DNA from: Dehalococcoidia bacterium
GTDB lineage: Bacteria > Chloroflexota > Dehalococcoidia > UBA2979
Reading direction: 5' to 3'
Assembly (NCBI GenBank): GCA_965262725.1
Contig: OZ253555.1
Coordinates: 3,610,404 to 3,674,403, forward strand
DNA length: 64,000 nt
The notes beneath the pieces are model-generated. The model was not told where the DNA came from. It was given only the letters and a program-made list of their open reading frames with translations, and did no database searches. Each line of letters begins with the position of its first letter. The stretch's first letter is position 1. Below are positions 1 through 64,000 of the stretch, in pieces. A program made the translations under genes and the position numbers.

Positions 1-572
1 TCCATCCCGAAGTGCTCCAGGAAGCGCTGCGTGACGCCGAAGAGCGCGGGCCGCCCCGGACCCGGCGCCCGCCCCACCTCCACGATCAGGTCGCGGGCAC
101 GCAGCGTGCCGATCGCGGCGTCGCTCGACACGCCGCGAATGCGCTCGACCTGCCCCCGCGTGACCGGCTGCTTGTAGGCGACGATGGCGAGCGTCTCCAT
201 CGCTGCAGGCGAGAGCCGACGGCGGCTCTCCACACCGAGAAAGCTCTCCACCACGCCCGCCAGCTCGGGCGCCGTCACCAGCTGCGCTCCGTCCGGACCC
301 CGCTGTAGGCGAAGACCGCGGCCTGCGAGCGAGACGCCGAGCAGCTCCAGCGCCGCCCCGATCCGCCCCGGCGTCGCCTCCAGCACGCGCGCCAGCGTCC
401 GTTCGGAGACCGGTCCGTCGGACACGAAGAGCAGCGCCTCGAGCAGCGTGGCGAGCTCGCCGTCGGAGCGCTCCTCGCGCACCGGCGCCTGCCGGGGGGC
501 GTCCCCCGGCGGCTCCCCGAGCCCCGCCGACGGGGCGTGAGCCCGGATGTCCGCTGAGCGCGACTCACCCAC
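1..572 (-). CDS. scpB: SMC-Scp complex subunit ScpB (3' end runs off window)
   Basis: Minus-strand translation gives LATLLEALLFVS...LIVEVGRAPGPGRPALFGVTQRFLEHFGM. GTG at 572 overlaps the stop of the upstream ORF. Confidence 0.9.
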   Translation of the reverse strand, partial: MGESRSADIRAHAPSAGLGEPPGDAPRQAPVREERSDGELATLLEALLFVSDGPVSERTLARVLEATPGRIGAALELLGVSLAGRGLRLQRGPDGAQLVTAPELAGVVESFLGVESRRRLSPAAMETLAIVAYKQPVTRGQVERIRGVSSDAAIGTLRARDLIVEVGRAPGPGRPALFGVTQRFLEHFGM

Positions 573-1326
573 GGCGTCCCCGGTCTTCGGCCGCTCCCGC
601 GCCCGCCGCCGGCATGGCGGCAGCGCCCGGCCCGCCGCCCCACGCGTCCCGATGCTCGCCACCAGCCTCCCGGGCTCCCCCGCTCCCTCGCTCCCACCGG
701 CGGTCGGCACGACCCTCGGGAGCGGGCGAGAGGCGCTGATAGAGCCGGAGCTCGCTGTAGCGAAGCTCGATCCGCGGCGGGGCCGCGAGCGGAAGGCCCA
801 GGCGCCGCTCGACGGCGGCGACGGCCAGCTCCCGCGCCTGGGCACCGACCTGCGCGAGGAGCGCCTCCGGCCCGACCTCCACGAACACCCCCACCGCGAC
901 GCCGCGGCGATGCCGGTTCTCGATGCGCACCGATGCCGCCACCACGGCATCAATCGCGGTGATCTCCGCCCGCAGCAGAGCCGCGAGCGCGTCGACCGGG
1001 AGCCGCACGCTGCCCGGTATCTGAAGCGGCCGCCGGGGCGAGCTCAGGCTGCCCCACCGGATCACGAACGCGAGGAGCACGGCCGCCACCAGGACCGTGG
1101 TCGCGCCGGCGCGGCCGAGCCGTGTGTCGTGGTCCAGAGCGACCTCAAGCACCCGGGCGGCGGCCTCGAGCACCGGCCCGGAGGCGAGCCAGATGAGGGC
1201 GATCACGCCCGGCGCGATCGTCGCCAGAAGAAGCGGTGCGCGGTAGGCCCTCCACCATGACTCGCCGGCGAGGTCGGAGGTGGCGGGACGGCCTGAGGCA
1301 CGCGGATCCACGGCCGGGCGCCCCAT
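565..1326 (-). CDS. Membrane protein with Asp23/AmaP-like (alkaline shock membrane anchor) domain
   Basis: Two hydrophobic segments followed by SVRLPVDALAALLRAEITAIDAVV...VERRLGLPL...IELRY. Start codon uncertain. Confidence 0.6.
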   Translation of the reverse strand: MGRPAVDPRASGRPATSDLAGESWWRAYRAPLLLATIAPGVIALIWLASGPVLEAAARVLEVALDHDTRLGRAGATTVLVAAVLLAFVIRWGSLSSPRRPLQIPGSVRLPVDALAALLRAEITAIDAVVAASVRIENRHRRGVAVGVFVEVGPEALLAQVGAQARELAVAAVERRLGLPLAAPPRIELRYSELRLYQRLSPAPEGRADRRWERGSGGAREAGGEHRDAWGGGPGAAAMPAAGAGAAEDRGRRG

Positions 1327-1428
1327 CGCGCCAAACCAGCGAGGTGCACGGTGGTTCGAGGCCGCCATCGGCATTCCCGGGCGCACCCCGCTGGGAAGCG
1401 CCGCACTCACCACCCCGCCCCCGGTACC

Positions 1429-2331
1429 ATGCTCCCTGTGATCGTCGATGTCCACACGCACATCTTCCCACCGAGGATGATCGCGGCCCGCTCAGAACTC
1501 GCCGCCGCCGATCCCGGCTTCGCGGCGCTCTACGCCGACCCGGCCGCGCGGATGGCGAGCTCAGGCGACCTGCTCGCCTCGATGTGCGACGCCGGCGTCG
1601 ACATCGCCGTCGCGGCGGGCTTCTCGTGGCGCTCCGCCGCGCACGCCGAGGAGCACGCATCGTATGTGCTCGACGCCGCGGCCCACTCCGGCGGATCGCT
1701 CATCGCCTTCCCCCCGCTCCCGGCGCTGGGCGGTCCCGGCGACGATCCCGACGAGCGCTCGTTGCGCGCCCGCTGCCGCGAGCTCGCGGCGGGCGGCGCC
1801 CGCGGCGTCGGCGAGCTCCGGATCGACGCTCGGGCCCTGCCGCTCGGAGACGATGCGGCCGCGGCGCAGGCGCGAGGGATCCTGCGGTCGGCAGGCGCCG
1901 AGAGCCTCGCGCTGCTCGCTCACTGCACCGAGCCCGTCGGCCACGACTACCCCGGGCGGGAGGGGGGCCTCAGCGCCGGCGCGCTCTGGCGCCTTCTCGC
2001 GGACGAGCCATTCCCGGACGGGGGCCATCCCCTCCTCATTGCGGCGCACTGGGGCGGCGGGCTCCCCCTCTACGCGGCGATGCCCGAGGTCCACGCGCTG
2101 TTCACACGGGGGCGGCTCGCCGTCGACACGGCGGCGAGCCGCTTCCTCTACGATCCCGTCATGGTGGAGCTCGCCTCGACGCTCGGCCTCACCAACGTCG
2201 TGCTCTGGGGATCCGACTTCCCGCTCAGGACGCAGGCGCGCGACCGCCGCGATCTGGAGCGCGCCGTGCCAGACCCGCTGCTGCGCGCCGCCCTCCTGGG
2301 AGGGAACGCCGCGCGGCTCCTCGGCCTCTGA
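1429..2331 (+). CDS. Amidohydrolase family protein (Amidohydro_2-like)
   Basis: IVDVHTH, GVGEL, AHWGGG and WGSDFP motifs. Confidence 0.85.
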   Translation: MLPVIVDVHTHIFPPRMIAARSELAAADPGFAALYADPAARMASSGDLLASMCDAGVDIAVAAGFSWRSAAHAEEHASYVLDAAAHSGGSLIAFPPLPALGGPGDDPDERSLRARCRELAAGGARGVGELRIDARALPLGDDAAAAQARGILRSAGAESLALLAHCTEPVGHDYPGREGGLSAGALWRLLADEPFPDGGHPLLIAAHWGGGLPLYAAMPEVHALFTRGRLAVDTAASRFLYDPVMVELASTLGLTNVVLWGSDFPLRTQARDRRDLERAVPDPLLRAALLGGNAARLLGL

Positions 2332-2379
2332 GCCGATGGCGCGGCGGCGAGCGCAGCGGCCCCGGTGTGAGGAGCCGAC

Positions 2380-2949
2380 GTGCGGCTCTTCGTGATGATC
2401 GACGTGCCCGACACCTGGCGCGCCGCCGCCCGAACCGCGCAGCGCGCGCTCGCCGGGCGCGTCCCGCCGGGGACGCTGCGCCCCGTCGGCGAGGCGCACC
2501 TTCACCTCACGCTGCGCTTCCTGGGCGAGGTCGAGGAGAGTGCGGTCCCCGCCCTGAGGCGCGAGCTCTCAGCCGTCGCTCCCGTCGACGTGACGCTCGC
2601 GCTGGGAGGGGCCGGCAGTTTCGGGGGGCCACGCCGCACGCGCGTCGCCTGGCTCGCCGTCGAGAGCGAGGGAGGCAGGCTCGACGCCCTCGCTGGCCGC
2701 GTCGAGAGCGCCGTCGTGGCGGCCGGGGCGGCGCCCCGGAGCGAGCGATTCCACGCCCACCTCACGCTGGCCCGTGTCGTGCGCGGCGCCGACCCCGAGA
2801 CGCGGCGGGCCGTCTCCGAGGCGGCCTCCGCTCTGCCGCGTGCGGAGGCGCCGCCCTTCCGCGCCCGCGAGTTCGCCCTCGTGCGCTCGCACCTCGCGGG
2901 GAGCGGCGGGCACGGCCCCCGCTACGAGTCGATCGCCCGCTACGGGTGA
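2380..2949 (+). CDS. thpR: RNA 2',3'-cyclic phosphodiesterase (2H phosphoesterase)
   Basis: MRLFV start and two HxT motifs (HLTLRFLG, HLTLARV). Confidence 0.9.
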   Translation: MRLFVMIDVPDTWRAAARTAQRALAGRVPPGTLRPVGEAHLHLTLRFLGEVEESAVPALRRELSAVAPVDVTLALGGAGSFGGPRRTRVAWLAVESEGGRLDALAGRVESAVVAAGAAPRSERFHAHLTLARVVRGADPETRRAVSEAASALPRAEAPPFRAREFALVRSHLAGSGGHGPRYESIARYG

Positions 2950-2973
2950 GCCCGGGCGGCGCCGCCCGCGGTG

Positions 2974-3003
2974 TTGACGACCGAGCCTCCCTCTCCCTAT
3001 CTT
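2974..3003 (+). promoter_or_regulatory. Putative sigma70-type promoter
   Basis: TTGACG (2974-2979), 18 nt, TATCTT (2998-3003) in an otherwise GC-rich intergenic region. Confidence 0.45.
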
Positions 3004-3181
3004 TGGCGCAGGAGGCGAGACGAATGGGAGAACGTCCCCTCGCGCATCGGGCGTACCAGCGCCGCAGCCACCGCTGCGGCGCTTTCCGTTTCCCCTCCCC
3101 ATCCCTCTCCCCGCTCCCCGACGCAGGTCCACGATGGGTGGCGGTCGCCCGCCTCCCGGCATCGGCACGACAGGAGGCCAC

Positions 3182-3448
3182 ATGCATTCCGGGATGATCG
3201 GCAAGGTCGCGAAGGCGCACCGCTACGCGGACCAGCGCGAGCGCTTCGAGGTGAACGCGCTCGCGGTCACGATTCGCGGAGACAACGCCGATCACCACGT
3301 GGAGCTCTCGGACGGTCACTGGCGGTGCAGTTGCGACTTCTTCTCGTACAACGGCGCCTGCGCCCACACGATGGCGCTTGAGCTGCTGCTCGACGGGATG
3401 CTTCCGGCCACCGAGGCCCGGCCGATGCCGGAGACGATCCTCGCGTAG
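3182..3448 (+). CDS. Small SWIM zinc-finger protein
   Basis: RBS GGAGG at 3173-3177. CxC...CxH motif (WRCSCDFF...ACAH). Confidence 0.8.
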   Translation: MHSGMIGKVAKAHRYADQRERFEVNALAVTIRGDNADHHVELSDGHWRCSCDFFSYNGACAHTMALELLLDGMLPATEARPMPETILA

Positions 3449-3461
3449 ACGCTCATGCTCG

Positions 3462-3516
3462 CAAGCGCACTCCCGCCCCGTCGCCGAGACGTGGCGAAGG
3501 GGCGGGAGCGCGCTTG
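3462..3516. repeat. Long inverted repeat (terminator-like hairpin) downstream of the SWIM gene
   Basis: caagcgc-a-ctcccgcccc-g-tcgcc pairs with ggcga-a-ggggcgggag-c-gcgcttg. Confidence 0.6.
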
Positions 3517-3518
3517 AC

Positions 3519-3564
3519 ACACTGGCAGTGCGTGTCAGGGGTTCGAGTCCCCTCGGGTCCACCA
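3519..3564 (+). pseudogene. 3' half of tRNA-Ala(GGC), probable att-site remnant
   Basis: CACTGGCAGTG anticodon hairpin, then GTC-AGGGG-TTCGAGT-CCCCT T-arm and CGGGTCC-A-CCA. No complementary 5' acceptor strand upstream. Confidence 0.7.
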
Positions 3565-3789
3565 CGAGACTCCATTCGCCGGATGAAGATTGCCGCGTCC
3601 GATGTTCGGTTCATGACGGAGGGGATTCAAGGGCAAGTCTGGACAAGTGGGTCTGGCGGCGCAAAACGGGCACGAGGAGCGCTTCTCGCGGGCGGGTTCG
3701 ATGAAGTGAGCCATGGTCGGCCCTCTCAGGGCCCCTGCGGCTTCCCGTCCTCGCCTCTCTGGGGCGAGGTGGGCACACTCCACCCACAG

Positions 3790-4476
3790 TCAGGCACAGT
3801 GCGGCTTCGCGGTGAGCAGATTATGGACCCCCAGCAAGACCGCACACCGCTCGTGGTTCTTGAAGAGGCCCCGGTACCGCACCGTGGCGTAGTCGAAGCG
3901 CCGCTTCACGGTATAGAACGGGTGCTCCACCAGCGCCCGCGCCGACGCCTTCCGTTTCTCCTCGACGGCCTCAGGACTCTCCGGGTCGAGCTGACGCCGT
4001 AGGCCCGGGCGCATCGCCACGTTCCAGTTGTCGACCCCCGAGTCCGCGTTCTCGGGTCGCTTGTCCACGCCCCGGTATCCGGCATCGCCGTAGACTTCGG
4101 CTTCCTCGCCGTGCAGCAGACGGTACGTCTCCGACACGTCCGACACGTTCGCAGGCGTCGTCGTGAAGCTGTGGACCAGGCCCGTGTCCCTGTCCGCGCC
4201 GATGTGCAGCTTCATCCCGAAATACCACTGGTTGCCCTTCTTGGTCTGATGCATCTCGGGGTCCCGCGCCCGCTCGCGATTCTGCGTCGACGACGGCGCC
4301 GAGATGATGGTCGCGTCCACGATGCTGCCCTCGCTCAGCTTCAATCCCTCGCTCGCAAGGTGCTCGTTGATGAGCTCGAAGATCCTGCTCCCCAGGGAGT
4401 GGCGCTCGAGCAGATGACGGAATGTGAGGATGGTCGTCTCGTCGGGGATCGGCCCGCGCAGGGTGAGGTGGCAGAA
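3790..4476 (-). pseudogene. IS5 transposase, C-terminal part
   Basis: PDETTIL...IVDATII...GNQWYFGMKLHIG...YGDAGY...VEHPF motifs. Confidence 0.9.
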
Positions 4477-4611
4477 TGTGAATCGCCAAGGTCTATAGAC
4501 CACGAAATCGCCAGATCGCCAGGGTCATTGATCCACCCCGTCAGGGACTCCTGCCCGCCCGGGCCGCCGGTACGGCCACCATCGCCTGCATCCCCAGCGG
4601 AGGGAGCAGCG

Positions 4612-6192
4612 ATGGCCTACCGGGAGGTACACGGGGTGGAGATCCAGGAGATCATTCGACGCTGGCAGGCGGGGCTCAGCCAGCGCCGCATCGCCAGCGG
4701 CACGGGGCTATCGCGCGTGACGGTGCGCCGCTACGTCGAGGCGGCCGAGGCGGCCGGCCTCACGCCGGGCGGTCCCGAGCCGAGTGAGGAGCAGCTCGCC
4801 GCGCTGGCGACGCTGAGCCTCTCCGGCCCGCGGCAGGTCGAGGCGCCGAGCGAGAAGCTGCTCTCGCCCTGGGCGGAGCAGATCGAGCGCTGGCTTGAGA
4901 CCGACCGCCTGCAACTGACGCGCATCCAGGAGCTCCTCGCCGGACGAGGCTGCGAGGTCTCCTACACCACGCTGCGGCGTTTCATCCGGCGCCGCGGCTG
5001 GCGCCACCGGCTGCCGTCGACCGTGCGCATGGACGACGGGCCGCCGGGCGAGGTGGCGGAGATGGACTTCGGCCGCCTCGGCTTCATCCGGGACCCCGAG
5101 AGCGGCCGCCGGCGCGCGGTGTGGGCGCTGGTCGTCGTCTGGCGCTACTCACGCCACTGCTTTGTGTGGCCCACCACCAGCCAGAAGCTGGACGCCGTGA
5201 TCGAGGGCCTGGAGGAGGCCTGGGCCTTCTTCGGGGGCGTGCCCCGCTACCTCGTCATCGATAACTTCCCGGCCGCCGTCGCCGGGGCCGACGCGCTGCA
5301 CCCGCGGCTCACCCGGGGCTTCCTCGAGTACGCCCGCCACAGAGGCTTCATCACCGACCCCGCGCGCGTGCGTCATCCCCGCGACAAGCCGCGCGTCGAA
5401 CGCAGCATCCCCTACGTGCGCGAGCGCCTCTTCAAGGGCGGCGACTTCCGGGATGTCATCGACCTGCGCTCCGCCGCCCGCAGCTGGTGCCTCGAGGTGG
5501 CGGGGCAGCGCATCCACGGCACGACCCGCCGGCGCCCGCTCGAGGTCTTCCTGAAGGAGGAGCTCCCTCTGCTCGCTCCCTGGGACGGCGAGCCCTACGA
5601 GGTCCCCGACTGGCGGACGGCCACGGTCCACCCGGACCACCACATCGCCTGTCAGTACGCCCTGTACTCGGTGCCGTCCATGGCCTGCCCGCCCCGCCAG
5701 AAGGTCGAGGTGCAGCTCGGCTCGAAGCTGGTGCGCATCTACCACCGCGGTCAGCTCATCAAGGTCCACCCGCGCCAGCGCCGGGGCGGCCGGGCCACCG
5801 ACCCGAACGACTACCCGGCCGAGCTCACCCCCTACACCAGGCGGGCGCCCGACTGGATACAGCGCCGCGCCGCCGAGCTGGGGGAGGCCGTGGGCGCCTA
5901 CGCCGAGCGTCTCTTCGAGGGCTCCCTGCCCTGGGCGAAGCTGCGGCAGGGCCACAAGCTGCTGCGCCTCGCCGAGCGCTACTCCCCGGACCGCCTCGAC
6001 GCCGCCTGCCGCCGCGCGCTCGAGGTCGACCTCATCGACGTGCGCCGCCTCGAGCGCATCCTCGTCCGCGCCCTCGACCAGGAGAGCACCCCAGACCAGC
6101 CCGAGCTGCCGCCGCCTCCGGGGCGCTTCGCCCGCTCGGGCTCCGTCTTCGCCCAGTCCCGCACGCAGACCCCGACAGGAGCACCACGATGA
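4612..6192 (+). CDS. istA: IS21 transposase IstA
   Basis: N-terminal HTH; EMDFG, VIDN and KPRVER DDE motifs. Confidence 0.95.
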   Translation: MAYREVHGVEIQEIIRRWQAGLSQRRIASGTGLSRVTVRRYVEAAEAAGLTPGGPEPSEEQLAALATLSLSGPRQVEAPSEKLLSPWAEQIERWLETDRLQLTRIQELLAGRGCEVSYTTLRRFIRRRGWRHRLPSTVRMDDGPPGEVAEMDFGRLGFIRDPESGRRRAVWALVVVWRYSRHCFVWPTTSQKLDAVIEGLEEAWAFFGGVPRYLVIDNFPAAVAGADALHPRLTRGFLEYARHRGFITDPARVRHPRDKPRVERSIPYVRERLFKGGDFRDVIDLRSAARSWCLEVAGQRIHGTTRRRPLEVFLKEELPLLAPWDGEPYEVPDWRTATVHPDHHIACQYALYSVPSMACPPRQKVEVQLGSKLVRIYHRGQLIKVHPRQRRGGRATDPNDYPAELTPYTRRAPDWIQRRAAELGEAVGAYAERLFEGSLPWAKLRQGHKLLRLAERYSPDRLDAACRRALEVDLIDVRRLERILVRALDQESTPDQPELPPPPGRFARSGSVFAQSRTQTPTGAPR

Positions 6193-6962
6193 CCGCCACC
6201 ACCTCAGACCTCCGCCCGCTGCTCAAGCGCCTCAAGCTCGGCCGTATGCTCGACACCCTGCCCGAGCGCATCGCCCTCGCGCGGCGCGACCACCTCGACT
6301 ACGCGGACTTCCTGCAGATCCTCCTCGTCGACGAGGTGAGCCGCCGCGACCACGGGCGGTTGGAGCTGCGCCTGCGCCAGGCCGGCTTCGAGCAGCTCTG
6401 CCGCCTCGAGGACTTCGACTGGGCGGCCGCCATCCGGCTCGACCACCGCCTGCTCGACGCCGCCTTCTCGCTGCACTTCCTCGACCGCCGCGAGCACGTC
6501 CTGCTCGTCGGCCCCGTCGGCGTCGGCAAGAGCTTCTTAGCCCAGGCGCTCGGCTACTCAGCCGTCCGCTCCGGACGCAGCGTCCGCTTCGCCCCGGCCG
6601 ACCACTACTTCCGCGAGATGGCGCAGGCCCGCGTCGACCACTCGGCCGAGAAGGTCTTCCGAAGCTTCCTCGCGCCCGACCTGCTCATCCTCGACGACCT
6701 CGGGCTCCATCGCCTCAGCGCGCAGCAGTCCATCGACCTCTACGAGCTGGTCATCGGGCGCCACCGCAGCTCCAGCTTCGTCATCACCTCGAACCGCGCC
6801 GTGGAGGAATGGCTGGGTCTCTTCGACGACCCGATCCTCGGCAACAGCGCCCTCGACCGCCTCGCCAACGCCAGCTACCAGATCGTGATCGAGGGCGATA
6901 GCTACCGCCAGCGGCTCTCGCCGCACCGCGCCCTGCTCGAGGCGCAGACGGGAGGTGATTGA
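6189..6962 (+). CDS. istB: IS21 helper ATPase IstB
   Basis: GPVGVGKS Walker A, LLILDDLG Walker B, ALDRL. ATGA overlap with istA. Confidence 0.95.
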   Translation: MTATTSDLRPLLKRLKLGRMLDTLPERIALARRDHLDYADFLQILLVDEVSRRDHGRLELRLRQAGFEQLCRLEDFDWAAAIRLDHRLLDAAFSLHFLDRREHVLLVGPVGVGKSFLAQALGYSAVRSGRSVRFAPADHYFREMAQARVDHSAEKVFRSFLAPDLLILDDLGLHRLSAQQSIDLYELVIGRHRSSSFVITSNRAVEEWLGLFDDPILGNSALDRLANASYQIVIEGDSYRQRLSPHRALLEAQTGGD

Positions 6963-7058
6963 CGCGCTAGACGCTCACTGATATCAAGCCGCCTACCGGC
7001 GTCCCGGGTGGTCCAATGACCGTGGCGACGCGTGGCTCAATGACCCTGGCGATCGACA

Positions 7059-7329
7059 GGCAGAAGGCTCGCACCGACTCGGCCTCGTGGAGGAGGTCCT
7101 CCGTGCCGGGGTCGCTGAGGTTGTAGCAGAGCTGCACGATGTGGATGCGCAGCATCACGGAGAGAGGGTAGGGCCTCCGCCCGCGGCCGGGTTTCGGGTA
7201 GTGGGGCCCGATGGCTGCTTCGAACCTCTCCCACGGGACGAGGCCGTCCAGCCGCTCAAGGAACTTCTGGCGGCGCGTCGTGTAGCCATCCTGCTCGAAC
7301 TCGGCCCTGGCGAATGTGGGCTGATGCAT
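7059..7329 (-). pseudogene. IS5 transposase, N-terminal part
   Basis: MHQPTFA...TRRQKFL...GRRPYPLSVMLRIH...SVRAFC, continuing across IS21 into FCHLTL. Confidence 0.9.
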
Positions 7330-7421
7330 GGCACGCTCCCATCCCGGGTACGTGTCAGGATCTCATATGATCAGCAGAGTGCGCACTACTCTGCTGTCGT
7401 GCCGACTTTCCCAGAACTCCC

Positions 7422-7617
7422 TTAGGTGTCCCGTTTGGTTCCAGAGCATGATCGACGCCGACCCCTCGTCGAACTCTACGAAGGACACACTCGCAGGGCT
7501 GAGAGACTCGAGTTTCCAGAACCACTCGGGTGCTCGATCAACCAGGGCTGCCGCCAGCAATCGCAGAGCCCTGCTATGACCGACGACAAGAATACGGTAC
7601 CCGGTCCCACGGGCCAC
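7422..7617 (-). pseudogene. Histidine phosphatase (GpmB/CobC-like) C-terminal remnant
   Basis: RILVVGHSRALR...SPASVSFVEF...WNQTGHL. N-terminal RHG half is absent. Confidence 0.6.
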
Positions 7618-7629
7618 GAGTTGGGGGAC

Positions 7630-8889
7630 CTAGCCGGAGAAGGCGGTCAGCACCAGCACGGCGTTCTGCCCGCCGAAGCCGAACGAGTTCTTCATCACCG
7701 TCCGCACGTCGGCCGCGCGGGCCAGCTGCGGCACGTAGTCGAGGTCGCACTCCGGATCGGGGTGGGTGAGGTTGATGGTCGGAGCGATCATGCCCGTGCG
7801 GATCGTCTGGACGGCGGCCACCGTCTCCACGCCGCCGGCCGCCCCGAGCAGGTGCCCGATCTGCGACTTCATCGCCGAGATGGGAAGCCGGTAGGCCCGC
7901 TTCCCGAAGACTGCGCGCACCGCCCGCGTCTCCGCGACGTCGCCGATCTCCGTCGCGGTGGCGTGCGCCGAGATGTAGTCGATCTCCTCCACCGCCATCG
8001 CCGCGTCGCTGAGGGCCGAGCGCATAGCGCGCGCCGCGCCCTCGCCGTCCCGCGGCGGGGCGACGAGGTAGGCGGCATCGGAGGAGACGCCGTAGCCGAC
8101 GACCTCCGCCAGCGGGCGGGCGCCCCGGGCGAGGGCGTGGTCGAGGGCCTCCAGCACGACGATCCCCGCTCCCTCCGCGGCGACGAAACCGTCGCGGTCG
8201 CGGTCGAACGGCCGCGAGGCGGCCTCGGGACACTCGTTCGACGAGGTCGCGAGCGCGCGCATCGCCGAGAAGCCCGCGAGCCCGACCTCGCAGACACCCG
8301 CCTCGGTGCCGCCGGCAATCATGACGTCGGCCGCGCCGCGGCGGAGGACCTCGGTGGCGTCGCCGATCGCCTGTGTCCCGGCCGCACAGGCCGTCGTGAT
8401 CGTGTTGGAGTAGCCCCGCGCGCCCAGCTGGATCGAGACGTTCGCCGAGGCCATGTTCGGGAGCATCTTCGGGATGAAGAGCGGGTCGACGCGGCTGCCG
8501 CCCCGCCTGAGCAGCGTCCGCATCGCCCGATCCGCCTCGGGCAATCCGCCGCCGCCGTTCCCCACGATCACGCCGATCCGCGTCGTGTCCTGGGCGGCGA
8601 AGTCGAGCGCCGCCTCCTCGACGGCCTGCTTCGACGCCGCCACGGCGAACTGGGCGAAGCGCGCCATGCGCCGCGCGTCCTTGCGGTCGAGGTAGCACTC
8701 CGGATTGAAATCGCGGACCTCGCCGGCTATCTGGCAGGCGTACTCCGAGGGGTCGACCTGCGTGAGGCGACGGATCCCGGAACCTCCGGCAACGGCGTTC
8801 CGCCAGAACTCGGCGACGCTGTTCCCGAGCGGCGCGATCACGCCGCTCCCGGTGATCACGACGCGCCGGCGACCGTTGCTCCGCGACAT
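7630..8889 (-). CDS. fabF: Beta-ketoacyl-ACP synthase II
   Basis: RRVVITG, TACAAG catalytic Cys, HATAT, KSQIGHLLGAAG and NSFGFGG. Confidence 0.95.
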   Translation of the reverse strand: MSRSNGRRRVVITGSGVIAPLGNSVAEFWRNAVAGGSGIRRLTQVDPSEYACQIAGEVRDFNPECYLDRKDARRMARFAQFAVAASKQAVEEAALDFAAQDTTRIGVIVGNGGGGLPEADRAMRTLLRRGGSRVDPLFIPKMLPNMASANVSIQLGARGYSNTITTACAAGTQAIGDATEVLRRGAADVMIAGGTEAGVCEVGLAGFSAMRALATSSNECPEAASRPFDRDRDGFVAAEGAGIVVLEALDHALARGARPLAEVVGYGVSSDAAYLVAPPRDGEGAARAMRSALSDAAMAVEEIDYISAHATATEIGDVAETRAVRAVFGKRAYRLPISAMKSQIGHLLGAAGGVETVAAVQTIRTGMIAPTINLTHPDPECDLDYVPQLARAADVRTVMKNSFGFGGQNAVLVLTAFSG

Positions 8890-9012
8890 CGACGCTCCCC
8901 TCGGCAGAAGGTTGAGTCTACCGCAGCGCCCGCCCGGGAACCGTTTCGGACGGCGCGCCTGCGGCCGGCGTTGTGACCCCCCGCGGCGCGGCCGGACGCG
9001 GGTCGACGCCCG

Positions 9013-10371
9013 CTAGCGAAGCCCCAGCGCGCGATCGCCGCCGATAGCGAGCAGCAGTTCCCTGGCCTCGGCCGCCGTGTAGAGGCTGCCGCCCACGATC
9101 ACGCAGCCCGCCTCGCCGGCGAGCGCCTCGGCGTGCGCAAGCCCCCGCTCGACCGACTCCGCTCGCTGCGTCGGAATGCCGGCCTCCGCCAGGGCCCGCT
9201 CCGCCCGCTCGGGGTCGTCCGCCCGCGGCGAGTCGGGCGGCGCCACGACCGCCAGGTCGACCGTGTCGCGCAGCTCCGCGACGAGCGCCGCCGGCGCCCG
9301 GCCGGCCAGCATGCCGAAGAGCAGCACACGCGGCGAGGGCAGGCCCAGTGCGCCCAGCGCCTCCGCGACGCGGCGCGCCGCCAGCGGCGTGTGCATTCCG
9401 TCCAGGATCACGAGCGGGCGGCGGCGCACCGCCTCGAGCCGCACCGGAATCTGGACCTCGGCCAGCCCCTCCCGGACGGCCCGCTCCGGCAGCTCCGCGC
9501 CGTGCTCGCGCGCCCACGCGAGTTCGGCCGCCCGCACCGCCGTCGCGGCGTTCTCCACCTGGTGCCGGCCGAGCAGCCGCAGCGCCAGCCGCCGGTAGCC
9601 GCGCAGCGGCGTGCTCAGGTCGAGCACCTGCCCGTCGAGAGTCTGGCTGCGCACGGTCGCCCGGCACTCCTCGGCGACGAGGTGGAGCTCGGCGCCGACC
9701 GCCTCGGCCCGCTTCGCCACCACGCGCGCGGCGGAGTCCCGCATCGGCGCGACCACGCAGGCGCAGGGTCCGGTCAGGATCCCCGCCTTCTCCGCCGCGA
9801 TCTCGCGGATCGTCTCGCCGAGGATCGCGGTGTGCTCGAGGTCGATGGGGAGGATCGCCGCCACGTGCTTCGCCGACATCGCGTTCGTGGTGTCGAGCCG
9901 TCCGCCGAGACCGACCTCCACCACCTGCCAGTCGCACCCGGCCCGCGCCGCCGCCAGCCAGCCCATGACAGTCAGGCACTCGAAGTAGGACCACTCCCCG
10001 GACGCCGGATCGGTGAGCACCTCTGCTGCGAGCTCGGCGAAGAGCTCCGGCGCGATCGGCCGCCCCCCCACCGCCACGCGCTCGCGCGCTGAGTGCACGT
10101 CGGGCGAGGTGAGTGTGAGCGTGTGCCCGCCAGCGGCGCGGAGGATCGCCTCCACCATCGCCACCGTCGAGCCCTTGCCCTTTGAGCCGGCGACGTGCAC
10201 CGTCGCGCGTGCGTCTGGACGGCCGCGGGCGGCGAGGTAATCAGTCACGTGATCCAGCCGGAAGCCGCGCGCAGCCTGCGGATCGCCCGTCCGCTCGAAG
10301 CCCGTGTGCGCGAGCAGTCGGCGCGCCGCCTCCACGTAGGCGGCCAGATCGGCCCGTTCGCTCGCGACCAC
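9013..10371 (-). CDS. folC: Folylpolyglutamate synthase/dihydrofolate synthase
   Basis: HVAGSKGKGST, EVGLGGRLDTTN, IAAEKAGI and GGSLY. Start uncertain. Confidence 0.9.
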   Translation of the reverse strand: MVASERADLAAYVEAARRLLAHTGFERTGDPQAARGFRLDHVTDYLAARGRPDARATVHVAGSKGKGSTVAMVEAILRAAGGHTLTLTSPDVHSARERVAVGGRPIAPELFAELAAEVLTDPASGEWSYFECLTVMGWLAAARAGCDWQVVEVGLGGRLDTTNAMSAKHVAAILPIDLEHTAILGETIREIAAEKAGILTGPCACVVAPMRDSAARVVAKRAEAVGAELHLVAEECRATVRSQTLDGQVLDLSTPLRGYRRLALRLLGRHQVENAATAVRAAELAWAREHGAELPERAVREGLAEVQIPVRLEAVRRRPLVILDGMHTPLAARRVAEALGALGLPSPRVLLFGMLAGRAPAALVAELRDTVDLAVVAPPDSPRADDPERAERALAEAGIPTQRAESVERGLAHAEALAGEAGCVIVGGSLYTAAEARELLLAIGGDRALGLR

Positions 10372-10493
10372 GCCGTCAACCCCCGCCGGCGACCGGCTGG
10401 CCGGTCGCCCCTCCGCCCACGTCCCGCCCGGGACGCCCGACCGCGAAGTGTATGCCCTCACCACCAGGCGACGGTGATATCGTCGCCCCCGCG

Positions 10494-11303
10494 ATGAGCA
10501 CGACCAACGGGGCGCGGGCGCACGACCCGGCGGAGGGCGCTCCGGCCGTCCCCACGCCGTCGCTGCCGCGCGCTCCGGAACCGCTCTCCGACGATCCCCA
10601 GGGTCGGCGCTGGCGGTTCGCCGGAGGGATGGAGGAGGTCGCGCTCACGCGGATCGCGGGCGCCCCCGTCGCGGACGACGCGACGATCGAGCCGTGGGTC
10701 GGCCCCCGGAACTCCGTCGGCGCTCTCTACTTCCGCTGCTACCTCGTCACCGAGATCGGGCGCACGCGCGAGCCCGTCGTCTTCGGCCTCCAGCACCATG
10801 GACCCTTCCCCGGCAACAACTGGGTCGAGGTCGCCGAGTTCCGCGACCTGCTGACGCTCCCCGACGAGCGCACGGTGGAGGTCTCGGAGGGGATCGAGCG
10901 ACGGATCTTCGGCTGGCTCGCCGGGCTCGTCCCGCCGGGCGGACACCTGATGGCGGAGTACGAGTCGCCGTCCCGCACGCTCACCGCCCGCGCGCTCGCG
11001 CTCGGCGTCCCGCCCGTGGCGACGCCGCTCGGCGCGACGCTTCGGGCCGTCGGGTGCGGCGCCGCGATCCGCGACTGGTACTTCCCGGAGGGCGGCCGTG
11101 AGGGGCCCCGCAAGCTCCAGGGGTTCCGCGCCGTCGACCCCGGGCACGAGCGGCGGCGCGCCGCCGAGATGGTGCAGGCGCTTCAGGCCTTCCTCGCCGA
11201 CGAGCGCGATCTCGACTGGGACGTGCTCGGCTTCACGCGCCCGATCGCCCGCACCGCGCTCGAGGAGCTCTCGGCCCTCGCCGGGCGTTCGCCCTCGCAC
11301 TAG
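10494..11303 (+). CDS. DUF1122 family protein
   Basis: NWVEV...GGHLMAEYE...GVPPVATPLG...RDWYFPEGGREG.RKLQG matches the DUF1122 pattern from memory. Confidence 0.75.
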   Translation: MSTTNGARAHDPAEGAPAVPTPSLPRAPEPLSDDPQGRRWRFAGGMEEVALTRIAGAPVADDATIEPWVGPRNSVGALYFRCYLVTEIGRTREPVVFGLQHHGPFPGNNWVEVAEFRDLLTLPDERTVEVSEGIERRIFGWLAGLVPPGGHLMAEYESPSRTLTARALALGVPPVATPLGATLRAVGCGAAIRDWYFPEGGREGPRKLQGFRAVDPGHERRRAAEMVQALQAFLADERDLDWDVLGFTRPIARTALEELSALAGRSPSH

Positions 11304-12696
11304 CAGGGTTGTGATTTTCTCCCTGGGTGCCCGGAGCATGGCCGGCGGTGCCCCGCGGGTGCAACAAACGCCCCCGGTAGCTGTCAGAAGCCCCAGGTAG
11401 TGGTCGACTGTAACTGATAAGACGAGTATACTAACGATCATACAAGAGGGACCCCCACGAGGGAGGATATCGATGCGAGGACAGAGCGAGGACCAGGGCC
11501 GCGCCACTCTCACCTGCCCGGAGATGTTCGTCCCCAGCGACCACCCGCTCCGACGCATCAAGCCCATCGTCGACCGGGCGCTCGCCAATCTCTCCCCGCG
11601 CTTCGACGGTCTCTACAGCGAGTCCGGGCGACCGTCGATTCCGCCCGAGACGCTGCTCAAGTCGACACTCCTCATCGCCTTCTTCTCGATTCGTAGCGAG
11701 AGCCAGTTCTGCGAGCGGCTGCGGTCCGACATGGCGTTCAAGTGGTTCCTCGACCTCCCGGGAGACCCCGGTTCCTTCGACCGCTCCACGTTCTCGAAGA
11801 ACCGCTCCCGGCTCCTTGACGGCGACATCGCCCGGGGGTTCTTCGAGGAAGTCGTGAGGGAGGCGAGGGAGCGGAACCTGCTGTCCGAGGAGCACTTCAC
11901 GGTCGACGGGTCGCAGCTCGAGGCGTGGGCGTCGCACAAGAGCTACCGGTCACGCGACGAGCAGGACGGGGACAAGCCTGCGGGCCGCAATCCGGACGTC
12001 GACTTCCGCGGCGAGCGCCGGCACCGGGACACCCACGTCAGCACGACCGATCCCGGCGCGCACCTGTACCGGAAGGGGAACGGGCAGGCGGCGCGCCCGA
12101 GCTACATCGGGCATGTGATGACGGAGAACCGCAACGGGCTCATCGTCGATGTCGAGCTCACGACGGCGCACGGGCGGGCGGAGCGGGATGCGGCGCTGGC
12201 CATGGCCGAGCGCAGCCTGACACCGGGGGCGACGCTGGGCGCCGACAAGGGATACGACGCGAAGCACTTCGTGGAGGGGCTGTGCGAACTCGGGGTCGTG
12301 CCGCACGTGGCACGGCGAGCGAAGCACAGCGCCATCCCCGAGGAGGTGGCGCAGACGCCCGGCTACGAGGTGAGTCAGCGCCGGCGCAAGATGGTGGAGG
12401 AGAGCTTCGGGTGGCTGAAGACCGTGGGGGGCGGGCGCAAGCTCCGCTACATCGGCGAACAGGTCAACGGTTTCTGGATGGAGATGGGCGCTGCCGCGTA
12501 CAACCTGGTGCGCGTGGCCAATATCGACGCCGCGCTGTCACGGGCGTAGTGCGCCCGGAGTAGGTCCCGGGGCGCCCGGACGGGCTGAGAGAGCCCCGGA
12601 GGGGGCCAGAATCGGCCCCGAAATGACGCCGCATACGCCCTCTTGGCGGTGATTCGCTCCGTGGCCGCGCCAAAGGGGGCCTTTTTCCCGACCCTG
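11304..12696 (+). mobile_element. IS5-family element with CTAG target duplication
   Basis: CAGGGT...ACCCTG ends flanked by CTAG at 11300-11303 and 12697-12700. Confidence 0.9.
11473..12549 (+). CDS. IS5-family DDE transposase
   Basis: DHPLRRI, GRPSIPPE, FTVDGS, LGADKGYD and RKMVEESFGWLK. Confidence 0.95.
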   Translation: MRGQSEDQGRATLTCPEMFVPSDHPLRRIKPIVDRALANLSPRFDGLYSESGRPSIPPETLLKSTLLIAFFSIRSESQFCERLRSDMAFKWFLDLPGDPGSFDRSTFSKNRSRLLDGDIARGFFEEVVREARERNLLSEEHFTVDGSQLEAWASHKSYRSRDEQDGDKPAGRNPDVDFRGERRHRDTHVSTTDPGAHLYRKGNGQAARPSYIGHVMTENRNGLIVDVELTTAHGRAERDAALAMAERSLTPGATLGADKGYDAKHFVEGLCELGVVPHVARRAKHSAIPEEVAQTPGYEVSQRRRKMVEESFGWLKTVGGGRKLRYIGEQVNGFWMEMGAAAYNLVRVANIDAALSRA

Positions 12697-12853
12697 CTAG
12701 GCCTCCGGGCGGGGCTCCGGGCGCGCCCCTCGTAGGCAACGCGTGGACCGTGACGCTACGATGCGGGGGCCCGGCGCCGCGCCCGCCGGTGCGCCCTGCG
12801 ATCGCCCCCACGACGGCGACGCCAGACGACACGGGCGGACGGAGGAGGCGACG

Positions 12854-13948
12854 GTGCCCCAGACCCTGAGCGTGATCAAGGCGGACGTCGGCGGCTTCGT
12901 CGGCCACTCGGCGATGCACCCCGAGGTGCTCGCGGAAGCCGCCGAGTCGCTTCAGAGCGCGGTGCTGTCGGGGCTTCTGATCGACGCGCAGGCCCACGCA
13001 TGCGGCGACGATGTTTTCCTCGTGATGTCCCACGATCGCGGCGAGAACGACGAGAGCGTGCACCAGCTGGCCTGGGACACCTTCATCCGCGGCACCGAGG
13101 TCGCCCGCAGGCTGCACCTCTACGGCGCCGGACAGGACCTGCTCGTCGACGCCTTCTCGGGGAACATCCGCGGCGCCGGGCCCGGCTCCGCCGAACTCGA
13201 GCTGGAGGAGCGACCCTCCGAGCCCGTCATCGTCTTCCTCGGCGACAAGACCTCGGCCGGCGCCTTCAACCTCCCCTTCTACAAGATGTTCGCCGACCCG
13301 TTTAACACGGCCGGCCTCGTCATCTCCGAGTCGCTGCACGAGGGCTTCTCGTTCGAGGTCCACGACGTGCGCGAGCACCGCAAGATCGTCTTCAACGCGC
13401 CGGATGAAATCTACGACCTGCTCGCCTTCATCGGCTCACCCTCGCGCTATGCCGTCAAGCGCGTCGTGAGTCGGGCGACCGGGGAGGTCGCCGCCGTCTC
13501 CTCCACCGACAAGCTCTCCGAGATCGCCGGCCGCTACGTGGGGAAGGACGACCCCACGGCGGTGGTCCGCTGCCAGGGCGCCTTCCCGGCGGTCGGCGAG
13601 GCGCTCGAGCCGTTCACCACGGCGTGGGCGGTCGAGGGCTTTATGCGCGGATCCCACTACGGCCCGTGGATGCCGACCTCGGTCGCCGACGCGCACCCCG
13701 CCCGCTTCGACGGGCCGCCGCGCGTGGTCGCGCTCGGTTTCCAGCTTGCCGCCGGGAAGCTGGTGGGGCCGCGCGACATGTTCGACGACCCCTCCTTCGA
13801 CAACGTCAGGCAGGAGGCGAACGACATCTCGGACTACCTCCGCAAGCACGGCCCCTTCGAGCCCCATCGCCTGCCGCTCGACGAGATGGAGTACACCACG
13901 ATGCCGGCCGTCGCCGCGAAGCTCGCCGACCGCTGGGCACCGCTCTAG
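12854..13948 (+). CDS. fbp: Bifunctional fructose-1,6-bisphosphate aldolase/phosphatase (class V FBPase)
   Basis: LSVIKADVGG, LYGAGQDLL.DAFSGNIRG, ADPFNTAGL, YVGKDDP and GFMRGSH. RBS GGAGGAGG. Confidence 0.95.
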   Translation: MPQTLSVIKADVGGFVGHSAMHPEVLAEAAESLQSAVLSGLLIDAQAHACGDDVFLVMSHDRGENDESVHQLAWDTFIRGTEVARRLHLYGAGQDLLVDAFSGNIRGAGPGSAELELEERPSEPVIVFLGDKTSAGAFNLPFYKMFADPFNTAGLVISESLHEGFSFEVHDVREHRKIVFNAPDEIYDLLAFIGSPSRYAVKRVVSRATGEVAAVSSTDKLSEIAGRYVGKDDPTAVVRCQGAFPAVGEALEPFTTAWAVEGFMRGSHYGPWMPTSVADAHPARFDGPPRVVALGFQLAAGKLVGPRDMFDDPSFDNVRQEANDISDYLRKHGPFEPHRLPLDEMEYTTMPAVAAKLADRWAPL

Positions 13949-13977
13949 CGGCCCGGCCGCCCCGTCGGCCGCCTCAC

Positions 13978-14613
13978 GTGGAACGCAGGCTCCTGCTCGC
14001 ATCGGGGAACCCCGGGAAGCTCCGCGAGCTGCGTGGGCTCCTGAGCCCCGTCGGCTGGGAGGCCCTCGCGCCCGCCGACGTCGGCGTGGCGGGGGTGAGC
14101 GTTCTGGAGGGAGGGCGCTCCTACCTGGAGAACGCCACGGCGAAGGCCGTTGCCTACCTCCGCGCCTCCGGGCTCCCCGCGCTCGCCGACGACTCGGGCA
14201 TCGAGGTCGACGCCCTGGGGGGAGAGCCCGGGGTCCTCTCCGCGCGCTTCGGCGGGCACCGCGCCTCCAGCGACGCCGATCGCTGCGCCCTCCTGCTCGG
14301 CCGCCTCCGCGGCGTGCCGCGGCCCCGGCGCGGCGCGCGCTTCCGGGCGGTCATCGTGCTCGCGCTCCCCGGCGGCGCCACCGTCGCGCGCGAGGGATCT
14401 GTGGAGGGACGCATCGCCGCGGCGCCGCGCGGCGAAAGCGGCTTCGGCTACGATCCCGTCTTCGAGCTCCCCGACGGGCGCACGATGGCGGAGGTCGGCG
14501 AGGAGAAGCAGCGCATATCGCACCGCGCCCGTGCGCTCTCTGCGATGATGTTAGTGCTGGAGGCACTGGATGAGCCGCTTCACCCCCCCGCCGCCGCCCG
14601 GGCCCGCGACTGA
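13978..14613 (+). CDS. rdgB: Non-canonical purine NTP pyrophosphatase (HAM1 family)
   Basis: LASGNPGKLRE, ADDSG, GFGYDPVF and SHR. Confidence 0.95.
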   Translation: MERRLLLASGNPGKLRELRGLLSPVGWEALAPADVGVAGVSVLEGGRSYLENATAKAVAYLRASGLPALADDSGIEVDALGGEPGVLSARFGGHRASSDADRCALLLGRLRGVPRPRRGARFRAVIVLALPGGATVAREGSVEGRIAAAPRGESGFGYDPVFELPDGRTMAEVGEEKQRISHRARALSAMMLVLEALDEPLHPPAAARARD

Positions 14614-15631
14614 GGGCGCGATCGCCCCGGGGCTGGTCGACCGCTTCGGGCGCCCGCTGCGCGATTTGCGCATCTCGGTCACCGATCGCTGCAACTTCCG
14701 CTGCCGCTACTGCATGCCGCGCGAGGTCTTCGGGGCCGACTTCGTCTTCCTACCGCGGGACCAGATCCTCAGCTTCGAGGAGATCGCGCGCATCGCCGAC
14801 ATCGCGGCCGGCCTCGGCGTCCGCAAGGTGCGCCTCACCGGCGGCGAGCCGCTGCTGCGCGCCGAACTCCCGCGCCTGGTGGCGATGCTCGCGGAGGTCC
14901 CCGGCCTCGAGGTGGCGCTGACGACCAACGGCTCCCTGCTCGCCTCGCAGGCCGACGCGCTCGCCCGGGCCGGCCTCGCGCGCGTCACCGTGAGCCTCGA
15001 CTCGCTCGACGACGCCATCTTCCGCGCCATGAACGACGCCTCATTCCCCGTGCGCCTCGTGCTCGAGGGGATCGAGGCGGCGACCTCGGCCGGACTCGCC
15101 CCGATCAAGGTGAACGCCGTCGTGCGCCGCGGCGTCAACGACCACACCGCCGTCGATCTCGCGCGCTACTTCCATGGAAGCGGGCATGTGCTGCGCTTCA
15201 TCGAGTTCATGGACGTCGGGACCACGAACGGATGGCGGCTCGCCGACGTCGTGCCGGCGCAGGAGCTCCTCGCCGCTGTCGACTCGGCGCTCCCGCTCGA
15301 GCCCGTCGGTCCCGCCTACCGCGGCGAGGTCGCCCGCCGCTACCGCTACCGCGACGGCGGCGGCGAGATAGGGTTCATCACCTCGGTGACGCAGCCCTTC
15401 TGCGGCGACTGCACGCGCGCCCGCCTCTCCGCCGAGGGGGCGCTCTACACCTGCCTCTTCGCCACCAACGGCACCGACCTCCGCGAGCCGCTCCGCTCCG
15501 GCGCGACCGACTCGGAGCTCACGGAGCTGCTGCGTCGGATCTGGGGCGTGCGCGAGGACCGATACTCGGAGGAGCGCTCGGCCGCCACGGCCGCGCTGCC
15601 GCGGGTCGAGATGTCGTATATCGGAGGCTAG
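14570..15631 (+). CDS. moaA: GTP 3',8-cyclase MoaA
   Basis: LRISVTDRCNFRCRYCMP, FCGDCTRARL...C and C-terminal MSYIGG. Confidence 0.97.
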   Translation: MSRFTPPPPPGPATEGAIAPGLVDRFGRPLRDLRISVTDRCNFRCRYCMPREVFGADFVFLPRDQILSFEEIARIADIAAGLGVRKVRLTGGEPLLRAELPRLVAMLAEVPGLEVALTTNGSLLASQADALARAGLARVTVSLDSLDDAIFRAMNDASFPVRLVLEGIEAATSAGLAPIKVNAVVRRGVNDHTAVDLARYFHGSGHVLRFIEFMDVGTTNGWRLADVVPAQELLAAVDSALPLEPVGPAYRGEVARRYRYRDGGGEIGFITSVTQPFCGDCTRARLSAEGALYTCLFATNGTDLREPLRSGATDSELTELLRRIWGVREDRYSEERSAATAALPRVEMSYIGG

Positions 15632-15662
15632 CCCGACGCCTCGGAGACGTAGGAGGAGATGA

Positions 15663-16181
<519 letters not shown>

Positions 16182-16200
16182 CCCCGCTTCCGCGTCCGGA

Positions 16201-16620
16201 TCAGGGCGGGTTGCCGGGAGTCGCCGCGGTCTCGACGTAGCGGACCGCGACTCGCACCGCGCGGTGCGAGTAGACGACGAAGTGCTCGGCGGGCATCTCC
16301 TCGAGGGGGCGCATCTCCTCCGCGCGCGTCGCGACGGGATCGCCGGCCGCCTCCTGCGCCGGATCGTGGCTCACCACCAGCTCGTAGAGGCCGCCGTCGT
16401 CCCCGAGCACGACGCAGCCGTAGTCGCCCGGCAGCTCGCCCTCGGGATCGACCTCGAGCCCGTAGGCGAACATCGCCCCGGGGAAGGACGGGAATCCCCC
16501 GACCGACCGCGCCGTGCGGGAGAGCAGCTCGCGCAGCTCCGCCGCGGCGCGCTCCACGATCGCCTCCGCGTGCGAGCGATTCGCCCGCAGCTCGCCGCCA
16601 GCCTCCGCACGTCCGCTCAT
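16201..16620 (-). CDS. Hypothetical protein
   Basis: Acidic, globular-looking 139-aa ORF (FPSFPG...GCVVLGDDGGLYEL) with coding-like codon use. Confidence 0.65.
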   Translation of the reverse strand: MSGRAEAGGELRANRSHAEAIVERAAAELRELLSRTARSVGGFPSFPGAMFAYGLEVDPEGELPGDYGCVVLGDDGGLYELVVSHDPAQEAAGDPVATRAEEMRPLEEMPAEHFVVYSHRAVRVAVRYVETAATPGNPP

Positions 16621-16815
16621 CACGTCCCGTCCCGACCACGCGCCCGCTGCGGCGCGCCGCTCCCATCATAGGAGACGGTCGCCGCGTCGCCCCCGAAGGC
16701 AACTCCCGTATCATGTTCGCCGCCGCGCTGTGACACGCTCCCCGGAACGCCCGCAGGCTGCGCGTACGCGGTCGCGGCGGCCCACAAGGGAACGACACAC
16801 GCGGACTGCGCGCCT

Positions 16816-18795
16816 ATGGCTATCTGGGTCGGCCGCTACGCGATGGTCGGGGGTGAGCCGAGCGAGGCGAGCCCCTGGCTCATCGACAGGCGGCGTGTGA
16901 GCGGCGGGGACTCGGTGCGCCTCGTGGTGCTCGCCGAGCCCGCCGACGAGCGCTCCGAGCCCTACTGCACCGAGGTCGCCGAGGCGGTCGCGGACCTCTT
17001 CGGCCGCGACTCGCTCTCGCTCACCGGCGGCCTCCTGCGCGCCCTCCGGCAGACCCACGACAACCTTGTGGAGTGGAACCGCCACTCTCTGCGCGAGCAC
17101 CGTGTCGCCGTGGGCGTGACCTGCGTCGCGATCCGCGACGACGAGGCCACGATCGTCCTCGCCGGGCCGGGCCCCGCGTACCGGGCCGGCCCCTCCGGCG
17201 TGGAGCGCTTCGGCACCGAGGACGCGGCGGCCCGGCACCCGCTCGGCGGCGAGGAGCCCGTCGAGCCGCGGTTCCTGACGGCACCGTTCCACGATGCGTC
17301 GATCCTCCTGCTCACCAGCGCCGCCGAGGACGTCGCGAGCGAGCAGGCCATCGCGCAGGCGGTCTCCGCCGGCGCCGAGCGCACGCTCGGCGACCTCTAC
17401 GCGCTCACCCGCGACATGAGCGACATGAGCGCCGTGCTGCTCGCCGACCTCGACGTCGAGGAACAGGACGTCACCCCGATCGCGGCGCCCGCGGCCGACC
17501 TCCCCGGCGAGGCGCGGCCGACGGTCGACTCGGGGATCCGGACGCTCGGCGCCCCGCCCCATCGGGGAGCGTTGCCGGCCGTCCGGGCGCCGGCGCGCGG
17601 CGTCGGCTCACACGCCACCTCCGCGCGGCTGCCGTGGGGGCTGATCGGCGCCGTCTCCGCGGCGGTGATCGTGGCCGCGCTCTTCGCCGGGTTGATCCTG
17701 CTCCCGCTGCTCGACGACGACCAGGAGAGGCGCATCGCCGAGTTGCTCTCGCAGGCGAGCGCCGAGCTCCTCGGCGCCGAGCAGGCGCGGCTCGAGGGCG
17801 ATCGCGCCTCAGAGCGCGTCGCGGTCGAGGAGGCCCGGTCGACGCTGGAGCGAGCCCGCGCACAGGCCGAGGAGGATCCCCGCGTCGACGAGCTCCTCGC
17901 GCAGATGGAGGCCGCGCGCATCCGGCTCGATGCCGTGATCACCGTCTTGGCGCTCGAGCGCGTCGCGACCCTCGACGGGATCATCACCGCCCCGGCCCAG
18001 CCCGAGGCCCTCGTCTCAGGCGGCGGGGCGCTGTGGCTGCTCGAGCGGGGGAGCGGCCGCATCGTGCGGCTCGACCCCGAGGGCGCGCTCCCCCCGATGC
18101 GGGTCTACAGCCCCGATCAGCAGTACGACGGGACCCGCGCGCGTGCCGCCGCGGCGATCGCCTGGGACGACGCGCGCCGGCGCCTGCTGGTGCTCGACGA
18201 GGACCGGTCGCTCTTCGCGATCCCCGGTGAGCCCGGGAGCGCTCCCCACGCCCTCCTCCTGCGCGGCGCCGACGACATCCGCTCCGCCCGGGCGATTGCC
18301 GTCTACAGCGGCAACCTCTACGTGCTCGACCCCGAGGGCAGAGAGATCTGGCGCTACGTGCCTGCCGGCGATGGGTTCAACTCCGAGCGGCAGGGCCTGC
18401 TCGGCACCGCGGAGATCGGAACCGCGCGCGCGCTCTCAGTCGACGGCGACGTCTTCGTGCTCGTGGCGGGGGCCGTACGCCACTTCCGGCTCGGGCAGGA
18501 GCTCGATCCGTTGTTCGCCGGCATCGACTCCTTTCCCCAGGCCACCGCCGGGATCGCCGAGGACAGCTCCGAGGGCGTGCTCTACGTCGGCGACCGCGAG
18601 CGCGGGCGCATCGTCGTCACCGAGCGCTCGGGAAACTTCCTCCGGCAGTACCACCACGTCGATTTCGACGACATGCGCGGGCTCGCCATCTCCCCCAACG
18701 GCGATCTCCTCTACGTGCTGACCGGCCGCAGCATCTTCAGCTTCGATCCTCTCGCCGAGGCCGAGTCGCTCCCCGGCGCGCGCGAGCAGAACTGA
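16816..18795 (+). CDS. Single-pass membrane protein: degenerate PP2C-like N-terminal domain, TM helix, NHL/beta-propeller C-terminal domain
   Basis: LVVLAE...GVTCVAIR...ILLLTS...SAVL PP2C-like strand pattern; TM segment WGLIGAVSAAVIVAALFAGLILL; repeated LYVLD/LWLLE/LYVGD blades. Confidence 0.7.
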   Translation: MAIWVGRYAMVGGEPSEASPWLIDRRRVSGGDSVRLVVLAEPADERSEPYCTEVAEAVADLFGRDSLSLTGGLLRALRQTHDNLVEWNRHSLREHRVAVGVTCVAIRDDEATIVLAGPGPAYRAGPSGVERFGTEDAAARHPLGGEEPVEPRFLTAPFHDASILLLTSAAEDVASEQAIAQAVSAGAERTLGDLYALTRDMSDMSAVLLADLDVEEQDVTPIAAPAADLPGEARPTVDSGIRTLGAPPHRGALPAVRAPARGVGSHATSARLPWGLIGAVSAAVIVAALFAGLILLPLLDDDQERRIAELLSQASAELLGAEQARLEGDRASERVAVEEARSTLERARAQAEEDPRVDELLAQMEAARIRLDAVITVLALERVATLDGIITAPAQPEALVSGGGALWLLERGSGRIVRLDPEGALPPMRVYSPDQQYDGTRARAAAAIAWDDARRRLLVLDEDRSLFAIPGEPGSAPHALLLRGADDIRSARAIAVYSGNLYVLDPEGREIWRYVPAGDGFNSERQGLLGTAEIGTARALSVDGDVFVLVAGAVRHFRLGQELDPLFAGIDSFPQATAGIAEDSSEGVLYVGDRERGRIVVTERSGNFLRQYHHVDFDDMRGLAISPNGDLLYVLTGRSIFSFDPLAEAESLPGAREQN

Positions 18796-18809
18796 GCAGG
18801 GAGCCGCCC

Positions 18810-19817
18810 GTGCGCATCCTCGCCCTGGAGACGTCCTGCGACGAGACGGCCGCCGCCGTCGTGGAGAACGGCCGCCGGGTGCTCTCCTCGATCGTCGCCT
18901 CGCAGGACGAGCTCCACGCCGAGACGGGGGGCGTGGTGCCGGAGGTGGCGGCCAGGCAGCACCTGCGCGCGGTGACCCCGGTCGTGCGCCGCGCGCTCTC
19001 CGACGCCGGCTGCGGCTGGGACGCGATCGATGCTGTCGGCGCGACGGCGGGGCCCGGCCTCCCCGGGGCGCTCGCCGTCGGCTTCGCCTGCGCGCGCGCG
19101 ATCGCCTTCGCCCGCTCCCTGCCGATCATCCCGGTCGACCACATCGAGGGCCACGTCTGCGCCACCTGGCTCGGCGACGAGGAGCCGGGGCTGCCCGCGC
19201 TCGCACTGGTCGTCTCGGGAGGCCACACCGAGCTGCTCCTGATGGAGGACCACGGACGTTTCCGGCGTCTCGGGGGGACGAGGGACGACGCGGCCGGCGA
19301 GGCCTTCGACAAGGTGGCGCGCCTGCTCTCGCTCGGCTACCCGGGAGGACCGCCGATCTCGCGGCTCGCCCGGACGGCGACGCGGCGCGAGCTGCGCCTT
19401 CCCCGCGCCTGGCTCCCCGGCACCGACGACTTCTCGTTCTCCGGCCTCAAGACGGCGGTACTGCGGGTGGTGCGCGGCCCAGAGCCCCCGCCCGCCGCCG
19501 AGGTCGCCTGGGCCTTCGAGGAGTCGGTCGCCGACGTGCTCTCGCGCAAGGCGACGCGCGCCGCCGCGCGCGAGGGGGTCGCCTCGTTGCTCGTCGCCGG
19601 CGGCGTCGCCGCGAACGGCCGGCTGCGGGAGCTGCTCCGCGAGCGCGCCCGGCTTCCCCTCTTCATCCCGCCCCCCGCGCTCTGCACCGACAACGCCGCG
19701 ATGATCGGTGCCGCCGCCTTCCGCCACGCGCACGAGGCGGTCTCACCCCAGGCGCCGCTCGACATCGCTCCCACCGCGGCGCGCGGGCAGGCGGCGCTCG
19801 GGCGCAGCGCCCGCTGA
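18810..19817 (+). CDS. tsaD: tRNA threonylcarbamoyltransferase TsaD
   Basis: ILALETSCDET, HIEGH, VSGGHT, DDAAGEAFDK and CTDNAAMI. Confidence 0.97.
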   Translation: MRILALETSCDETAAAVVENGRRVLSSIVASQDELHAETGGVVPEVAARQHLRAVTPVVRRALSDAGCGWDAIDAVGATAGPGLPGALAVGFACARAIAFARSLPIIPVDHIEGHVCATWLGDEEPGLPALALVVSGGHTELLLMEDHGRFRRLGGTRDDAAGEAFDKVARLLSLGYPGGPPISRLARTATRRELRLPRAWLPGTDDFSFSGLKTAVLRVVRGPEPPPAAEVAWAFEESVADVLSRKATRAAAREGVASLLVAGGVAANGRLRELLRERARLPLFIPPPALCTDNAAMIGAAAFRHAHEAVSPQAPLDIAPTAARGQAALGRSAR

Positions 19818-19878
19818 GGGCCCCCGGGCCGTGACCGACTCGCCCCGAGGCGGGGTTGGAGGGACGCTCCGGGGAGCA

Positions 19879-19905
19879 CTGGCACTCTCCACACAAGAGT
19901 GCTAA
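19879..19905 (+). promoter_or_regulatory. CIRCE element (HrcA operator)
   Basis: CTGGCACTC-N9-GAGTGCTAA upstream of groES. Confidence 0.9.
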
Positions 19906-19984
19906 CATCACCCGCCACAGGCAGGAGAGCCCCCCGGTCGTTCGACGCGGCGGGGCGTTTTTTGAGGACGAGGAGGCAGGGGAG

Positions 19985-20293
19985 TTGGCGACGAAGGTTG
20001 TGCCGCTGACGGACCACATTGTGCTTCAGCCGATCGAAGGGGACGAGGTGACCGTCACCGGCCTCGTGATCCCGGACTCCGCGAAGGAGAAGCCGCAGCA
20101 GGGTGCCGTGGTCGCCGTCGGCCCCGGCAAAATGAACGACGCGGGCGTCGTGGAGACGATGGAGCTCTCGGCCGGCGACCGCGTGCTCTACCAGCAGTAC
20201 GCCGGCACCAAGGTCCAGATCGAGAAGGTCGACTACATCGTCGTCCGCTTCGCGGACGTGCTCGCGCGGCTCGACCAGAACGGCACGGAGTAG
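19985..20293 (+). CDS. groES: Co-chaperonin GroES
   Basis: PLTDHIVL, GLVIPDSAKEKPQQGAVVAVGPG and YAGT. TTG start after a purine-rich RBS. Confidence 0.95.
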   Translation: MATKVVPLTDHIVLQPIEGDEVTVTGLVIPDSAKEKPQQGAVVAVGPGKMNDAGVVETMELSAGDRVLYQQYAGTKVQIEKVDYIVVRFADVLARLDQNGTE

Positions 20294-20451
20294 CGCCACA
20301 GCACGCAGGCTCGACCCGCCATCCGGTGACGAACCGACCGGATGAGGGGCCCGGGAGGCCCGCCCGCGCCGGCCATGGCCGCCGGGGCGAGCGGGTGCCC
20401 GGCGGCCAGCCGCCCCGCCGCGACCACGGTCCGCGATGACGAGGGAGAGCG

Positions 20452-22140
20452 ATGCCCAAGGGTAAGATCCTGCGATTCGACGACAGCGCGCGCGCCGAGC
20501 TGCGCCGCGGCGTCGATGCGCTCGCCGACGCCGTCCGCATCACCCTCGGCCCGCGCGGGCGCAACGTCGTGCTCGACAAGACGTACCTGCGCGCCACCTT
20601 CACCAAGGACGGCGTCACCGTCGCGCGCGAGATCTCGCTCGCCAACCCCTTCCACAACATGGGGGCGCAGCTGGTGAAAGAGGTCGCCGTCAAGACCAAC
20701 GACGAGGCGGGCGACGGCACCACCACCGCCACCGTTCTCGCGCAGGCGATTTACCACGAGGGGCTGCGCAACACCGCCGCCGGCGCCAACCCGATGGCGC
20801 TGCGCCGCGGTCTGGAGCTCGCCCGCGACACGATCTCCGCGGAGCTCACGAAGCTCGCCACGCCGGTCGAGAGCCAGAAGATCGTGCGGCAGGTCGCCAC
20901 CATCGCCGCGAACTCCGACCAGGAGATCGGCGATCTGATCACCGACGTGATGGACAAGGTCGGCCGCGACGGCGTGATCACCGTCGAGGAGGGAAAGTCC
21001 CTCGAGCACGAGCAGGAGATCGTCGAGGGGCTCCAGGTCGACAACGGCTGGATGTCGCCTCTCTTCGCCACCGACCAGGAGCGCCTGGAGGCCGTGGTCG
21101 AGGAGCCCTACATCCTCGTCACCGACCTGAAGCTCTCCACCGTCCAGCAGGTCGCTCCGCTGCTCGAGAAGCTGCTCTCCGTCTCCAAGAACCTCGTCAT
21201 CTTCTGCGACTCGATGGAAGACGACGTCCTCTCGCTCCTCGCCCTCAACAAGATGCGCGGCAACCTGAACCCGCTCGTCGTCCGCTCCCCCTCCTTCGGC
21301 GAGCGCCGCAAGCAGATGAGCGAGGATCTCGTCGCACTCACTGGCGGCGTCTTCATCACCGAGGACATGGGCCACGCCCTGGAGCGGGTGGAGGTCGCCG
21401 CGCTCGGCCGCGCCGACCGCATCGTCACCACCCCGCGCGCCACCACCATCATCGGCGGGCGGGGGACCGACGAGCAGATCCGCGCGCGCATCGAGACGCT
21501 GCGCGCGCAGCTGGAGTCGAAGACGGACGCGCTCACCCACTTCGACTTCGAGATCCTCCAGAAGCGGATCGCCAAGCTCGCCGGCGGTGTCGGCGTGATC
21601 CGGGTCGGCGGCACCAGCGAGATCGACGTGCGCGAGCGGAAGTTCCGCGTGGACGACGCCCTCAACGCCACGCGCGCCGCCATCGACGAGGGAGTGGTGC
21701 CCGGAGGCGGCGTTGCCTACCTGCGCGCCCGCACCGCCCTCGAGCCCCTGCTGGAAGAGCTCTCCGGTGACGAGGCGACCGGCGTCCGGATCCTGTGGCA
21801 GGCCCTCGAGGCGCCGCTTCGCCAGATCGTGGCGAACGCGGGCGGCGAGCCCGCCGTCGTGGTCGGCGACGTCCTCGCACGGAGCGGTCACCACGGCTAC
21901 GACGCCGCGCGCGCTACCTACGGCGACATGTTCACGCTCGGCATCGTCGACCCCGTGAAGGTGGTGCGCATCGCCCTCGACAGCGCGGTCTCGGTCTCGG
22001 CGCTGATGCTGACCACGGAGGCCCTCGTCAGCGAGATCCCGCGCAAGGCGAGCTGGGATCCGGCCCTCGAGAAGATGTCCGAGCAGCTCGGCCACCCCGG
22101 GGTCGACCCCTACACGGGGATGCCGATCCCCGGATTCTGA
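20452..22140 (+). CDS. groEL: Chaperonin GroEL (divergent paralog)
   Basis: TLGPRGRNV, KDGVTVAREI, AGDGTTTATVLA, GVVPGGG and GIVDPVKV. Confidence 0.95.
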   Translation: MPKGKILRFDDSARAELRRGVDALADAVRITLGPRGRNVVLDKTYLRATFTKDGVTVAREISLANPFHNMGAQLVKEVAVKTNDEAGDGTTTATVLAQAIYHEGLRNTAAGANPMALRRGLELARDTISAELTKLATPVESQKIVRQVATIAANSDQEIGDLITDVMDKVGRDGVITVEEGKSLEHEQEIVEGLQVDNGWMSPLFATDQERLEAVVEEPYILVTDLKLSTVQQVAPLLEKLLSVSKNLVIFCDSMEDDVLSLLALNKMRGNLNPLVVRSPSFGERRKQMSEDLVALTGGVFITEDMGHALERVEVAALGRADRIVTTPRATTIIGGRGTDEQIRARIETLRAQLESKTDALTHFDFEILQKRIAKLAGGVGVIRVGGTSEIDVRERKFRVDDALNATRAAIDEGVVPGGGVAYLRARTALEPLLEELSGDEATGVRILWQALEAPLRQIVANAGGEPAVVVGDVLARSGHHGYDAARATYGDMFTLGIVDPVKVVRIALDSAVSVSALMLTTEALVSEIPRKASWDPALEKMSEQLGHPGVDPYTGMPIPGF

Positions 22141-22306
22141 GCGCCGGCGCGAAGCTGGGAATCGTCTCGCCCCTCATCCGGCTGGCGACAGAGCGATCCC
22201 GCCTGTAGCTGAACGATCGTCCCTCAGGTCGTGGCGCCTCGGGGCACCCGCGCCGACGAGCTACTTCGTTCCCGCCTACCCGCGCGGAGAACAGCCCAGC
22301 CCCGGC

Positions 22307-23089
22307 TCACCTCCTGGCCTCGGCCAGCCCGGCGGCGTCGAGGCGGTCGTGGAGCCGGCGCAGCTCGACGAGCACCTCGCCGAGCGACTCGGCGACCGCA
22401 GCGTCGGGTTTATCCCGCGCGGACTCGACGAAGTGCGCTGCCACGTTCGCCGTGAGCACGCCGACCAGCCCGATGCCGACCAGCATCAGGAACGTGGCCA
22501 CGCCACGACCGGCGAGCGTGACCGGGTAGGTGTCGCCGTAGCCGACCGTCGTGACCGTGGTGAGGGCCCACCACACGGCCGCGCCGAACCCGTCGATCTC
22601 ACCGCCCGAGCCCTGCTCGGCGAAGGTGATCACCACCGCCGAGCCGACGATCGCTCCGAACGCGAACAAGAGCGCCCCCTGCACGCCCCCCCGGCCCAGG
22701 ATCGCGCTCGTCGCGTGGGAGGCCCGGAACAGGTACGCGACCACCCTGAGCACTCGTAACACCCGAAGCGCCTGCACCGAGCGGACGATGCGCAGCGGCC
22801 GCAGGAGCGGCAGGGCCACGATCAGCACGTCGAACCAGTGCGCCCGGAGGTACGGCAGCCTGCGGGGCGCGAGGTAGACCCGGACGAGCAGTTCGGCGGC
22901 GAAGACCCCCCAGATGATCAGGTCGAGCGCGAGCAGAACCTGCTCCGCGCGTTCCGACAGCGCGAGGGCCACAGGCGCGAGCAGCATCGGGATCATGAGC
23001 AGCGCGAGGATCAGGAGCGGAAGTTCCGTGACCCGCTCGAAGCGATCCAGTTGCGCGCCCCGCCGTTCCAGCCGTGTCGCCACCATCAT
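22307..23089 (-). CDS. 6-TM potassium channel with voltage-sensor-like S4
   Basis: TVTTVGYGD selectivity filter and Arg-rich LRPLRIVRSVQALRVLRVLR segment. Confidence 0.9.
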   Translation of the reverse strand: MMVATRLERRGAQLDRFERVTELPLLILALLMIPMLLAPVALALSERAEQVLLALDLIIWGVFAAELLVRVYLAPRRLPYLRAHWFDVLIVALPLLRPLRIVRSVQALRVLRVLRVVAYLFRASHATSAILGRGGVQGALLFAFGAIVGSAVVITFAEQGSGGEIDGFGAAVWWALTTVTTVGYGDTYPVTLAGRGVATFLMLVGIGLVGVLTANVAAHFVESARDKPDAAVAESLGEVLVELRRLHDRLDAAGLAEARR

Positions 23090-23551
23090 CCTCCTCGCGT
23101 GGGACCTCTCGCCGCACTCGGGCGTGCGCGGGCCTCGCGCGACTCTACGCCGCCCCTGACGGTCTCCGCGCGACGATGACACCCCGTTGCGCCGCCGATT
23201 CGCGGCAAGCGCCTGTCGAGCGATCCCGCTCGCGCCGGGCATCGCCCGGGCCGGTACGGGCGGGACATCCCGCGGACCGTCTGCACCTACGCCCTCGCCC
23301 ACGATCCGTCTGGACGTCGCAGGGGCGCCGCGTCATCCTCGCGTGGCCAGGGCCCGACCGCGACGGGGTCGCTCACGCCTGACGGGGGACACAGTCGCTC
23401 ACCGTCGACACAGGTCGGGGCCACCCAGCGCCCGTCACTGCCGCCCCGGCCCGCGCGAGGGGCTCGGCTCGCGTGGGCCCGCGGCGGGCCCGGGATGGGA
23501 GCGGCGCCGGCGCAGCTCCGGCGGGAGAGCGGAGAGGAGCCGGTTCCCATC

Positions 23552-25189
23552 GTGCGACCAGTAGCGGAGATCGCGGAACGGCTGGGGCTGGACCCCGGGG
23601 TGCTGATCCCGTACGGGCACCACACGGCCAAGGTGCCGCTGGATGCTATCGCCGGAGGTGGGCGGCGGGGGAAGCTGATCGTCGTGACGGGAATGACGCC
23701 GACGCCGGCGGGCGAGGGCAAGACGACGACGACGGTGGGGCTGACGCAGGCGATGGGTCTGCTGGGCGTGAACGTCGCGGCGACGCTCCGGCAGCCGACG
23801 CTGGGGCCGATCTTCGGGATCAAGGGAGGCGGCACCGGCGGGGGCCTGGCGCGCGTCGAGCCGGAGGACGAGGTGAACCTCCACTTCACGGGGGATGCGC
23901 ACGCGGTCGCGTCGGCCCACAACCTGCTGGCTGCGCTGACGGACAACGCGGTGCAGCGCGGGCAGGTGGCCGGCATGTCGCCGGCGGGGATCACCCTGCG
24001 CCGCGTCTCCGACGCCGAGGAGCGGTCGCTGCGGCAGGTGGCGACAGGGCTTGGGGGCGCGAACAACGCGCCGGTGCGGGAGACGGGGTTCGACATCGTG
24101 TCGGCGTCCGAGGTGATGGCGATCCTGGCGCTGAGCAGTGGTCTGGAGGACCTCCGGGAGCGGCTGGCCCGGATGGTGGTGGGGTTCACGGGGGAGGGGC
24201 GCGCGGTGCCGGCGGCGGAGATAGGGGGCGCGGTCGGATCGATGATGTCGCTTCTGCGCCACGCGCTGCTGCCGAACCTGGTGCAGACCACGGAGGGGCA
24301 GCCAGTCATCGTCCACACGGGGCCGTTCGGGAACATCGCGCACGGGTGCAGCTCCATCGTGGCGGACCGGCTGGCGCTGAGCTACGCCGACTACGTGCTG
24401 ACCGAGGCCGGATTTGGCGCCGACCTGGGGTTTGAGAAGTTCATGCACATCAAGACTCGCACCTCCCGGCAGCGTCCCCACGGCGCGGTGATCGTCGCGA
24501 CGGTCCGGGCGCTGAGGTCACATGGCGGTGTGCGGATGTCGGAGATGGACGTACCGAACCCGGGCGCGGTGGCGGCGGGACTGTCGAACCTGCGGCATCT
24601 GGTGCAGGTCATCCGGTCGTTCCGACTTCCTGTTGTGGTCGCCCTGAACCGCTTCCCGACGGACACGGAGGAGGAGCTGCGCCTCGCGAAGCAGGGCAGC
24701 GAGGAGGCGGGCGCGGCGGCGGCGGTGGAGAGCAATCCCTTTGCGGAGGGCGGCGCGGGGTGCACGGAGCTGGCGGAGGCGCTGATGACGGCGACGCGGG
24801 GGGTGCCGGAGGAGGGAGTGGCGGAGATCGACTACGCGTACGAGCTGTCGGACTCGCTGGAGGAGAAGGTGCTGGCGCTCGCCCGGCGGGTGTACAACGC
24901 CGCGGACGTGTCGTGGAGCGTGGCCGCGCGCGGACAGCTGCGGCGGTTCCGCGAGCTGGGGTGGGACGAGCTGCCGGTGTGCATGGCGAAGACGCACCTG
25001 TCAATCAGCGACCGGCCGGAGCGGAAGGGGCGACCCTCGGACTACACGTTCGAGGTGCGCGACGTGCGGGCGTCGATAGGCGCGGGGTTCATCTACCCCA
25101 TCGCGGGGAACATCGTGACGATGCCCGGGCTGCCGACGCGGCCGCGGGCGCTCGACGTGACCCCGAGCGGCGCCGTGGTGGGTCTGTAG
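23552..25189 (+). CDS. fhs: Formate--tetrahydrofolate ligase (divergent)
   Basis: TPAGEGKTT, NLHFTGD, GPFGNIAHG, TEAGFGADLG.EKF, VCMAKT and TMPGLP. Start uncertain. Confidence 0.93.
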   Translation: MRPVAEIAERLGLDPGVLIPYGHHTAKVPLDAIAGGGRRGKLIVVTGMTPTPAGEGKTTTTVGLTQAMGLLGVNVAATLRQPTLGPIFGIKGGGTGGGLARVEPEDEVNLHFTGDAHAVASAHNLLAALTDNAVQRGQVAGMSPAGITLRRVSDAEERSLRQVATGLGGANNAPVRETGFDIVSASEVMAILALSSGLEDLRERLARMVVGFTGEGRAVPAAEIGGAVGSMMSLLRHALLPNLVQTTEGQPVIVHTGPFGNIAHGCSSIVADRLALSYADYVLTEAGFGADLGFEKFMHIKTRTSRQRPHGAVIVATVRALRSHGGVRMSEMDVPNPGAVAAGLSNLRHLVQVIRSFRLPVVVALNRFPTDTEEELRLAKQGSEEAGAAAAVESNPFAEGGAGCTELAEALMTATRGVPEEGVAEIDYAYELSDSLEEKVLALARRVYNAADVSWSVAARGQLRRFRELGWDELPVCMAKTHLSISDRPERKGRPSDYTFEVRDVRASIGAGFIYPIAGNIVTMPGLPTRPRALDVTPSGAVVGL

Positions 25190-25540
25190 CCTCCGCTAGC
25201 TCCATGAGGCTGCCCGGTCGGCTCCTTCCATTCTTGGATCGGGGTTCCGGCGATCTCCAACCGCGGAGCCACCCATCTCGGGTCAGCCTCGGTGCGGAGC
25301 TCCCCGACCTAGGGATTGCCAATCGAGCCGGAAGTCGGGCTCCGACAGGCGGCCGTCTCCGTCCACGTCGCACCATTCCATACCGAACGCGCTCGCAACG
25401 GGCTCCCCCCTGCGCGGCGCACACCCCCTCGGGCCGCACTCGTACGCCAACAGCACTCCTACAAGCCCCTGGCCACGCCGCCCGCGCTGGTCCCCGTTGG
25501 GGGATACGCCGGCGTACGTGGGGTGGCTCACGTCTGGGCG

Positions 25541-25572
25541 TGGTGCGCTCGGCAGGAGTCGAAGCCGCGACC
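25541..25572 (-). pseudogene. Degenerate tRNA 3'-end fragment (Arg-like), probable att scar
   Basis: Minus strand GGTC-GCGGC-TTCGACT-CCTGC-CGAGCGC-A-CCA. No anticodon or D arm upstream. Confidence 0.6.
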
Positions 25573-25881
25573 GTCGCCGCGGCAGCCCGGAGTGCGCGAC
25601 AGGGCGCCGCGCGTCCGCGAGCGAACCTCGGCGAACCCCGCACCGAACGTGACGCGGCCGGCTCCAGAGGGAGAATCCAGTCCCCGCGTCGTCCCTCGGG
25701 GCACGCACATCTCGAATCGCCGCCTCCGCGGGCGCCCCGGACCCCCCACGACCGACTCGCCCCGCTCACGGCCCGGCCGACGCCGAAACCGGCCGCCGCC
25801 CCGCCGCGGGCGCGGATGCTAGGCTGCACATGGCGACTCGTCGCTCCTACCTATGCTGCGACCCGTGGAGGAGAATTCGTC

Positions 25882-26235
25882 ATGCCCAACCCCGTCATGC
25901 ACTTTGAGATCGGTGGCGCCGACGGCGCCGCTCTCCAACAGTTCTACGCCGCAGCGTTCGATTGGAACGTGAACGCCGAGAACCCGATGCAGTACGGGCT
26001 CGTCGAGGCACAGGACACGGGCATCGGCGGCGGCATCACGGCTGCCGACCATGCGAGCGTCACCGTCTACATCGAGGTCGACGACCTGCAGGCGTGTCTA
26101 GACAGGGTCGAGACTCTCGGCGGCACGATCGTTCAGGAGATCACAACGATTCCTGGCATGGCGACGATGGCTCTCTTCGCCGATCCCGAGGGCAACGTGA
26201 TCGGCCTCGCCCACTCGGAGACGCCGCCCTCGTAG
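25882..26235 (+). CDS. VOC (glyoxalase/bleomycin resistance) family protein
   Basis: MPNPVMHFEI...FYAAAFDW...YIEVDDL...FADPEGNVIGL. Confidence 0.9.
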   Translation: MPNPVMHFEIGGADGAALQQFYAAAFDWNVNAENPMQYGLVEAQDTGIGGGITAADHASVTVYIEVDDLQACLDRVETLGGTIVQEITTIPGMATMALFADPEGNVIGLAHSETPPS

Positions 26236-26399
26236 GATCCGGGCGGCATCGAAGTTGTGCCGCCGCGGCACGTGGGCGCTGCCACCAGACGTTCACGATC
26301 CGCTTTGCACCGTCTCGAACCTACGGCGCGCGGATGAGAACTCCGCGGGGAACGACAGGGACCCCGGCGGTGCGCGAACCCCGAGGAGACTCGCCCGTA

Positions 26400-26966
26400 C
26401 TAGGAGCTCGCCAGCATGAGCAACCGGCGCTCGGCATCCGTCGGGAGCGCACGGGCAGCCTCTTCAAACGACAGCACCAGCACATCGTCCACCAGCGCGT
26501 CGCCGGCCGGCTCGCCCTCGACGCTCACCACGACCGTCCGCAGCCATCCCTGATCCCACGTCCCGCGGCGCTCCCGGGGGAGACGGGCCGCCACCCGGCC
26601 CGCAGCGAGGCGTGGCTCGCCCACCGGGCGCACGCCGAGCCGCGCGTGCAGCACATCCGCGACCACAGCCGCCAGCGTCTCGCCGGGCGCGGGCGCCGGC
26701 AGCTCGAGCAGCGAGGTCCGTCCGGCGTCGCGGAGCCGCACCAGCACGCAATGTGCCTCAGCCGACTCGTCGGCGGGCGGGCCTGGCGGCATCACGAGCG
26801 GCACCAGCACCATCCGCTCGGGCGGATCCCGATCGCTCGCGGAATCGTCGTCGCGGGCCGCCCGCGGCGGCGTCGCGCGCCCGCCGGCGAACCGCGGGCG
26901 CGCGGCCTCGGTCTCCGCCGGGGCTCCGGCCCCCGCCGCCTCGTCGCGCTCCACCACCGCCGTCAC
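26400..26966 (-). CDS. Hypothetical protein, possibly degenerate Nudix-like fold
   Basis: Coupled to the M16 peptidase by a GTGA overlap. PGETLAAVVADVLHARLGV resembles an Glu-less Nudix box. Confidence 0.6.
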   Translation of the reverse strand: MTAVVERDEAAGAGAPAETEAARPRFAGGRATPPRAARDDDSASDRDPPERMVLVPLVMPPGPPADESAEAHCVLVRLRDAGRTSLLELPAPAPGETLAAVVADVLHARLGVRPVGEPRLAAGRVAARLPRERRGTWDQGWLRTVVVSVEGEPAGDALVDDVLVLSFEEAARALPTDAERRLLMLASS

Positions 26967-28258
26967 TCCACCCCGGGCAACGTCGCCTCAAGCGGCCCCT
27001 CGTCGGAGAAGGGAGCGACCACGGCGAGCCTCAGGGCCGAATCGCGCACCACGCGCTCCGCCACCCGCGTCACGTCGGCGACGCTCACGGCCTCGTAGCG
27101 AGCGATCGTCTCCTCGGGGGTGAGCGGCGGCAGGCCCAGCGCCGCCAGCGCGCCGTAGCGTGCCGAGACGGCGCGAGTGTCCTCGAGCCGCAGCTGGATC
27201 CGTGAGCGGACGAGCGCCTTCGCGCGCGCCAGTTCCTCCTCCTCGACCGGCTCGCGGATGCGCGCGAGCTCGCGCACGATCGCGGAGAGCGCCTCCGCCG
27301 CCCGGGCGCGGTCGACGCCTGCGTAGACGCCGAAGCTGCCGGTGTCCAGCAGATGCGCCGCAGAGCTGTGCACGTCGTAGCAGAGCGCCAGCTCCTCCCG
27401 CAGCCGCACGAAGAGACGGGACGACATCCCCTCCCCCAGCACCGCCGAGAGCAGGCCAAGGGCGTAGCGGTCGGGATCGACGACGGAGAGGCCGCGCATC
27501 CCCAGCGCGATGTGCGCCTGCTCCGTCTCCTTCGTCCTCAGCCGCACGCGCGTCTCGTCCTCGGGGCCGCTCTCGACCGGGATCCAGTCGGCGGGGGCGC
27601 CCGCCTCCCAGTCGCCAACAAGGCGTTCCGCGAGCTCTCGGGCGCCGTCCGCCTCCACGGCGCCGGCGATCGAGAGCACCGTCGCGTTCGCGACGTACTG
27701 CGTGCGGTAGTAGGCGCGCAGCCGCTCGGCCGTGATCGACCGGACCGACTGAGGCGTCCCCGCGATGTCCCGTCCCAGCGGCTGCCCGGGCCACAGCAGG
27801 CCGTCGAGGAGCACCCCGGACAGCTCGTCGGGGGCGTCCTCGACCGCGCCGAGCTCCTCGAGAATCACGTCGCGCTCGCGCTCGATCTCGGCATCCCGGT
27901 AGAGGGAGCAGCGCAGCATGTCGGTGAGCACGTCCAGCGCCCGCTCCAGGTACTCCGGCGTCACCTTCGCGTAGTAGCTCGTCAGCTCGCGGTCGGTCGA
28001 GGCGTTGATGGATCCGCCGACCGCGTCGATTTCCGACGAGAGGTCGACCGGCCGCGGCCGGCGCTCGGTTCCCTTGAAGCAGAGATGCTCGCAGAAGTGC
28101 GAGAGCCCCGCGCTCGACTCCGGCTCGTAGCGGGCGCCCGCACGCACGTAATAGGTCGCGGACACCGACCGAGCGAACGGCATGGGCGTCACCACGAGTG
28201 TCAGGCCGTTGTCGAGCGTCGTGACGATGGATGCGTCGCCGCTGGCGACCGCCGTCAC
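26963..28258 (-). CDS. M16 family (pitrilysin-like) zinc peptidase
   Basis: TLDNGL, inverted zinc motif HFCEH, GGSINAST and GMSSRLF..LRE. Confidence 0.95.
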   Translation of the reverse strand: MTAVASGDASIVTTLDNGLTLVVTPMPFARSVSATYYVRAGARYEPESSAGLSHFCEHLCFKGTERRPRPVDLSSEIDAVGGSINASTDRELTSYYAKVTPEYLERALDVLTDMLRCSLYRDAEIERERDVILEELGAVEDAPDELSGVLLDGLLWPGQPLGRDIAGTPQSVRSITAERLRAYYRTQYVANATVLSIAGAVEADGARELAERLVGDWEAGAPADWIPVESGPEDETRVRLRTKETEQAHIALGMRGLSVVDPDRYALGLLSAVLGEGMSSRLFVRLREELALCYDVHSSAAHLLDTGSFGVYAGVDRARAAEALSAIVRELARIREPVEEEELARAKALVRSRIQLRLEDTRAVSARYGALAALGLPPLTPEETIARYEAVSVADVTRVAERVVRDSALRLAVVAPFSDEGPLEATLPGVE

Positions 28259-28280
28259 GCCGCGGCCCGCGGAAGAGCGC

Positions 28281-28925
28281 TCACGAGCCGGCCCACAGCA
28301 CGTCCCCGTGCAGGTCGTCCGGGTGCTCGCGCGCGGCGAAGGCAGCGTACTCCGCGCGGGAATCGACTATCGTCGTGCCGTCGCCGTGGCCCGGGAGCAC
28401 GAGCGTCTCGTCGCGAAGCGTGTAGAGCCGCTCCGTGATCGAGCGGATCTCCTGCTGGAGGGCCTCCCCGGAACGGGAGGCGCCGGGCCCCCCGGGGAAG
28501 AGCGTGTCGCCGGTAAAGACGACGCCCGAGGCGCGCAGGCAGATCGACCCCGGCGTGTGGCCGGGCGTGTGGATCACCTCGATCCGGACGCCGTCCACCT
28601 CCACCACACCCCCGTCGGCCAGGCGGCGCACGCCGCGTGCCTCGTCGATCTCTATCTCCTCCGCACCGGCGTAGACCGGTGCGGCGCTCGCCCCGCGGAA
28701 GACGTCGAAACCGTCCCAGTGGTCCCGGTGGTAGTGCGTGACGATCACGGCGCCGATCTCGCGCCCGGCGAGCGCCTCGAGCACCGCCTCGAAGCCCTCC
28801 GGCACGTCGATGACGGTCACCGCCCCGCCGCCGGCGGGGCGGATGATGTAGGAGACGTTCCCGAAGCGACCCAGATCCGGCAGGGCCTCCACTGTGAAGC
28901 GATCGTCGGCGTAGACCTGGGCCAT
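28281..28925 (-). CDS. MBL-fold metallo-hydrolase (glyoxalase II-like)
   Basis: THYHRDH, TPGHTPGS, FTGDTLF and LPGHG. Confidence 0.92.
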   Translation of the reverse strand: MAQVYADDRFTVEALPDLGRFGNVSYIIRPAGGGAVTVIDVPEGFEAVLEALAGREIGAVIVTHYHRDHWDGFDVFRGASAAPVYAGAEEIEIDEARGVRRLADGGVVEVDGVRIEVIHTPGHTPGSICLRASGVVFTGDTLFPGGPGASRSGEALQQEIRSITERLYTLRDETLVLPGHGDGTTIVDSRAEYAAFAAREHPDDLHGDVLWAGS

Positions 28926-28976
28926 GGCACTCTCCTCGGCGCTCCGCGCGGCGTCCGAGGGTAGCACGGGGACCGC

Positions 28977-29999
28977 CTAATGCTCAGCCGCCCTCTTCCC
29001 CGCCGTCGCCTCCGGCGCCTCACCCAGCCCGCAGCGCCCGCCGGTGCGCCACGCCAGCCCCTCTGCAACGAGCGCGTCGAGCAGGCGACCGGCGCGCGCC
29101 CGCTCCCCGGGCGTCGCGGCGAGCCGTCCCAGCAGCACCCGCACGCCGACGGACCGCGCCCCGTTCGCGCCCGCCTTCTCGCGCAGGGCGCGCAGGATGC
29201 GGCCGCGCCACTGTCGATCGGAGCCCTCGTAGCCCGGCTGGCGGCGGCGAGGCGGCGCCTCCTCGCCGCGCGCGAAGCGCGGCCGCGCCGCGCACACGCG
29301 CTCCAGGGGGCAGCCACCGCAGCGCGGTCGCGCCCGGCAAGCGGCCGCACCGAGATCCATCAGCGCGGGGTTCCACCTCTCGGCGTCGCCGGGCGGCAGC
29401 ATGTGCGCGGCCAGCCTCTCGACCTCGACGCGGGGGGTCGAGGCCACCGGATCGACCTCGCCCAGCACCGCGCGCCCCAGCACGCGGGTCACGTTCACGT
29501 CGACGGCCGCGACCTGCTCGCCGTAGCCGAAGCAGCGGACGATGGCGGCAGTGAACGGACCCACGCCCGGCAGCGCCCTCAGCGCCCCCTCCTCCCGCGG
29601 CAGCTCCCCGCCGGCCCGGAGTGCGGCCCGCGCCGCCTCCCGAATCGCCACCGCGCGGCGCGGGTAGCCGGCGTCGCCCCACAGCGTGAGCACGTCGGCG
29701 CGCGAGGCGCCTGCCGCGTCCGCGAGCGTCGGCAGCGCCTCCATCCATCGCCGGTAGAGCGGCAGTACCCGCGGCATCGGCGTCTGCTGCGCGCACACCG
29801 CGGCGACGAGCGCCGCGTAGGGGTCGCCGGGACGCCCCGGCCGCGGGCGCCACGGAACGTCGGCACCGTGCCGCTCGTACCAGGAGAGCAGCGCGTGGCG
29901 GATCCGGCGCACCCGGGCGGCATCGGGCAGGTCGCATCCCCTGCTCCGCAGGGCGCGGGCGCGATCCTCGGCCGAGCGGGCGGGCGATGACGCGAGCAT
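28977..29999 (-). CDS. mutY: MutY-like HhH-GPD DNA glycosylase with 4Fe-4S motif
   Basis: PWR, QQT, LPGVGPFTA, VDVNV.RV, ALMDLGA and C-x6-C-x2-C-x5-C. C-terminal GSDRQWRGRIL segment. Confidence 0.85.
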   Translation of the reverse strand: MLASSPARSAEDRARALRSRGCDLPDAARVRRIRHALLSWYERHGADVPWRPRPGRPGDPYAALVAAVCAQQTPMPRVLPLYRRWMEALPTLADAAGASRADVLTLWGDAGYPRRAVAIREAARAALRAGGELPREEGALRALPGVGPFTAAIVRCFGYGEQVAAVDVNVTRVLGRAVLGEVDPVASTPRVEVERLAAHMLPPGDAERWNPALMDLGAAACRARPRCGGCPLERVCAARPRFARGEEAPPRRRQPGYEGSDRQWRGRILRALREKAGANGARSVGVRVLLGRLAATPGERARAGRLLDALVAEGLAWRTGGRCGLGEAPEATAGKRAAEH

Positions 30000-30198
30000 G
30001 GGCGCGAGGGTATCGTGCGCTCGGAAGCGGCGCGATCGGGCGCCGGGGACGAGCGTGCGGGGAGTCGGCATGGGCCAGCGGGCCACCCTCTGGCGCGAGG
30101 CGATGGAGCGGCGCGCGCGGCCGCTGTGGCGCAGCACCCCGTCCAAGCGCTCCCGCCTCGCCCTCAGGCGCGTTCCCGTGATCCGCCGCCTCCCCGGC

Positions 30199-31194
30199 GT
30201 GAGGCGCCGGCCCCGGCCCGGGGACGCCGAGGGCGAGGGGCAGGAGCGCGTCGAATCGCGCGCCACGCGCATCGACGATCACCTGGTGCAGCACGTCGTC
30301 CGCGTACGGCTCTTCACGCGCACTTTCCCGACCTCGAACGTGTGGATCCTCCACGACGGCGACGAGGCCGCGCTCATCGACGCCGGTTTCGGGGACGACT
30401 CCTCGGTCGTGGAGAGGCTCGCCTACCTCGAGCGCGAGATGGGGGAGTTGCGCGTCCACACCATCGCGATCACGCACCACCACAGCGACCACTCCTCGGG
30501 CGGGCGGCGCCTCTCCGAGCGCCTCGGCGCCGAGATCGCCATGAACCCGCTCGACGAGGTCCTGCTCCATACGCCGCAGGAGGGGAACGAGGATCTGCCC
30601 GACGATCGCGAGCTGAGCGAACGCGCGCGGCTGTGGCGACAGGAGGCGCTGGCGACCGAGGTGCACCGCCCCCTCGCCGACGGCGAGAGCTTCACAGTCG
30701 GGGGCCTCACCGTGCGCGCCGTGCACACGCCTGGACACACGGCCGGGCACACCTGCTACCTCGTCGAGGAGACGGGCGTGCTCTTCACCGGCGACACGAT
30801 CCTCGGCGTGGGGACGAGCGCCATCTCGCCGCCCCCGGCCGGCGACATGGGACAGTACCTCGAGAGCCTCGAGCGAATCGGCTCGCTCGGGGCCTCGCTC
30901 CTTGCGCCCGGCCACGGCCCCGTCGTGCGCGATCCCACCGCGAAGGTGCGCGAACTCCTCGACCACCGCCACGGACGCGACCGGCAGATCCTCGATCTCA
31001 TCGACCGCGGCTACTCAAGCGACCGCCAGATCCGGCGCGCCCTCTACCCCGAGATACAGAGCGGCCTCAGGCGTGCGGCCCGCGGCCAGGTGCGAGCGCA
31101 CCTCGCGCGCCTCGGCGAGGTGGGGACGCTCCGCGTCGAGCCCGGCGAGCGGGAGTGGCGAGCCGAACGCCCCGGGGCCGGGACAGGCGCCTGA
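30199..31194 (+). CDS. MBL-fold metallo-hydrolase with C-terminal winged helix (LACTB2-like)
   Basis: THHHSDH, TPGHTAGH, FTGDTILG, PGHGP and VRAHLARL. Start uncertain. Confidence 0.85.
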   Translation: MRRRPRPGDAEGEGQERVESRATRIDDHLVQHVVRVRLFTRTFPTSNVWILHDGDEAALIDAGFGDDSSVVERLAYLEREMGELRVHTIAITHHHSDHSSGGRRLSERLGAEIAMNPLDEVLLHTPQEGNEDLPDDRELSERARLWRQEALATEVHRPLADGESFTVGGLTVRAVHTPGHTAGHTCYLVEETGVLFTGDTILGVGTSAISPPPAGDMGQYLESLERIGSLGASLLAPGHGPVVRDPTAKVRELLDHRHGRDRQILDLIDRGYSSDRQIRRALYPEIQSGLRRAARGQVRAHLARLGEVGTLRVEPGEREWRAERPGAGTGA

Positions 31195-31331
31195 AGGCGG
31201 CGTGCGGGATCGTCCGCGACGGTCCATAATCAGACGCGGCACCGGATAACGCGCCTCCGCGCATCGACACGCGGACACGGCGCGTCCCGGGGCCGGGAAA
31301 CAGCACCCACCGCACAGCGCGGGGTAGCCCT

Positions 31332-32714
31332 GTGACGATCCACGCGGCAGCGATGCTGCCGCTCGCCGATCTGCTTCCCCTGACGGCCGGACTCACCTCC
31401 GGCGGCCACCTCGCGCTCGGCGGAGTGGACACGGTCGAGCTCGCGCGCCGCTTCGGCACGCCCCTCTACGTCTACGATGGGCACACGCTCAGCACTCAGT
31501 GCCGCGGCTACGTCGAGGCCTTCCGGGCCGAGTACCCCGAGAGCACCGTCCTCTACGCCAGCAAGGCCTACCTCAGCCGCCCGTTCGCCCGCCGGATCGC
31601 CTCCGAGGGACTCGGCTTCGACGCCGTCTCCGGCGGCGAGATCGAGGTGCTGCGAGCCGCCGGCGTCGCGATGGAGACGGTCTACTTTCACGGGAACAGC
31701 AAGGAGCGGTGGGAGCTCGATCTCGCCGTCGAGGCCGGCGTCGGCCGCGTCGTCATCGACAACGAGGATGAGATCGCCCTCCTCGGCGAGGCCGCCGCGG
31801 CCCGCGGCCTGCGGCAGCCTGTGCTCCTGCGCGTCTCACCCGGGGTCGACGCGCACACGCACGAGAAGACCACCACGGGGATACTCGACTCCAAGTTCGG
31901 CGTGCCGATAGCCACCGGCGCGGCGGAGCGCGCGCTCGCCGCCATCCTGAAACAGCCGGCGCTGGATCTGCGCGGCCTCCACATGCACCTCGGGAGCCCC
32001 ATCGTCGAGCTCGCACCGTACGAGCTCGGGATCGCCGTCGTGGCCGACTTCGCCGCGAGCGTCTGCCGCGATCGGTTCGGCGTCGAGGTCCGCGAGTTCT
32101 CGCCAGGAGGGGGCTTCGCGGTCGGCTACGCGGCCGGGGATCCCGTGCCGACGCCTGCCGACTACGCGCGCGCGATCTCAGGCGCCGTGCGCCGCGAGTG
32201 GGGGGAAGTCGGCCTCCCCCTCCCGCACGTCTCCGTCGAGCCCGGACGCTCCATCGTCGCCCGCGCCGGAGTCGCTCTCTACGAAGTCGGTGCCCGCAAG
32301 GAGGTGCCCGGGATCCGCACCTACGTCTCCGTCAACGGCGGCATGGCCGACAACGTTCGCCCCGCGATGTACGGATCCCACTACGAGGCCCTCTCGGCCG
32401 AGCGACCGACCGCCGAGCCCGAGGAGACGGTCACGATCGCCGGCAAGTACTGCGAGTCGGGCGACGTGCTGCTGCGCGACGCCCGGCTGCCGCGGCTGCG
32501 CCGGGGCGAGCTGCTGGCGATACCCGCCTCCGGCGCCTACCAGCTCGCGATGTCCTCCAACTACAACCTCGCCTATCGCCCCGCCGTCGTGCTGGTCGAG
32601 CGGGGGGAGGCCCGCCTCCTGCGCCGCCGCGAGCGCGCCGTCGATCTGATGGCCCTCGACGTCGAGCCCGACCCCCCGGGCGCCGCGTCGCCGGTTCGGG
32701 AGGAGCCGCGATGA
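31332..32714 (+). CDS. lysA: Diaminopimelate decarboxylase
   Basis: FGTPLYVYD, YASKA (PLP Lys), SKFG, HMHLGS, EPGRS and GKYCESGD. Confidence 0.96.
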   Translation: MTIHAAAMLPLADLLPLTAGLTSGGHLALGGVDTVELARRFGTPLYVYDGHTLSTQCRGYVEAFRAEYPESTVLYASKAYLSRPFARRIASEGLGFDAVSGGEIEVLRAAGVAMETVYFHGNSKERWELDLAVEAGVGRVVIDNEDEIALLGEAAAARGLRQPVLLRVSPGVDAHTHEKTTTGILDSKFGVPIATGAAERALAAILKQPALDLRGLHMHLGSPIVELAPYELGIAVVADFAASVCRDRFGVEVREFSPGGGFAVGYAAGDPVPTPADYARAISGAVRREWGEVGLPLPHVSVEPGRSIVARAGVALYEVGARKEVPGIRTYVSVNGGMADNVRPAMYGSHYEALSAERPTAEPEETVTIAGKYCESGDVLLRDARLPRLRRGELLAIPASGAYQLAMSSNYNLAYRPAVVLVERGEARLLRRRERAVDLMALDVEPDPPGAASPVREEPR

Positions 32715-33853
32715 GTGAGGCATCCCGCTCCTCCGCCGACGCCGATATCGCCGACTCAGGCGACGCCACACCGCCGGACGGGGGTGGGTGGGGCGTCTAC
32801 GGCCAGGAGCAGGCCGTCGCCTCGCTCCGCCGCGCGCTGCGCTCGGGCCGCCTCGCGCACGCCTACCTCTTGGCGGGGCCCTCAGGTGTCGGTCGCGCGA
32901 CGCTCGCCCGCCGGCTCGCGCAGACGCTCTGCTGCGAAGCCGCCGGCTCGGGCGGGACGGAGGCGGCCTTCGCGCCCTGCTCCGAGTGCCAGAGCTGTCT
33001 CCGCATCGAGAGCGGCGCGTTGCCCGACATCGAGACCATCGCCATCGGCGGCCTCTGCGACGCAAACGGCGCGAACCACCGCGACCACGCCTCAGACGGC
33101 TCCACCCGCATCCGCGTCTGCCAGGTGCGCCGCGTGGAGCGCCTCGCCTCCATCTCGCCGTTTCAGGCGTCCCGCCGCATCTTCGTCATCGACAGCGCCG
33201 ATGACCTCCAGTACGAGGCCGCGCAGGCGCTGCTGAAGACGCTCGAGGAGCCGCCGGGGGAGACGCTCCTGCTGCTCCTCGCGAGTGACCCCGACGCGCT
33301 CCCCGCCACCGTCAGATCGCGTTGCCAGCAGCTCAGGCTCGCCCCGCTGCCGCCGGCCACGCTCGCGCGCGCCCTGACCGAACATGCCGGCATCGAGGCC
33401 GCCGACGCGGTGCGCCTCGCCCGCGAGTCGGGCGGGCGCTACGGCACCGCGCTGCGCCTGCACGCCGACCCCTCTCACGCCGTGCTGCGCGAGAGCGCGG
33501 TCTCAGACATCGGGCGGCTCATAGCCGCCGACCGCGCCGAGCGGCTCGACTACGCCGACATGCTCGCCAGGCGATGGAACCGCGAGCGCGCGAGCGTCCT
33601 GGAGCTGCTCGACCACTGGCGTGACTGGTGGCGCGAGCGCCTCCTCGACGCCGCCGGACTCAACTCCGAGGAAGACCGCGATGCTGCCGTGGTCGCTGAA
33701 GCCGTCTCCGCGCTCGCCGCGTTGCAGCGCGCCCGAGCGCACCTGCTTGCCCACGTCGTCGCGCAGTTCGCCCTGGAGGTCCTCATGCTCGATCTCCCGC
33801 GGCGGAACGCGCCCAGCCGAGAGGAGGCCGGCCCCCGGCCCGTCCCGGCATAG
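32711..33853 (+). CDS. holB: DNA polymerase III subunit delta'
   Basis: HAYLLAGPSGVG, zinc motif C..C.SC, ALLKTLEEPP and TVRSRC. Confidence 0.92.
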   Translation: MSEASRSSADADIADSGDATPPDGGGWGVYGQEQAVASLRRALRSGRLAHAYLLAGPSGVGRATLARRLAQTLCCEAAGSGGTEAAFAPCSECQSCLRIESGALPDIETIAIGGLCDANGANHRDHASDGSTRIRVCQVRRVERLASISPFQASRRIFVIDSADDLQYEAAQALLKTLEEPPGETLLLLLASDPDALPATVRSRCQQLRLAPLPPATLARALTEHAGIEAADAVRLARESGGRYGTALRLHADPSHAVLRESAVSDIGRLIAADRAERLDYADMLARRWNRERASVLELLDHWRDWWRERLLDAAGLNSEEDRDAAVVAEAVSALAALQRARAHLLAHVVAQFALEVLMLDLPRRNAPSREEAGPRPVPA

Positions 33854-33877
33854 ACGGGCTGAAGCGCCGGAACCACC

Positions 33878-35173
33878 ATGGCCCACCTTGCCGGGGTTCG
33901 CTTCACCGAGGCCGGACCCGTCTCCTACTGCAGCGCCGGCGAGCTCGCGCTCGGCGTCGGCGACTACGTCATCGTCTCGACCGACCGCGGCGAGCGGCTC
34001 GGCTGGGTCGTGATCGCTCCCGACCAGGTGCTCTCCGGCAATCCGCCGGGCCCGCTGCGCGTCATCGCGCGGCTGGCCTCCGAGGAGGACGTGACGGCCT
34101 GGCGCGACGGGCGCGCGCGCGCGAAGGAGGATCACGGCCGCGCGCAGGATCTCGCGGCGCGCTCAGACTCCCGCCTGCGCGTCGCGAGCCTCGACTACGA
34201 CCTGGCGGGAGGATTCTGCGAGATCACCTTCGCCGCGAAGGAGCGGGTCGACCATGCCTGGTTCGAGCGCCAGGCCCGCGATCTCCTGGGCTGCGACGTG
34301 CGCGTGGAGCAGGTCGGCGACCGCGACCGCGCAAAGGCCATGGGGGGGCTCGGCGTCTGCGGTCTCGCCCTCTGCTGCTCCACGTGGCAGACCGAGTTCC
34401 CGTCGATCTCGATCAAGATGGCGAAGGAGCAGGACCTCCCGCCCAACCCCTCCAAGATCTCCGGCGTCTGCGGCCGCCTCCTCTGCTGCCTCTCGTACGA
34501 GGTCGAGTCCTACCGCGAGCTGCGCGGCGACCTGCCCAAGGTCGGACGGCGCGTGAGCACGCCCGTCGGGAACGCGCGCGTGACCTCCGTCAACGCGCTG
34601 ACGCAGATGGTCCGCCTCCGCATGGAGAGCGGCCAGAACATCGACATCCCGGCGGATGAGCTGCGCGCGCAGTACGGCACCGCCGTCAGGCCCGCCGACC
34701 TCCAGGAGGAGGTGGAGGCGCCGATTCGGAGCCGCGACGACGCCCTGCGCGACGCCCTGATCGCCCGGCTCACCCCCGTCGACGCCCCGGCGCCCGCCTT
34801 CGTGCAGACCGGGCGCCCCCCTGGGCGCAGAGCCGACCGCGCGCCGCGCGAGGAGCGCGGCGAAGCAGACGCCGCCTCCGGACGCGGGCCGGGTCGGGGG
34901 CGCGGCACCGACCGCGCTCGCGACGGCGCCCGGCCGGCCCGCACGTCGCGGCGCCGGCCGGAAGAGCCCCGGGCCACCGCGCCCTCCTCCCACCAGGACG
35001 GCGTTCCCTCCGCCCCGGATCCCGACCGGCCCCCCCGGTCCCCCGACGAGCCGGCGGCCGGTGACGGGGGCGAGCGGAAGCGGCGTCGGCGCGGCCGTCG
35101 CGGCGGGCGAGGCCGGCGCCGCGGCCCTGGAGACGAGGGCGCGAACCAGGGCGATGGAGGAGGAGAGGGATGA
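33878..35173 (+). CDS. ricT: RicT/YaaT (PSP1 domain) protein with Arg-rich tail
   Basis: GGLGVCGLALCC, SIKMAKEQ and KISGVCGRLLCCL.YE; located downstream of holB. Confidence 0.92.
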   Translation: MAHLAGVRFTEAGPVSYCSAGELALGVGDYVIVSTDRGERLGWVVIAPDQVLSGNPPGPLRVIARLASEEDVTAWRDGRARAKEDHGRAQDLAARSDSRLRVASLDYDLAGGFCEITFAAKERVDHAWFERQARDLLGCDVRVEQVGDRDRAKAMGGLGVCGLALCCSTWQTEFPSISIKMAKEQDLPPNPSKISGVCGRLLCCLSYEVESYRELRGDLPKVGRRVSTPVGNARVTSVNALTQMVRLRMESGQNIDIPADELRAQYGTAVRPADLQEEVEAPIRSRDDALRDALIARLTPVDAPAPAFVQTGRPPGRRADRAPREERGEADAASGRGPGRGRGTDRARDGARPARTSRRRPEEPRATAPSSHQDGVPSAPDPDRPPRSPDEPAAGDGGERKRRRRGRRGGRGRRRGPGDEGANQGDGGGEG

Positions 35174-36030
35174 CGGAGAGAGCATCAACCGCCGAGCCGG
35201 CACCGGTCGTCGGCGCCGAGTGGCTCGCCGCTCACATCGATGAGCCCGGACTCGCCCTCATCCACGTCACGAACAACCGCGCAGAGTACGACTCGGGCCA
35301 CCTCCCGCGGGCCGTCTACGCGCACGGCTACGACGACTTCACGGCGGAGCGGGACGGGATCCGCGCGCTCGTCCCCGGGCGCGCGGAGATGGCGGCGACG
35401 CTCGGCCGGCTCGGCGTCGCGACCGATGCGCGCATCGTCCTCTACGCCAGCGAGCCCTCCGCCTGGCCCTCCCGCGCCTACTGGGTGCTGCGCTACTTTC
35501 GCTGGCCGCGCGTTCACATCGCCGAGGCCGCCCTCCCGGCGCTCCGGCGCGCCGGGCTTCCCACCAACACCGAGCTCCGTCACCGCGAGCGGACCACCGT
35601 CGAGCTGCCAGAGCCCGACCCATCCCTGCTCGCCAGCTACGAACAGGTGCTCGATGTCGTGGAGGGCCGGGCGGGCGGCCGGCTGGCCCAGGTGCTCGAC
35701 TGCCGCACCACCGAGGAACACCGCGGGGAAGAGGCCGGTGCGCACCCGGCCCCCCGCTCCGGTCGCGTCCCGGGCTCGATTCACATGAACTGGGAGATGC
35801 TCGTCGACGGGGACGGGCGGTTCCTCCCGCGCGACCAGCTCCGATCCCTCTACGCCGCCGCCGGCGTCGACGGATCGCGCGAGGTCTTCCCTTATTGCGG
35901 CGGCGGCGTCCGCTCCGCCGCGAGCTGGTTCGCCATGCACGAGCTGCTCGGATTCGAGGGGGCCCGCAACTACGACGGCTCTTGGGCCGAGTGGTCGCGG
36001 CGCGCGGAGCTCCCCGTGGAGCGCGGGTAA
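35170..36030 (+). CDS. Sulfurtransferase (tandem rhodanese)
   Basis: GHLPRA, LDCR, GRVPGS, YCGGGVRSA active site and YDGSWAEW. Confidence 0.93.
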   Translation: MTERASTAEPAPVVGAEWLAAHIDEPGLALIHVTNNRAEYDSGHLPRAVYAHGYDDFTAERDGIRALVPGRAEMAATLGRLGVATDARIVLYASEPSAWPSRAYWVLRYFRWPRVHIAEAALPALRRAGLPTNTELRHRERTTVELPEPDPSLLASYEQVLDVVEGRAGGRLAQVLDCRTTEEHRGEEAGAHPAPRSGRVPGSIHMNWEMLVDGDGRFLPRDQLRSLYAAAGVDGSREVFPYCGGGVRSAASWFAMHELLGFEGARNYDGSWAEWSRRAELPVERG

Positions 36031-36255
36031 GTAGTCTTCCGGGGGCGGGGCACCCCCACCGAGCCCGGCAGCGGCCACGCTGCGGCGACGCATCCTGTGC
36101 CTCTGAGAGCAGCCCTGCAGTACTCGCGACCTCGGCACGGATCGTGCCCGAGCAGGTCGCGGCCTTCCCGGCGAGCCCATCTCCGCTCCGGCCAGCGCCA
36201 GCTCGTCGCGCATCCGCACCTCCTCCGACCGCTCCTGCTCTTCCTCCAGCAGCCG

Positions 36256-36294
36256 GGCGATGTCCCCTCGCTCGGCGAGCGAGGGGACATCGCC
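36256..36294. repeat. Perfect palindrome with 19-bp arms and 1-nt spacer
   Basis: GGCGATGTCCCCTCGCTCG-G-CGAGCGAGGGGACATCGCC. Confidence 0.85.
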
Positions 36295-36488
36295 TTCCCG
36301 CACGGCGGCGTGCGCCTCCGCCTGGTTCACGAGCCGCCCGGCCGTCGGCACGGCCTGCGGACTCACCCAGCTTCGAGGCGATCTCACGCAGGCGTGCGGC
36401 TTCACCCCGGACCGCCCGGAGGCGGCCGAGACCCTCCTCGACCCACCCGCAGGCCCGTCCTTCTGAGGGTTCTCTCCACGAGCATGTC

Positions 36489-36648
36489 GTGGCCGGTCCG
36501 CTCGGTGGCCGGTCCGCTCGGTGGCCGGTCCGCTCGGTGGCCGGTCCGCTCGGTGGCCGGTCCGCTCGGTGGCCGGTCCGCTCGGTGGCCGGTCCGCTCG
36601 GTGGCCGGTCCGCTCGGTGGCCGGTCCGCTCGGTGGCCGGTCCGCTCG
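36489..36648. repeat. Perfect tandem repeat, 16 bp x 10
   Basis: GTGGCCGGTCCGCTCG repeated ten times without spacers. Confidence 0.95.
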
Positions 36649-36963
36649 TTCGACACGAATCGCCGGTACGATGGCGGTAGCGATCTCGCGCCGGCAGACA
36701 TCGGGCAGGTGAATCCGCGCGTGCAGCCGGGTTCCCCGCTCGAGCTGGTGCCGGTCGGTCGCACTGCGACTCTCGGCCACGGTCCGTCCGTCGCCGCCGG
36801 CCCCGGGATGACAACGGTCACGGCCCCGCAGCGCCTCGTTTCCCTCTGAGCCTGGCGGCGTCCGTTCATTGGCCAGAACCGGCGCCCGGCGACATATTCC
36901 TGCGACATTTGATCGCCATCGTGAGCAGGAATCGCTGATACCTCACGAAAGAGGCGAAACGAC

Positions 36964-38022
36964 ATGAGTTGCAGGAGTCCGCTGACGAACAAGTACATGG
37001 CCGGGTCGGTCCTGGGGGCCATACTCGCGGCGGTGATCATCAGCGGCTGTACCGTCGGCGGACACAGGGACAGCGGGGATTCCGACCGCTCCACCGCAAG
37101 CCATGCCAGCTCCGAGCGAGAGGATGGCCACTCTGGAGATGAGCACGGCGGTGGAGAAGGGAGTGGAGGCGACGGTGAACACGGCGCTGGTTCTGAGGGC
37201 GGTCGAGAGAGCAGTGAGGCCGCCAGGTCGAGCCCGATCACGCCTCTCGGGCAGGCGTGGAGCGGTGTTCTCGGCGGGTTGGCTGTCTCCATGCAGTACG
37301 ATCCGGCAACCCGGTCCGTCCACGGAACCGTGCGGAACACGCTCGCAAGCACCCTTTGCTACGTACAGGCAGAACCCCACCTGAAGTCGGGAACGAAGAC
37401 CGTAGGAGAGCTTGGCCCTGAGAAGCTGGGACAGCTGAACCCGGGACAGGAAGTAGCGTCCAGCCTCTCAGTCGCGAGCGAACCGAGCCTTGCAGGCGTC
37501 TCCTTCGATGGCTACGTCGTTCACATGGAGGTCTTTGACTGCAACGGCCCTGACCCAGCGGCCCACCGAGGAGGAGAAGGTACCGAAGGCGGTGGTGAAC
37601 ACGGCCCCGGTGGCGAAGAAGGTGGCGGTGCCGATGCCCTGCGACTGGATGAGACCCATGATGCCGTTCGCAGCGGCGCCCGACTGATCCTGAAGTACCA
37701 CGCTCCCAGCAACTCCTTCAAGGGAACTGTGGAGAACACGACCAACGGCGTCCTGGACCGGGTCAGGGTCGAGATCCACCTCTCCAACGGAACGGAACTC
37801 GGTCCGACGACTCCGACGGACATGGCTCCGGGCAAGGTGGTATCGATCAACCTGCCTGCGACGTCGGCATCGTTCACTGGATGGACCACACATGTCGAGG
37901 TTGGCACGGGAGATGAGGGTAGCGAGTCGGGCGGAGAGCATCGCGATGGTGGCGAGCATGGGAACGGTGGGGAGTCAGGCGGCGAACACGGTAGTGGCGG
38001 CGAGCGCTCGGGTAGCGACTAG
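36964..38022 (+). CDS. Secreted lipoprotein with two Ig-like (FxLYD-like) domains and His/Gly/Glu-rich linkers
   Basis: Lipobox ILAAVIISGC; duplicated Y...GTV.NT...ELGP...PG domain; GEH-rich tracts. Lower GC than the flanks. Confidence 0.8.
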   Translation: MSCRSPLTNKYMAGSVLGAILAAVIISGCTVGGHRDSGDSDRSTASHASSEREDGHSGDEHGGGEGSGGDGEHGAGSEGGRESSEAARSSPITPLGQAWSGVLGGLAVSMQYDPATRSVHGTVRNTLASTLCYVQAEPHLKSGTKTVGELGPEKLGQLNPGQEVASSLSVASEPSLAGVSFDGYVVHMEVFDCNGPDPAAHRGGEGTEGGGEHGPGGEEGGGADALRLDETHDAVRSGARLILKYHAPSNSFKGTVENTTNGVLDRVRVEIHLSNGTELGPTTPTDMAPGKVVSINLPATSASFTGWTTHVEVGTGDEGSESGGEHRDGGEHGNGGESGGEHGSGGERSGSD

Positions 38023-38153
38023 AGCCGATCGGAGACCACGGGGAGAGACGTCGAGACTGCACGTGAGATCATCCGACCGTAGGCGTATCCGGCCAGAATC
38101 CGCGGTCTCCCCGTGAGGCATCGTGCCCCTGAAGGCGCCTCGGAGGACTCGCG

Positions 38154-38512
38154 CTGAGCGCCACAGTACTGATAGTCGAAGACGATCCGAGGATCGCGAA
38201 CTGGGTGAAGCTGTATTTTGAGCGCGCCGGGTTCTCCGCCGACGTTACCCACGACGGCGAGTCCGGTCTGGCCCTGGCCCGTCATCTCACTCCAGACCTG
38301 ATAGTCCTCGATCTCATGCTTCCTGGTCTCGACGGCGTGGAGCTGTGCAGGATCCTGCGCCGGGAGTCGGACGTCCCGATCATCATGTTGACGGCCAGAG
38401 ATGGCCACGCCGAACGAGTCATCGGACTGGATAGCGGCGCCGACGACTACATCGTCAAGCCCTTCGATCCGGAGGAGGTCGTTGCGCGCGCCAACGCCGT
38501 GCTTCGCCGCGT
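38154..38512 (+). pseudogene. OmpR-family response regulator truncated by IS21 (receiver domain only)
   Basis: VLIVEDD, DLIVLDLMLPGLDG, PIIMLTAR and GADDYIVKPF. CTG start after GGAGG. Runs into the IS end. Confidence 0.85.
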
Positions 38513-38579
38513 TGGGAATGATGCTTACATCTGGCCCCACTTTGATCCTCTGATCTGGCCCCACCCCCGGGGACCGGGA

Positions 38580-39362
38580 TCAGGTCGTTGGGGCACCTCC
38601 TCTCGGGGAGGTCGAGGCCCGGAGCCGGTAGGACTCGGTGCCGGTCTCGATGATATGGGCACGGTAGGTGAGGCGGTCAACGACGGCCGCGGCGAGACGA
38701 GGGTCGGTGAAGATGCGGCCCCACTCGGAGAACGGGGAGTTGGAGGCGACGGCGACCGATGCCCGTTCCTCGCGCTCGGTCAGGATCTGGAACAGCATTT
38801 CGGCACCGCGCGGGTCGAGGTGGACGTACCCGAACTCATCCAGGCAGAGCAGGTCGAGGCGGCCGTAGCGGGCGACGAGGCGTGAGAGCGCGCGATCATC
38901 CGACGCTTCGGCCAGTTCATTCACCAGGGCGGCCGTGGTCATGTACCGCACGCGCAGCCCCAGGTGGCAGGCGGCCATGCCGAGGCCGATGAGCAGGTGT
39001 GACTTCCCGGTGCCGCTGTCACCGAGCAGGACGACGGGCTCGCCCCTTTCGACCCAGTCGCAGCGCTCCAGCGTGGCGAGCGCCGGCGCGTCGACTGTCG
39101 GCGCCGCCTCGAGGTCGAAGTCGGCGAGGTACTTGAAACGCGGGAACCGCGCCTCGACGATACGGCGCTGACGGCGCCGCTCCTCACGGTCATCGCGTTC
39201 GGCTCCCAGCACTTCGGCGAGATAGCCCAGATGGGTGATCCGGTCTCGGACCGCGGCTTCGGCGAGCGGGAGCGCCTGCTTCCTGACGGTGGGGAGACGG
39301 AGCTCGCGGCAGATCGCCTCGATTGTCAGCTCCGCGGCCTGGTCGGTGAGGGGTGCTGTCAT
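38580..39362 (-). CDS. istB: IS21 helper ATPase IstB
   Basis: GDSGTGKSH, LLCLDEFGY and AVVDRL. Confidence 0.95.
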   Translation of the reverse strand: MTAPLTDQAAELTIEAICRELRLPTVRKQALPLAEAAVRDRITHLGYLAEVLGAERDDREERRRQRRIVEARFPRFKYLADFDLEAAPTVDAPALATLERCDWVERGEPVVLLGDSGTGKSHLLIGLGMAACHLGLRVRYMTTAALVNELAEASDDRALSRLVARYGRLDLLCLDEFGYVHLDPRGAEMLFQILTEREERASVAVASNSPFSEWGRIFTDPRLAAAVVDRLTYRAHIIETGTESYRLRASTSPRGGAPTT

Positions 39363-39378
39363 CGGGTGCCTCCTGTGG

Positions 39379-41013
39379 TCAGCGTGCCGTCGACACCGCA
39401 GCGGTGACGGCGGTTGTGGTGGTGTGCGACGCGTTCTCGGCAGACCGCGGAGCGCGGGAGCGCCCGCCCGGCGACGTGCCGGGCCATCGGGAATCACCCG
39501 AGAGCAGCGCATCGTAGCCATCGAGGAGCGGGGCAGGTCGGTCGTAGCGCTCCAGGTGCGGTCTCTCGACGGCGGCGTCTGGTGGCCTGCGGTCGGCGAG
39601 ACGGCGCGCCTCGATGGCGACCAGTTCGGGGTTCACCGACTGGATCCTGTTGACCGTCCCGAGCGCGGCGTGCACCGCCGTGAAGGGAAGATGGCGATGC
39701 AGGAGCAGGACCTCGATGTACGCCTGCGTGCCCGCGCGGTCGCCGAGCTTGCGGCGGGCGCGGTCCCAGAAGCGCTGATGCTCGGCTGTGACGTGTCCCT
39801 TCGCACGCGCCTGCTGGAGCGCCACCGAGCCCGGGACCGCCCCGGGCTTGCGCGCGAGCACCTCCAGATAGTGGTCGAGCAGCAGGACCTCTGCTCCGGT
39901 GCGGGCGCTGCGCTCGTGGTGGGCGACTTCACGCCCCTCGGCCCACACGGTCAGGCTGTTCCCGGACAGCCGCACGTCCAGCTTCCGGCCTGCATAGGCC
40001 GCCGGGACCGAGTAGCGGGAGCTACGCACGGCGATGCGCGCCTTGCGGTCGACCTTCGCGCGCAGCGGGATTGACGGGTCGAAGCGCTCCGCCGGAAGCG
40101 GACGCAGCGAGGCCTTCTCGTTCTCTCCCATCTCGCCGACGGTGGCGAGGCGGCTCTCGATGTGCCGGGCGTCGTCGGTGCGGTCCGCCTCCCGCACTCG
40201 TTCGTTCAGCTCGCCGAGGGTCGCCACCTTCGGGACCGGCACGAAGTGCCGCCGGCGGAAGCGGCCGACCTCGCCCTCCACACCGCCCTTCTCGTGCGCG
40301 CCCTCGATGCCGGGCTCACAGAAGAAGCTGTCGAAGCCGTAATGCGAGCGGAGCGCGATGAAGCGCTCGGTCTGCAGGCGCTCGCGTCCCTGCAGCACGG
40401 TGGTGACGGCCGCCGTCAGATTGTCGTAGCGGATGCGCCGCGGCACTCCGCCGAGCCGCTCGAAGGCGACCACGTGCCCCTCGAGCAGAGACTCCTGGCC
40501 CTCGCCGACGAAGCAGACGTGCGCCGCCCGCCCCGAATGCGAGAGCCGCATCACGAACATCGCCAGCCGGGTCTCGACGCCCTCCAGCCACACCGTCACC
40601 GTGCCGAAGTCGACCTCCGCCTCCTCGCCGGGAGGATGGACCTGCGGGATCGTCACAACCGCGCGCCCGCCCTGGATCTCGCGACGCAGGCGCGCGACGC
40701 AGGCGCGGACCGTGGGCTCGGCCACCGTCGCCCCGTGTTCGTCGACGAGGCGCTCCCAGATGCGCCGGGCCGTGTGCCGCTGCTTGCGCGGCGCGCTGAG
40801 GTCGTCCACGAGCCAGCCCCGGATGACCGAGACGTACGGCCCGAGCTTCGGGGCCACGCGGGTCGCCTGCTTGCGTTCCGGGGGTATCGCCGACCCAAGA
40901 GCCTGCCGCACCGTGCGCCGGTGCACGCCATGCCGGCGTCCCAGCTCATGGATCGACAGCTCCTCCTCCCTCGCCATCCGTCGGATAGACTCGAACAGCT
41001 CCACTCTCGACAC
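39379..41013 (-). CDS. istA: IS21 transposase IstA
   Basis: MSRVELFESIRR, PRKQRHTARRI, EVDFG, RYDN and HEKGGVEGEVG. Confidence 0.95.
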   Translation of the reverse strand: MSRVELFESIRRMAREEELSIHELGRRHGVHRRTVRQALGSAIPPERKQATRVAPKLGPYVSVIRGWLVDDLSAPRKQRHTARRIWERLVDEHGATVAEPTVRACVARLRREIQGGRAVVTIPQVHPPGEEAEVDFGTVTVWLEGVETRLAMFVMRLSHSGRAAHVCFVGEGQESLLEGHVVAFERLGGVPRRIRYDNLTAAVTTVLQGRERLQTERFIALRSHYGFDSFFCEPGIEGAHEKGGVEGEVGRFRRRHFVPVPKVATLGELNERVREADRTDDARHIESRLATVGEMGENEKASLRPLPAERFDPSIPLRAKVDRKARIAVRSSRYSVPAAYAGRKLDVRLSGNSLTVWAEGREVAHHERSARTGAEVLLLDHYLEVLARKPGAVPGSVALQQARAKGHVTAEHQRFWDRARRKLGDRAGTQAYIEVLLLHRHLPFTAVHAALGTVNRIQSVNPELVAIEARRLADRRPPDAAVERPHLERYDRPAPLLDGYDALLSGDSRWPGTSPGGRSRAPRSAENASHTTTTAVTAAVSTAR

Positions 41014-41139
41014 ACTCCTCTTCCCTCGCTCCGGGAGTCATGCAGTCACCCGAGCGTAGGTCCTGGATGGGTCGGGGGTGGGGCCAATTCAAAGGATCAA
41101 AACGGCTCCAGGTGGGGCCAATTCAGAGCATCATTCCCA

Positions 41140-41544
41140 AATGTAGTGTCCGAACTGATGAGAGAGCGTCCTAGCCCCGAGGTCCTGGGATGGATGGACA
41201 ATCAACTCACGGACAACTTGTTCGTGACCTCCATCACCGAAGCGGAGATTCGAACCGGCATCGCCATCTTGCCCGAGGGGGAGAGACAGCGTGGACTGGC
41301 TACCGCTGCCGAGCGGCTCTTCGGCGTGTTCTTTGCTGAACGTATCTCGCCATTTGACAGTGATGCTGCCCAGGCCTACGCAATGCTGGCTGCTGAGCGC
41401 AGGACTGCCGGACGACCCATCAGCCAGTCCGATTGCCAGATCGCCGCCATCGCACACTCACGAGGAGCACCAGTCGTCACACGAGACGTGGACGACTTCG
41501 AAGGGTGTGGGCTTGATGTTATCGACCCCTGGGCGGATGCATGA
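41140..41544 (+). pseudogene. PIN-domain (VapC) toxin lacking its N-terminus
   Basis: NVVSELMR...ITEAEIRTG...DCQIAAIA...VTRDVDDF...IDPW. The first residues including the conserved Asp are replaced by the IS end. Confidence 0.85.
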
Positions 41545-41578
41545 GCGCTGCGGTGAGGTCAGCTCCCTCGGCTCAAGA

Positions 41579-41633
41579 TGTCAACAGCGTTCGGATAGTG
41601 ATCCAGATCAGCGGCCGGATGGTGATCCACTCC
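41579..41633 (+). mobile_element. Orphan IS21-like terminal repeat
   Basis: TGTCAACAGCGTTCGGATAGTGATCCA...CAGCGGCCGGATGGTGATCCAC: a TGT start plus a tandem subterminal repeat. Confidence 0.45.
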
Positions 41634-41814
41634 GGCGCCACGATCCCGCCTGACGTTCCTGGTGCCGCGTCCGGTAGGACCGGCCGCGCGTGGTCAGGAT
41701 GTGAGCATGGTGGCCGAGGCGGTCGAGGAGCGTGTTGTTGGCATTCGGCTCGGTCCGGCGTGGCATACGTACACTCAGGCAGTTAGCTTGCGGCCAACCC
41801 TGTTTCTCTCTCCT

Positions 41815-42210
41815 CTATGGGATTGATGGATTGCTGGATACGGCCGCGAACGCTTGGTCAAAGGTCTTGATCTCTCGGACTCCACGCTTTCGACAACTGG
41901 CTAGGTGGCAGAGGTCCCGGGCTTGTAACGCGGGATATTGCTCATGGAGTTGACGGGCCAGAGCCACGTCCGCCTCCTCCAGCGGCCACACGTCAACTCC
42001 GGCACTTGTTATCAAACCTAGCGTGGCATCAAGGGTTTGCAGCCTTCCGATGGGCAAGTACGCATGGGCCAGTTCCTGCATGACCTCTGCTGAAGTGCAC
42101 AGCGGTGCGCCACTTCGGTTAGCCCCGACGAAGAATTCCTGGGCGTTCGCTCGGAGAGCGTGGGGGCGTCCTACGGCGTACATGAAGACGTTGGTGTCAA
42201 CGAAAATCAC
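41815..42210 (-). CDS. vapC: VapC PIN-domain toxin
   Basis: MIFVDTNVFMYAVG, SAEVMQE, ARDLCHLA and TFD. Confidence 0.92.
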   Translation of the reverse strand: MIFVDTNVFMYAVGRPHALRANAQEFFVGANRSGAPLCTSAEVMQELAHAYLPIGRLQTLDATLGLITSAGVDVWPLEEADVALARQLHEQYPALQARDLCHLASCRKRGVREIKTFDQAFAAVSSNPSIP

Positions 42211-42482
42211 GTACTGGCAACTCCTCGGCCGCGCGAATCGCTCATCACGCGCACGTGTTCATCCCAGTCCGGCTCCGTCTCCGGGCCTTCCAGCGCCGCG
42301 CATGATCTGAAGAACTCCTCAACGTCCTCCGGTGACTGGAATAGCGTGACGCTCTGGCGCTTTGCGAGGCGCTCGCGCGCAGCTGCGCGCAGCCAGGCGC
42401 TGAGGGACATGCCCTCCTGTCGTGCCTGGTGAACGAAGCGGTCTCGGTCATCGTCTGCCATGACCAACTGCACTCTGGCCAC
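42207..42482 (-). CDS. Antitoxin (ribbon-helix-helix-like) paired with VapC
   Basis: ARVQLVM...ARQEGMSLSAWLRAAA; GTGA overlap with the toxin. Confidence 0.85.
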   Translation of the reverse strand: MARVQLVMADDDRDRFVHQARQEGMSLSAWLRAAARERLAKRQSVTLFQSPEDVEEFFRSCAALEGPETEPDWDEHVRVMSDSRGRGVAST

Positions 42483-42509
42483 ATCGACCTCCAGCCGGGC
42501 CTAGCAAAG

Positions 42510-42528
42510 TGTGTAATACCGTTACACA
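42510..42528. promoter_or_regulatory. Palindromic operator candidate for the minus-strand vapBC
   Basis: TGTGTAA-N5-TTACACA just upstream of the antitoxin start. Confidence 0.55.
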
Positions 42529-42878
42529 TGCCCTTGTCCGCCGCAACTCATGCACTCGAGGCGCTGACGAGCGTGTCCGATGCTGAACCACGGGAACCTG
42601 CGATTGCCGACGCACCGTCGGCCCGGCAGTCCGCGTGAGCCCGCGGACCGCCCGGGCGACGTGGGTGTAGGAGCCGCTGTCGGCGCGGCCCGTGAGCTGT
42701 ACCTGCAAGTCGATACGACCCGCTCGTGGGGCTCTCCGTGCTGATTGCCGTGGCGGTGGGCTTGGGGGCTGCTGTCATTCTGTTCTCAAGGCCATATCCG
42801 CAGGGCGTGCCTCTACGTGGCAACCAAGTTGGGTGATCTGCCCTCTGACATTGTGGCCGGTGGACCAGATCCGTGCGT

Positions 42879-42905
42879 GGTAGAGTTACATACGAGGCGT
42901 CTACC
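42879..42905. promoter_or_regulatory. Inverted-repeat operator candidate for the plus-strand vapBC
   Basis: GGTAGA-N15-TCTACC immediately before RBS AGGAGG. Confidence 0.5.
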
Positions 42906-42921
42906 CATATAGGAGGTCGCT

Positions 42922-43179
42922 GTGAGCATCAACATCAAGAACAAGGAGACGTGTCAGCTCGCGAGTGAGTTGGCGCAACTGACCGGGGAGACCATGACCG
43001 GAGCGATCACGGTGGCCCTCAGGCAGCGCTTGGAGCGCGAGAAGAGCGAGCGCAGCGCCGAGGCCCGCGTTCAGCGACTTCTCACCATCGGAAAACGCTG
43101 CGCCAGCATGTTGGGCGACGGTCCATCCGCCGTCGAGCACGGTGATCTCCTGTACGACGAACGGGGGCTGCCGAAGTGA
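42922..43179 (+). CDS. vapB: VapB antitoxin (Rv0623-like)
   Basis: MSINIKN...LAQLTGETMTGAI..AL...LLYDERGLPK. Confidence 0.93.
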   Translation: MSINIKNKETCQLASELAQLTGETMTGAITVALRQRLEREKSERSAEARVQRLLTIGKRCASMLGDGPSAVEHGDLLYDERGLPK

Positions 43180-43562
43180 TTGTCGACACGTCGGCGGTCC
43201 TCGCGATCCTCTTCCACGAGCCGGATGCGGAGCGCTTTGCATTGGCCATCACGACGGCGTCCTCCCGCCGCATGTCGGTCGCCACTCTTGTGGAAGCGGC
43301 CATCGTCCTTGAGAGCCGCAGTGGCGCCGCAGCCGGTTACGAGCTTGATGCCTTTCTGGAAGAGGCGGAGATTGAACTGGAGCCGGTCACGGCCCACCAG
43401 GCGCAGGCGGCGCGCAGGGCGTGGCGAAGGTTCGGCAAGGGCAACCACACGGCGGGACTGAACTTCGGTGACTGCTTCGCCTATGCGCTTGCCGAAGCGA
43501 CCAGGGAGCCGCTTCTGTTCCAGGGCCACGACTTCGAACTCACCGATATCGAGGTTGCCTGA
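43176..43562 (+). CDS. vapC: VapC PIN-domain toxin
   Basis: MIVDTSAVLAIL..EP, FGKGNH..GLNFGDCFAYALA and PLLF.G.DF..TDI. Confidence 0.95.
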   Translation: MIVDTSAVLAILFHEPDAERFALAITTASSRRMSVATLVEAAIVLESRSGAAAGYELDAFLEEAEIELEPVTAHQAQAARRAWRRFGKGNHTAGLNFGDCFAYALAEATREPLLFQGHDFELTDIEVA

Positions 43563-43659
43563 CTCCGAACACAACCCTCCGGCAGTCGTGGCCTGCGCAC
43601 ACTGAGGAGACGACTGTAAGGCGGTGGACCAGCGGGCAGCACGCGTGTCCCCGGCCGAC

Positions 43660-43790
43660 GCCGACCTCGTAGCGGTCGTCGAGGGCTCCGGCGATGAAGT
43701 CGATCGCAAGTTGGACGTCCACGCCCTTCTGCGCGGCCCTGCTCGCCGGCCAGTCCATCGGGTAGCGCACCGCGTGCGGGATCACGACGG
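43660..43790 (-). pseudogene. NYN (LabA/DUF88) nuclease fragment
   Basis: VRYP...QKGVDVQLAIDFIAGALDDRYEVGV resembles the NYN KGVDV motif; no intact flanks. Confidence 0.6.
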
Positions 43791-44011
43791 TCCCGTCGCG
43801 CCCCCACGCCTGGCACTGAAGCGGTCTGCGGGCGGATTGGAATTCCGATCGTTTCGAGACACACAAGCCGTTCCGACTCGGCCATCATCGCTGCCATCGT
43901 CGCAGGGATGTCGCTACTGCTCGGACAAGTGACAGGCTACGCTGCGGGGACACGCTGCTCTCCGGGTCGCGGGCTGCGGCGGGGCAACACGTTGCCGGCC
44001 GCCATCGGGAG

Positions 44012-44040
44012 TTGACGCGCGTCAAGTCAGGACTTAACGT
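44012..44040 (+). promoter_or_regulatory. Promoter with overlapping palindromic operator for the TAC operon
   Basis: TTGACG-17nt-TAACGT. Palindromes TTGACGCGCGTCAA (44012-44025) and GTCAAGTC-AG-GACTTAAC (44021-44038). Confidence 0.65.
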
Positions 44041-44438
44041 TGCCCCTGAGGCAAATCCACGCCGGACCAGCTTATGCGGTACTCGCGTACGAGTCGAGCA
44101 ACGGCAAGTGCCAGGTTGCGGAGTATCTGGACCAGCTTGAGCCTCGAGACCGGAAGCGCATCGCCGCTCTCCTGCTGCGGGCGGCGGAGAGCGGACCGCC
44201 CCGGAACACCGAGAAGTCCGCTGCGATCGAGGACTTCTTCGAGTTCAAGTCGCACCAGGTGAGGATCTTCTGGTGCTACGCGGCGGGAAAGCGGATCGTG
44301 CTGTTTCATGGATTCACCAAGAAGAGCCGCAAGACGCCGACGAACGAGCTGGAGACCGGCAGGCGGCTTTATCAGGAGGTAAGGGACGACATCGCAGCTG
44401 AGGGGGTTGGCGGTGACCAGACTGCAGGACTGGATTAG
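44040..44438 (+). CDS. RelE/ParE-superfamily (Gp49-like/HigB-like) toxin
   Basis: GKCQVAEYLDQL...FFEFKSHQVRIFW...IVLFHGFTKKSRKTP.NELE. Confidence 0.9.
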   Translation: MPLRQIHAGPAYAVLAYESSNGKCQVAEYLDQLEPRDRKRIAALLLRAAESGPPRNTEKSAAIEDFFEFKSHQVRIFWCYAAGKRIVLFHGFTKKSRKTPTNELETGRRLYQEVRDDIAAEGVGGDQTAGLD

Positions 44439-44784
44439 CGAGTTCCAGGGCGATCCCGACTACGAGTTCGACAGGATCGCCATCGAGATCGGCGAGCAGG
44501 TCGTGGCACGCATGGAAGAGCAGGGCATGACGCAGGCCGACCTTGCGCGCGCGATCGGCGTGAGCCGGGCGCGCATCAACCAGATCCTGCGCGGCAACGA
44601 CAACCTGACGCTCAAGAGCATCGTCGCCGTCGCCATCGGCCTCGACTGCCGTGTCGACTTGCGGCTTCAGCAGGCCAAGTCCGGCCGGCAGCTCTCGCGC
44701 CGTGACTGCCGCCGGGTGGATGCCGGCAGGACCGGAGGGATCGGCGAGGTCGTCCTGACATCGGCGCTGGCCGCCGCCGCCTAG
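44407..44784 (+). CDS. XRE-family HTH antitoxin (HigA-like) with C-terminal extension
   Basis: GMTQADLARAIGVSRARINQILRG..NLTLKSI, followed by a roughly 38-aa tail ending SALAAAA. Confidence 0.88.
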   Translation: MAVTRLQDWISEFQGDPDYEFDRIAIEIGEQVVARMEEQGMTQADLARAIGVSRARINQILRGNDNLTLKSIVAVAIGLDCRVDLRLQQAKSGRQLSRRDCRRVDAGRTGGIGEVVLTSALAAAA

Positions 44785-44791
44785 CGCCTAG

Positions 44792-45208
44792 ATGGCACGC
44801 AAGCTTCGCCTTCGTCAGGTAGGCCAGGCGGCGCTCGACCTCCAGCGCTTCTGGATCGAACGGCTCGAGTACGAGGAAGAGGACGAGGTTCCGGACGAGC
44901 CACCGGCCACGACCGTCCGCGTCTCACGCCCGGAGATCCTCGACGCGGGCGACGGCAAGTACCTCGTCACGCTGCGGCTGAAGATCGAGCAGGGTGAGAC
45001 GCGCTCTCTGGACCTCACGGTCGCCGGGGCGTTCCTGCTCCCGCCGGACGCCGAGGGGCAGCCCCCCTCTCTGAGGATGCTCGTGTACAACGGCTCGGCC
45101 ATCCTGTTCAGCGCGGCGCGGGGCATCATCGAGTCCGTCACGGGGGTCAGCGGCCTGGGGCGAATGCACGTGCCCTCGGTCAATATCGCGGAGGTCCTCG
45201 AACGCTAG
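44792..45208 (+). CDS. SecB-like chaperone
   Basis: YLVTLRLKI...LDLTVAGAF...NGSAILFSAARGIIESVT...G...HVPSVNI matches the SecB C-terminal N.PAILFPY.R...T...G.PP..LP.VNF pattern. Confidence 0.85.
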   Translation: MARKLRLRQVGQAALDLQRFWIERLEYEEEDEVPDEPPATTVRVSRPEILDAGDGKYLVTLRLKIEQGETRSLDLTVAGAFLLPPDAEGQPPSLRMLVYNGSAILFSAARGIIESVTGVSGLGRMHVPSVNIAEVLER

Positions 45209-45339
45209 TGCCGGACCCTCGCGCGCGCGAGGTCGGTCCCGCGCTCCTCTCCGTGGAACTGTTACTGAAGCCTGCTCGCCCAGGGGGCCTTGCCGGACGG
45301 CATCCTTGACGGCTACCCCGGCCTCGATCCAGAGGATTC

Positions 45340-45480
45340 TCGGTGTCGTTGAGCAGCGCGCTCCCCCGTTCCTCCAGTTCCACAATCAGATCAAGGATCG
45401 CCGCCACGTCGCGCTTGTCCCCCGATCGCCCAAGTCGTTCTACATACACGGCAACGGGTTCGTCCCCTCTCGCGGAGTGA
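45340..45480 (-). pseudogene. N-terminal remnant of a second Gp49/RelE-like toxin
   Basis: HSARGDEPVAVYVERL...VAAILDLIVELEERG resembles the Gp49-like N-terminus. Confidence 0.45.
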
Positions 45481-45619
45481 CCGTCGCGCGGCCCGTCCTC
45501 AGGCGGATTGAGGCCTGGGGCGCGACGGCTCACTGGCGGCCACGGTTCGCCAGGCCGCTCCCAGCGGCCCCTCGCGCTCCAGCGCCGCGCGGTGGGAGAC
45601 GAACAGCGGCAGGTCAACG

Positions 45620-46551
45620 CGGGCGCGGTGGCTCTCGAACTGGCGGGAGATGGGGATCATCGTCCGGGACGAGCACCCCTCGTTCTATCTCCACGAGCAT
45701 CGGTTCATGGCCGACGGTCGGGTCCGGACGCGCCGCGCCATCTTCGGCGCGGTTGAACTTTCGGACTGGGGCGAGGCGGGCGTGATGGGCCACGAGCGCA
45801 CCATGCCGGGCCCGCGCGCGACGCGAACGGCCCTGCGCTCGCTCGTCGGGGCCGACGTCTCGCCGTTGCTGGCCTTCGTGCCCGACCGCGATCGGGACGT
45901 GGCCACACTCATCGCCGACGCCGGCCGCCGGCCACCCACGAACGTGGGTGTCGACCCGGGCGGGGACGAGCACACCCTGCGCGTGATCGACGATCCAGTC
46001 GAGGTTGCCGCGATGGAGTCGGCGTTTCTGTCTCAGTGCGTCCACATGGGCGATGGTCATCACCGCTACGAGTCCGCGCTGGCCTCGAGAGACGACCGGG
46101 CCGGTTCACGCAGCGTCCTGATGGGGATCGTCTGCGCCGACGACCCGGCCCTGGCCGTCGGGGCGACGCATCGTTTGGTGCACGTGCCGGCTCCGCCACG
46201 GCTGAGAGAGCGACTCGCGGCCTCATTCGTTGTCCGCGAGATCGCGCTCGGCGCGCTGCAGGCCTCCCTCCCGGACGGTAGCGCGACGTTCGCACTCGTT
46301 ACGGCGGACGGCGCGTACACGCTCGAACCGACGGAAGGCGCTCGGGCGGTAACGCCGTGACCTACACGCACGACCCGCAGGAAGCGCTGGATGCCGTGCA
46401 GCGCGGCTCGGCGGCGGCAGCCTTCATCCTCCCCGCGCCGACGTTGCAGGACGTGATCGACACCGCCGATGCCGGCGGCTTCATGCCGCAGAAGTCCACG
46501 TACTTCGTCCCGAGACTGCCCACGGGCGTCGTGCTGCACCCGTTTGAGTGA
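45620..46551 (+). pseudogene. DUF1015 family protein, N-terminally truncated and frameshifted
   Basis: HERT, DGHHRYESAL and ATHRL in one frame; MPQKSTYFVPRLPTG in another frame after 46357. Confidence 0.85.
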
Positions 46552-47002
46552 GCTTGCGACCGTCCCCGCACCGAGTGCCCCGAGGAGCTGCAACGTGATG
46601 ACCCGCTTCATCGACCCGGCCGACCCCGACCGCACGCGGACGTACGCCCGTCCGTCGATCCAGCGCGCGGCGCGCGGGCGCCCGCGAGTAGCGATGGGCG
46701 GGCGCCCAGGGCCGATCTGGAGGGTACCGCTTGCCGTCGGAGCAGCTCTCACGGCAGTGGCTCGTCCGGGTTGAGGACGTCACGGACTGCCATGAGTAGC
46801 GTGCCCACCCGCCTCGAGAGCGAGTTGGGCATCCGGCGAGCCCCGAGCCCCAGACAGGCAGGCTGAGGGTTCTCCCGGAGGTCCGGACCGATTCCGAGCC
46901 TCCCCGTCGCGTTGCTCCTCAACCTGGGACCGCAGCGGGAAGGTAGGGTGGGCGCGGCATGCAGCCTTGGCAGCAACGCTCACGCTGACCGGGGGGTGAC
47001 CC

Positions 47003-48940
47003 ATGATCTGGGTGCGGCGGACGGCGGCGGCCACGCTCGGCGTGCTGCTGCTCGGCGTGCTGCTGTCCGCGCTCATCCTGCAGGGCGTGGCCGCCACCTT
47101 CCTGAGCGCCGACTTCTACACGGACCAGCTCAAGGACGCCGATGCGTACCGCTTCGTCCTGGACGACGTCCTCGCGTCGGCCATCGACGACGTGCGCGAG
47201 GAGGAGCCGGACGAGATCGGCGTCGACCTCCGTGAGAACCCGGTCGCGGTGTCCGGGCTGGACACGCCCCGGATCGTCGGGGCGGTGCAGCGTGCGCTGT
47301 CTCCCGAGGAACTGGAGGGCCTCGTCGCGCCCGCCGTGCACGGGTCCGTGAGCTACGCCACGGGCGAGAGCGATGTGTTGACCATCGACCCGCAGCTCGC
47401 GGAGGTCGTGCGCGACATCGTCGCCGAGTTGCTGGCGCTGATGCGCGAGGCCGACGTCTATGAGCGGCTACTCGAACGGGAACTGGAGCCGAGGATCCGC
47501 GAGGCGGCGGGCGAGGCGCTCGCCCCGGACGTCGACACCCCCGGCTGGACGCAGCGGCTCTTCGGGAGCGACGCGGACGCCGGCGGGCGGCTCTCGCGGG
47601 TCGTCCTCAGCGTCGTGACCCCCGAGTGGTTCGGCGACCAGGTGGAGCAGATCGCCGAGGCCCTGACCTCGTACGTCGTCGGCGACTCGGACGGCTTCGA
47701 GATCCACGTCCGCCTCGGCGACGAGCAGGTGGACGCCGCCATCGAGGAGCTCAGCTCGAACCTGCGCGGGACGGGCTCCGCCGATCTGGTCTACGCGGAC
47801 GTCCTCGACCCTCGGGTCGACGAGGGGGTAAGCGAGGCGGTCCAGCTGCCCTACGGCGTCGCCGTCAACCGCGAGGAGGTCAAGGCGGTGCTGCGGGAGG
47901 TAGCGCCGCGCTCCTGGGTCCAGCAGCAGGCCGATGCGATCGTCGGCGATGTGAGCAGCTACGTGGCAGGGCGCTCGGACGGGTTCTCGACGGCGATCGC
48001 ACTGGCACCACGGAAGCGGGACGCCGCGCAACTCCTCACCACGCGCGCGGTCGCGCGCGTCGCCGTGGGGATCGAAGGCCTCGAGATCTGCGCCGGCGAG
48101 GCCGGGGAGCGGGCCGCTGGTGCCGCGGCGAGCGGCACGCTCCCCGAGTGCCTTCCGGCCAGCGTCACCGCCGACGACCTGCTGGCAGATGCGCGAGCAG
48201 CCATCGCCGGCGCGATCCCGCCGCTCGTGCTCGAGCCCGTCCCGGACACCGTCATGTACACCGACGAGGATCTGCGGCGCGAGCTGCGCGCGGACGGCGG
48301 CCCCGGCGCCCTCGAGGCGCTCGACGACACGCGCGAACTCTTCGCCGAGGGCTGGCGCTACAGCGACGCAGACCTGCGCGCCGATCTCGCCTCGGATCCG
48401 GAGCTGCTGGATGGCCTGGATCGGCTTCGCGAGTTCCTCGCCGATGGCTACGTCCACAGGCCCGGAGCCGCCTCGGCCGGCAGGCTTGCGGGTGTCCTGG
48501 ATACGATGCGCGACAGCTCGGACTCGGTTCGCCGCGGCGGCGTGGCCGCATGGCTGACCGTGGCGCTTCTGGTCGTCGCCATCGGCGCGTTGGGCGGGAC
48601 GAGCTGGGCAGGTCGGGGGGTCTGGGCGGCGGCGTCCCTGCTCGCCTGCGCCGTGCTGCTGCTCCTTCTCTGCTGGCCCGTCTACGAGCTGGTCTCGGAT
48701 GCGGCATCCTCTGCGATCCGCACGCAGATCGCGGACCGGCCGGACGCCGAGCTGGGTCCAACCGCGCGCCTGGTGGTGAACAAGCTCGTCGATGTCGGAG
48801 AGTCCGTCTCCGACGACTTCGCCGGAAGTGTCAGGCGGCCGGGCCTCGTCGTCGCCGCCATCGCGCTGGTCGCGCTCCTCGGGGCGGCGTACGGGGAGCG
48901 GATCTCCGCCGCGGCGAGATCGCTGAGGGCGCTGCGCTGA
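47003..48940 (+). CDS. Hypothetical membrane protein with large helical extracytoplasmic region
   Basis: 645 aa; N-terminal TM, internal repeated W...Q......SYV.G.SDGF motif and three C-terminal TM segments. Confidence 0.8.
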   Translation: MIWVRRTAAATLGVLLLGVLLSALILQGVAATFLSADFYTDQLKDADAYRFVLDDVLASAIDDVREEEPDEIGVDLRENPVAVSGLDTPRIVGAVQRALSPEELEGLVAPAVHGSVSYATGESDVLTIDPQLAEVVRDIVAELLALMREADVYERLLERELEPRIREAAGEALAPDVDTPGWTQRLFGSDADAGGRLSRVVLSVVTPEWFGDQVEQIAEALTSYVVGDSDGFEIHVRLGDEQVDAAIEELSSNLRGTGSADLVYADVLDPRVDEGVSEAVQLPYGVAVNREEVKAVLREVAPRSWVQQQADAIVGDVSSYVAGRSDGFSTAIALAPRKRDAAQLLTTRAVARVAVGIEGLEICAGEAGERAAGAAASGTLPECLPASVTADDLLADARAAIAGAIPPLVLEPVPDTVMYTDEDLRRELRADGGPGALEALDDTRELFAEGWRYSDADLRADLASDPELLDGLDRLREFLADGYVHRPGAASAGRLAGVLDTMRDSSDSVRRGGVAAWLTVALLVVAIGALGGTSWAGRGVWAAASLLACAVLLLLLCWPVYELVSDAASSAIRTQIADRPDAELGPTARLVVNKLVDVGESVSDDFAGSVRRPGLVVAAIALVALLGAAYGERISAAARSLRALR

Positions 48941-49435
48941 CGCGGCCGGACGCTACTTCCCCGCGAGGATGCCGATGTCGGGCATGGTCCCTCCCCCGTC
49001 TGGCGACAGGCGTGGTGATGCCGTGAGCGCGGTCGCCGCTGCTCCCCGCGTGTCTCAGGCTATGCAGGCGGACCGGGCTCACCGGACGCCCCGCCGCGTG
49101 GCGCCATCATGGACACCGTCCGCTGGCCAGGAGAGTTCGCTGAGCCGGGGTAGCGCCCAGGTCCGATCCGTATGTCTGAGGCCCGAGGAGCTCGGATGCG
49201 CGACAGAAGACTCGGTGGCCCGGGCAGTCGACTGTCGACGGATGACACGTACATTCGAGGCGGCGGACGAGCGGGGACGTGAGGCTCGAGGTCACGTCCC
49301 CGCGGGGCACCCCGTGTGGGGGCCGCGGGCCGTATGGAGATTCGGGTGCGGGCGGGCGCGGGAGTGGCAGGTGCACAGCCCGCCGACCGCGACCCGTTCG
49401 TGGTCAGGTCGTGTGCGACGTAGGGCGGGGCGCGG

Positions 49436-50047
49436 TCACTCCAGCCAGCTGACGGCGTCCCGGTGCGGTGTACGTTGCGCTGTCGGGAACGCCGCGGGCT
49501 GCCCGAGGAAGACGACCCCCACCATCGTCCATTCCTCGTCCGCACCCAGGAGCTGCGCCAGGCCGGGGAGTCGCGTCAGGCGCCCGGTGCTCCAGCCGAG
49601 GCAGAGACCCTCGGCGACGGCGGCGAGGGCCATGTTCTGAACGGCGCAGCAGGAGGTAGCGTAGTTCTCCCTGGTCATCTCGTCCGTCGCTCCCGGCAGG
49701 CTGTAGACGTACACCATCGCCGGCGCAGTCACCACGCGATCTCTGCTGTCATCCGCGGCGCGACGCTTCTTGACCGGGTCGGGATTGGCCACGCCGTCGT
49801 AGGCGGTCTGCCAGGCGATGTCGCCGAGCCTCTGCCTCATCGCGCTCTCCCTGGGAATCGCGAAGATCCGGGTGGGCTCCGTGAGCCGGTGATTGGGCGC
49901 CCAGATGGCCGCGGCGAAGAGGCGCTCGAGCACCTCTCGGGAGACCGAATCGTCGGTGAACGCCTTGACGTTGCGGCGGCGGAAGATCGCGTCATACACA
50001 CTGACCGACGTCTCGGGGATGTCGATCTCGTCGCTTGTCAGCTTCAT
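49436..50047 (-). CDS. Nitroreductase family protein
   Basis: AIFRRRNVKAF, WAPNHRLTEP and CAVQNMALAA..EGL...WSTG. Confidence 0.92.
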   Translation of the reverse strand: MKLTSDEIDIPETSVSVYDAIFRRRNVKAFTDDSVSREVLERLFAAAIWAPNHRLTEPTRIFAIPRESAMRQRLGDIAWQTAYDGVANPDPVKKRRAADDSRDRVVTAPAMVYVYSLPGATDEMTRENYATSCCAVQNMALAAVAEGLCLGWSTGRLTRLPGLAQLLGADEEWTMVGVVFLGQPAAFPTAQRTPHRDAVSWLE

Positions 50048-50492
50048 GGTCGCCCCTCGCGAGGCGGCAGGCGGGCGCAGCCACCCGGCCCCCGCCGCGT
50101 CCGGCGCCTACCCTACCCCGGATTGTCGCCCGGGTCGGGGAGCCGGGGTCACGCCCCGCAAGCTGCCGTCCCTGCGCACCGGCCCTGGCGATTCTTCGCC
50201 GGGGGCGCCGGTCGCTCCGTCTCGGCATCGTGCTGCGAACCGCACGACGTTCCCTCCCGCGTTTGCCGGTCCTGATCGTCCCTACGCGCTGAGAGGCTCA
50301 GACGTTCCCCGCGACCCTGCAGCGGCTGCGATAGCCGATGGTCGCCCGCTACGCGCGGCTGAGGTGCTGACGGAGCGGGAGGCGGGCCAGCTGTTCGCCG
50401 CTCTCGCGCCCCGTGCTCTCACGATGGAGGGACGGGCGCAGGGGCGGGGACGCCGAGCGCGGCGCCATGTCGCGACGGAATCCGCACCCCCG

Positions 50493-51617
50493 TCAGGCCA
50501 TGTCGCCCTGCCAGAGGCGGCGGGCGAAGTCGGTGGCCGGAAGGATATCGATGCCGCCGCTGGTCCTGCGGGCGCGCGGCTCCAGACAGACGACGATCCT
50601 GCGGGCGACACCGGGGTGCTCCTCCGCCAGGGTGCGAAGCCCCCTGAGGTGGTGGCTGGCGACCCGGACGCTCGCCTTCGCCTCGATCGCGATCCGCATG
50701 TCGCCCAGCACGAAATCGACCTCGATACCGCTGGGCAACCGCCAGTAGGTCAATTGCTCGTCGAAGTCGCGGTACGCGGCGTACGCCGAGAGCTCGTGGA
50801 ACACCCAGTTCTCGAACGCCTTCCCGTAGGAGTCGGAACCGCGCTCCAGCTCCCCCCGGCGCGCGAGCCGATTCACCACGCCGACGTCTTCGAAGTAGAG
50901 CTTCGGGGCAGCCACGAGCCGGCGCTTGGCTCGCCGCCGCCAGGCGGGAAGCCAGCGCGCGAGCAGGGTGTCCTCCAGGATGCCGAAGTAGGCCTTGGCG
51001 GTGGGACCGGAGACGCCACACTCACGGGCGACGCTCGAGTAGTTGACGGGATCACCGTCGCTCAGGGCGGCCGCGTCCAGGAATTCGGAGAACGCGGGCA
51101 GGTTGCGCACCAGTCCCTCGGCGGCGACCTCCTGGCGGAGGTAGTCGGAGATGTAGGCATCGAGCAGGCGGCGAGGGTGCCGAGCCTCGTACATCCTCGG
51201 GAGGTAGCCATGGTTGAGCGCGCGGTCGAGATCGAAGGAGTCGCCGAGCTCGCCAGACGTCAGCCCGCGCAACTCGTAGCGCAGGGCCCGCCCTCCCAGG
51301 AGGTTCGCCGCGCCGTGGCGGACCTTGCGGGCGCTGGAGCCGCACAGCGCAAAGCGGAGACCGCGGTTCTCGATGAGCCAGTGAACCTCGTCGATGACGA
51401 TCTGCCGGGCAGAGTCCAGGTCGGCCGCCTCCAGATCCTCGCGCAGAAGCTCGGGGCGGGAGACATAGCGGCGGAACTCGTCGGCCTTGAGCAGGTCGAA
51501 CCAGACGCCGTCGGGGTAGCACTGCCGTAGCAGCGTGCTCTTGCCCGACTGTCGAGGTCCCCACAGAAAGAAGGTCTCGGCGCCAGCATCAGGGAGCGAG
51601 AGGTCTCGTTCAAACAT
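50493..51617 (-). CDS. AAA+ ATPase with DUF4143 domain
   Basis: GPRQSGKST, IVIDEV, CGSSARK, LLGGRA, PKLYF.D.G and EVDFV...IEAK. Confidence 0.9.
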   Translation of the reverse strand: MFERDLSLPDAGAETFFLWGPRQSGKSTLLRQCYPDGVWFDLLKADEFRRYVSRPELLREDLEAADLDSARQIVIDEVHWLIENRGLRFALCGSSARKVRHGAANLLGGRALRYELRGLTSGELGDSFDLDRALNHGYLPRMYEARHPRRLLDAYISDYLRQEVAAEGLVRNLPAFSEFLDAAALSDGDPVNYSSVARECGVSGPTAKAYFGILEDTLLARWLPAWRRRAKRRLVAAPKLYFEDVGVVNRLARRGELERGSDSYGKAFENWVFHELSAYAAYRDFDEQLTYWRLPSGIEVDFVLGDMRIAIEAKASVRVASHHLRGLRTLAEEHPGVARRIVVCLEPRARRTSGGIDILPATDFARRLWQGDMA

Positions 51618-51702
51618 CCGCCTTAGATTATCATGTAAATCGCAACTACCAGTTTTGAAATGGCGATCGCGTGGTTCAAGCGACTGGGTCGCTCAAGCGG
51701 GA

Positions 51703-52617
51703 TCACTCGGTGGCAGCGATCACCAGCGGCACGACGGCGCGAGGCGGCGGGAAGCCCTCACCCCCGGACGTGTCCTCCTCGAACACCTCAAGGTGCGCGA
51801 GCTGGCGCTCGGCTGCTTCGTACTCGACCGCGAAGACGAAGCGCGCGGGGCCATCCACTCCGCCGCCCATCGCGAAGCCGCTCGCCAGTTCCTCGCCCGT
51901 GCGGCCAAGGAGTCGCCACTGCACGTTCGACTCGAACGTGCGCGAGCAGCCGCGGACCGTGAACCGGTTCGCGACCTCCTCGCCGCCCGCGGGCGAGCTC
52001 ACGATCACGAGCGCGGCGTCGGGGAGGCTGTCGTCACACGCGAACGCGTCAGCACCGCTGATGCCCGCGATCTCCTCCAGTGCCTCGCCCGCGAGGCGGA
52101 ACCGGCGAATGACGAGGATCGAGGGGGTCTCGGAGTACGGCGCGTCGGGCGGTCTCTCGATGACCGCGACCGTGATGATGCCTTCGTGGATCGAGAGGCC
52201 CGCAACGCGTATCCGGTCGCCGAGGAAGACGGTGTCGACGTCGTGGAGTTCGCCCTCCTCGTTCAGCAGCGCGTGCATGTAGCGGAAGTTCCCGCTGCCG
52301 CCCGGGTACTCGATCGTGATGGCGGCGGCGTCCGCAAGGCCGTCGCCGTCGAGGTCGCCGAGGGTCCACTGGCTGAGGCGGATCACGAGTTCGCTGGCCG
52401 AGCCGGGCGCGACCGGTGCCCGGAACTCGCCGTCCTCGAGCGTGGCCGTACCGCTGTCGGTGTGCTCGGTCAGGATGGTGGCCGCCTCGAGGTCCACGGC
52501 GGCCACCCGATCGGTGTCGGCTAGGTCGCAGGACGCCAACAACGTGGCTGCGACGAGCAGCGCGCCCGCGGCCGTCGCGCGTCGAGCAGCACGCCGGGTC
52601 CAGTCTCGCATCGACAC
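51703..52617 (-). CDS. Lipoprotein with C-terminal Gmad2 Ig-like domain
   Basis: Lipobox TLLASC; GDLDGDG.ADAA...GGSG.F...FLGDRI domain; SPAGG....FTVRG.SRTFESNV domain. Confidence 0.8.
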   Translation of the reverse strand: MSMRDWTRRAARRATAAGALLVAATLLASCDLADTDRVAAVDLEAATILTEHTDSGTATLEDGEFRAPVAPGSASELVIRLSQWTLGDLDGDGLADAAAITIEYPGGSGNFRYMHALLNEEGELHDVDTVFLGDRIRVAGLSIHEGIITVAVIERPPDAPYSETPSILVIRRFRLAGEALEEIAGISGADAFACDDSLPDAALVIVSSPAGGEEVANRFTVRGCSRTFESNVQWRLLGRTGEELASGFAMGGGVDGPARFVFAVEYEAAERQLAHLEVFEEDTSGGEGFPPPRAVVPLVIAATE

Positions 52618-52876
52618 ATCGGCTCCCTCACGGTCGGGTGTCAGCTACAGGGTTGTCCGAACGCGTAGCCGCGCCCCGTCAGCCCTCGGGCACGGTATCG
52701 AGGGCGGCCACGGTCTGCGAGCGTTTCCCGCCACCGTCCACCCCTGGCCCGGGCCTCCGCACGGCGACATGGATCGTTCGGGCGTGCGCGGCCACCCTCG
52801 AGCATGTCGTACTCATCGTCATGGCCGGCTCCCCACGTCTGGCAACGCGCGCGCAACACTACTCCGGCCGACCTAG

Positions 52877-54084
52877 GGCAAGTCTGATCAGGTGGGTCTA
52901 GCGACCCAGTTTCGCCGCGGTCAGGCGCTCTCAGGCGGATTCCCGATGACAGTGGTCATATCCGCCCCCTCGCGGGCCCCTGTGGCTCCCCTCCTCGCCC
53001 CGTGTGGGGCGGGGAGGGCGCACTCCACCCACGGTCAGGCACGGTGCGGCTTCGCGGTGAGCAGGTTGTGGAACCCCAGCAAGACCGCACACCGCTCGTG
53101 GTTCTTGAAGAGACCCCGGTACCGCACCTTGGCGTAGCCGAAGCGCCGCTTCACGCTGTAGAACGGGTGCTCCACCAGCGCTCGCACCGATGCCTTCCGC
53201 TTCTCCTCGACGGCCTCAGGACTCTCCGGGTCGAGCGCACGCCGGAGGCCCGGGCGCATCGCCACGTTCCAGTCCTTGACCCTGGAGTCCGCGTTCTCGG
53301 GTCTCTTCTGCACGCCCCGGTACCCGGCGTCGCCGTAGACCTCGGCTTCCTCGCCGTGCAGCAGGCGGTGCGTCTCAGACACGTCCGACACGTTCGCAGG
53401 CGTGGTCGTGAAGTTGTGGACCAGTCCAGTATCCCTGTCGGCGCCGATGTGCAGCTTCATCCCGAAGAACCACTGTTTCCCCTTCTTGGTCTGATGCATC
53501 TCCGGGTCCCGCGCCCGCCCGCGATTCTTCGTCGACGATGGCGCCGAGATGATGGTCGCATCCACGATGCTGCCCTCGCTCAGCTTCAATCCCTTGCTCG
53601 TGAGGTGCTCGTTGATGAGTTGGAGGATCCTGCTACCCAGGGAGTGGCGCTCGAGCAGGTGCCGGAAGTTGAGGATCGTCGTCTCGTCGGGGATGGGCTC
53701 GGAGAGCGTGAGGAAGCAAAAGGCTCGCACCGACTCGGCCTCGTGGAGCAGATCCTCCATGCCGGGGTCGCTGAGGTTGTAGCAGAGTTGCACGGTATGG
53801 ATGCGCAGCATCACGGAGAGCGGGTAGGGCCTCCGCCCGCGGCCCGGTTTCGGGTAGTGGGGCTCGATGGCTGCTTCGAACCTCTGCCACGGGACGAGGC
53901 CATCCAGCCGTTCGAGGAACTTCTGGCGGCGCGTCTTGTAGCCATCCCGCTCGAACTCGACTCTCGCGAATGTCGGCTGATGCATGGCAGCGCTCCCCTT
54001 TCCCGGAGGAGTGCCATGATCGCATATAGTCATCGGAGTGTGCATGTGCTCCAGTAACGACGCGGCGACCTGTTCAGAGAACCC
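52877..54084 (-). mobile_element. IS5-family element (intact) with CTAG target duplication
   Basis: Imperfect IRs GGCAAGTCTGATCAGGT / GGGTTCTCTGAACAGGT; CTAG at 52873-52876 and 54085-54088. Confidence 0.92.
53035..53985 (-). CDS. IS5 transposase
   Basis: MHQPTFA..., PDETTILNFRHLLE, VDATII, FGMKLHIG, GDAGY and VEHPF. Confidence 0.95.
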   Translation of the reverse strand: MHQPTFARVEFERDGYKTRRQKFLERLDGLVPWQRFEAAIEPHYPKPGRGRRPYPLSVMLRIHTVQLCYNLSDPGMEDLLHEAESVRAFCFLTLSEPIPDETTILNFRHLLERHSLGSRILQLINEHLTSKGLKLSEGSIVDATIISAPSSTKNRGRARDPEMHQTKKGKQWFFGMKLHIGADRDTGLVHNFTTTPANVSDVSETHRLLHGEEAEVYGDAGYRGVQKRPENADSRVKDWNVAMRPGLRRALDPESPEAVEEKRKASVRALVEHPFYSVKRRFGYAKVRYRGLFKNHERCAVLLGFHNLLTAKPHRA

Positions 54085-54123
54085 CTAGAGCGAGCGTAAG
54101 CTGCGCGCCGGAGCGCGGACGAG

Positions 54124-54141
54124 TGTCGATCGCCGGGGTCA
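54124..54141 (+). mobile_element. Solo terminal IR of the IS21 type found at 4477-7058
   Basis: TGTCGATCGCCGGGGTCA matches that element's right end (TGTCGATCGCCAGGGTCA) at 17 of 18 nt. Confidence 0.5.
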
Positions 54142-54259
54142 CGGGCCTACACGCCGGTCGACGAGCAGCAAACTCGGTCAGTCACGCCGCTTCCGTTGGA
54201 GGAGGCCGACCGGCTGCGATTCTGATGCCTCGCCGAGCGCGTGCCTCGGTCGAGGGGAG

Positions 54260-54571
54260 TTGCGACATCGCCGAGCGCCAGTGGCGACCACGTGGGGGCA
54301 GCCCGCCAGCGTGCCGCTTTGCGCCTCCTTCGCCGAGGTCGAGGGGGTCGTCGGGTTCGCGTTGCCTCCGTCCGCACGGCTGCACCGGCCCTGGTGGGGG
54401 AACCAGAGAGGGGGCAACGGCCACAGCCAGGCCCCTGCGTGGAGTGTCGCCGGGTGGGAGACGGCGGAGGTCCGCCCGGCACCGTGCGGTCCTGAACCCG
54501 CACGTCTGACTCGATCCCCTCTGGGGCACCGTGGGTCCACGGCTACGCCGACCGCGACGAGATCCGCCTGA
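54260..54571 (+). pseudogene. DUF7662-like domain fragment
   Basis: SFAEVEGVVGFALPPSA...WWGN...HSQA.AW..AGW motif; poor start context. Confidence 0.55.
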
Positions 54572-55259
54572 TCCCGCCCGTTGCGGCACGCGCCGAGATG
54601 ATCATCGCCGACACGAGCCCGATCACCACCGCCGTGACGAGCGCGCCGGGTTCGCCCGCCGAGCGGCTCGCCGCCGCGATCTGGTCCGCGGAAGTCGGCA
54701 CGCCATGCCGTTTGAGGACGGCGAGACCCTCGGCACTGACGGGGCGCGCCCGACGCCCGATCAGCACGTCGACCTCCTCCCCCCTCACGGTGACCGTCGT
54801 CTCAATGACGGTGTCGGGGAGCCCCCCCCCCGACTCATAGACCTGCACGATGGCCGGCTGGTCGCCCACCGCGAGGAAGAGCCGCCCGTAGTAGGTCGCG
54901 TCCGCGATGTCGGGGATCGCGTCGTCCGAATCCAGCCATGCCCACTCCGCTCCTGCGTAGTGCGCCAGCGTCAGACTCGGGCGCTCGAGGAGCGCCTCGG
55001 GGCCGGGCTGGAAGGGGGGCCCGAGAGCCAGCCCGAAGGCATGGTTCTCGGGCCCCCCGCGGATCAGGATCGGAGCCTCGACGTAGTCGCCGTAGACGAT
55101 GGTGAGCCACGGCGCCGCAGCTCCACCGGGCGACGCGCCCGCGAACCCGGCGAGAAGGGTACTGAGGAGAACGCCGGCGACGACGAGAAGGGGGCGTCGT
55201 GCCCGTCGACGCGGCGTGCGAAGGCGCGCGCGCCGCCGTCCCCACCAGAGCCAGGTCAC
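54543..55259 (-). CDS. Hypothetical secreted protein with C-terminal membrane anchor
   Basis: Arg-rich N-terminus, then signal-like LLVVAGVLLSTLLAGFAGA, and C-terminal TM ALVTAVVIGLVSAMII. GTGA coupling to the upstream ORF. Confidence 0.65.
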   Translation of the reverse strand: MTWLWWGRRRARLRTPRRRARRPLLVVAGVLLSTLLAGFAGASPGGAAAPWLTIVYGDYVEAPILIRGGPENHAFGLALGPPFQPGPEALLERPSLTLAHYAGAEWAWLDSDDAIPDIADATYYGRLFLAVGDQPAIVQVYESGGGLPDTVIETTVTVRGEEVDVLIGRRARPVSAEGLAVLKRHGVPTSADQIAAASRSAGEPGALVTAVVIGLVSAMIISARAATGGIRRISSRSA

Positions 55260-55651
55260 GCGTCGACGCACCACAGCGCGGTCTCCCGCAGCACCGCACG
55301 TTCCGGGGTCGCGGTCGGCGTCGCGCCGGCGGTCGGCGTCGCGGCGGTGGCGGTCGGCGTCGCACCGGTGATCGGGGAGACCGTGGCACCCTCGCCCGAT
55401 GAATCGGTGGGCGTCACAGGGATCGGGGAAGAATCGGTCGAGCAGGCTGCAGCGACCAGCACGGCGGCGGCGAGGCCGATCACCGCTAGAGAAGAGATCG
55501 GCCTCTGCCGGGATGCGTCGGATCGGCCCTGGTGTCGGCAGGGTCTCGACCGCTCCGGGTGTGCTGCTGGGGAGCCCCCCGGGGGAGCGGCGTTGACGGG
55601 GTTCCGTGCTGCCGGACGAGGGAGGGCGAAGCCCCATCCGCGGCGCATCAT
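55256..55651 (-). pseudogene. Truncated lipoprotein (signal peptide plus Thr/Pro/Ala linker only)
   Basis: LAAAVLVAAAC lipobox, then TPTATAATPTAGATPTATP, then a stop shortly after. Start uncertain. Confidence 0.45.
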
Positions 55652-55757
55652 CTGGCCTGCCTCCCGGAGCCGCGGTCGCATGCGGATCGAGCGGGGTTTG
55701 TCCTGCGGCTGCGTGCCACCGGCCGGCGTCACCTCGCGAGAGCGCACGGACCCGCAC

Positions 55758-58388
55758 TCAATCCGGCGTCGGGAGAATGGACTGCTGCCAGAGTGCAGAA
55801 CCTCGTCCCCAGCATGTGGGGAGACCGGCGTCGGTGATGCCGCACGTATGCTCCCGACCGGCGCTGACGGCGGTGAAGCTCCCGGGCGGCGGTGCGGCCT
55901 GCCCGTAGTGATCCCGTCCCCAGCACGTGACGGTCCCGTCGGACCGTACGCCGCACGTATGCGACTCCCCGGAGCTGATCGAGACAAACGCCCCGTCCGG
56001 GCTCGTGGTCCGGCCATCAGCGCTCGAGCCCCAGCACTCAACGGTCTCGTCGGTCCTGATGCCGCAGGTATGGTCTGCTCCGGCGCTCACGGCAGCGAAG
56101 GGACCGGGCGGCGGTGTGGCCTGTCCATGGGTGTTCCAGCCCCAGCAGGCGACAGAGCCGTCAGCCGCGATGGCGCAGCCATGGTGGTACCCGGCGGTGA
56201 CAGAGGTGAAGGTTCCGACCGGCGCCATGGTCTGTCCGCGTACGTCATCTCCCCAGCACGTGATCGTCCCGGCGATCGTGAGGCCGCACGCGTGGCGCTC
56301 CCCGGTGCTCACGGAGGTGAACGTTCCCTCCGGCGCCGTTACCCTCCCGAACATCTGCACGCCCCAGCAGTCGATGGAGCCATCGCTCTTCAGCGCGCAG
56401 GTGTAGTCCCAGCCGGCGGCGGCTGCGATGGACCGTCCAGCCGGCGCGGCGGGGTGGCCGTCCAGGTCCCCCCAGCACACGATGAAGCCGCCGGCCGTCA
56501 CTCCGCACGAGTGTGTCCATCCGGCGCTGATGGAGGCGAATCTCTGGGATGGGAGGGTGACCTGGCCGTCGCGATCCGAGCCCCAGCACACGACTGAGCC
56601 GTCGCCCTTGACGCCACAGGAATGCTCCGTGCCGGCGTTGACGGAGACGAACGTCCCGCGTGGCGGAGAGGCCTGGCCGGAGTGGTCCCAGCCCCAGCAT
56701 GCGGCGGTGCCGTCACTCCTCACGCCGCAGCTGTGACGGGTGCCGGCGCTGACCGAGGCGAATGCACCCGCGGGCGGCGACGCCTGGCCGTCGTCGTCCC
56801 AGCCCCAGCACGCGGCGGTGCCGTCGCTCCTGACGCCGCAGGAGTGTGCGCCGCCGGCGCTGACGGAGACGAACGTCCCCGGCGCCGGCGATGACTGTCC
56901 GTGTCCGTCCCAGCCCCAGCACTCGGCGGTGGCGTCGGCTCTGATCCCGCAGGTGTGGCGTCCTCCGGCGCTGATGGAGGCGAATTCCCCGTCCGGTGGT
57001 GATGCCTCTCCGTCTCGATTCGTTCCCGCGCATTCGACGGAGCCGTCGGTCCGCACGCCGCAGATATGGGACGATCCGGCGCTCACGTCCGCGAAGGGCC
57101 CAGAGCCCAGTCGCCCTCTCCCCCGGCCCCAGCACGTGACGGTCTTGTATGCACTCACACCACAGCTGCGAAAGCCGTCGACGCTGATGGAGGTGAAGGT
57201 CCCCGACGGAGGTGTGGCCTGTCCGTCGCCGTTGGCGCCCCAGCACATGACCCTACCGTCCGTGCGCAGGGCGCACGAGTGGGAATCGCCGGCGCCAACG
57301 GCGGCGAATGTCATGTGCGCCGGCGGCGTGGACCGCCCGCCTCCGTTCTGGCCCCAGCACGTCACCGATCCGTCGGTTCGAATGCCGCAGGCATGAGAGC
57401 GCCCGGCGCTGAGCGAGACGAAGTCCCCGTCTGGCGGTGAGGTTTGCCCGTCCGTGTCCCGCCCCCAGCAGGAGACGGCTCCGCCGGTCCTCACACCGCA
57501 CGAGTAGCCCGCCGCGGAGTCGACGGACACAAATGTCCCGCTCGGTGCGCGCTCCGGAATCACGCCCCAGCATGCGACCGTGCCATCGGTCCTCACGCCG
57601 CAGGTATGGACGAGACCGGCACGGACGGAGCTAAACGTCCCGCCCGGCGGCGAGGCTTGCCTGTAGTCGTCCCAGCCCCAGCAGGTGACCGTGCCGGCGG
57701 TGCTCAGCCCGCAGGCGTGATCGTAGCCGACACTCACCGAGGCGAACGGTCCCGCTGGCGGTTCGGGACTGTCCTCGCCCCAGCACGCGACGGTGCCGTC
57801 CGCTCTCAACCCGCAGGTCTGGTTGTACCCGGTGCTCACGGTCACAAACGTCCCGCCGGGCGTCGTGACGTGCCTGCTCTCACCCCAGCACGCGATGGTG
57901 CCGTCGGTCCTCACCCCGCAGGTGTGGTTCCGTGCAGCGCTGACGGTGTTGAAGGTCCCGGCGGGTGGGTCGGTCTGGCCCGAGCCCCAGCACTCGACCG
58001 TGCCCTCGGCGCGCACGCCACAGGCGTGGAAGTCGCCGACGGCGACGGAGATGAAGGCTCCCGATCGCCCACGTTCGGGCGTCGCCTCTTGGGTGGCCTG
58101 CGGGGTCTCGCTGCTCGCGGGGGTGGGCCCGGGCGTCGCCTCTTGCGTGGCCTGCCCCGCCCCTCCCGGTTGCCCAGGCACGCTCTCGCGCGGCACGGAA
58201 GCGGGCTGCGAATCGTTCGTGCAGGAGACGGAGAGTGTCAGCGCGATCGCGACAGCGAGCGCAGCAGCGACAGCTCGACGCTGCCGGACACCTCGTTCCA
58301 CGGCAGTCGTCTCCACAAAGTTGACACGCGAGAGGGAATGGTCCAACTGGCGGGCAATGTAGCAGGCCGTGCGCGCCACCGTTCTCAT
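55758..58388 (-). CDS. Lipoprotein with 21 RCC1/BLIP-II-like repeats
   Basis: Lipobox LTLSVSC; 21 copies of F.SVSAG..HTCG.R.DG...CWG...GQ..PP. True start may be GTG at 58316. Confidence 0.9.
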   Translation of the reverse strand: MRTVARTACYIARQLDHSLSRVNFVETTAVERGVRQRRAVAAALAVAIALTLSVSCTNDSQPASVPRESVPGQPGGAGQATQEATPGPTPASSETPQATQEATPERGRSGAFISVAVGDFHACGVRAEGTVECWGSGQTDPPAGTFNTVSAARNHTCGVRTDGTIACWGESRHVTTPGGTFVTVSTGYNQTCGLRADGTVACWGEDSPEPPAGPFASVSVGYDHACGLSTAGTVTCWGWDDYRQASPPGGTFSSVRAGLVHTCGVRTDGTVACWGVIPERAPSGTFVSVDSAAGYSCGVRTGGAVSCWGRDTDGQTSPPDGDFVSLSAGRSHACGIRTDGSVTCWGQNGGGRSTPPAHMTFAAVGAGDSHSCALRTDGRVMCWGANGDGQATPPSGTFTSISVDGFRSCGVSAYKTVTCWGRGRGRLGSGPFADVSAGSSHICGVRTDGSVECAGTNRDGEASPPDGEFASISAGGRHTCGIRADATAECWGWDGHGQSSPAPGTFVSVSAGGAHSCGVRSDGTAACWGWDDDGQASPPAGAFASVSAGTRHSCGVRSDGTAACWGWDHSGQASPPRGTFVSVNAGTEHSCGVKGDGSVVCWGSDRDGQVTLPSQRFASISAGWTHSCGVTAGGFIVCWGDLDGHPAAPAGRSIAAAAGWDYTCALKSDGSIDCWGVQMFGRVTAPEGTFTSVSTGERHACGLTIAGTITCWGDDVRGQTMAPVGTFTSVTAGYHHGCAIAADGSVACWGWNTHGQATPPPGPFAAVSAGADHTCGIRTDETVECWGSSADGRTTSPDGAFVSISSGESHTCGVRSDGTVTCWGRDHYGQAAPPPGSFTAVSAGREHTCGITDAGLPTCWGRGSALWQQSILPTPD

Positions 58389-61300
58389 CCCGGAGCGAAC
58401 GCTCCACGGGCGGGTTCGAGGCTGTCGTCCGCGACGTGCGGGAGCGGCCAGGCGATGTCGGCGCGGTCGGCCTCGAACGCCTCGTAGAAGTCCTCGACTG
58501 CGATGTCGAAGACGGCCTCGAAGGTCTCCTGCCAGCTCTCCGACGGGGAGAGTCGTCGTTGGTACTCGAAGATCGCCTTCTCGCCGGCCCGTTCAACGAG
58601 CCGCTCCACGGCGAAGTAGAAGAGCGGTTGGATGAGCTCGACGGGCGTTGCGGTGTAGGTGCGCTCGAACGCGGGAAGAGGCGAGGCGACACGGCGTGCG
58701 ACGCCCGCGAGCCTGCTCCGGATCTGATCGAGGGTCTCCGGGCCGGCCTCCGCGAGGAAGGCATATCGGGCGTACTCCCCGAATCCGTATCGTAGCCAGA
58801 TCGGACTCCGATCGGCAAAGCCCGCCTCTGCGCGGATTGAGGACTGGACATCGGTGTAGTGGAATCTGCCGAGGTAGCGGGCGAGTGGCCTCCCGCAGTC
58901 GAGCGTCATGACCAGCGCAAGGTTCCCCAGCCCTGTAAAGCAGAATCCCGCGTAGGGATCCTCGGCGAGCACCTTCCGGAACGCGGGAGCGGCCGACTCG
59001 TCGTCAGCGGCGACGTAGACGGTGTAGTCCGCGCCGTCGACCCCCAGGCGCTCGCTGAAGAACCGCTGTGCGCCCTCGAAGTCCGCGCGCACGGCGGCGG
59101 CGGCCTCGGGGGCGATGTCTCCCAGGAGCACGAGGACGGGTTCGTTGCGGTCGTCGGCCAGGTGCGGGATGGGTGGGGCGATTTCGTTGATATACGGCTC
59201 GACGATCTCGTAGAAGCGCTCGAGGCCGAGCCCGAAGGCCCGCTCGAACGCATGCCGCCAGCCTCGGGACGACGCAATCACCCTGTAGTAGTCCAGCAGC
59301 GCGGGTTCTCCCGCGTGCTCCGCGAGCCACTCGGCCGCGAGGAAGCCTCGTGCCTCCCACGCCGAAAGCTCGGTCGACACGGAGTGAGCTCTGGCCTGCG
59401 ACTCGATCTCGCGCAGCGACTCGCCTGCGTGCGACGCACTCGAGATGAGCACGCTGCGCAGCTGCCGGGCCATCTCCGGCTGCGCCGACGAGAGGTATGC
59501 GTAGTGGGCGTAGCTCTGTGCTCCGAGGTGGAGCCAATCAGCGCCCTGGGGATGGACGCCGTCGTATTCCGGCCTATAGGGATTCGCCCTCGGCGCGATC
59601 TGACGCTGGAAGTTCTGGAAGTGGAACCAGCCGATGTTCGAGAGCGACTCCTCACACGGCAGAATCACGAACAGCACAGTCGATAGCGCGTCGTTCAAGC
59701 AGGAGGACGGCGGACCTTCCCGGGAGAAGATGTCGCGGTACCGCCCCTCGGCTGACGCCCAGTCGGCGGCGACGTAGACGGTGTAGTCCGCTGCTCCAGC
59801 GTCGAAGCGCTCGGCGAAGAAGGCTTCCATCGCCTCAAGTCCCGCGCGAACGGCAGCCTCCGCCTCGGGCGGAACATCCCCGAGCATCACGAAACGGGGG
59901 GTGGTGCAGAAGCGCAGGCCGAGCTCGGCGGAGTCGGCGATCACCTGGCCCGTGTCCAGCGGGAGGCATCCGGTGAGCGGGTTCCCGCTGAGCCACAGTC
60001 CCCGGCTCTGCCGGAACCCGGCGAACTCGCGCGGAATCTCCCCGGTCAGCAGGTTGTCCCGGAGATCGAGGTAGGCGAGTCGCGACGTGGAGAACAGCTG
60101 CTTCGGGATCCCGCCCGTCAGCCGGTTCCCCGCGAGCTCGAGTCCCTGCAGCCGGGAGAGACCCGCGAGCGTCAGGGGGATCGTGCCCGTCAGCCGGTTG
60201 CCGGAGAGGCTCACGTTCTCCAGCGTCGAGATCGACCCGATCTCCGGAGGGATGTCGCCCGTCAGCTCGTTGTCGTCCAGCGACAGCTGCTCCAGGAAGG
60301 AGAGCTCGGCCAGCTCCGCCGGTATCTCGCCGCCGAGCTGGTTGCCGGAGAGCGAGAGCGACCGCAGGTGCGAGAGCTGGCCGAGCTCGGGCGGGATCTC
60401 CCCGGTCAGCTGGTTGCCGCCGAGCCCCAGCACGTGCAGGTGCGACAGGCGGGAGATCCCGGCCGGGATCTCGCCGTCGAGATCCTCCGAGCGAAGCCGC
60501 AGCACCGTGACACGGCGCGGCGAGCCCTCCACCGTGACGCCGCTCCAGCTCGAGATCGGCCGGTCGGCGCTCCAGTCCAGGAGGTCGCGACGGGAGGCGA
60601 GCGTGCCCGCGGCCTCCAGGAGGATCGCGCAGTCGTCGACGAGGGCCGGGTGGTCCTCGGGGTCGGGAACGGCGCCGGTCGCGCAGGCGCTCACCAGCCC
60701 CGGGTCGGGCGGCTGGACCGGCGCGTCCGCCCCATCCCGGCAGAACGGCAGCTCCCAGGAGCCGGCGAAGCGCTGCAGGCTCGGCGGGATGCAGCCGGTC
60801 ATGCGGTCCGTGCGCAGACTCAGCGAGGTGAGCTTCGAGAGCTGCCCGAGCGCCCGGGGGAAGGCACCCGTGAACCTCTCGCCCCGGACCGAGAGGTCGA
60901 GTTCCTTCAGCTGGGAGAGCTGGCCGAGCTCCGGGGGGATCTCCCCCATCACCCTGTTGTAGCCCAGGTGGAGGCGCCGGAGATTCGAAAGCTGGCCGAG
61001 CTCCGGGGGGATCGTCCCCAGCAGCCTGTTTCCGCCCAGGACCAGATCCCACAGTGCCGACAGCTGCCCGAGTTCCGGGGGAATCGGCCCCGTCAGCTGG
61101 TTGGACGAGAGCCAGAGTCCGCCCAGATTCGAGAGCTGGCCGAGCTCGGGGGGGATCTCACCGCTCAGCTCGTTGCCGAAGAGCTCCAGCAGGCGGAGAT
61201 CGGTGAGCAGGCCCAGCTCCGGCGGGATCTCGCCGGTGAGATCGCTGTTGTAGAGGCCGAGGTACTGGAGGTGCGAGAGCTGGCCGAGCACGGGCGGCAG

Positions 61301-63283
61301 CCGTCCGCCGCTCGTGGGGGCTGACGAGCCCAGCTCGGTCACGCGGGGCGGGGAGCCGGAGATGCGCACGCCACTCCACTCGGCGACCGGCCTCTCTGCC
61401 GTCCAGTCGGCCTCGGCGCCGCTCCCCAGGAGGGCGTCCCGGGCCTCCAGCAGGACCGCGCAGTCGCGGACGAGCCCGGGGTTGCCGTTCGGGAAGGGGA
61501 CCGCCACGCCGTTGGCGCAGGCGGCGAGGGCCTCATCGCCGGGCTCCCGCGGCAGCGCCGGTGGCGGGGCGGCCGGCGTTGCCGTGGCTTCTTGCGTCCA
61601 GGCCGCCGGCCACGGTCGGTCGTCGTAGAACGGACGACCCCAGCAGACGACCGACCCGTCGGCCTGCACACCGCACGTGTGTTCGCCCCCGGCGCTCACC
61701 GAGACGAACGTCCCGTCCGGGGGCGTCGCCTGGCCGTAGTCGTCGGCGCCCCAGCAGCTGACGGAGCCGCCGCGCTCCAGCGCGCACGCGTGATCCGATC
61801 CGGCGCTGAGGGAGACGTACCTCCCCTGCGGCGGCATGTTCTGGCCGTAGTCGACGGGCCACGCCTCGCCCCAGCAGGCGACGGAGCCGTCGCCCGCGAG
61901 GGCGCAGTAGTGACGGAGCCCGACGGCGACGGCGGCGAACGTCCCCTCCGGTGGCGGGAACCGGTAGGCACTATCGCTCCCCCAGCAGGCGACGGAGCCG
62001 TCGGTCTTCACGCCGCACACGTCCCACCTGCCGACGCTGACGGAGACGAACTCCCCCGGCTGCGGCGCGAGATAGCCGTAGTCGTCCGAGCCCCAGCAGG
62101 CGGCGGAGCCGTCGCTCCGCACCGCGCAGCTGCGGGTGCCCCCGGCGCTGATGGAGGCGAACTCCCCCTCCGGTGGCGTGGCCTGGCCGCTCCAGTTGAT
62201 GCCCCAGCATCTGACCGTGCCCTCGGGACTGACCCCGCAGCTGTGCCCGTACCCGCCGCTGACGGAGGTGAACTCCCCCACCGGCGGCGTGGCCTGGCCG
62301 AAATCGTTCGAGCCCCAGCAGGCGACGGAGCCGTCGGTCCGCACCGCGCAGGCGTGCCGCTTCCCGGCGCCGACCGAGGCGTACGACCCGGCCGGCGCTT
62401 CGGCCCGCGCCTGCTCGCGTCCCCAGCAGGCGACGGAGCCATCGGTCCGCGCACCGCAGCTGTGGCGCGTCCCGGCGCTGACGGAGGCGAACTCCCCCAC
62501 CGGCGGCGCGGCCTGGCCGTGCTCGTCCGCCCCCCAGCAGGCGACGGAGCCGTCGGTCCGCACGCCGCAGCTGTGATCCCAGCCGGCGGCGACGGAGGCG
62601 AACTCCCCACCGGGCGGCGTGGCCTGACCGTGCGCATTCCAGCCCCAGCACTCGACGGAGCCGTCGGTTCTCACGGCGCAGGTGTGCCAGGATCCGGTGC
62701 TCACGGCGGCGTAGCTCCCGACGGGCGGCGGCAGCCGACCGAAGTTGTTCCAGCCCCAGCACCGGAGGAGGCTCCCGGCCGTCACGGCGCAGGTGTGCCG
62801 AGCCCCCGCATCGATTGCGACGAACTCACCCTCCGGCGGCGTCGTGAGCGTGGAGTCGGGGCCGTAGTCTGCGGGATGGTGGCCGCCCCAGCACTGGACG
62901 GAGCCGTCGGGCCTCAGCCCGCACGAGTGCCGGTCGCCGGCGGCGACGGCGAGAAACGTCCCGTCCGGGGGCGAGGCCTGGCCCCGGAGGTCGAGGCCCC
63001 AGCACGCGACCGAGCCGTCGGTCCGTACCCCGCACGTGTGAAGATCGCCGGCACTCACGGAGAGGAACGTCCCGGGGGGCGGCGTGGCCTGGCCGTAGTC
63101 GTCGGCGCCCCAGCACGCCACCGAGCCATCGCTCTCCACCTGACAGCTGTGAAGACCCCCGACATCGACCGCAGGTGGTTGAGGGGAGCTGGTGCGGCAC
63201 CAGGATGCGGCGGCCAGCGTCACGACCATCGCGACGGCGAGCACGGCGAGGGCAACGCGGACTCTTCGGGTACGAACCGTCAT
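58385..63283 (-). CDS. Large secreted protein: 14 RCC1-like repeats, two plant-type LRR blocks, two gluzincin-like domains
   Basis: Signal peptide; 14 CWG repeats; 24-aa LxxLxLxxNxLTGEIPPELGQL repeats with DC..LL...W......WSGV caps; duplicated C-terminal unit. Confidence 0.92.
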   Translation of the reverse strand: MTVRTRRVRVALAVLAVAMVVTLAAASWCRTSSPQPPAVDVGGLHSCQVESDGSVACWGADDYGQATPPPGTFLSVSAGDLHTCGVRTDGSVACWGLDLRGQASPPDGTFLAVAAGDRHSCGLRPDGSVQCWGGHHPADYGPDSTLTTPPEGEFVAIDAGARHTCAVTAGSLLRCWGWNNFGRLPPPVGSYAAVSTGSWHTCAVRTDGSVECWGWNAHGQATPPGGEFASVAAGWDHSCGVRTDGSVACWGADEHGQAAPPVGEFASVSAGTRHSCGARTDGSVACWGREQARAEAPAGSYASVGAGKRHACAVRTDGSVACWGSNDFGQATPPVGEFTSVSGGYGHSCGVSPEGTVRCWGINWSGQATPPEGEFASISAGGTRSCAVRSDGSAACWGSDDYGYLAPQPGEFVSVSVGRWDVCGVKTDGSVACWGSDSAYRFPPPEGTFAAVAVGLRHYCALAGDGSVACWGEAWPVDYGQNMPPQGRYVSLSAGSDHACALERGGSVSCWGADDYGQATPPDGTFVSVSAGGEHTCGVQADGSVVCWGRPFYDDRPWPAAWTQEATATPAAPPPALPREPGDEALAACANGVAVPFPNGNPGLVRDCAVLLEARDALLGSGAEADWTAERPVAEWSGVRISGSPPRVTELGSSAPTSGGRLPPVLGQLSHLQYLGLYNSDLTGEIPPELGLLTDLRLLELFGNELSGEIPPELGQLSNLGGLWLSSNQLTGPIPPELGQLSALWDLVLGGNRLLGTIPPELGQLSNLRRLHLGYNRVMGEIPPELGQLSQLKELDLSVRGERFTGAFPRALGQLSKLTSLSLRTDRMTGCIPPSLQRFAGSWELPFCRDGADAPVQPPDPGLVSACATGAVPDPEDHPALVDDCAILLEAAGTLASRRDLLDWSADRPISSWSGVTVEGSPRRVTVLRLRSEDLDGEIPAGISRLSHLHVLGLGGNQLTGEIPPELGQLSHLRSLSLSGNQLGGEIPAELAELSFLEQLSLDDNELTGDIPPEIGSISTLENVSLSGNRLTGTIPLTLAGLSRLQGLELAGNRLTGGIPKQLFSTSRLAYLDLRDNLLTGEIPREFAGFRQSRGLWLSGNPLTGCLPLDTGQVIADSAELGLRFCTTPRFVMLGDVPPEAEAAVRAGLEAMEAFFAERFDAGAADYTVYVAADWASAEGRYRDIFSREGPPSSCLNDALSTVLFVILPCEESLSNIGWFHFQNFQRQIAPRANPYRPEYDGVHPQGADWLHLGAQSYAHYAYLSSAQPEMARQLRSVLISSASHAGESLREIESQARAHSVSTELSAWEARGFLAAEWLAEHAGEPALLDYYRVIASSRGWRHAFERAFGLGLERFYEIVEPYINEIAPPIPHLADDRNEPVLVLLGDIAPEAAAAVRADFEGAQRFFSERLGVDGADYTVYVAADDESAAPAFRKVLAEDPYAGFCFTGLGNLALVMTLDCGRPLARYLGRFHYTDVQSSIRAEAGFADRSPIWLRYGFGEYARYAFLAEAGPETLDQIRSRLAGVARRVASPLPAFERTYTATPVELIQPLFYFAVERLVERAGEKAIFEYQRRLSPSESWQETFEAVFDIAVEDFYEAFEADRADIAWPLPHVADDSLEPARGAFAPG

Positions 63284-64000
63284 CGCAGCGCCCTATCACG
63301 GAGCGTGCGCCAGACGCCGGTCACGGGGCCGCACTGCGTGGGCGCGGTTCGGGGGGAGAGCCCGCCGCCGGGGCCGATGCCGCGGACCGGAGCGGCTGGG
63401 GGCTGCGGCGACCCCTGCCGGGAGCGCCGCGCGCCGGCATCTGTGCGGCCGCTCCTCGCCTGGCGTGGTTCCGCTCCCGGCTTCACGCTGGCTCCTTCCC
63501 GGGCGCGCCCGGTCAGAGCTGTTCTCATGAGAGCCTTATGCCGCGGGGCGTCCGAACGTTTCCGGCCAGACAATAGCGGGACGGGGCACGGCGCACCCGG
63601 GTCACGCCCGCGTCGTGCCGTAACCGCCGTGACCAGCGCCCGTCGACCATCTCCGAGGCGAGCAGGAGGGCCGCGATGGCGCCCGCCCGACCGGGCCGGG
63701 TCAGCCCCCCGCCGGGAGTCACCGGGTCTCTCCCCGGCTGCCCCGGCCGGCTCCCCGGCGGACGTGACCGGCGCCGCTTCTCGGGACTGTTCACAGAACG
63801 GCCCGTCCGGCAGCCGAGCATCGCCCCGGCCAGATCGGCGTCGCCTGCGGTGCGCGCGCTCCCCACCTCACGGGGCTCCCTCCCGAGCGCGCCGGCTGCT
63901 GCGCCCCTTCTCGCAGGGTTGGACGCCGGATGACGCTCGACCGACGGATGATCTGCGACTTCGAGACTACTGGTCCGGACGGGTCCGTGTTCCGACTCGG

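Follow-up and report, generated by a model that had tools for sequence, protein, structure and literature searches.

The window, a stretch of 64,000 nucleotides from a genome of the Dehalococcoidia (phylum Chloroflexota), harbors three co-directional genes (44040-45208) that probably make up a functional three-part module of toxin, antitoxin and chaperone (TAC), of the HigB/HigA/SecB-TA type first described in mycobacteria. This reading is built on the computed gene order, the folds of the three products, their conservation and the degron-like terminus of the antitoxin. The genes lie in the order toxin, antitoxin, chaperone (T-A-C) and overlap or abut one another (Table 1).

Table 1. Features of the cassette, in window positions
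Feature	Position	Strand	Remarks
Left end of conserved cassette	43948-44011	+	doxX 3' remnant and poorly conserved spacer
Regulatory block	44012-44039	+	palindromes, SD-like AGGA
Toxin ORF	44040-44438	+	132 aa, TTG start, higB-type
Antitoxin ORF	44413-44784 (GTG, 123 aa) or 44407-44784 (TTG, 125 aa)	+	higA-type
Antitoxin C-terminal tail	44665-44781	+	residues 85-123 of the 123-aa form; putative chaperone-addiction region
SecB-like chaperone ORF (SecB-TA type)	44792-45208	+	138 aa, ATG start

Three genes and their upstream block

The tight coupling of the three genes described in the first-pass annotation is borne out: the toxin frame runs 26-32 nt into that of the antitoxin, depending on where the latter starts, and the ATG of the third gene follows the antitoxin stop after only 7 nt. 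A GAGGGGG sequence (44400-44406) fits the GTG start at 44413, and the database copy of the antitoxin also has 123 aa. The 7-nt gap, in which no ribosome-binding site is visible, suggests that the chaperone gene may be translationally coupled to the antitoxin gene. None of the three frames is interrupted or shortened with respect to its homologues, and no Pfam match came from the ORFs that lie between the genes or on the other strand (43481-43932, 45180-45785). The range originally assigned to the operon, 44012-45208, ends properly at the chaperone stop codon, but its first position belongs to a TTGACG hexamer and is not the start of a gene.

The toxin matches Pfam PF05973 (Gp49/DUF891) with 49.9 bits (cutoff 23.9). 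Its AF2 model (pLDDT 89.7) has a RelE fold with a long C-terminal helix (101-126), and among its best Foldseek matches are S. pneumoniae HigB (6af4, TM 0.69-0.79) and mycobacterial HigB1 (7awk/7nbu, TM 0.63-0.69), in agreement with the RelE-fold Gp49 toxin first proposed. Residues E68, K70, R75, K94 and K95 do not vary among the 40 aligned sequences, and K70, R75 and K94 align with R68, R73 and K92 of the S. pneumoniae toxin, so that the basic catalytic triad is kept. The Gp49-like toxin had been taken to make this a variant among TACs, a view that does not hold, as the mycobacterial TAC toxin HigB is itself placed among 'closely related Gp49-like toxins' in PMC9098466. The module therefore has the canonical HigBA-SecB architecture.

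The antitoxin is recognised by Pfam HTH_3 (45.4 bits, cutoff 23), while its score against the NCBIfam HigA model (29.6 bits) is under the cutoff of 47.7, so it is XRE/HigA-like rather than a member of that equivalog. The third protein is the most divergent by sequence. It reaches 11.3 bits (E 0.32) against Pfam SecB, whose cutoff is 26 bits, has no match in NCBIfam or PADLOC, and its comparison with the sequences of solved structures stays at chance level (E 1.6 for the single sequence, E 1 for the profile); its identity as a SecB-like protein thus came from fold comparison only. The AF2 model (pLDDT 86.6) matches E. coli SecB (1qyn, TM 0.73) and also Rv1957 (5mtw) in Foldseek, and VIA-align places Rv1957 first (Z 12.4) and E. 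coli SecB at Z 11.1, the next unrelated chain being at 6.6. The HMM and structure searches called for earlier have accordingly placed Gp49 and HTH_3 over their Pfam cutoffs and confirmed the SecB fold of the third ORF by structure, with its Pfam score below threshold. Of 50 distant relatives reached by a profile search, 39 match Pfam SecB at E <= 0.01 and 28 exceed its cutoff, and the profile of the window chaperone matches a Pfam-positive paralogue in the same genome (E 2.3e-10). The two marks of a housekeeping SecB, a score above the model threshold and a solitary gene, are both absent, the chaperone being always TA-linked.

The sequence upstream of the toxin gene had been interpreted as a TTGACG/TAACGT promoter overlapped by palindromes. 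The hexamers (44012-44017 and 44035-44040, with a spacer of 17 nt) are there, and so are the palindromes: TTGACGC/GCGTCAA at 44012-44025, found by an inverted-repeat scan, and AAGTC-AG-GACTT at 44024-44035, within which an SD-like AGGA occupies 44029-44032. The role as a promoter is doubtful. The toxin start codon begins with the final T of TAACGT, so a transcript begun about 7 nt past this hexamer would miss that codon. A TTG/GTG change among 8 loci, together with variable third positions in the three codons that follow, backs the start itself. A consensus scan of 43500-45700 found no sigma-70-like sites and no terminators; neither a leaderless transcript nor a promoter farther upstream, the two options considered, could be assigned. 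In all 8 aligned loci the block TTGAC..GT.AAG.CAGGACTTAAC shows little or no variation, and its parts TTGAC and G.CAGGACTTAAC show none; the DNA immediately 5' of the block is variable. By analogy with HigA1, which binds a palindrome according to PMC6377645, this block is probably the HigA operator together with the ribosome-binding site of the toxin gene.

The antitoxin tail as a putative chaperone-addiction region

The description of the antitoxin as an XRE protein with a C-terminal tail also stands: 39 residues follow the HTH domain, carrying the motif RRDCRRV and ending in ALAAAA, and both the motif (RRxCRPV in the family, nearly invariant) and the terminus are conserved. In an alignment of 31 tails, which were picked for having the tail type of the window antitoxin, the terminal AA never varies and C99, R100 and V102 hardly do; in the wider set of 89 antitoxin homologues, 50 end in Ala-Ala and 39 end otherwise, and a subfamily of ~111-aa antitoxins is without this end. 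The tail has a dN/dS of 0.51 and the core of the antitoxin 0.19.

Phe, Trp and Tyr are all missing from the window tail. Aromatic residues are likewise absent from 22 of the 31 family tails, and no tail column is more than 10% aromatic. Essential aromatics have been described in the chaperone-addiction region (ChAD) of mycobacterial HigA1 (W108, Y114, W137) and in E. coli HigA (W128, F158, Y214), as given in PMC5105189 and bioRxiv 10.1101/2024.02.24.581848, and the aromatic recognition of these two characterised HigA ChADs has no counterpart in the window tail. Aromatic residues are not a strict criterion for the TAC family, since the ChADs of different TACs have no significant similarity to each other, according to PMC5105189.

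The end of the tail, LAAAA, resembles the end of the host tmRNA tag, LALAA (tag GERQLALAA), and the host genome encodes clpX (607 bits) and clpP (249 bits) in adjacent genes. The degrons of mycobacterial HigA1, with a Val-Ala end, and of CmdA, with an Ala-Ala end, are both ClpX-dependent according to bioRxiv 10.1101/2024.02.24.581848 and PMC8165232. An Ala-Ala tail in a host with ClpXP agrees with the model in the literature that has the chaperone shielding a ClpX degron. Structure prediction of four copies of the chaperone with tail residues 82-123 ended in a verdict of 'weak support', with a median complex score of 0.45 (0.47, 0.45 and 0.29), the best control reaching 0.01, a result that may reflect the fact that a like complex, 5mtw, has been solved. 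At least 73% of the contacts agree among the runs, and the partner pLDDT is at least 46. In the calibration of this score, 116 of the 157 solved complexes came up to the mark, as did 2 of 215 mismatched pairs, and scores of 0.60 or less include only 18 of the 157 solved complexes and both mismatches.

For binding, dependence on the chaperone, proteolysis and toxicity, the proposed mechanism relies on what is known of TACs in mycobacteria and E. coli. HigB would cleave mRNA on the ribosome, and HigA would neutralise HigB and repress the operon through the palindromes located just upstream of higB. The tail of about 39 residues would make HigA unstable, because its Ala-Ala end would serve the host ClpXP as an ssrA-like degron. 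A tetramer of the SecB-like protein would bind this tail and mask the degron, keeping the antitoxin active; if the chaperone were titrated, or its synthesis halted, free toxin would lead to translation arrest.

A more specific mode of recognition, through a chaperone-addiction element of another chemical type, can be envisaged for this family, although it is rather improbable. The chaperone is acidic (21 D+E vs 16 K+R, with an EYEEEDEVPDE stretch), and the short, aromatic-free, Arg-rich tail might dock on it through RRxCRPV, with the single conserved Cys giving a redox- or metal-sensitive release of the antitoxin, and with it activation of the toxin, and LAAAA copying the host ssrA end. Such docking might use the face by which housekeeping SecB takes the SecA tail, which is basic and cysteine-bearing.

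Conservation, genomic setting and possible roles

The T-A-C order is found in 7 of 7 loci retrieved by means of the chaperone alone and in two more genomes from the same taxonomic order (L022, L023), which makes nine other genomes of the family in total. The window genome has a divergent second trio as well, at C1:~82.9-84.2 kb (Gp49 E 8.5e-12, HTH_3 E 5e-8, SecB 28.3 bits against the cutoff of 26). Synteny thus upholds the trio, whose association exceeds chance, and the suspected Chloroflexota lineage proved right, the relatives being Dehalococcoidia or Chloroflexi MAGs. Besides the window copy and its paralogue, no further SecB-like gene was found in this genome, so both of its SecB-like copies are TA-linked. 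Median pairwise dN/dS is 0.27 for the toxin (26 of 28 pairs usable), 0.31 for the antitoxin and 0.21 for the chaperone (28 of 28 each), values that are rough, since dS is large (0.6-1.3); judged from these ratios, all three genes are under purifying selection.

The cassette is present in none of the 4 other genomes of the window's genus vs 8 of 19 in another genus; the genus-level survey also returned a match at E 7.3e-8 in genome G455. Among 400 other genomes of the phylum, SecB-like genes appear as weak matches in two and over the cutoff in none, and the family profile has no match at E <= 1e-5, a scan that may have missed weak relatives, since it scored only 10 of 38 candidates in the window genome and overlooked its paralogue. 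Two weak SecB-like ORFs of other Chloroflexota (L024, L025) have neighbours without Pfam matches or similarity to the window toxin or antitoxin.

Similarity to the relatives' loci in blastn begins at 43948 in three of four loci (L004, L007, L008) and at 44012 in the other (L006), and it stops exactly at 45208, the chaperone stop codon, which is the right end of the cassette. A remnant of about 22 nt of a doxX 3' end lies at ~43948-43971, where the relatives have the end of their DoxX gene (Pfam DoxX 68.5 bits); the gene itself is missing at the window locus and a homologue is located ~0.89 Mb away. In seven related genomes the cassette sits between housekeeping-type genes (DoxX, MaoC-like dehydratases, NAPRTase), and homologues of these flanking genes are 0.67-1.4 Mb distant in the window genome. 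Within 5 kb of the window copy there are IS21 istA/istB and three PIN or VapBC-type genes, and the region includes a 5'-truncated DUF1015 gene. These are signs that the cassette may have been relocated in the window genome.

It has been suggested that the module may be an anti-phage sensor, which would extend the TAC reading rather than compete with it. In that case a structural protein of a phage would vie with the tail for the chaperone, leaving the antitoxin to be degraded and HigB to shut off translation as a form of abortive infection. This role is possible, yet it is not the expected one. Phage defence is described for HigBAC and CmdTAC of E. coli, with HigC as a sensor of the major tail protein of lambda, in bioRxiv 10.1101/2024.02.24.581848 and PMC11618068. 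The position of the window copy among other TA modules and beside an IS21 element would suit such a role, as would the AbiEii gene (Pfam 118 bits) that adjoins the paralogous TAC and the match of the chaperone, over nearly its full length, to phage family phrog_21664 (E 1.7e-6). On the other hand, PADLOC has no match for the chaperone and only a weak one for the toxin (NsnC, E 1.1e-5), relatives of the chaperone were found in none of 36 candidate stretches of viral contigs, and the seven related genomes hold the cassette among housekeeping-type genes and not in a defence island.

Somewhat less probable is that the trio serves mainly itself, as an addiction or stabilisation cassette in a mobile or rearranging region that persists through post-segregational killing rather than through a function for the cell. 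The confinement of similarity to 43948-45208, the distant flanking-gene homologues, the distribution between the two genera and the neighbouring IS21 and PIN/VapBC-type genes speak for such a cassette, and a survey ascribes the sparse distribution of TACs to horizontal transfer (PMC3581621). The genes have nevertheless stayed intact under purifying selection, and neither terminal repeats nor an integrase were seen to bound the cassette itself, as far as an inverted-repeat scan shows. Any transfer is old, given that nucleotide identity to the relatives is ~72-75% and dS is 0.5-1.7.

There is little likelihood that the third gene encodes a general or export chaperone beside an ordinary HigBA whose antitoxin is independent of it, even though mycobacterial SecB-TA can partly replace E. 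coli SecB in export, as PMC5105189 states, and the tail is without the known aromatic determinants. Each copy examined directly follows a tailed HigA (9 of 9 other genomes and the paralogue), and the near absence of SecB-like genes from the phylum sample and the short gap to the antitoxin gene also speak against it. A decaying, non-functional remnant is the least credible alternative, for the three full-length open frames, the invariant catalytic positions and dN/dS values of 0.2-0.3 outweigh the rearranged region with its truncated DUF1015 and doxX remnant and the precedent of the mycobacterial HigB2 and HigB3 paralogues, which are non-toxic according to PMC9098466.

Relation to known TAC systems

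A functional HigBA-SecB module, the preferred reading, has its nearest counterpart in the mycobacterial HigB1-HigA1-SecB(TA) system (Rv1955-Rv1956-Rv1957). They share the T-A-C order, a Gp49-like RelE-fold toxin with a long C-terminal helix, an XRE HigA whose extension ends in a small aliphatic dipeptide of the ClpX type, a SecB-fold chaperone, of which Rv1957 is the top VIA-align match, and a host without housekeeping SecB. Identity is low, at ~13-16% for the chaperone and ~18-20% for the toxin. The window tail, with its 39 residues, has RRxCRPV in place of W108/Y114/W137, the window chaperone has 138 aa whereas the 5mtw match extends to chain residue 166, and the host phylum is Chloroflexota.

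HigBAC of E. coli NT1F31, a prophage-borne anti-phage TAC, has the same HigB-HigA-SecB-like architecture and a chaperone-addicted antitoxin, but its ChAD spans ~97 residues (122-218) with W128/F158/Y214, ends in Leu-Pro and is ClpXP-independent, in contrast to the short window tail with its Ala-Ala end; the window module lies in the chromosome, next to IS21 and TA genes. In E. coli CmdTAC the chaperone is likewise SecB-like and the antitoxin tail has an Ala-Ala ClpX degron at its end, but the toxin belongs to the mRNA ADP-ribosyltransferases, unlike the RelE-fold toxin of the window. The closest solved toxin is that of S. pneumoniae HigBA (6af3/6af4; profile E 1.6e-13, TM 0.69-0.79), which is a two-component TA without chaperone, to judge by the title of the PDB entry.

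The real differences from the known TACs are the phylum, the aromatic-free tail with RRxCRPV and the signs of cassette relocation. The main text of the TAC papers searched does not mention Chloroflexi, although the supplements of two surveys (PMC3581621, PMC4257090) might list Chloroflexi TACs, and a full-text literature search for Chloroflexi, SecB and toxin-antitoxin returned nothing on TACs by title or abstract. The module is a known kind of system in a new lineage (Dehalococcoidia, Chloroflexota), not a new kind, and current understanding is not overturned by it. It extends HigBA-SecB TAC modules to a phylum in whose sampled genomes SecB-like genes are almost absent. Its compact natural tail, without aromatic anchors and with an ssrA-like end, would test how general recognition by aromatic pockets is, and the two divergent TACs of one genome are a natural pair for tests of specificity.

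Three proteins of a toxin–antitoxin–chaperone module

The third gene of the trio encodes a divergent SecB homologue, as its fold matches and a family profile that reaches Pfam-positive SecB proteins indicate. Its identification by sequence methods alone fails: the protein scores 11.3 bits (E 0.32) against Pfam SecB, below the cutoff of 26, has no match in NCBIfam or PADLOC, and yields only chance-level matches when its sequence is compared with the PDB; none of its 42 close homologues, each at least 56% identical, carries a Pfam domain. The alignment behind its model holds the window protein and 33 of these 42 homologues, omitting a window-identical copy, three full-length rows and five shorter ones (97–132 aa), nearly all from contigs below 1.5 kb. 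The resulting model (pLDDT 86.6) is matched by Foldseek, with probability 1.00 each, to E. coli SecB (1qyn, TM 0.73), H. influenzae SecB and mycobacterial Rv1957 (5mtw), and in an independent all-against-representatives structure alignment the top match is Rv1957 (Z 12.4; 117 residues aligned at rmsd 3.0), followed by E. coli SecB (Z 11.1) and a streptococcal protein of unknown function (Z 9.9), the next value being 6.6. At E ≤ 0.001 the family profile retrieves 336 of 1.84 billion representative proteins; in 50 of the better full-length matches, Pfam SecB is found at E ≤ 0.01 in 39 (28 above cutoff), and 11 give nothing. The profile also matches a second gene of the same genome (E 2.3e-10), itself above the Pfam SecB cutoff. 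The SecB fold claimed in the first-pass annotation is thus borne out by profile and structure searches. The chaperone also matches, over nearly its full length, a phage family of unknown function, phrog_21664 (E 1.7e-6), which is probably SecB-like as well.

The toxin belongs to the Gp49/DUF891 family (PF05973; 49.9 bits, Pfam cutoff 23.9). Its AlphaFold model (pLDDT 89.7), derived from a 40-row alignment (window entry, paralogue and 38 of 49 database homologues), has a long C-terminal helix (residues 101–126) and is closest among solved structures to S. pneumoniae HigB (6af4, TM 0.69–0.79) and the mycobacterial TAC toxin HigB1 (7awk/7nbu, TM 0.63–0.69), with RelE, YoeB and other HigB2-type toxins ranking below; the family profile matches S. 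pneumoniae HigB at E 1.6e-13. K70, R75 and K94 align with pneumococcal R68, R73 and K92, a pairing obtained by counting positions in the printed alignment under an assumed 20-residue tag offset of the chain. PMC9098466 equates these pneumococcal residues with mycobacterial R68, R77 and K95 and with the RelE catalytic residues. E68, K70, R75, K94 and K95 do not vary among the 40 aligned toxins. Since K70, R75 and K94 are both invariant and paired with catalytic residues, the toxin looks catalytically competent. The Gp49-type toxin had been taken as the mark of a TAC variant, an idea that fails because the toxin of mycobacterial HigBA1-SecB-TA is itself described as Gp49-like (PMC9098466).

The toxin and antitoxin genes overlap by 26–32 nt; GAGGGGG (44400–44406) is compatible with the antitoxin GTG start, and the database copy has 123 aa. 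The third gene follows after 7 nt, with no ribosome-binding site visible there. Seven loci in species-representative genomes were found by the third protein alone, and in each of them genes for the toxin and the tailed antitoxin immediately precede it, arranged as in the window. When the taxonomic order (one family, 98 other genomes) was scanned, ten genomes matched: 8 of 19 in one genus, and one each in two further genera of 4 and 12 genomes. Synteny, which had been proposed as a check, is kept in 9/9 loci, which come from nine of the ten matching genomes; seven are, by coordinates, those already known, and the remaining two, L022 and L023, are more distant. Median pairwise dN/dS over eight orthologous loci is 0.27, 0.31 and 0.21 for toxin, antitoxin and chaperone, and within the antitoxin 0.19 for the core and 0.51 for the tail, all rough values as dS is high. 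The intact operon of Gp49 toxin, tailed HTH antitoxin and SecB-fold protein that had been claimed therefore stands, as three plus-strand genes in conserved order.

The same genome holds a second, paralogous trio, with identities of 33%, 34% and 25% to the toxin, antitoxin and chaperone of the window. It comprises a Gp49 toxin of 123 aa, an HTH antitoxin of 138 aa whose tail includes aromatic residues and ends AVAAAA, and a SecB-like gene that overlaps the antitoxin gene by ~44 nt. An AbiEii nucleotidyltransferase gene adjoins it in convergent orientation (L003:2204–3226, minus strand).

Coordinates of the module, its surroundings and the second TAC (window positions unless stated)
Feature	Position	Strand	Remarks
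istB-like ATPase, IS21 family	38580–39521	−	IstB_IS21, 205.7 bits
istA-like transposase, IS21 family	39379–41013	−	Mu-transposase C-terminal domain
Lone PIN-domain gene	41815–42210	−	
Small ORF upstream of lone PIN gene	42210–42440		weak NikA/RHH-like match
VapB-like (Rv0623-like) gene	42922–43179	+	
PIN gene paired with VapB-like	43176–43562	+	
doxX 3'-end remnant, ~22 nt	43948–43971		accompanies TAC cassette
Toxin gene	44040–44438	+	ORF, 132 aa, TTG start
Antitoxin gene	44413–44784	+	ORF, 123 aa, GTG start (from TTG 44407: 125 aa)
Third gene (SecB-like)	44792–45208	+	ORF, 138 aa
DUF1015 ORF	45650–46360	+	profile positions 76–307 of 325 only; without N-terminal part
AAA_14 + DUF4143 ATPase gene	50493–51617	−	unknown role; ~5 kb downstream
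Second TAC, same genome	C1 ~82957–84160 (L003:754–1959)		paralogous trio, all three Pfam-positive

The antitoxin tail and a candidate degron

Residues 35–84 of the antitoxin (125-aa numbering) match HTH_3 (Pfam, 45.4 bits), and ~39 residues extend beyond this domain as a tail. Among 31 antitoxins picked for having the window's tail type, this tail contains a nearly invariant C-R-x-V inside an arginine-rich RRxCRPV, a linker that varies and a terminal Ala-Ala that does not; 22 of these tails have no aromatic residue, seven have one and two have two, and no column is more than 10% aromatic. Among 89 database homologues, 50 end in Ala-Ala (24 AAAA, 14 PLAA, 12 other xxAA), and the 39 that do not are mostly of a ~111-aa subfamily, whose tails end LARST, LARAT, LASSA or LAPAT and lack RRxCRPV.

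The mycobacterial model proposes that HigA1 tends to aggregate and be degraded on account of its chaperone-addiction (ChAD) tail, that SecB-TA binds this tail, that the terminal Val-Ala is a ClpX degron and that the chaperone site lies in the same region (PMC5105189; PMC8165232; bioRxiv 10.1101/2024.02.24.581848). CmdA, with an Ala-Ala end, is described as ClpXP-dependent, and HigA of E. coli NT1F31, with a Leu-Pro end, as ClpXP-independent (bioRxiv 10.1101/2024.02.24.581848). The window antitoxin ends in ALAAAA, the host tmRNA tag is GERQLALAA, and clpP and clpX lie side by side at 1.30 Mb. From these features and the published TAC models we infer that the chaperone would mask an ssrA-like degron at the antitoxin C-terminus. 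A complex prediction of four chaperones with tail residues 82–123 scored 0.45 (best control 0.01), rated 'weak support', a result that may reflect the predictor's memory of 5mtw, because this similar complex is already solved; in these runs contact agreement was at least 73% and partner pLDDT at least 46. In calibration, 116 of 157 solved complexes reached the score mark, as did 2 of 215 mismatched pairs; just 18 of the 157 and both mismatches scored 0.60 or below.

The upstream region and the history of the cassette

Non-coding conservation is highest in the 28 nt 5' of the toxin start codon, a block separated by variable DNA from the stop of the upstream gene; 8/8 loci share TTGAC and G.CAGGACTTAAC unchanged, and AGGA lies 7 nt 5' of the start. 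The toxin start is supported by a TTG/GTG swap (TTG in seven loci, GTG in one), by Pro, Leu and Arg codons after it that differ mainly at third positions, and by single-base indels confined to its upstream side; no later in-frame ATG, GTG or TTG lies near the 5' end of the gene. A promoter had been proposed here, overlapped by palindromes. The palindromes are present (TTGACGC/GCGTCAA and AAGTC-AG-GACTT), as are the hexamers TTGACG and TAACGT, 17 nt apart, but the last base of the −10 hexamer is the first of the start codon, and a consensus scan of 43500–45700 found no promoter. Because the −10 ends on a supported start with no later one in frame nearby, the hexamers may instead be operator half-sites, or the promoter may lie elsewhere. 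An operator role of the palindromes is plausible by analogy, since the mycobacterial HigA1 dimer is reported to bind one palindromic sequence (PMC6377645).

DNA similarity to the relatives (72–75% identity) is limited to window 43948–45208; the final ~22 nt of doxX form its left end in three of four comparisons, and its right end is the chaperone stop codon. In all seven relatives the same genes flank this cassette, those for DoxX, two MaoC-like dehydratases and an enolase-like protein upstream and those for a 371-aa protein, an ABM monooxygenase and NAPRTase downstream. Homologues of these genes lie 0.67–1.4 Mb off in the window's genome, the intact doxX homologue ~0.89 Mb from the remnant, and none of the four other genomes of the window's own genus matched in the scan. 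The bounded similarity, the displaced flanks and this absence suggest that the cassette has been relocated or came from a lineage resembling the one where it is common, an event that the dS of 0.5–1.7 would make not recent. The DUF1015 ORF looks like a 5'-truncated gene bordering the relocated cassette on the right, because its profile match is partial and the ORFs just upstream have no Pfam match. Upstream of the TAC lies a toxin–antitoxin cluster (41815–43562). TAC distribution has been described as sparse and transfer-driven across seven phyla (PMC3581621).

Relation to the mycobacterial system

The module resembles mycobacterial HigBA1-SecB-TA in architecture, in its three folds and in its proposed degron logic, but differs in its Chloroflexota host, where SecB-like genes are rare, in a short, aromatic-free tail with a basic cysteine-bearing motif, and in the presence of two divergent TACs in one genome. 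Among 400 other Chloroflexota genomes sampled, two weak Pfam SecB matches appeared, none above cutoff. The window's genome has just two SecB-like genes, each within a TAC. Two other Chloroflexota genomes, of one family, contain weak SecB-like ORFs below the cutoff (L024:1444–2031, minus strand, 24.3 bits; L025:1354–1794, plus strand, 22.0 bits), and their neighbours have neither a Pfam match nor similarity to the window toxin or antitoxin. As ChAD sequences are reported to be dissimilar between TACs (PMC5105189), a new ChAD type falls within the diversity to be expected and does not amount to a new principle. The trio is a real, intact and conserved HigBA-SecB TAC, for which an anti-phage role is possible.
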